A stretch of 20,000 nucleotides of DNA from an uncultured virus (IMG/VR IMGVR_UViG_3300037488_003510) (lineage: Duplodnaviria; Heunggongvirae; Uroviricota; Caudoviricetes). The stretch lies in the IMG/VR virus record IMGVR_UViG_3300037488_003510; one strand, 5' to 3'. The position numbers were made by a program, and so were the translations under genes. The notes under the pieces were generated by a model that saw nothing but the letters and a program-made list of their open reading frames with translations, did not search any database and was not told the DNA's origin. Shown here piece by piece: positions 1-20,000 of this stretch (position 1 is the first letter of the stretch; each line of letters begins with the position of its first letter).

Positions 1-220
1 CACTCTGCCTGCTAAAGATTGTCTGGGCCATGGAACTTGAAATTGCAATGCACCTGTATGACGACTTGACCGATATGACATGAGAAAAAGTCCAAGTCGC
101 AGGATGCATAGCTTTCAGTCGCCCTTCGGAAAAGCTAACCCCCTCAACCTTTCCAGAATGGTCCCACAGCACATAACCGGAATGACAACCGACATCTCTC
201 ATCTGCGCCAAAGTCAGCAT
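1..220 (-). CDS. Hypothetical protein, partial (runs off the left edge)
   Basis: Not in the ORF track. Hand translation from ATG at 220 (GGAGG 6 nt upstream) gives MLTLAQMRDVGCHSGYVLWDHSGKVEG..., open to base 1; same strand as neighbours. Confidence 0.6.
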   Translation of the reverse strand, partial: MLTLAQMRDVGCHSGYVLWDHSGKVEGVSFSEGRLKAMHPATWTFSHVISVKSSYRCIAISSSMAQTIFSRQS

Positions 221-242
221 ATTCATCCTCCGAATGGTGGTC

Positions 243-500
243 TTAGGCAGATGGCAGCAAGTGCGAGTTGCAGTGGATCTCAAACACCACGATATCCGAT
301 CCTGGCGTCACCTTGGATTTACCTATCACGAAATTCTTGGAATCCACATCCCCGGCCAGACACCAAGGACCAAATCCGTTGGTCCATCGCCCCATGGAAA
401 CCCCTGTGCAGAGAAGCCACTCGGGCAACTCCAGGCCATAATCTAACGATGGCCTGCGCAGCGCCAAACACTTTATCACCTGCTTCTGTACAAGCTTCAT
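243..500 (-). CDS. Hypothetical protein (85 aa)
   Basis: ATG with GGAG Shine-Dalgarno 6 nt upstream; tiles with neighbours. Confidence 0.7.
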   Translation of the reverse strand: MKLVQKQVIKCLALRRPSLDYGLELPEWLLCTGVSMGRWTNGFGPWCLAGDVDSKNFVIGKSKVTPGSDIVVFEIHCNSHLLPSA

Positions 501-536
501 GGCAAACTCCTATTAACCAAAACACACCTGAAATCC

Positions 537-574
537 GAGCTGCCACTTCGCATGCTCCAGCGAAGTGACAGCTC
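537..574 (-). terminator. 15-bp RNA hairpin downstream of 588..1067 (terminator-like or processing/stabilising stem)
   Basis: Minus-strand GAGCUGUCACUUCGC / GCGAAGUGGCAGCUC with an 8-nt loop; the single DNA mismatch is a G-U pair on this strand. Only a weak U tract follows. Confidence 0.6.
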
Positions 575-587
575 ATCGAAACGCTTT

Positions 588-1067
588 CTACTCGACCGAA
601 GCGTCCTTCTTGCTCTTCTTGGCCAGTGCCTTCTTCAGATACTTGGCCCCCTTGACACCCTTCCAACCGGCCTTGGTGTGCTTAAACACGAGTGCCTTGG
701 ACTTCTTCGATGTAGTGCCGGACTCCTTGGACGCCTTGCGAGCCTTGCGATACTTGTTGATCTTGGACTTGGCGACGGTCTTGTGCTCCGAGCAGACCAT
801 GCCGAAGATGGGGGCTGCCACGTTCTTACAACCAGGCACCGGGCAGAACTGCCTCGGTGGCTTCTTGCGCAGCTTCTTGGCTGGCGCAGCACCAGGCACC
901 GTGGCGCGTGCTCCACCACCGATAACCGGCTTGCTCTTCTTGGCCTCCAGTGGCAGACCACCAGAGAAAACCTCATGCAGAATGCCCGCCACCCTCCGAA
1001 CAACACGCTCTTCGATGGACCTAACGAAATGTTCAACACCTTCATCGATGCTCAGATTGAAACTCAT
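588..1067 (-). CDS. Lys/Ala-rich histone-like protein with C-x4-C-x11-C-x2-H zinc motif (VegA-like architecture)
   Basis: Start re-assigned to ATG 1067 (AGGAAAGAGG upstream). N-terminal amphipathic helix, CPVPGCKNVAAPIFGMVCSEH, very basic tail. Confidence 0.75.
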   Translation of the reverse strand: MSFNLSIDEGVEHFVRSIEERVVRRVAGILHEVFSGGLPLEAKKSKPVIGGGARATVPGAAPAKKLRKKPPRQFCPVPGCKNVAAPIFGMVCSEHKTVAKSKINKYRKARKASKESGTTSKKSKALVFKHTKAGWKGVKGAKYLKKALAKKSKKDASVE

Positions 1068-1117
1068 GCGAAATCCTCTTTCCTGTTTGACACGTTGTGA
1101 AAAATTGCGGGTAGACA

Positions 1118-1165
1118 AAGACGCGACTTTCATTTCGATAAAATTCGAAACAAAAGCCGCGTCTT
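1118..1165 (-). other. 21-bp intergenic RNA hairpin
   Basis: Minus-strand AAGACGCGGCUUUUGUUUCGA-AUUUUA-UCGAAAUGAAAGUCGCGUCUU; all 21 positions pair, three by G-U. Confidence 0.75.
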
Positions 1166-1192
1166 CATGGGTTGTTGATGATGTGCGAGATT

Positions 1193-1696
1193 CTACTTGA
1201 GGTGGCCGCGAGGCACCCAGCCGTAGCCGCGACCGTTGCGGTCCTTGACCAAAATCTTGACCGTCTTGCCAACCCCTTGGGCGATTCCCCCGACGATCAG
1301 ATCGGCAGTCTTCTCGACCACGCCCTCGATGTAGGAGTATGCCGCAATGACATCCGGATCATCGACGAACGAAATCGAATCTCCCTCCACAAGAGCGGTC
1401 TTCGCCGCAGGCTTGCCGGCCGGCTCCCACTTGATCTCCTTGAGGCCGATGAACTTCTCGCGCCACGACTCGATCAACGGCACCAGCGCCTTGGCACTCT
1501 CCACCACCTCGGCCGGCGCTCCCCGCTTCGCGGCCTTGTCCGCGATGTCGGCCGCCAACGAAAACACCTTGTCAGCCTTTTCGACCCAGCGCTCGGCCAG
1601 CGTGCCAACCACGCGCTGCTTGCGAGTCTTCGTTCCTTCCGGCTTCTCGGCCTTCGCGGGCTTCTCGGACTTCTCGGACTTGTGATTCTTGGACAT
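1193..1696 (-). CDS. Hypothetical protein (167 aa): K/E-rich N-terminus, helical middle, possible SH3-like C-terminal barrel
   Basis: Start re-assigned to ATG 1696 (AGGAG upstream). GC-rich codon usage; ends ...ILVKDRNGRGYGWVPRGHLK. Confidence 0.8.
   Translation of the reverse strand: MSKNHKSEKSEKPAKAEKPEGTKTRKQRVVGTLAERWVEKADKVFSLAADIADKAAKRGAPAEVVESAKALVPLIESWREKFIGLKEIKWEPAGKPAAKTALVEGDSISFVDDPDVIAAYSYIEGVVEKTADLIVGGIAQGVGKTVKILVKDRNGRGYGWVPRGHLK
1642..1681 (-). repeat. Degenerate 9-nt coding tandem repeat (KSE/KPA/KAE units)
   Basis: Plus strand gcttctcgg, ccttcgcgg, gcttctcgg, acttctcgg. Confidence 0.6.
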
Positions 1697-1757
1697 GATC
1701 GATCTCCTAGTGAACGGGTTTTGCCCTCTCGGGCACCTTCTGAAACCAACAAACTCG

Positions 1758-1786
1758 TTTCTAAACCCACCTAGGCAAGGTGTCAA
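1758..1786 (-). promoter_or_regulatory. Sigma70-type promoter for 1193..1696
   Basis: Minus-strand TTGACA-17 nt-TAGAAA with an AT-rich tract upstream; small GCCC-GAGA-GGGC hairpin in the leader. Confidence 0.6.
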
Positions 1787-1811
1787 CACAAAAATCGTTC
1801 TAGGATGAAAA

Positions 1812-2111
1812 TTATCCCTTGCTCCCCGGCGACCTCCCCTCAAAAGAACATCTCGGGCATACCACCACCCGCACCCGTTCGGCAGGACCTGTCATCTCGT
1901 CGCAGGAGTGACATCGTATTTTTTCCTGTGGTTCCAAGGTTTTAGGCAACTGCCGGTTGGCAAGGTGTGCCATTCTCGCTGCCAGGTGTTGGGTTACGTC
2001 CTTTGAGGTACCTGGCGCCAGATGGGGCGCCAGCATGATCGCAAATTCACCCGCCAGCTTCACCACGCGCTCATCGTAATCAAAGTCGATTTTCAGCTGA
2101 TGTCCCATCAC
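1812..2111 (-). CDS. Hypothetical protein with C-terminal zinc ribbon
   Basis: CHSC...CPRC; start overlaps the stop of the upstream gene. Confidence 0.75.
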   Translation of the reverse strand: MMGHQLKIDFDYDERVVKLAGEFAIMLAPHLAPGTSKDVTQHLAARMAHLANRQLPKTLEPQEKIRCHSCDEMTGPAERVRVVVCPRCSFEGRSPGSKG

Positions 2112-2383
2112 CCAACGTCCTTTCCAACCGTTTTCCGAGGACGCCCAACCTTCGAACGTGGCAGATCGCCCAGATTTATCCCAAGCAACCTCATCCGGTG
2201 GTAAAGATTGGCCCTCTGGAGACCCAAGGACAAAGCTGTCTTGCTCCGGCAGAAACCATTGACTTGCAACGCTTTGATAATGACGATCCTCTCGTAGGAG
2301 GCCATGATTTCAGCCAGCGTTCTAGGTGTCACCCCAGACTCCACAGCTCGTCGCGAACCAGATGTGAACCCAGATTTGGACAT
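2108..2383 (-). CDS. Stand-alone Fis/NtrC-type HTH protein with AT-hook-like GRPRK tail
   Basis: TLAEIMASYERIVIIKALQVNGFCRSKTALSLGLQRANLYHRMRLLGI matches the HTH_8 pattern. ATG 2383 with AGGAGG overlapping the polymerase stop. Confidence 0.85.
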   Translation of the reverse strand: MSKSGFTSGSRRAVESGVTPRTLAEIMASYERIVIIKALQVNGFCRSKTALSLGLQRANLYHRMRLLGINLGDLPRSKVGRPRKTVGKDVG

Positions 2384-2396
2384 ACAAAAAAACCTC

Positions 2397-4547
2397 CTAC
2401 ACAGCGGCAGCCAACATGGACTTCGTGGCAAAGTCAAATCGTGACGTGATGTCCTTCTCAAAGTCAAACCCTTTCGGGTAACAATCCCCAGACTTTAACT
2501 CGTCAATGCTCCAAGGCCTTGTTTCACCGTCCGGATAGTGAAATCTCTTCGACAACATCTCAAACGTCAGGGCTTTAATCACAAGCATCTCAAAAGGTGC
2601 TGTGGTGTAACGACCACCAACCATCGTTCGATACAGCTCGCGTATGCGGGTCATCCTTTGCACGCCAATGCGATCTCCCGCGATGATTTTGTCCAACTTC
2701 TCGAATGCCTGCTTCCCGGAACCAAGAGAAAAACCCTTGGCTTTGTTGAGTTGCTTCGGTTTCCAGGTGCCATCGCGCATAAGCTCGAAGCCCTCACCAC
2801 GGTAGATCTTGGGCGCCACGAACTCGGCCCATTCCATCTTCTTCTCTAGCTTCAAAGCACCTAAATTCTTGTCGTCAATAGGCAAATCAGCCTTGGTGGC
2901 CAATGAGTCAGTGTCGCAATAGTAAAGCTCGTGGCCCTGCCGATAGCACTCCTTAGCATAATCATACAAGGTACGACGTGCAATGGAAGTGATGACCGAG
3001 GCGATGGGTACATGTCGATGGGTGATGGTGGCCTCTTTCTCGGCTAGCCACACACCTGGCTGCATCATCTGCATGCAAGTCCGATCAATCTCCTTGGGAT
3101 TGATGAGCATCTCCTGCTTTGAGGTAGACTCAGCCGTCTTTCCATAGAGACTATTGAGAAGATACTTCAATATCAGTTTTCTGAAATCCGTTGTTGAGTC
3201 TGCCCTCAGCTTGTAGATCTTCCTCGCGTACTCGGCAAAATCGTAGAACGGTTCAAAGATGTAGCACTCGTGAACTTTGTGAAGAATCGCCCCCTCTCTT
3301 AACGCCAGCCGAATGTCCGTCGAGGTGAACCAGGAGCGCCATCTCCCTATGGGAAAGAAAACTCGATTGTCTTTCCGGTAAGGAAGTGGAGGAAGTTGCA
3401 TCTCCGGGACTTCAATAGTCACGTTTGCTAAATAGATACACTCGTCAGAGTCTTCCTCTGGCAGCGAAGTCCGAAACTCAATGAGATTTCCTGGTAAGGG
3501 AAAAGTCATCGAGTATGGAAAGGAGGAGTTGATGTCATACATGAGGAAATCAGTGGCGTTTCGGCTGAGAACCTCCACGCGACTGGCAAAGTAAGACTGT
3601 TGGCAGATTTGGTTGAGGCTCTCGGATGTGAAAATGTCTCGCTTGAGGAAGGCCCTGCGAAACAATGTCATGGCGGTCGAGGCAATTGTCTGTTGGAGTT
3701 GGCCGCCAAGACCGACTATCTCTTCCTCAAAGGCTGCTATGGCCTTCCATAAGATCTCACAGTCCGTCTTGTTGTACTCCGTGAGGATATCCTGTGGCAC
3801 CTCAGCGTAGAAAATGACCTTCTCAGGCTGAGACAACTCTTCGAAGTCAGTAATGGTGCGGCCAAGTCTTTTCGACATCCACGCCTTAGCCTCTTCGGAA
3901 TCTCCTTTTCGAATACCGATAGCTTTGCCAATGGACGATAGCTTGTCGCGCAATAACCAATACGAGTCGCAGAAATGCCAGGCATTCTTCCCGTTAATAA
4001 CGTGAATGATGATTGCTGATGAACCCGAGAAAGACGCCTTGATTTTCCAAGATCCAGAGCAATGCTCATACTCCTTTGTCTTGCCATCGGGTGAGTAAGC
4101 AGTAGAGCTGCGTTCGACTCCTCCCTCAGCAGCGATCTGATTCTTGATTTGTTCAAGCAAGTCGTCGAGCACAAACTGCATATCGGCCAGACCGCCAGCG
4201 TGAGCAAAGAACCAGTTCCCTCGATGCTCTCGCGACAACAGGAAGGTGACGAGGTCGCGTATCGAGCCGAAGCACTTGTACCGCTCCACAAGCTCTGGCT
4301 CTTCGTCTGAGGAGCCGTCGTCCATGTCCACGGCCTGTTGGTCGTAATACCCTGCCAAACGCAGCTGGAGCGGTCCTGTCATGCGTTTCTTGACAGGTAG
4401 GGGCACGCGGCAAGGCGCACGGATACCGTCGATCTGAACCTCGGTATTGATTAGCGCTGGCAGCGCGTCTCCGGGCACCCACTCAAGATCCAACACTCCA
4501 AAACGACGCAGCTTGCGCTCAGTTGTGATCGGATTGAAGACTGCCAA
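2397..4547 (-). CDS. polB: Family B DNA polymerase, protein-primed type (DNA_pol_B_2-like), with 3'-5' exonuclease domain
   Basis: ExoI DLE, ExoII HAGGLAD, DSYWLL, ExoIII YNKTD, motif A DINSSFP, TPR1-like PLPYR...FPIG, motif B KYLLNSLYGK, ITSIAR, motif C YCDTDS, PKIY. TTG start with GAGGA upstream. Confidence 0.93.
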   Translation of the reverse strand: MAVFNPITTERKLRRFGVLDLEWVPGDALPALINTEVQIDGIRAPCRVPLPVKKRMTGPLQLRLAGYYDQQAVDMDDGSSDEEPELVERYKCFGSIRDLVTFLLSREHRGNWFFAHAGGLADMQFVLDDLLEQIKNQIAAEGGVERSSTAYSPDGKTKEYEHCSGSWKIKASFSGSSAIIIHVINGKNAWHFCDSYWLLRDKLSSIGKAIGIRKGDSEEAKAWMSKRLGRTITDFEELSQPEKVIFYAEVPQDILTEYNKTDCEILWKAIAAFEEEIVGLGGQLQQTIASTAMTLFRRAFLKRDIFTSESLNQICQQSYFASRVEVLSRNATDFLMYDINSSFPYSMTFPLPGNLIEFRTSLPEEDSDECIYLANVTIEVPEMQLPPLPYRKDNRVFFPIGRWRSWFTSTDIRLALREGAILHKVHECYIFEPFYDFAEYARKIYKLRADSTTDFRKLILKYLLNSLYGKTAESTSKQEMLINPKEIDRTCMQMMQPGVWLAEKEATITHRHVPIASVITSIARRTLYDYAKECYRQGHELYYCDTDSLATKADLPIDDKNLGALKLEKKMEWAEFVAPKIYRGEGFELMRDGTWKPKQLNKAKGFSLGSGKQAFEKLDKIIAGDRIGVQRMTRIRELYRTMVGGRYTTAPFEMLVIKALTFEMLSKRFHYPDGETRPWSIDELKSGDCYPKGFDFEKDITSRFDFATKSMLAAAV

Positions 4548-4595
4548 TGATTCCTCTGAAAACTCCGCTCACTAAGATGGAAACACAGACCCGTA

Positions 4596-4982
4596 CTAAG
4601 CCTTCTTGCCACCGTTCATGAATTCCCTGCCATTGTTGTACTTCGACTTTCGCTGGATCGCGCGGCCTAGATCTACGTTGAGGGCGACAGCTGCATCCAT
4701 CGCACGTATTACAATGTCAGCTAACTCCTCTTCGAGACATGTCAGATCGCAACCGGGCTTGTCGCAAGGCTGAAACAGTTGTCCTCGACGAGTGGCCTCC
4801 CATAGCTCAGTAACCTCTCCATGTATGTTAGCGCAATACATGGCCATCCTGGGAACCATATCCACGACACCATCATTGTCGTGGAATCCATGCTCACAAG
4901 CAATCCTGTGCATGGAACTGGCAATTCGATTTAGCCCCTTACAATCACTCGCAAGCCCATTATCACCCGAAACTTTCCTCAT
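4596..4982 (-). CDS. MazG-like all-alpha NTP pyrophosphohydrolase
   Basis: IHGEVTELWEA...EEELADIVIRAMD...DLGRAIQRKSKYN; start at ATG 4982 or TTG 4988. Confidence 0.88.
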   Translation of the reverse strand: MRKVSGDNGLASDCKGLNRIASSMHRIACEHGFHDNDGVVDMVPRMAMYCANIHGEVTELWEATRRGQLFQPCDKPGCDLTCLEEELADIVIRAMDAAVALNVDLGRAIQRKSKYNNGREFMNGGKKA

Positions 4983-5006
4983 TGGCAACCATTCCTTTCT
5001 AATATG

Positions 5007-5363
5007 TCATCTACTGTTGCGAACATTCTCAATCATGTAAGCACCTACCAATTCGTGCGAACGAAAGGCGGGTAGCTTGAAAAAATCGCAAAGTGCTGAG
5101 CCTACCGCATCCACGAAACATGGGCTATTAGGCAATAACCATCTATCCTCGACTGGTTCGCAGTAAATCCAACATTCATAATGCATCTGACGAGGAGCAA
5201 ATCGGTTAGTGGAGCCAATCGCGACAATTCTGTATCGCTTGCCATCCAATGCAAATGTAACTCCGTCATCTGCCCATTCAGGTTTCTTCTGACTAACGTA
5301 TCCGCATCCGGGGCACGGAGACTCAGGGTAAAGTGGTGCTACACGACAAAGTTCTCTGTTCAT
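5007..5363 (-). CDS. Hypothetical Cys-rich protein
   Basis: ORF with GGAGGAG upstream; CPGC motif. Confidence 0.7.
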   Translation of the reverse strand: MNRELCRVAPLYPESPCPGCGYVSQKKPEWADDGVTFALDGKRYRIVAIGSTNRFAPRQMHYECWIYCEPVEDRWLLPNSPCFVDAVGSALCDFFKLPAFRSHELVGAYMIENVRNSR

Positions 5364-5399
5364 GCGTAAAGCGAACTCCTCCAGATCTTCAGAGTCTGC

Positions 5400-5840
5400 C
5401 TACCGCATCCAAAGGGACTTCTTGGATGGTTTTAGCGACTTGGTAACTGGGGTGATGGCCGCCTCAACCACAACAAAACGACTACCCTTCTGACATAGAC
5501 TGAGGCGATCTGAAACATAACAAGCCGTGCCTACAGCATTCGCCCATACCTCTAGGTATATTCCTTTGGGGGACAAAATACCAAGGCCAGACCACTTCGC
5601 TAAGTTCGCACTTCCCTTACTCACCCGAACGCTCCCTAAGCATGAAACCGGCTCACTTTCAATTGGTTCCGCCGCTTGCACAGCTTGCCAATCAAAACAC
5701 GGTACAGTTACCCAGTTCGTCGGTGCAAACCAATGACGTCCAAAAGCATCGAGTCCAACAGCCGCCAAAGAAACACCTCCGCTTTTCCAGGATAGTTTGT
5801 AAAGACCTGGGTAAAGTTTCTTAACATCATTCTTGCTCAT
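5400..5840 (-). CDS. Hypothetical protein (146 aa)
   Basis: Start overlaps the upstream stop codon; AGGGA upstream. Confidence 0.75.
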   Translation of the reverse strand: MSKNDVKKLYPGLYKLSWKSGGVSLAAVGLDAFGRHWFAPTNWVTVPCFDWQAVQAAEPIESEPVSCLGSVRVSKGSANLAKWSGLGILSPKGIYLEVWANAVGTACYVSDRLSLCQKGSRFVVVEAAITPVTKSLKPSKKSLWMR

Positions 5841-6106
5841 TTAATCCCTTCTTGACTTGGAACTGAAACCGGCGATATAGGCTCAGCGAACCGTCCATGG
5901 AGACTACTGAGAAGATACTTCTTCAATATCGGGTTCCTAGAATCCGGATAGCGAAATTTCAGAAAATTTTCCAGTGCAACTGGACAAGTATGTGGCCCAA
6001 CATGATCGTCTGGCAATTCACACTGATAACCTGCGCCGTCTCCTTCGCGCGCCAAACACTGTTGACTGTTCAAAAACAAATCCGATTCATCGCTCTCTTG
6101 TAGCAT
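5837..6106 (-). CDS. Hypothetical protein with C...C-x-L-x3-H-x-G-x-H metal-binding motif
   Basis: CLAR...YQCELPDDHVGPHTC; GAGGG upstream. Confidence 0.7.
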   Translation of the reverse strand: MLQESDESDLFLNSQQCLAREGDGAGYQCELPDDHVGPHTCPVALENFLKFRYPDSRNPILKKYLLSSLHGRFAEPISPVSVPSQEGIK

Positions 6107-6138
6107 CGCGTTTCCCTCTGTCAGAATTGAGATAGTTG

Positions 6139-6729
6139 TCAGTATCTTCGGATCTCCCAGACGAGTGTGTTCCTTCCCGGAACATCACCTAGACACCGAT
6201 CATAGATAGAAACCTCCATCACATGCCTTGGATACTGCTCTTTGAGCAACAACCAATCATCGTAAGATGATGGTGTCATTACGCCTCGAAGCATCAAATC
6301 AGAACTCAGCCCCTGAGAGACTCGCGACTCGGTCGCCAAGGCCGTTCTCATCTGCTGAGGTGCTCGGCTGTGTAGGAAATAGCCGAACTGCGAACCAAAC
6401 GGATGAACGTCATTCAAATACTCACCTTGCAAGAGGATACAGTCATCTGGAGCCTGCTCGTTGACCATAATGTCGTTCAGATTCAAACCTTGTTGGAGCC
6501 AGTCATGGACAACATTGTCAACATCTTTGGCTTGCAAGTTGTATCTACACGGCCCTCCTCCTCCACTTGGCAACAACACTCGCAGAACCACCCTCATGCG
6601 GCTGTGGATGGTGAGCCCTCCAGCTGCCTTCCATTCGTCTATGGTCCTCCAGGCGCGCAGCTTGTTGCCATAGGCGCCCGACTGCCAGAGACGATAGTTC
6701 TGACTCTTACGCAAAACTGGATCGGTCAC
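6139..6729 (-). CDS. Hypothetical protein, possible minimal ATP-grasp fold
   Basis: Ordered elements RKSQNY, VVLRVLLPSGGGG, IMVNEQAP, MEVSIY, LVWEIR resemble the ATP-grasp motif order. ORF solid, fold tentative. Confidence 0.55.
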   Translation of the reverse strand: MTDPVLRKSQNYRLWQSGAYGNKLRAWRTIDEWKAAGGLTIHSRMRVVLRVLLPSGGGGPCRYNLQAKDVDNVVHDWLQQGLNLNDIMVNEQAPDDCILLQGEYLNDVHPFGSQFGYFLHSRAPQQMRTALATESRVSQGLSSDLMLRGVMTPSSYDDWLLLKEQYPRHVMEVSIYDRCLGDVPGRNTLVWEIRRY

Positions 6730-6959
6730 CCCTTATCATCCTTCTTAACAGGCGGAAGTTCAATATCACCAATTGTAAAAAACAAGTGATTGCACATTCC
6801 ATCGTAATCCCATTCAACACCTGCCGCGTCCTCAAAGTCTGTGATATCTATTTCATCCCCGTCTGCCTCGTCGCAAAGTCTTTCAAGTTCGCCAAGGCGA
6901 TCTTCCAGTACTTCCACTTCAAGCAAACCGCTGACGTTCACTCCCACCTTAATCTTCAT
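6726..6959 (-). CDS. Small acidic hypothetical protein (77 aa)
   Basis: Start re-assigned to ATG 6959 (ATGA overlap with the thyX stop, GGGGA upstream). Confidence 0.7.
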   Translation of the reverse strand: MKIKVGVNVSGLLEVEVLEDRLGELERLCDEADGDEIDITDFEDAAGVEWDYDGMCNHLFFTIGDIELPPVKKDDKG

Positions 6960-7675
6960 GGAATATCCCCAAAACAAACTGGTGATAGCGACAACAATCG
7001 CTCGCGAATCATCTCGGCAATTTCGCGCATTTGTGGATGAGCCTTCGGCGAGGTTCGCAAGGTAAAGAAGTGCCGCCACTCGCGGAAGTTAGCGGTCATA
7101 CCGATTTCGGATTTAAGGGCATTGGGCAGCACGGAGCGAGCAATTTGGGCCGACACACCTTCTTTGAGAAGCGCCATGTAGACCAACTCCGCATTTTGCA
7201 TTGCGGTCGCCCAATTCGCCGGTCCCGCTGCGATAGCATCTTTGCCCATTACGACTAAGTTTGGCGGTTGAATGAAAGTCAACTCCCCGCCAAAGTTCGC
7301 TTTGTCGTAACTGCAATACCGTGTTGACTCCTGTGAATAGCTCGCGATTCGATGACGAACAATCTCGTGGGTCACTCCGCGATCTGTGATGATCGAGAAT
7401 CCGGCGCTGGCGTGTTCGAGAACCGATTCGTGGCCATTCGCCAAAATCATCTTGACGAATGCTATTGCAGATGAAATGTCGGTTCCCGCACCACCACACA
7501 TATCACACTTGGCGCGTGGTGATGGTCCATAGACATCGCGTCCTTCACCGTTACAGTTCTCACACTCTTTCACTTTGTGACTGCTCTGATAGCAAATGCG
7601 CCCCATTCGCTCAATAACTCGCTCAGAGTTGGGTGTGCTGTGAATCAACTCGACGCTTGGCTTGACAATTCTCAT
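6956..7675 (-). CDS. thyX: FAD-dependent thymidylate synthase with CxxCxGxG zinc-finger insertion
   Basis: GHESVLEH, THEIVRHRIASYSQESTRY, ARSVLP, NFREWRHFFTLR, AHPQMR; AAGGAG upstream. Confidence 0.96.
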   Translation of the reverse strand: MRIVKPSVELIHSTPNSERVIERMGRICYQSSHKVKECENCNGEGRDVYGPSPRAKCDMCGGAGTDISSAIAFVKMILANGHESVLEHASAGFSIITDRGVTHEIVRHRIASYSQESTRYCSYDKANFGGELTFIQPPNLVVMGKDAIAAGPANWATAMQNAELVYMALLKEGVSAQIARSVLPNALKSEIGMTANFREWRHFFTLRTSPKAHPQMREIAEMIRERLLSLSPVCFGDIP

Positions 7676-7689
7676 CTTCTGCTCCTTTG

Positions 7690-7992
7690 CTACCTCAATG
7701 GGTATGGTGAATAAGCCCAGGCAACAAGAGCCAGGTGCCTACGTGTTAGCGAACCGTCCTTCAAATCATGCAAAGGCTCCTTGTTGGCATCAACCTGGGC
7801 CATGTGACGCGCAATGAAACCTTCGCGCTTGGTTTTCCACTCAGGAGAAAGCCTCTTCGGATCGCCCTTGGCCTTCCGATAGGCCGTCAAGAATCCCCTC
7901 CTCGACCTCGCTACCTCCGACACGCCTAGACGCTCCATCTCAGGTACATACCGATCAATTACTGCAAGTGAAAGAAACTTCGAGTGTGCCAC
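7690..7992 (-). CDS. Small basic helical hypothetical protein (100 aa)
   Basis: GTG start with GGGAG upstream; GVSEVARSRRGFLTAY...W...R..FIARH...TRRHLALVAWAY. Confidence 0.75.
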   Translation of the reverse strand: MAHSKFLSLAVIDRYVPEMERLGVSEVARSRRGFLTAYRKAKGDPKRLSPEWKTKREGFIARHMAQVDANKEPLHDLKDGSLTRRHLALVAWAYSPYPLR

Positions 7993-8030
7993 TTAGATCT
8001 CCCTTCTTGTCGTCCTGCCAAAGACACCGA

Positions 8031-8105
8031 CTACCACTTCAAGAGACCCTCGGAACGAATGAGTCCCAATGCCACCCCAATCCCTATCCACAACAGCACC
8101 TCCAT
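8031..8105 (-). CDS. Putative 24-aa single-pass membrane peptide
   Basis: MEVLLWIGIGVALGLIRSEGLLKW*; ATG 1 nt after the upstream stop, GGGAG upstream; below the ORF-track cutoff. Confidence 0.5.
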   Translation of the reverse strand: MEVLLWIGIGVALGLIRSEGLLKW

Positions 8106-8106
8106 C

Positions 8107-9315
8107 TCACTTCTCTCCCTCATAGTGAGCTGGTCTTGAACCATCTGGCGTCCACACGAACCTCACCAAAATCGAAGTGGGTGGCATTCCGCGCTTCTCC
8201 TCCACAGCATTGATCATCGAACGCAGTCCATGTCGCTCATCCGTTAGACTCAATTGAATGGGAGTCAAGTTGTCGGCTCTCGTCGGATATGTTCCAATCT
8301 GAAATAGTCCCCTGTACTCCTTGTAGAGCTTGGCAAACTCCTCCGCTTCGGACTCATTCTGAGCCCCAAAACGAATACCAAACGTGATCCAAAACTTGCC
8401 TCCCATAGGAGGCGTCACATCGAATTGTCTGAAAGACAAAAAAGCATTGCTCAAGGTGGCAATCAGATCTGGCAGTCCTTCAGGTACTCTCCACTCGTCA
8501 GGTAGATTCCCAACTCGCACCTCCCCATCAACCGTGCCGTCTGAATTGACAAAACTCTGCGCTGCCATGTCAAGTCCTTGGCCAATCAACTCTAAAGACT
8601 CCATGACCATCACAGCCCTCGTGTGAATCTCTGCCTCAGCCGCCAACGCACGATTCGAAATCAAGGGCCTCTCAGGTAATGCCCTCTTCTTAAACTTCCT
8701 AGGCTTCGCTGGCTTTCGTCTGACCAGCTTTGCTGGCTTCCGTCTAACGGGCTTCGCAGGCTTGCGTCTAGATGGTTTCGCGAGCTTCCGTTTAGCAAGC
8801 TTCGCGGTCTTCGTTGACGCTCGCTTGGCTAACTTCGCTGGGCGCCGCTTGATAGGCTTTACAAGCTTCCGCTTCGCTGTCTTCGTCGGTTTTGCCGACT
8901 TCCGCTTGCCCCTCTTTAGCGGCTTGAGAACCTTCGAGGACTTTCGTTCGGGTGGCTTAGCCGCCAACCTCTTAATAGACTTCGCTGTCTTACTCTTGGC
9001 AGACTTGGCAACCTTCACCAGTTTTTGGCTGGTTGGCTTCCCTGTCTTCGATGAAGTAATCGCCTTTGAAATCTTCCGTCGAAAAGGCTTTGCGATCTTC
9101 TTGAGCGGCGCCTCTGGCCTCCTCTTAACTCGCCTAGTTGGTCTAACTCCAACCTTTCCTAAGTCTTCCTTGTATGCCTTCGGCGCCACTGACCGTATGA
9201 CCCGCGACTTCGACTTCGCTCGAATGGGGTGTTCGGTCTTTTGGGCAGCTTCAGCTTCTCGCGATGCTGCTTTTAGCGAAACAAACTTACCGTAGCGATC
9301 TCGCATTAGGAACAT
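8107..9315 (-). CDS. Histone H1-like Lys/Arg-rich repeat protein with C-terminal globular domain
   Basis: AAGGAG upstream; RDRYGKF N-terminal motif, about 215 aa K/R/P/A-rich region, about 180 aa globular domain. Confidence 0.85.
   Translation of the reverse strand: MFLMRDRYGKFVSLKAASREAEAAQKTEHPIRAKSKSRVIRSVAPKAYKEDLGKVGVRPTRRVKRRPEAPLKKIAKPFRRKISKAITSSKTGKPTSQKLVKVAKSAKSKTAKSIKRLAAKPPERKSSKVLKPLKRGKRKSAKPTKTAKRKLVKPIKRRPAKLAKRASTKTAKLAKRKLAKPSRRKPAKPVRRKPAKLVRRKPAKPRKFKKRALPERPLISNRALAAEAEIHTRAVMVMESLELIGQGLDMAAQSFVNSDGTVDGEVRVGNLPDEWRVPEGLPDLIATLSNAFLSFRQFDVTPPMGGKFWITFGIRFGAQNESEAEEFAKLYKEYRGLFQIGTYPTRADNLTPIQLSLTDERHGLRSMINAVEEKRGMPPTSILVRFVWTPDGSRPAHYEGEK
8699..8935 (-). repeat. Degenerate coding tandem repeat (8- and 11-aa units, e.g. 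RRKPAKPV)
   Basis: AKRKLAKP SRRKPAKP VRRKPAKL VRRKPAKP; 24-nt periodicity with synonymous divergence. Confidence 0.75.
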
Positions 9316-9324
9316 GACTTCTCC

Positions 9325-10770
9325 TTACGATGGCTCGCCTGCGGGACTCTTGCTAAAAACAGACTGAGCAGTTGCCAATGCCTCTGACAATGGTTGCGAC
9401 AGCAATGGCACCTTTGGCATACCATCCGGAGTCTTCGACGAATCAAGTGTTCGCTTCTTGCGCACTTTGAATTTTCGAAACTTGGGAGAGAAGCCCCCCT
9501 GCACGAAATAGGAATGGCCTGGTAACAGAGCTGGAATGCAATCAATACACTCCTTGAGCTGGGGAGCTGTCACCAGGCGGCGCAACAGCTCCTCCACTGC
9601 CAGCAGATCTCTAGGATCGACCATGTTGAGCAACCACATACATTCAAACTGAGACCGTATGTTCTTGTTGATTACAGCTGGACGTTGCGTGATAATTGTC
9701 GTTCCAATGCCCTTTCCTCGGCCTCGCCTAACTAGACGGTCCAGGTTCTCCAGCGAACGCTTCTGATGAGAACTCGCCGCGCTCAACCTCTCGGGAGCAA
9801 ACTCGTCTGCCTCATCAATAAACACATGCAACGGCGACTTCGGCGAAGTAGCATATAGATGAGACGAAAAATCAGCCACGAACTCGTGCTGCTCAACCGG
9901 CGCCAACAACGACATGTCTACCTGAACGGCGTGGGGACGAATGGCATTCACTACCTCCGCAACCTTCGCTCCGTCCTTTGAGGTAATAGGCAAGTTCGCG
10001 TACACTCCACCAAAACGAAGGATATGATAAGGAGATGGCGAACCATCCTCCATCGAGCATAAACCACCCCACACCCCCATCGGATCGAGAATCACCAGCG
10101 GCACCTTCATTGTCGAGCAAGACAACATCTCCTCAGCCAACACCATGCCTAGGTAAGTCTTTCCAGAGTGTTTCTTGGCCAGTATGATCCCCGTGGTAGT
10201 AGCATAGGAAGCAGGTGACAACGTCAGGTTTTCCGCTGGTACTGACAATACTAGGCCACCCGACAGATCTTCCTTGTCACCCCGATCTTCCCCTCCCTCA
10301 CTGCCAAGTTCCTCATCCAATGAAAGTATCGTTTGACGTTCGGTTCTCATAGATGTCGATGAAACAGAAGTTTGCTCATTGGCCAACTCCACACCTGCCA
10401 ATAGCAAAAGTACATCCTGCGTCTCTTCGCCAGAGGCCAGCATTCGCAGTTTGAAACTGTTTCCAACTCGCGCGAAACCATACCCCCTCATCAATAGGGA
10501 GCGCATAGCTGCTACCCATTCGCCATGAGGCAACAGCTTGTCCATCTGATTGGTGGTATGGTACCGATGATCTAAGAACAAGCCTAATAGCTTGTCCTGC
10601 GGAGACTTGACAGCATTATGGCCGACGGGAGGTCGGCCTACATTCGGATCGCCTAGATATGTCGGACTCGATGTCCTTCTCGGGTGAGCGATTTCCGGCT
10701 CGCTTTCCTCCCTGGAAACAGTCGAGCGATCTCGAAACGGTGCCCGAGTGGGAAAGCGACCTCTCAGCAT
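9325..10770 (-). CDS. HerA/FtsK-superfamily (DUF87-like) P-loop ATPase with N-terminal winged-helix-like domain
   Basis: Walker A AKKHSGKT, ILDPMG, Walker B VFIDEAD, Arg finger RRGR, ITQRP. Confidence 0.88.
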   Translation of the reverse strand: MLRGRFPTRAPFRDRSTVSREESEPEIAHPRRTSSPTYLGDPNVGRPPVGHNAVKSPQDKLLGLFLDHRYHTTNQMDKLLPHGEWVAAMRSLLMRGYGFARVGNSFKLRMLASGEETQDVLLLLAGVELANEQTSVSSTSMRTERQTILSLDEELGSEGGEDRGDKEDLSGGLVLSVPAENLTLSPASYATTTGIILAKKHSGKTYLGMVLAEEMLSCSTMKVPLVILDPMGVWGGLCSMEDGSPSPYHILRFGGVYANLPITSKDGAKVAEVVNAIRPHAVQVDMSLLAPVEQHEFVADFSSHLYATSPKSPLHVFIDEADEFAPERLSAASSHQKRSLENLDRLVRRGRGKGIGTTIITQRPAVINKNIRSQFECMWLLNMVDPRDLLAVEELLRRLVTAPQLKECIDCIPALLPGHSYFVQGGFSPKFRKFKVRKKRTLDSSKTPDGMPKVPLLSQPLSEALATAQSVFSKSPAGEPS

Positions 10771-10845
10771 TGTGTATCACCCGGCAACATGAAGTCTCCA
10801 TGTCCGGAAAGTTCTGAGAACCGAATGTCTCGCATAATCGGCTCT

Positions 10846-11220
10846 CTAGGACTTCTTTGGTTCTACCGTCTCCGCGTCGACTACTTCTGGTCGTTCGGTC
10901 CCTTCTAGATCGCGTTTGCGCGGCTCCAGCTTCTGAACCCTAAATCGCCCATCGGCATAGATGGTAACGAGTTTGTGGGGGAATTTCCGCGCCCACGAGG
11001 TCAAAGTGGCCATGAATTCAGCCTGACGAGTATCCCCGACTCCCAAATACGTCTCAATCGCCTTTTCCAGCTGGTCTTCGTCGAAGAAATACTCAGTATC
11101 GTCCGCTCTCTTGTAGTGATACAAGCTGAGATGGGGGCAAAATGAGATCTGAGTTGTAGACGAATCGAGAATCGGATCGCCAACGGTTTGCGAAGATGTA
11201 ACAGGCGACTTTTCCATCAT
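10846..11220 (-). CDS. Hypothetical protein (124 aa)
   Basis: GGGAG upstream; in operon. Confidence 0.75.
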   Translation of the reverse strand: MMEKSPVTSSQTVGDPILDSSTTQISFCPHLSLYHYKRADDTEYFFDEDQLEKAIETYLGVGDTRQAEFMATLTSWARKFPHKLVTIYADGRFRVQKLEPRKRDLEGTERPEVVDAETVEPKKS

Positions 11221-11243
11221 GTGAAACTCCCGAAATCAAAAGA

Positions 11244-11343
11244 GGAAGAGAGAGCCCAAGGCAACTTCCACCTTCAGAAGTTGACGCAATTACTTGAACC
11301 ACCACCACCATGGTAATGGTCCCCACCTCGGGCTCTCTCCCCC
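11244..11343 (-). ncRNA. Candidate structured RNA (three-way junction) followed by U-rich tract
   Basis: 19-bp closing stem, 11-bp and 7-8-bp inner hairpins; all non-Watson-Crick positions are G-U on the minus strand. Confidence 0.65.
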
Positions 11344-11353
11344 ACACTACTCA

Positions 11354-11572
11354 CTACGAAACGGACTTTTTTGAAGCGAGCTTGCTAGAGACCGGCGTCT
11401 TCTTGTCGACATCGGCCTCCAGCAAAGTCAACGCCAACTGGCGTACCAACTGCGCCGTTTTGCTTCGCCAGCTATCCGTTTGTCGTCCATCTATCAGAAC
11501 CGCTGCTTCTAATCTCAGTAGAAAAGCAGCATCGGGTCTGTAGCTGACTCTTATTGCAACGGGCCGGCTCAT
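11354..11572 (-). CDS. Hypothetical protein (72 aa)
   Basis: Fills the gap directly after the SSB-like gene; tandem TAG TGA stops. Confidence 0.6.
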   Translation of the reverse strand: MSRPVAIRVSYRPDAAFLLRLEAAVLIDGRQTDSWRSKTAQLVRQLALTLLEADVDKKTPVSSKLASKKSVS

Positions 11573-11578
11573 GGCGAA

Positions 11579-12073
11579 TTACGAGTTGGCTTCGTCGGAA
11601 CCATCCGAGAAGTCGGGAGTCTCCTCCTCGATAGCACGAGGTGGACGATCCTGTTGCACTTGAACGTCGAGGTTGTGCATGGTGCGACCGCCAGTCAGCT
11701 TGATCTTCTGACCGATGACTCCAACCCACACCTTGTATTCCGCTCCTTGTTCGATCTGCGCGATGATCTTCTCCAGGGGCCTCGTCTTGGGGCCGTGATT
11801 GAGGTTGACATGATCGCCCGCCTTGGCAGTGACAATCTTGGCATCCTCAGCGTGTCCCATACGCACCTGGCAATCCTCCGTGATCTGCACCTGGAAGAAC
11901 TTCGAAGTGCCTCCCTTTGCAATCGCATCCTTGCGCTCATAGAGACCTTCCAACTTGCCATGACACACGTTCCCGACGAGCGACTGGTCGAACCAGCCCG
12001 CATCGGACACGCTACCAACACGACGGAAGCCCTCGGGCGCACGGGCGGTACCAACTGACTGCTGCTTTGCCAT
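11579..12073 (-). CDS. Putative single-stranded DNA-binding protein (OB-fold-like, acidic tail)
   Basis: Start re-assigned to ATG 12073 (GGAG upstream). Beta-rich pattern (VCHGKL, KFFQVQI, YKVWVGV, HNLDVQV) and tail EEETPDFSDGSDEANS; first gene of the replication arm. Confidence 0.65.
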   Translation of the reverse strand: MAKQQSVGTARAPEGFRRVGSVSDAGWFDQSLVGNVCHGKLEGLYERKDAIAKGGTSKFFQVQITEDCQVRMGHAEDAKIVTAKAGDHVNLNHGPKTRPLEKIIAQIEQGAEYKVWVGVIGQKIKLTGGRTMHNLDVQVQQDRPPRAIEEETPDFSDGSDEANS

Positions 12074-12160
12074 TCGTTTCTCTCCATTCACTGGGTTTGA
12101 CTGATGAGGACTCAGCTCCCGAACCGTTCGGGGCGATGCCTCCGACTCATGGACGGCCCG

Positions 12161-12189
12161 AACGTACTTCACGGCAAACCACTGTGCAA
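12161..12189 (-). promoter_or_regulatory. Leftward sigma70-type promoter
   Basis: Minus-strand TTGCAC-17 nt-TACGTT. Confidence 0.55.
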
Positions 12190-12225
12190 GGAAAAAATAT
12201 AGGGGGGGATATATTTTCCTCCCAC

Positions 12226-12255
12226 TTGCCCCACAAACCCACTGTGTGCTAGGCT
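12226..12255 (+). promoter_or_regulatory. Rightward sigma70-type promoter with extended -10
   Basis: TTGCCC-18 nt-TAGGCT with TGn; ATG 9 nt after the -10 box and no SD, so near-leaderless. Confidence 0.55.
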
Positions 12256-12264
12256 GCCACCCTC

Positions 12265-12468
12265 ATGCCGAAACCTCGCCGAGTATACGCACCTGTCGTC
12301 AGGACGTACATCAGTTCCAGTCGCTCGCCTGCCCGCAACGACTATCACGTTAGAATCTGCTCGCGACTGTATGGACTAGATCGCAAAGGCTCTGGAGAAT
12401 CCGTAGCACAGGCCGTTGCGAAAGCGCTAGAAGGAATCCCGCAAGCTAAAAAGAGAAAGCATCGATGA
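12265..12468 (+). CDS. Small basic hypothetical protein (67 aa)
   Basis: First ORF after the rightward promoter. Confidence 0.6.
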   Translation: MPKPRRVYAPVVRTYISSSRSPARNDYHVRICSRLYGLDRKGSGESVAQAVAKALEGIPQAKKRKHR

Positions 12469-12511
12469 TAGAATCTTCATGCTCTGAAACTTCAGTCCGT
12501 CTGCCTAACAC

Positions 12512-14404
12512 ATGAAAATCACCTTCTGGAAAAAGGTATTCGTGGCAGACTCCTTGCCCGAAGACCACGCTGCTCTCAAAAAAGCCGGCTTCGAACTCCA
12601 TGAGCCCACTCTGTGTGAAGACAAAGAACGATGCAGGGCTTGCAGAGCCAAGATAGGGCGTCGATTCTGGTCATCTAGAGTAGAAGATGCTACTCGTCTT
12701 CTCAGTCACTGTAACGACACTGCTAAATCCGTGATGAAACAGCATCTAGCCATGCTAGAGAAGTCCCGAGCAGTGTCCTCCAACATTGACATACCAGCAC
12801 CTCCAGGTCTGACGTACCTTCCGTATCAGAAAGCAGGAGTAGCCTACGCCCTCCAGCGCAAAGACACCTTAATAGGAGATGAACCCGGACTCGGAAAAAC
12901 AATACAAGCCCTGGGATTCATCAACAAGACGAAGCCGAAAAACGTCATCGTCGTGGCACCAGTTACCTTGGCTTTCAACTGGAAGCTTGAAGCAGAGAAG
13001 TGGCTCATTGATCCGTATGAAATCTTCATTCCCAAAACTGGAGCCGACGAAATCCCCGCCACAGAAAATGGTCTTTTTGTGATAACCAACTATGAGAAGT
13101 TGGTAGGATCTAGAAGTCGAAGTCTTATTCAGAAGTGGAAGTTTCGCTCATCAAAGAACGATCCAAAGGCAATTGAAAAGCTCAAAGAGCTAGAACAGAA
13201 ACTTCTAGTTCTGCGAAACTTGGCTCGTTCTGGTGACGAAAAAGCCGCAAGTCAAGTCAGCAAGATCGAAGAAGAACTGAATCTCCCTGTGACCGGAGAG
13301 TCAACAAGTAACTTCTGTGACAGTCTCAGAAGGATCTGGGACATAGCTATCTTTGATGAAGCCCAGGCCATCAAAAACCCCCAATCGAAACGCTCTCAGG
13401 CCGTACTCGGCGAAGAAGGACTCGTGCGCCGATCTCGCCGTACCCTCTTCCTCACAGGTACCCCCATCGAGAATTACCCCAAGGAAATATGGCCGGTCGC
13501 CGCCACCATCTGCCCAGCCAAATTCGGAGACTGGTGGGCTTTCGCTCGCCGCTACTGCGGCCTCCACACCGAGGTTCACAACAACCGCAAGGTATACGTC
13601 ACCACGGGCTCATCCCACCTCTCCGAGCTACAGCAACGCTTACGCTCCTCCTTTATGGTGAGGCGCCTCAAACACGACGTCCTCAAAGAGCTGCCCCCCA
13701 AACGACGCCAGCTCGTCGTCCTAGGCGACGAAACCATAGACTGGAATTCGCACCCGGACTTCCAGCGCTGGAAGAAACTCTACGAGAGCCAGTACGAAGC
13801 TGCCTTAGCGCGACTTGAAGCCTCTAAGACCCTAGGCGAGTACAAAAAGGCGCTCAAGGATCTCCAGGCCACCACAGGTGTAGCTTTCACGGAAATGTCT
13901 GAGTTTCGACACAAAACCGCGCTAGCAAAATTGCCACTTTGCCTAAAGTACATCGATGATTTGCTTGCAACCGAAATCGAAAACGTGGTCATTTTTGCTC
14001 ACCATCAAGACGTACTAGAGAAGATCCACGAACACTACAAAGAATCCTCCTGTCTGCTTTACGGAAACACTCCCATGGAAAAGCGAGGAGACATCGTCAA
14101 GCAGTTTCAGGATGGTCATAAGAGAATCTTCATCGGTGGTCTCAAACCAGCTGGAACCGGCATAACGCTCACTCGTGCCAGCACTGTCATATTCATCGAA
14201 ATCGACTGGGTACCAGCTGTACTATCTCAAGCAGAAGACAGGTTATGCCGAATCGGACAGAAAAAGATGGTTCACGTCATCCACTTGGTGCTCAACAACA
14301 CCTTGGATGTGAATATGTCCAAGAAAGTAATCGCCAAACAAGACATCATCGACAAGGCGCTAGATCGTCTACCTGAACACATTCGTCTCAAGCATGCTGT
14401 GTAA
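12512..14404 (+). CDS. SNF2-family (SMARCAL1/HARP-like) helicase/translocase
   Basis: LPYQKAGV, DEPGLGKT, ITNYE, DEAQ, LTGTP, RRLKHDVLKELPPK, VIFAHH, GITLT, QAEDRLCRIGQ. Confidence 0.95.
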   Translation: MKITFWKKVFVADSLPEDHAALKKAGFELHEPTLCEDKERCRACRAKIGRRFWSSRVEDATRLLSHCNDTAKSVMKQHLAMLEKSRAVSSNIDIPAPPGLTYLPYQKAGVAYALQRKDTLIGDEPGLGKTIQALGFINKTKPKNVIVVAPVTLAFNWKLEAEKWLIDPYEIFIPKTGADEIPATENGLFVITNYEKLVGSRSRSLIQKWKFRSSKNDPKAIEKLKELEQKLLVLRNLARSGDEKAASQVSKIEEELNLPVTGESTSNFCDSLRRIWDIAIFDEAQAIKNPQSKRSQAVLGEEGLVRRSRRTLFLTGTPIENYPKEIWPVAATICPAKFGDWWAFARRYCGLHTEVHNNRKVYVTTGSSHLSELQQRLRSSFMVRRLKHDVLKELPPKRRQLVVLGDETIDWNSHPDFQRWKKLYESQYEAALARLEASKTLGEYKKALKDLQATTGVAFTEMSEFRHKTALAKLPLCLKYIDDLLATEIENVVIFAHHQDVLEKIHEHYKESSCLLYGNTPMEKRGDIVKQFQDGHKRIFIGGLKPAGTGITLTRASTVIFIEIDWVPAVLSQAEDRLCRIGQKKMVHVIHLVLNNTLDVNMSKKVIAKQDIIDKALDRLPEHIRLKHAV

Positions 14405-14429
14405 AGCACCCCAACAAACAAGATCGTCC

Positions 14430-14765
14430 ATGAAAAACAAAAAGCTCACTGAACGGAAAAAGCAAATCAAACCAGAACAAACTTGCAAGACTGTGTCTCA
14501 TTCTCCCTCCAAAAATCAATGGGAGTACAAGATGCTAATGGAGAGAATTTCTATTCTCTTCCTCAACGACATGAAAAGAAAAGACGTGTCGCTGTTCGAA
14601 CTAGCATCTCGCCTAGAATGGACTCCACAGAAGCTCTTGCAATGGCTCGATGGTTCCATGGCGAGATCTGTTGAGCCCGACAAAGATGGCACTCTCGGAG
14701 AATTTGTCAGAATTGCTGCTGCCCTGGGAAGCAGACTTGAATGGGAAATTGTGAAAAACAGGTAG
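14430..14765 (+). CDS. XRE/Cro-C1-type HTH protein (start uncertain: 14394, 14430 or 14532)
   Basis: MKRKDVSLFELASRLEWTPQKLLQWLDG...TLGEFVRIAAALG. Confidence 0.75.
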   Translation: MKNKKLTERKKQIKPEQTCKTVSHSPSKNQWEYKMLMERISILFLNDMKRKDVSLFELASRLEWTPQKLLQWLDGSMARSVEPDKDGTLGEFVRIAAALGSRLEWEIVKNR

Positions 14766-16039
14766 AGCGTCATAAGACAACAAGAACAGGTCCTCTACTA
14801 AGCATCTCATCCTTGGAGTCTGCCTTGGACGAACCGATCTCGCCTGACAATCAAACCCTCGAATCCGAAAGCCCAGGTCTCGCTGAAACACTCCAGCGAT
14901 TCTTGGTGGGAGCTTTTGAGCAATCGGACATTCCGTCAAGTCCAAATGGCACAGTGCTAAAAACACTGTTAGAACCTCTCGCTCCGGAAAGTGACGATAT
15001 TTCCAACGAAAGTGTTAGAGCCCAGGTAAGTGCAAGAGATGGGCTTATAGCAACCTCAAGAGCTAGACTTCAGAAGAGACAAGAAGAACTTAGGCACAAT
15101 GTTGCTGTGTCTAAGAACGGACCTCAAGGAGAAGTCAGATCGTCCGTTCTGGTACAAAGGGTAGAATTGGTCCCTTTAGATCTGATAGTACCGGATGAGA
15201 GCTTTGAAAACCTACGTCTCAAGGCAGCCGAAGAGGAGCTTCTAGAGCTGTCCGAAAGCATGAGACATGAAGGTCTCAAGGTGCCTGTAACCCTCATCGA
15301 AATAGGAAAAGGCTCCGATGGTTTTCATGCTAGAGCGGGCTTTCGAAGAATAGAAGTAGCGAAAAGACTCAAATGGCAACAAATTCCAGCTGTCATACTT
15401 CCAGCAAACACCCCGGTCATCGAAGAATACTGGACCAACATCATCGAGAATTCGGCTCGATCTAGACTGTCCACCTACGAAATAGCAAGCGCTGCAAAAA
15501 CGATGAGGGGTAAGTTTGGCATCAAAGCCTCAGAGTTTGCGATTCGAGCTGGGTATTCAGAAACCTATGTTCAAAATCTGCTCCGGTGTCTAGATCGCCT
15601 ACCAGAAACGATCATAGAGGAGTGGAAAGGTAGAGCCCCCATCCCGGTAGATCTGTACATCAAGTGGTCCATCATGAACCACGAAGAGGCCATCAAGATG
15701 ATGCTAATCTACACAGGTCGCAACCCCCACGTCGTCAAAAACTGGGAACCTGCCATCAAGCATGACCGAGCCCGTGAGATCAAAATGTCCAGTGCTCGCG
15801 GCCTAGCTCGAATGCAGCGGGTACGGTTCGCCTTGGAGGTGGCCAAGTCGCTAGACCATAAGACGAGAGAACTAGGTGTCAAGATCGTCGACTTCTGCTC
15901 AGGCGCCCGCGATGACGTGCCTGGAGTGTTCGAGCTGCGATCTAAGCAACGAAGATACAAGAGCCGGCGTAGGCAAGATCTGCTGATGCCGGCCGAAGGG
16001 GAAAGCCTGCCCCTCCCCGATCTGACGGAAACCTCCTGA
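14741..16039 (+). CDS. ParB/Spo0J-like protein with long N-terminal extension
   Basis: VPLDLIVPD...NLR, ELSESMRHEGLKVPV, AGFRR, ENSARSRLS, HTH EFAIRAGYSETYVQNLLR; start uncertain. Confidence 0.88.
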   Translation: MGNCEKQVERHKTTRTGPLLSISSLESALDEPISPDNQTLESESPGLAETLQRFLVGAFEQSDIPSSPNGTVLKTLLEPLAPESDDISNESVRAQVSARDGLIATSRARLQKRQEELRHNVAVSKNGPQGEVRSSVLVQRVELVPLDLIVPDESFENLRLKAAEEELLELSESMRHEGLKVPVTLIEIGKGSDGFHARAGFRRIEVAKRLKWQQIPAVILPANTPVIEEYWTNIIENSARSRLSTYEIASAAKTMRGKFGIKASEFAIRAGYSETYVQNLLRCLDRLPETIIEEWKGRAPIPVDLYIKWSIMNHEEAIKMMLIYTGRNPHVVKNWEPAIKHDRAREIKMSSARGLARMQRVRFALEVAKSLDHKTRELGVKIVDFCSGARDDVPGVFELRSKQRRYKSRRRQDLLMPAEGESLPLPDLTETS

Positions 16040-16076
16040 ACAAATCGCAACCGCTGAATAAAAGTCATTGATTCAG

Positions 16077-16101
16077 ATTGAACCGTATGCAATGGTTCGA
16101 T
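16077..16101 (+). promoter_or_regulatory. Imperfect inverted repeat at the start of the RHH gene (operator or RNA hairpin)
   Basis: ATTGAACCGT-atgca-ATGGTTCGAT; two G-U pairs on the plus strand. Confidence 0.4.
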
Positions 16102-16312
16102 GTCTATGTCGCTCAGGTCGAAAACCCTCCTCCAGACAAACGTGTCCCCCTCAGTAGGACGGAAGTTCGACGCTTTAGCCAAGGTCCACGGCCACAAGAG
16201 GGCCGGCTACCTGCGCTTCCTAGTAGAGATGCACGTTCATGCCTTGTCACCTGCCTTAGTTCGTACCTTGCAGAAAACCCACACGAAAGGACCTCGGAAT
16301 GATCCAAAGTAA
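16100..16312 (+). CDS. Ribbon-helix-helix (CopG-like) DNA-binding protein
   Basis: LLQTNVSPSVGRKFDALAKVHGHKRAGYLRFLVE fits beta-helix-Gly turn-helix. Confidence 0.65.
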   Translation: MSMSLRSKTLLQTNVSPSVGRKFDALAKVHGHKRAGYLRFLVEMHVHALSPALVRTLQKTHTKGPRNDPK

Positions 16313-17117
16313 CAATCTGTTCAAGAAGCCGGCTCCATGTGGAATTAGCCACTGGAAGTCTTTGCTTACCAAGCAGCTCAACAAAATCCAACAGTACGAC
16401 GGTGACGCCTCGACCGAAATCGGTCTTGTCATCGCCAATACGGTAGATCTGCTTCGGTTGGGATGGACCATGTTTCAGGACATTCCAGTCGCCAAGCAAG
16501 AAAGTGAGTCCGCTAAACGCGAGTGTATTGGCGAAGAAGCGGCCTCTCGACTGATGGAAGATCTCGGCATCGGACCAAACACAATACTCGGTGGTGCAAT
16601 AAGCACTGGACTAGACCTTTCACCTCAAGACTGTGCTTACGCGCTAGAAGTTGGTGGTGCCGGAGGTGGAAAAGTCAGCTCGGTTCGAGAAACACTAGAG
16701 GAAAATCCTGAAGACTTAATTGACTTGATGATCGCTAGAAAGTTGTGGTGGCAAAAACCAGATCGTCACACCACCTTCTCCAATCATGTGAAATCTATGA
16801 TCGGTCGCGCCTGCAAAGAGGAAGGTCTTTCTCTCCCCAAGAAACCAACTGACTTGCGATATCTCCAACGACTATCCGAGCTAGTTGGAGAATCTTCTTT
16901 AAGAGGCAACCCTTGGGTTCAAGCGAAAGGTAACGAAAGCTCCGACATGCGATTCACTTTAGCTGTTATTCAGATTCTGCCCCACTTTCATCCAGAAAAA
17001 GCAACGCGACAAAAACTCTCGTTCCTTTCCCATTGGGATAACGTAAAGGGAGATGGTAAAAACTTGTCACATCTTCTCTCGGAGGTCGAAAAGCAACTGA
17101 GCCAACGAACATCATGA
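16299..17117 (+). CDS. Hypothetical protein (272 aa)
   Basis: Long ORF overlapping both neighbours; AAGGA upstream. Confidence 0.8.
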   Translation: MIQSNNLFKKPAPCGISHWKSLLTKQLNKIQQYDGDASTEIGLVIANTVDLLRLGWTMFQDIPVAKQESESAKRECIGEEAASRLMEDLGIGPNTILGGAISTGLDLSPQDCAYALEVGGAGGGKVSSVRETLEENPEDLIDLMIARKLWWQKPDRHTTFSNHVKSMIGRACKEEGLSLPKKPTDLRYLQRLSELVGESSLRGNPWVQAKGNESSDMRFTLAVIQILPHFHPEKATRQKLSFLSHWDNVKGDGKNLSHLLSEVEKQLSQRTS

Positions 17118-17539
17118 CCAAAAAAGACGCTGCTGAAAAGGTAGCCAAGCTCATGAAGCTGGCCAAGGGGAGCGCCAACGAGCACGAGTCTGCGACTGCA
17201 AGGGCAAAAGCTGACAGTCTTGCCAAGGAATATGGACTAACAGCAAACGATTTGCTAGCTGGTGAGATGGCCGCCGCCTTCGACGAACTTGTCGACGAGT
17301 TCCACAAATTTGTCGTCAATCACTCCCCAATGACAGATGGAATGTTCGGGACGACAGCAGTTGTGACCGACGTCTTGTCCAAAATCAAGAACGTGAAAGA
17401 CACAGACAAAGCTACTCGACTTCGTCAGATCGCCGGAGTTATCCGAATAGCATCGTTCATAGCTGGAGACAACCAAATTGTAGCTGAAGTCAAAGTGGTG
17501 CTTGACACGGCTCTAAAAAACCACGGAATCACCATCTAG
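17114..17539 (+). CDS. DUF2786-like N-terminal domain protein
   Basis: EKVAKLMKLAKGSANEHESATARAKADSLAKEYGLT; ATGA overlap. Confidence 0.8.
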   Translation: MTKKDAAEKVAKLMKLAKGSANEHESATARAKADSLAKEYGLTANDLLAGEMAAAFDELVDEFHKFVVNHSPMTDGMFGTTAVVTDVLSKIKNVKDTDKATRLRQIAGVIRIASFIAGDNQIVAEVKVVLDTALKNHGITI

Positions 17540-17553
17540 ACAGGAAGAAACCC

Positions 17554-18027
17554 ATGACAGAGATCCAAAGAAACGAAGTAAACATGAGTCGCGAGGACAT
17601 TGCCTTTTTCATCAAGCATTTGTGGGAAGCTTTGCTCGCTCCAAGCTGGTCCAGAGACGATCTGATTGATCTCGGAAAAGCTGTGTTTGCAAGAACTCCC
17701 CTCAGCAAGATTGAGCAGAAGAGGTTTGACCGTTTGCTTCCCCATCTAACTCAGATGGTGAAAAGTCTTGGAGTCGCCGTTCAAGCCAAACTGCTTGAGG
17801 AAATTGCCAGGGCTAACACGAATGCTATTCAAGCCAAATTGCTTGCTGAAACAGCTGAACCTCAAAAAACAACTGCTCCTGCCATTACTACAGCTGCAAC
17901 TGTCACCATTTCTGAAACTCCAGTCGTGGGTCTTAATACCACCATAACATCACCTGACTCTCCCCAACCATCGCCTGCTGCCCTTGCTACGCCTGTTACA
18001 CCCACGGAGTCCCCCAGTGGCCAGTGA
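17554..18027 (+). CDS. Hypothetical protein with Thr/Pro/Ala-rich low-complexity tail
   Basis: AGGA upstream; internal duplication VQAKLLEE / IQAKLLAE. Confidence 0.75.
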   Translation: MTEIQRNEVNMSREDIAFFIKHLWEALLAPSWSRDDLIDLGKAVFARTPLSKIEQKRFDRLLPHLTQMVKSLGVAVQAKLLEEIARANTNAIQAKLLAETAEPQKTTAPAITTAATVTISETPVVGLNTTITSPDSPQPSPAALATPVTPTESPSGQ

Positions 18028-18328
18028 CATTGTCATCGTTCCCGTGTCTCCATCTGGAGGTATAGGCGATGTTGCAAAACCATCTGTCCAAAATCTCATT
18101 CATGGCGGCAGTAGTCGCCTAGTCCCCCATATTCCAACCCCATTCGGCGCTCGTCCTGCGATATGGACCTCTCCTCAAATCTACATGGAAAAGCTTGCAG
18201 CTGGAGGACCACCCGAAAAGGCTCGAAAGTGCATCGTCCTGCTGTCATCCGATCCTCCCGAAACAGCTCTCATCACTGTTCCGGCCGAAGCTCTCCATCT
18301 GTTCCCCAAAACCCCAGTCGACTGGTAA
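18017..18328 (+). CDS. Pro-rich hypothetical protein (103 aa)
   Basis: Start re-assigned to GTG 18017 (GGAG 7 nt upstream). Confidence 0.65.
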   Translation: MASDIVIVPVSPSGGIGDVAKPSVQNLIHGGSSRLVPHIPTPFGARPAIWTSPQIYMEKLAAGGPPEKARKCIVLLSSDPPETALITVPAEALHLFPKTPVDW

Positions 18329-18363
18329 TCAACCATCCCACCATCTAGGAGATCGCCCCACAC

Positions 18364-18711
18364 ATGAAAATTGCAAGTCTGTTCGACCTCATCAACGATT
18401 CCCGCGACGTGTTGGATTTCTTCGAGCGAGTGGAATCAACAGAGCAGCTAATCACTCGGCTAGATAGACTCAAGCGCCAAGGCACCGACGATATGCTCAT
18501 GTGCCTCGATAGTCTCCGGCACTCCATCGACACTCTACTGGCTGATACCCTGGAAATGTCTCCGTCGCTGGGGGATGAACCGGATGATGACGACGATATG
18601 TCCGAACTCGACAAGACGCTCGCCGAACTGGGCACTCCGGACGATTCAGTAACACCTCCCACATCAACTCCCCCTGACAATGCAAAAAAAGATGGCACTG
18701 ACCAACAGTGA
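18364..18711 (+). CDS. Acidic helical hypothetical protein
   Basis: AGGAG upstream; DEPDDDDD tract. Confidence 0.8.
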   Translation: MKIASLFDLINDSRDVLDFFERVESTEQLITRLDRLKRQGTDDMLMCLDSLRHSIDTLLADTLEMSPSLGDEPDDDDDMSELDKTLAELGTPDDSVTPPTSTPPDNAKKDGTDQQ

Positions 18712-18752
18712 TGTGGTAGCTTTTGGGCATCCTCATCGAAGGGAGGAACACA

Positions 18753-19001
18753 ATGCCCGCTTTAGCCTGCCACTGCAAAGATCTGGAAAAGGACCCCTCC
18801 TCCGTCGAGAGGCTTACTGTTCTCTGCCCGGAATGCGATCCGGACAACCCATTGGCTGTGCCTCAAGCCAACTGCCCCACCTGTGGTGGCAGCGGACAGG
18901 CGATGATCTCACTGTCTGCAATTGTCACCGAGATCAAAACCTCGCGGCTAGAACTCCTCGTCGGCGGAAAACCACGCGACGAAGGATTCCTCGACATCTA
19001 A
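18753..19001 (+). CDS. Zinc-finger protein (CxC, CPEC, CPTCGGSG)
   Basis: ATG 18753 with GGAGG upstream. Confidence 0.7.
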   Translation: MPALACHCKDLEKDPSSVERLTVLCPECDPDNPLAVPQANCPTCGGSGQAMISLSAIVTEIKTSRLELLVGGKPRDEGFLDI

Positions 19002-19002
19002 C

Positions 19003-19233
19003 TTGGCTGGGGACTTGATCCCCATGCCTCGTTACAGAAGCTCCGGCATCACCAAAAGAGCCCACGATGAGGCCGTGGAGATAGCTCGCACCAGAGGCGA
19101 GAGCGAGGGTCGCCTGTACGCGCGCATCGAGGAGCGCCGACGGATCGCCGGATGGCTGCGCTCGCTAAGCACCGGAACTCCCAGAGAATTGGCGGTCTTG
19201 ATCGACTCGGGTGCCCACATGAAGGGCACATGA
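19003..19233 (+). CDS. Hypothetical protein (76 aa; alternative start 19024)
   Basis: Directly follows the upstream stop; helical EERRRIAGWLR segment. Confidence 0.7.
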   Translation: MAGDLIPMPRYRSSGITKRAHDEAVEIARTRGESEGRLYARIEERRRIAGWLRSLSTGTPRELAVLIDSGAHMKGT

Positions 19234-19423
19234 TAACACGAAGTCTCGAAATTCTTTAAGGATTTCGGGTGCTTACGAGAAGATAGCTTTTTTTCCTTGA
19301 CGAACAGGGTGCCAAGAAGCAAAATCGTTCGCATGTCCAAGGGAAAACCAAGAACAGATCTCCGACTTCATCTCATACCTCAACTCATGCCTCGACAAGC
19401 AACTGGATACCCTACAGCAGTAG
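19230..19423 (+). pseudogene. Possible doubly frameshifted small gene (or homopolymer sequencing errors)
   Basis: ATGA overlap start; removing one T near 19256 and one G near 19341 gives a continuous 63-aa ORF filling the gap. Confidence 0.35.
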
Positions 19424-19432
19424 AGACCCCTC

Positions 19433-19675
19433 ATGAAAGACCTTCCAAAATCATACCGAAAGCACATTCCAAACAGTTGCGATGACTGCGAACACTCCCA
19501 CACGTACTTCGACAAAGGTAAAATAGTCTCCTGTTGTGCGAAAACATCTTCCCCTCCGACTCGCTTTTCCTCCAACTGGTTCGAATGGGTCGAAAAGTAC
19601 GAAGTGTCCGGTGAGTATGGAATCTGCGATGAATTCGATCTGCGTTCCGACTTCCCTGTTGAAGTACACAGGTAA
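19433..19675 (+). CDS. Cys-rich hypothetical protein (CDDCEH...CC...GICDEF)
   Basis: ORF in operon; four-Cys metal-binding pattern. Confidence 0.7.
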   Translation: MKDLPKSYRKHIPNSCDDCEHSHTYFDKGKIVSCCAKTSSPPTRFSSNWFEWVEKYEVSGEYGICDEFDLRSDFPVEVHR

Positions 19676-19735
19676 GGAGCAACCTGATACCCAAAAAATC
19701 CATCTTTCTCAAAGAAAAATCAGGAGAACTGAACG

Positions 19736-19963
19736 ATGAAGTCAAAGAAGAACGCACATGCATGTTCGGCGTGCGGTGAAACCAACGACGTTAATCGGTG
19801 CATAATTTCCGTGAGGGCTCGCCGTAAGTATTCGCTCCCTCGCGTTGTGTATGGCTGCCGGTTGTGCCGCGACACCTTCGCCCATGACGATTTCTGCGCA
19901 ACCGTAGAAATGCGCGGGATCGCCCCCCCCAAGCCCACCAGCCGCCCTCCCAGGGCCACCTAA
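19736..19963 (+). CDS. Zinc-finger hypothetical protein (CSAC...CRLC)
   Basis: AGGAG upstream. Confidence 0.7.
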   Translation: MKSKKNAHACSACGETNDVNRCIISVRARRKYSLPRVVYGCRLCRDTFAHDDFCATVEMRGIAPPKPTSRPPRAT

Positions 19964-20000
19964 CCGCGCCTCCAAGGCCGCCCCCCGCCTCCGCGCTCCG

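Follow-up and report, generated by a model that had tools for sequence, protein, structure and literature searches.

A long, G+C-rich hairpin followed by a U-rich stretch fills the minus-strand gap between the small genes o72 and o124 in the window (the whole 20-kb stretch of DNA that was analysed), and a strong hairpin stands 3-36 nt past the o72 stop codon in all 11 syntenic loci that were found. The hairpin is probably a leaky intrinsic terminator, which would also stabilise the 3' end of the upstream message and set the ratio of upstream to downstream expression; we infer termination, its leakiness and the stabilisation from the features described below. The element had been introduced in a first-pass annotation as a candidate new three-way-junction RNA, a description that does not carry over to the family: most relatives have no branches, and the columns of the inner helices P2 and P3 hold letters in one of the seven rows of the covariance-model alignment, that of the window alone. 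Because only the window, L005 and L006/L007 have branched interiors, the conserved object is the long hairpin and not the three-way junction. Among the roles offered in that annotation (attenuator, processing element or small RNA), the attenuator fits best, and the hairpin is placed where expression of the SSB-like gene could be separated from that of the ATPase and polymerase genes.

The genes concerned form a same-direction run on the minus strand in the order o197, o72, gap, o124, ATPase, 402-aa protein, ThyX, MazG-like pyrophosphatase and PolB, with the polymerase near the far end of the run (Table 1); the plus strand from 12512 encodes a SNF2 helicase, a ParB-like protein and a DUF2786 protein. 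The polymerase shares 25-28% identity with its closest relatives among reference phages (Methanosarcina spherical virus, tectiviruses), the 402-aa protein gave no usable match in the ESM Atlas, and a blastn search with 9000-13000 against reference phages gave no match. PolB, the HerA/FtsK-type ATPase and the 402-aa protein lie on a contig of approximately 129 kb, which is far larger than known tectivirus-like genomes; the element may be a large phage, a plasmid or an integrated element. A bacterial host is suggested by the type of the predicted promoter and by the Fis-type HTH_8 domain of a small protein. Two other stems are found on the minus strand of the window, i.e. a 21-bp imperfect stem at 1116-1166 in the gap after a 216-aa ORF, and a 15-bp stem at 537-574, just past the ORF that ends the run and opposed by a convergent ORF on the plus strand. 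No U run follows either stem directly.

Table 1. Positions in the window of the hairpin, its parts and the neighbouring genes and signals
Feature	Position	Strand	Basis or remark
A/T-rich, partly palindromic element GGAAAATATAT..TATATTTTTTCC	12190..12219	minus	adjoins -35 box upstream
Sigma-70-like promoter: -35 TTGCAC (12189-12184), 17-nt spacer, -10 TACGTT (12166-12161)	12161..12189	minus	predicted
o197, OB-fold, SSB-like, acidic C-terminal tail	11579..12073	minus	homologue alignment and AlphaFold2 model
o72, conserved small protein, 72 aa	11354..11572	minus	homologue alignment
P1 5' arm GGGGGAGAGAGCCCGAGG	11326..11343	minus	purine-rich
P2 hairpin	11296..11322	minus	12 bp, AUG loop (minimum-energy fold)
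Joiner AAGUAAUUGCGU, 12 nt, unpaired	11284..11295	minus	fold
P3 hairpin	11262..11283	minus	8 bp, 6-nt loop GAAGGU
P1 3' arm CCUUGGGCUCUCUCUUCC	11244..11261	minus	pyrimidine-rich
U-rich tail UCUUUUGAUUU	11233..11243	minus	directly 3' of P1
Shine-Dalgarno GGGAG for o124	11227..11231	minus	sequence read
o124, conserved protein, 124 aa, first gene past hairpin	10846..11220	minus	homologues
HerA/FtsK-type ATPase	9325..10770	minus	weak AAA, PHROG terminase/FtsK-like families, NCBIfam HerA
402-aa protein	8107..9315	minus	ORF
Protein-primed family B DNA polymerase	2397..4547	minus	Pfam DNA_pol_B_2, E 2e-32
Fis-type HTH_8 small protein	2108..2467	minus	domain E 1.6e-8, just downstream of polymerase gene

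Folding of the minus strand from 11353 to 11221 gave a branched structure of the helices P1, P2 and P3, comprising the element proper (11343-11244) and its tail. The fold energy is -61.6 kcal/mol, compared with a mean of -40.6 (sd 3.5) in 200 dinucleotide shuffles (z -5.94), none of which equalled it, and the hairpin keeps its fold within 381 nt of context. When a 120-nt frame was slid along both strands of the entire window, no stretch folded more stably than 11241-11360 of the minus strand (-59.3; mean of that strand -32.9, sd 6.6); the plus strand of the same bases reached only -40.3. P1 (11343-11326 with 11261-11244) is made up of 18 bp, i.e. 11 G-C, 4 A-U and 3 G-U pairs, and becomes the helix of 19 bp with four G-U pairs that the first-pass annotation had drawn when the closing U-G pair is counted in. 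P1 encloses an interior of 64 nt, which is branched into two sub-hairpins. The P2 hairpin was recovered in a minimum-energy register of 12 bp rather than the 11 bp first given; the 11-bp register is a slipped alternative, and the slippage foreseen in the first-pass annotation is permitted by the GGU repeat in P2. The 12-nt joiner, P3 and the tail before the next Shine-Dalgarno sequence are all found in the fold as first described, and the element indeed fills the intergenic gap: from the o72 stop (11354) to the o124 ATG (11220) there are 133 nt, with 10 nt between the o72 stop and the start of P1, and 23 nt between the end of P1 (11244) and the ATG.

Relatives were gathered by a profile search with the ATPase in metagenome, genome and viral collections, which yielded 11 syntenic loci, nine of them distinct: L001 (= L002), L003, L004, L005, L006 (~ L007), L009, L010, L011 and L024; a further locus, L008, was left out, as it begins inside o124. 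The gene order o197, o72, gap, o124, ATPase is kept in all 11 loci; compared with the window, their ATPases are 36-50% identical, and their o72 products 50-70% identical across the N-terminal portion that aligns. Searches of the viral contig collection with the ATPase and with the polymerase gave no close relatives, and the ATPase profile search there recovered distant ATPases only, without synteny. L024 is a 9.7-kb contig in a bin labelled as a Conexivisphaerales archaeon; its promoter is of the bacterial type and its Shine-Dalgarno sites are strong, as in the other loci, and the archaeal label of the bin may be wrong for this contig.

The hairpins of the 10 loci that were folded have z-scores of -2.75 to -6.56, with none of 200 shuffles equal in nine of the loci and one of 200 in L010. 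Their basal stems comprise 13-28 bp and contain, in every locus, one to eight G-U pairs. In L001, L003, L004, L009, L010, L011 and L024 the stem is closed by a plain loop of 3-20 nt or by a small tip hairpin. The o124 homologues of the relatives are preceded by strong Shine-Dalgarno sequences, and their ATGs lie 17-107 nt from the hairpin. The sense strand is the more stably folded of the two in every one of the 11 sequences, by 1.2 to 31 kcal/mol; this difference, together with the G-U pairs in the stems, suggests that selection acts on the RNA, on the sense strand, and not on a DNA palindrome.

An AUGGUGG-like string was seen at the apical loops in the window (11296-11322), in L005 (about 1174-1203) and in L006 (about 3399-3421), and L024 contains a comparable string, GAUGGUAGG, at about 3490-3510. 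Short reading frames that open at the apical-loop AUG vary in length and sequence among the loci, and a conserved peptide starting at this AUG is therefore unlikely.

The arms of the hairpins follow a recurring pattern, a purine-rich 5' GGGRA..CC.RGG paired to a pyrimidine-rich CCY.GG..UYCCC. An alignment of all hairpins with MAFFT lost the register of the arms across the unequal loops and was excluded from the pair counts; for this reason a covariance model was used, with the window and L005 as its sole training sequences. In searches with the filters off, this model ranked the syntenic hairpin first in L001, L003, L004, L009 and L010 (E 0.001-0.008), and likewise in L011, at E 0.38; the match in L006 had E 0.049, and that in L024 only E 9.7. 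The score for the sense strand is above that for the antisense strand in every locus. A search of 54 distant loci (398 kb) with the default filters, which are less sensitive, gave nothing. In the window, a weak match (13.6 bits, E 0.07, filters off) was seen at 3117-3218 on the plus strand, antisense inside the polymerase gene, and is probably due to chance.

In the seven-row model alignment, 15 of 17 P1 pairs are changed on both sides and 99% of the cells are paired; the model had aligned these rows to the structure, which favours pairing. None of 500 column shuffles reached any of five measures (the shuffle maximum was 71% pairing), and pairing fell to 59-65% when the partner was slid by one column. 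Many of the changes are purine/pyrimidine transitions within purine-rich 5' and pyrimidine-rich 3' arms, where composition alone lets three of the four combinations pair. As a check independent of the model fit, the window and L005 were aligned with plain MAFFT: all 17 P1 pairs are kept, with six double changes. Covariation, which the first-pass annotation had allowed might be missing, is thus strong in the basal helix P1.

Several features of intrinsic terminators are present. P1 provides the G+C-rich stem on the sense strand (18 bp with 11 G-C pairs), and the 10 nt right after P1 in the window, UCUUUUGAUU, contain 7 U, a count matched by 0.8% of the 10-nt windows on the same strand. Summed over the first 10 nt past the stems of 10 loci, 47 U are found compared with 23 expected from each locus's own composition. 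The individual counts are 7 of 10 in the window and L024, 6 in L009, and 5 in L001 and L005; L011 has a moderate tail (4), and the tails of L003 (4) and L010 (3) are weak. In L004 and L006 the stems were over-extended in the U count, so that the counted tails (4 and 2 U) do not adjoin the core stem; the tails beside the core stems of these two loci are U-rich. In the window, the U run of the tail is interrupted.

The homologue in L009 is the simplest (13-bp stem, 3-nt loop, tail UUUCUUAU) and has the textbook shape of an intrinsic terminator; it was called by a simple terminator scan with 13 pairs, a 3-nt loop and the tail TTTCTTAT. The same scan did not call the hairpin of the window, because its 64-nt interior exceeds the loop limit of the scan: the small loop of intrinsic terminators, typically 3-8 nt, is absent in the window and present in L009. 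By position, the hairpin follows the o72 stop codon and comes last in a unit that opens with a promoter. No sigma-70-like site was found between the hairpin and the next gene in the window, L006, L011, L009 and L001, which is a weak negative, since the simple promoter scan would miss the conserved o197 promoter too.

For the upstream unit, a sigma-70-like promoter is predicted in front of o197. In the seven aligned loci (window; L001, 2601-2700; L003, 1914-2013; L004, 2436-2535; L005, 213-312; L011, 2594-2693; L024, 2503-2602), TTG and TAnnnT are invariant and 17-18 nt apart, and the blocks AAAATRTRT ... ATATTTTTT are kept upstream of the promoter in 7 of 7. This A/T-rich stretch may serve as an UP element or as an operator. 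The promoter-associated T-rich motif has one full match in the window and no second copy.

The mechanically derived o197 ORF (11579-12172) begins with a GTG at 12172 that precedes the predicted -10 box. The alignment of homologues and the place of the promoter agree on the ATG at 12073, which is therefore probably the true start (164 aa); with the start moved to this ATG, a 59-aa ORF at 12169-12348 is probably no gene. No Pfam, PHROG or NCBIfam match was obtained for o197. Its AlphaFold2 model is a beta-barrel (pLDDT 80.5) with weak fold matches to bacterial SSBs, PRD1 P12, RB69/T4 gp32 and the OB domains of eIF5A/EF-P (Foldseek E about 0.02-0.09; VIA Z 3.8-6.2). An SSB-like function, and with it the label 'SSB' of the first-pass annotation, is plausible from this model, although the fold matches on which the label rests are weak.

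The o72 product shows 44-58% identity across 10 aligned sequences, and o72 is the best-conserved small gene in the module. Its ATG, 6 nt past the o197 stop, has a conserved context (..TCGCC ATG) that contains no Shine-Dalgarno sequence; the spacing, the context and the lack of a Shine-Dalgarno sequence together suggest translational coupling of o197 and o72. The predicted structure of the o72 product (monomer model) is a helical hairpin of two helices only, and fold searches returned generic helical-hairpin matches, none of them informative. Its N-terminal strand-helix-helix pattern recalls ribbon-helix-helix proteins, for which the fold searches and the two-helix model give no support.

These observations are best accommodated by a leaky terminator. 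The hairpin would close a small early unit that consists of the sigma-70-like promoter, the OB-fold SSB-like gene and the 72-aa gene, and the functional core would be the long, G+C-rich P1 with the U-rich tail. As soon as the 3' arm is transcribed, P1 would close beside the U-rich stretch and a fraction of the polymerases would release the RNA. Since there is no promoter-sized space before the next Shine-Dalgarno sequence in the window, o124, the ATPase gene, thyX and the polymerase gene would most likely be supplied by read-through, and termination would therefore be partial. The hairpin remaining at the 3' end would shield the short o197-o72 message from 3' exonucleases, and the net result would be an abundant upstream pair and scarce downstream enzymes. 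Ribosomes repress terminators that lie a few bp past a stop codon (PMC4824070); as P1 begins 10 nt past the o72 stop, a terminating ribosome could lower termination further. The three-way junction of the window would, as part of the same reading, rather likely be a lineage-specific elaboration of the terminator hairpin, with P2 and P3 an expansion of the apical loop that is confined to this and a few other lineages and presumably dispensable for the conserved function.

If the terminator reading is correct, the hairpin is an ordinary regulatory device by which a stoichiometric DNA-binding protein stays abundant while the downstream enzymes stay scarce, in the unusual setting of a protein-primed family that only metagenomes have so far revealed. 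The conserved promoter, two genes and terminator would be useful for annotating the transcription units of this family; furthermore, the element would represent a terminator hairpin that is traceable by covariation across proteins of 36-50% identity, and an example of such a hairpin acquiring a branched tip.

A rather unlikely reading, which survives best among the alternatives, is a processing or stability element without termination, i.e. an RNase III-type site or a 3' exonuclease barrier that would give the two halves of the message unequal half-lives. The duplex in question would be P1, possibly stacked on P2 (about 30 bp). The near-perfect stems of 13-28 bp are longer than termination needs, the geometry calls for read-through to the downstream genes, the U tails are weak in three relatives, and the hairpins at 1166-1116 and 574-537 on the same strand have no immediate U run, all of which would suit such an element. 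RNase III substrates comprise about two helical turns of near-perfect duplex; the window (18 bp, with 12 bp more if P2 stacks on P1) and L001 (28 bp) suffice for two turns, but L009 (13 bp) and L003 (17 bp) are short by this measure. Cleavage would also leave the enrichment in U (47 against 23 expected) unexplained.

It is improbable that the P1 box serves as a specific recognition site for a factor encoded by the element (most simply the 72-aa protein, whose gene is closely linked and conserved to the same degree, or the OB-fold protein), which would switch RNA polymerase between termination and read-through or control decay of the message. If it did, recognition of P1 would constitute a dedicated early-to-middle gene switch in an undescribed lineage of protein-primed elements, and the branched tip with its AUGGUGG-like loop (window, L005, L006/L007) would be an added, lineage-specific binding platform.

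A functional three-way junction, either as a regulatory or small RNA or as a phi29-like packaging scaffold that works with the ATPase, and with P2 and P3 as binding surfaces, is quite improbable. It would be in keeping with the recurrence of branched interiors in the window, L005 and L006/L007, with the AUGGUGG-like string that their apical hairpins share (and GAUGGUAGG in L024), and with a packaging-type ATPase nearby in a protein-primed element; however, six of the nine distinct relatives are unbranched, P2 and P3 are empty in six of seven rows of the model alignment, and a promoter of its own was not seen in a simple scan and a motif search. Known RNA families also offer no counterpart: no match at Rfam gathering thresholds was obtained across the 20-kb window, and with E values up to 10 allowed, nothing but generic microRNA-precursor hairpins matched (12.6-20.5 bits against cut-offs of 75-95.5; for the best scores, about 20 bits against about 76 or more). 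A tRNA/tmRNA search of the window with ARAGORN gave nothing. The covariance-model check against Rfam and the tRNA search thus agree with the first-pass statement that the element fits no tRNA, ribozyme or riboswitch. The leaky-terminator reading implies that the element, absent from Rfam, is in kind more probably a terminator or intercistronic hairpin than a new class of RNA.

An inverted repeat acting as DNA, i.e. a protein-binding site or a cruciform, with the small protein encoded upstream as candidate binder, is highly improbable. GGGRA..CC.RGG and its complement do recur in the arms across the relatives, and the upstream gene does encode a small conserved protein, but the sense strand folds better than the antisense strand in 11 of 11 sequences, the G-U pairs of the sense strand are A-C mismatches on the opposite strand, the arms are not fixed and vary by compensatory substitutions, and the covariance model favours the sense strand in every locus; the data support an element that acts at the RNA level, on the sense strand. 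That the region is coding can be practically dismissed, since the 84-aa ORF at 11093-11347 (minus strand), named in the first-pass annotation as a possible translated frame and open from a GTG start, overlaps the conserved o124 in another frame, its translation has no syntenic counterpart in any relative and only weak matches elsewhere in unrelated loci (best E 0.002), and the gaps of the relatives run from the o72 stop to the o124 start.

Among known systems, the pRNA of phage phi29 is the three-way-junction packaging RNA of protein-primed phages. It resembles the element of the window in being an RNA of about 110 nt with a closing helix of its 5' and 3' ends and two hairpin arms, and in its association with a protein-primed polymerase and a nearby packaging-type ATPase. 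In contrast to pRNA, the branches are missing in most relatives of the window, a separate promoter was not seen, there is no obvious loop-loop complementarity, the ATPase is HerA/FtsK-like, and no Rfam family matches the element of the window even at E up to 10.

The T7 early region and the Rhodobacter puf operon contain intercistronic RNase III sites or stabilising hairpins in polycistronic mRNAs. Long intergenic duplexes and unequal amounts of upstream and downstream message are common to these elements and the window; some of the homologues described here are too short (13-17 bp), however, and the U-rich tail is not a known feature of the T7 and puf elements. The early terminator TA1 of phi29 is reported to reduce expression of the genes that follow those for the abundant DNA-binding protein and SSB, and the logic proposed here is the same as far as the general description of TA1 goes: a protein-primed replicon with an abundant SSB upstream and catalytic replication proteins downstream.

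Compared with intrinsic terminators in general, the stem of the window is much longer (18 bp), its 64-nt interior carries two extra hairpins and its U run is interrupted; the sequence and structure of the stem can be traced across proteins of 36-50% identity. The closest counterparts are leaky terminators of the mccA-mccB type. The ratio of mccA to mccB transcripts is set by an intercistronic intrinsic terminator (PMC4231749). Terminators of this type share with the window a G+C-rich hairpin and a U-rich stretch past a stop codon, on the sense strand and within an operon that has further genes to be transcribed downstream. They also share what would be expected of the window, i.e. an abundant short and a rarer long transcript, and the textbook shape is that of the homologue in L009.
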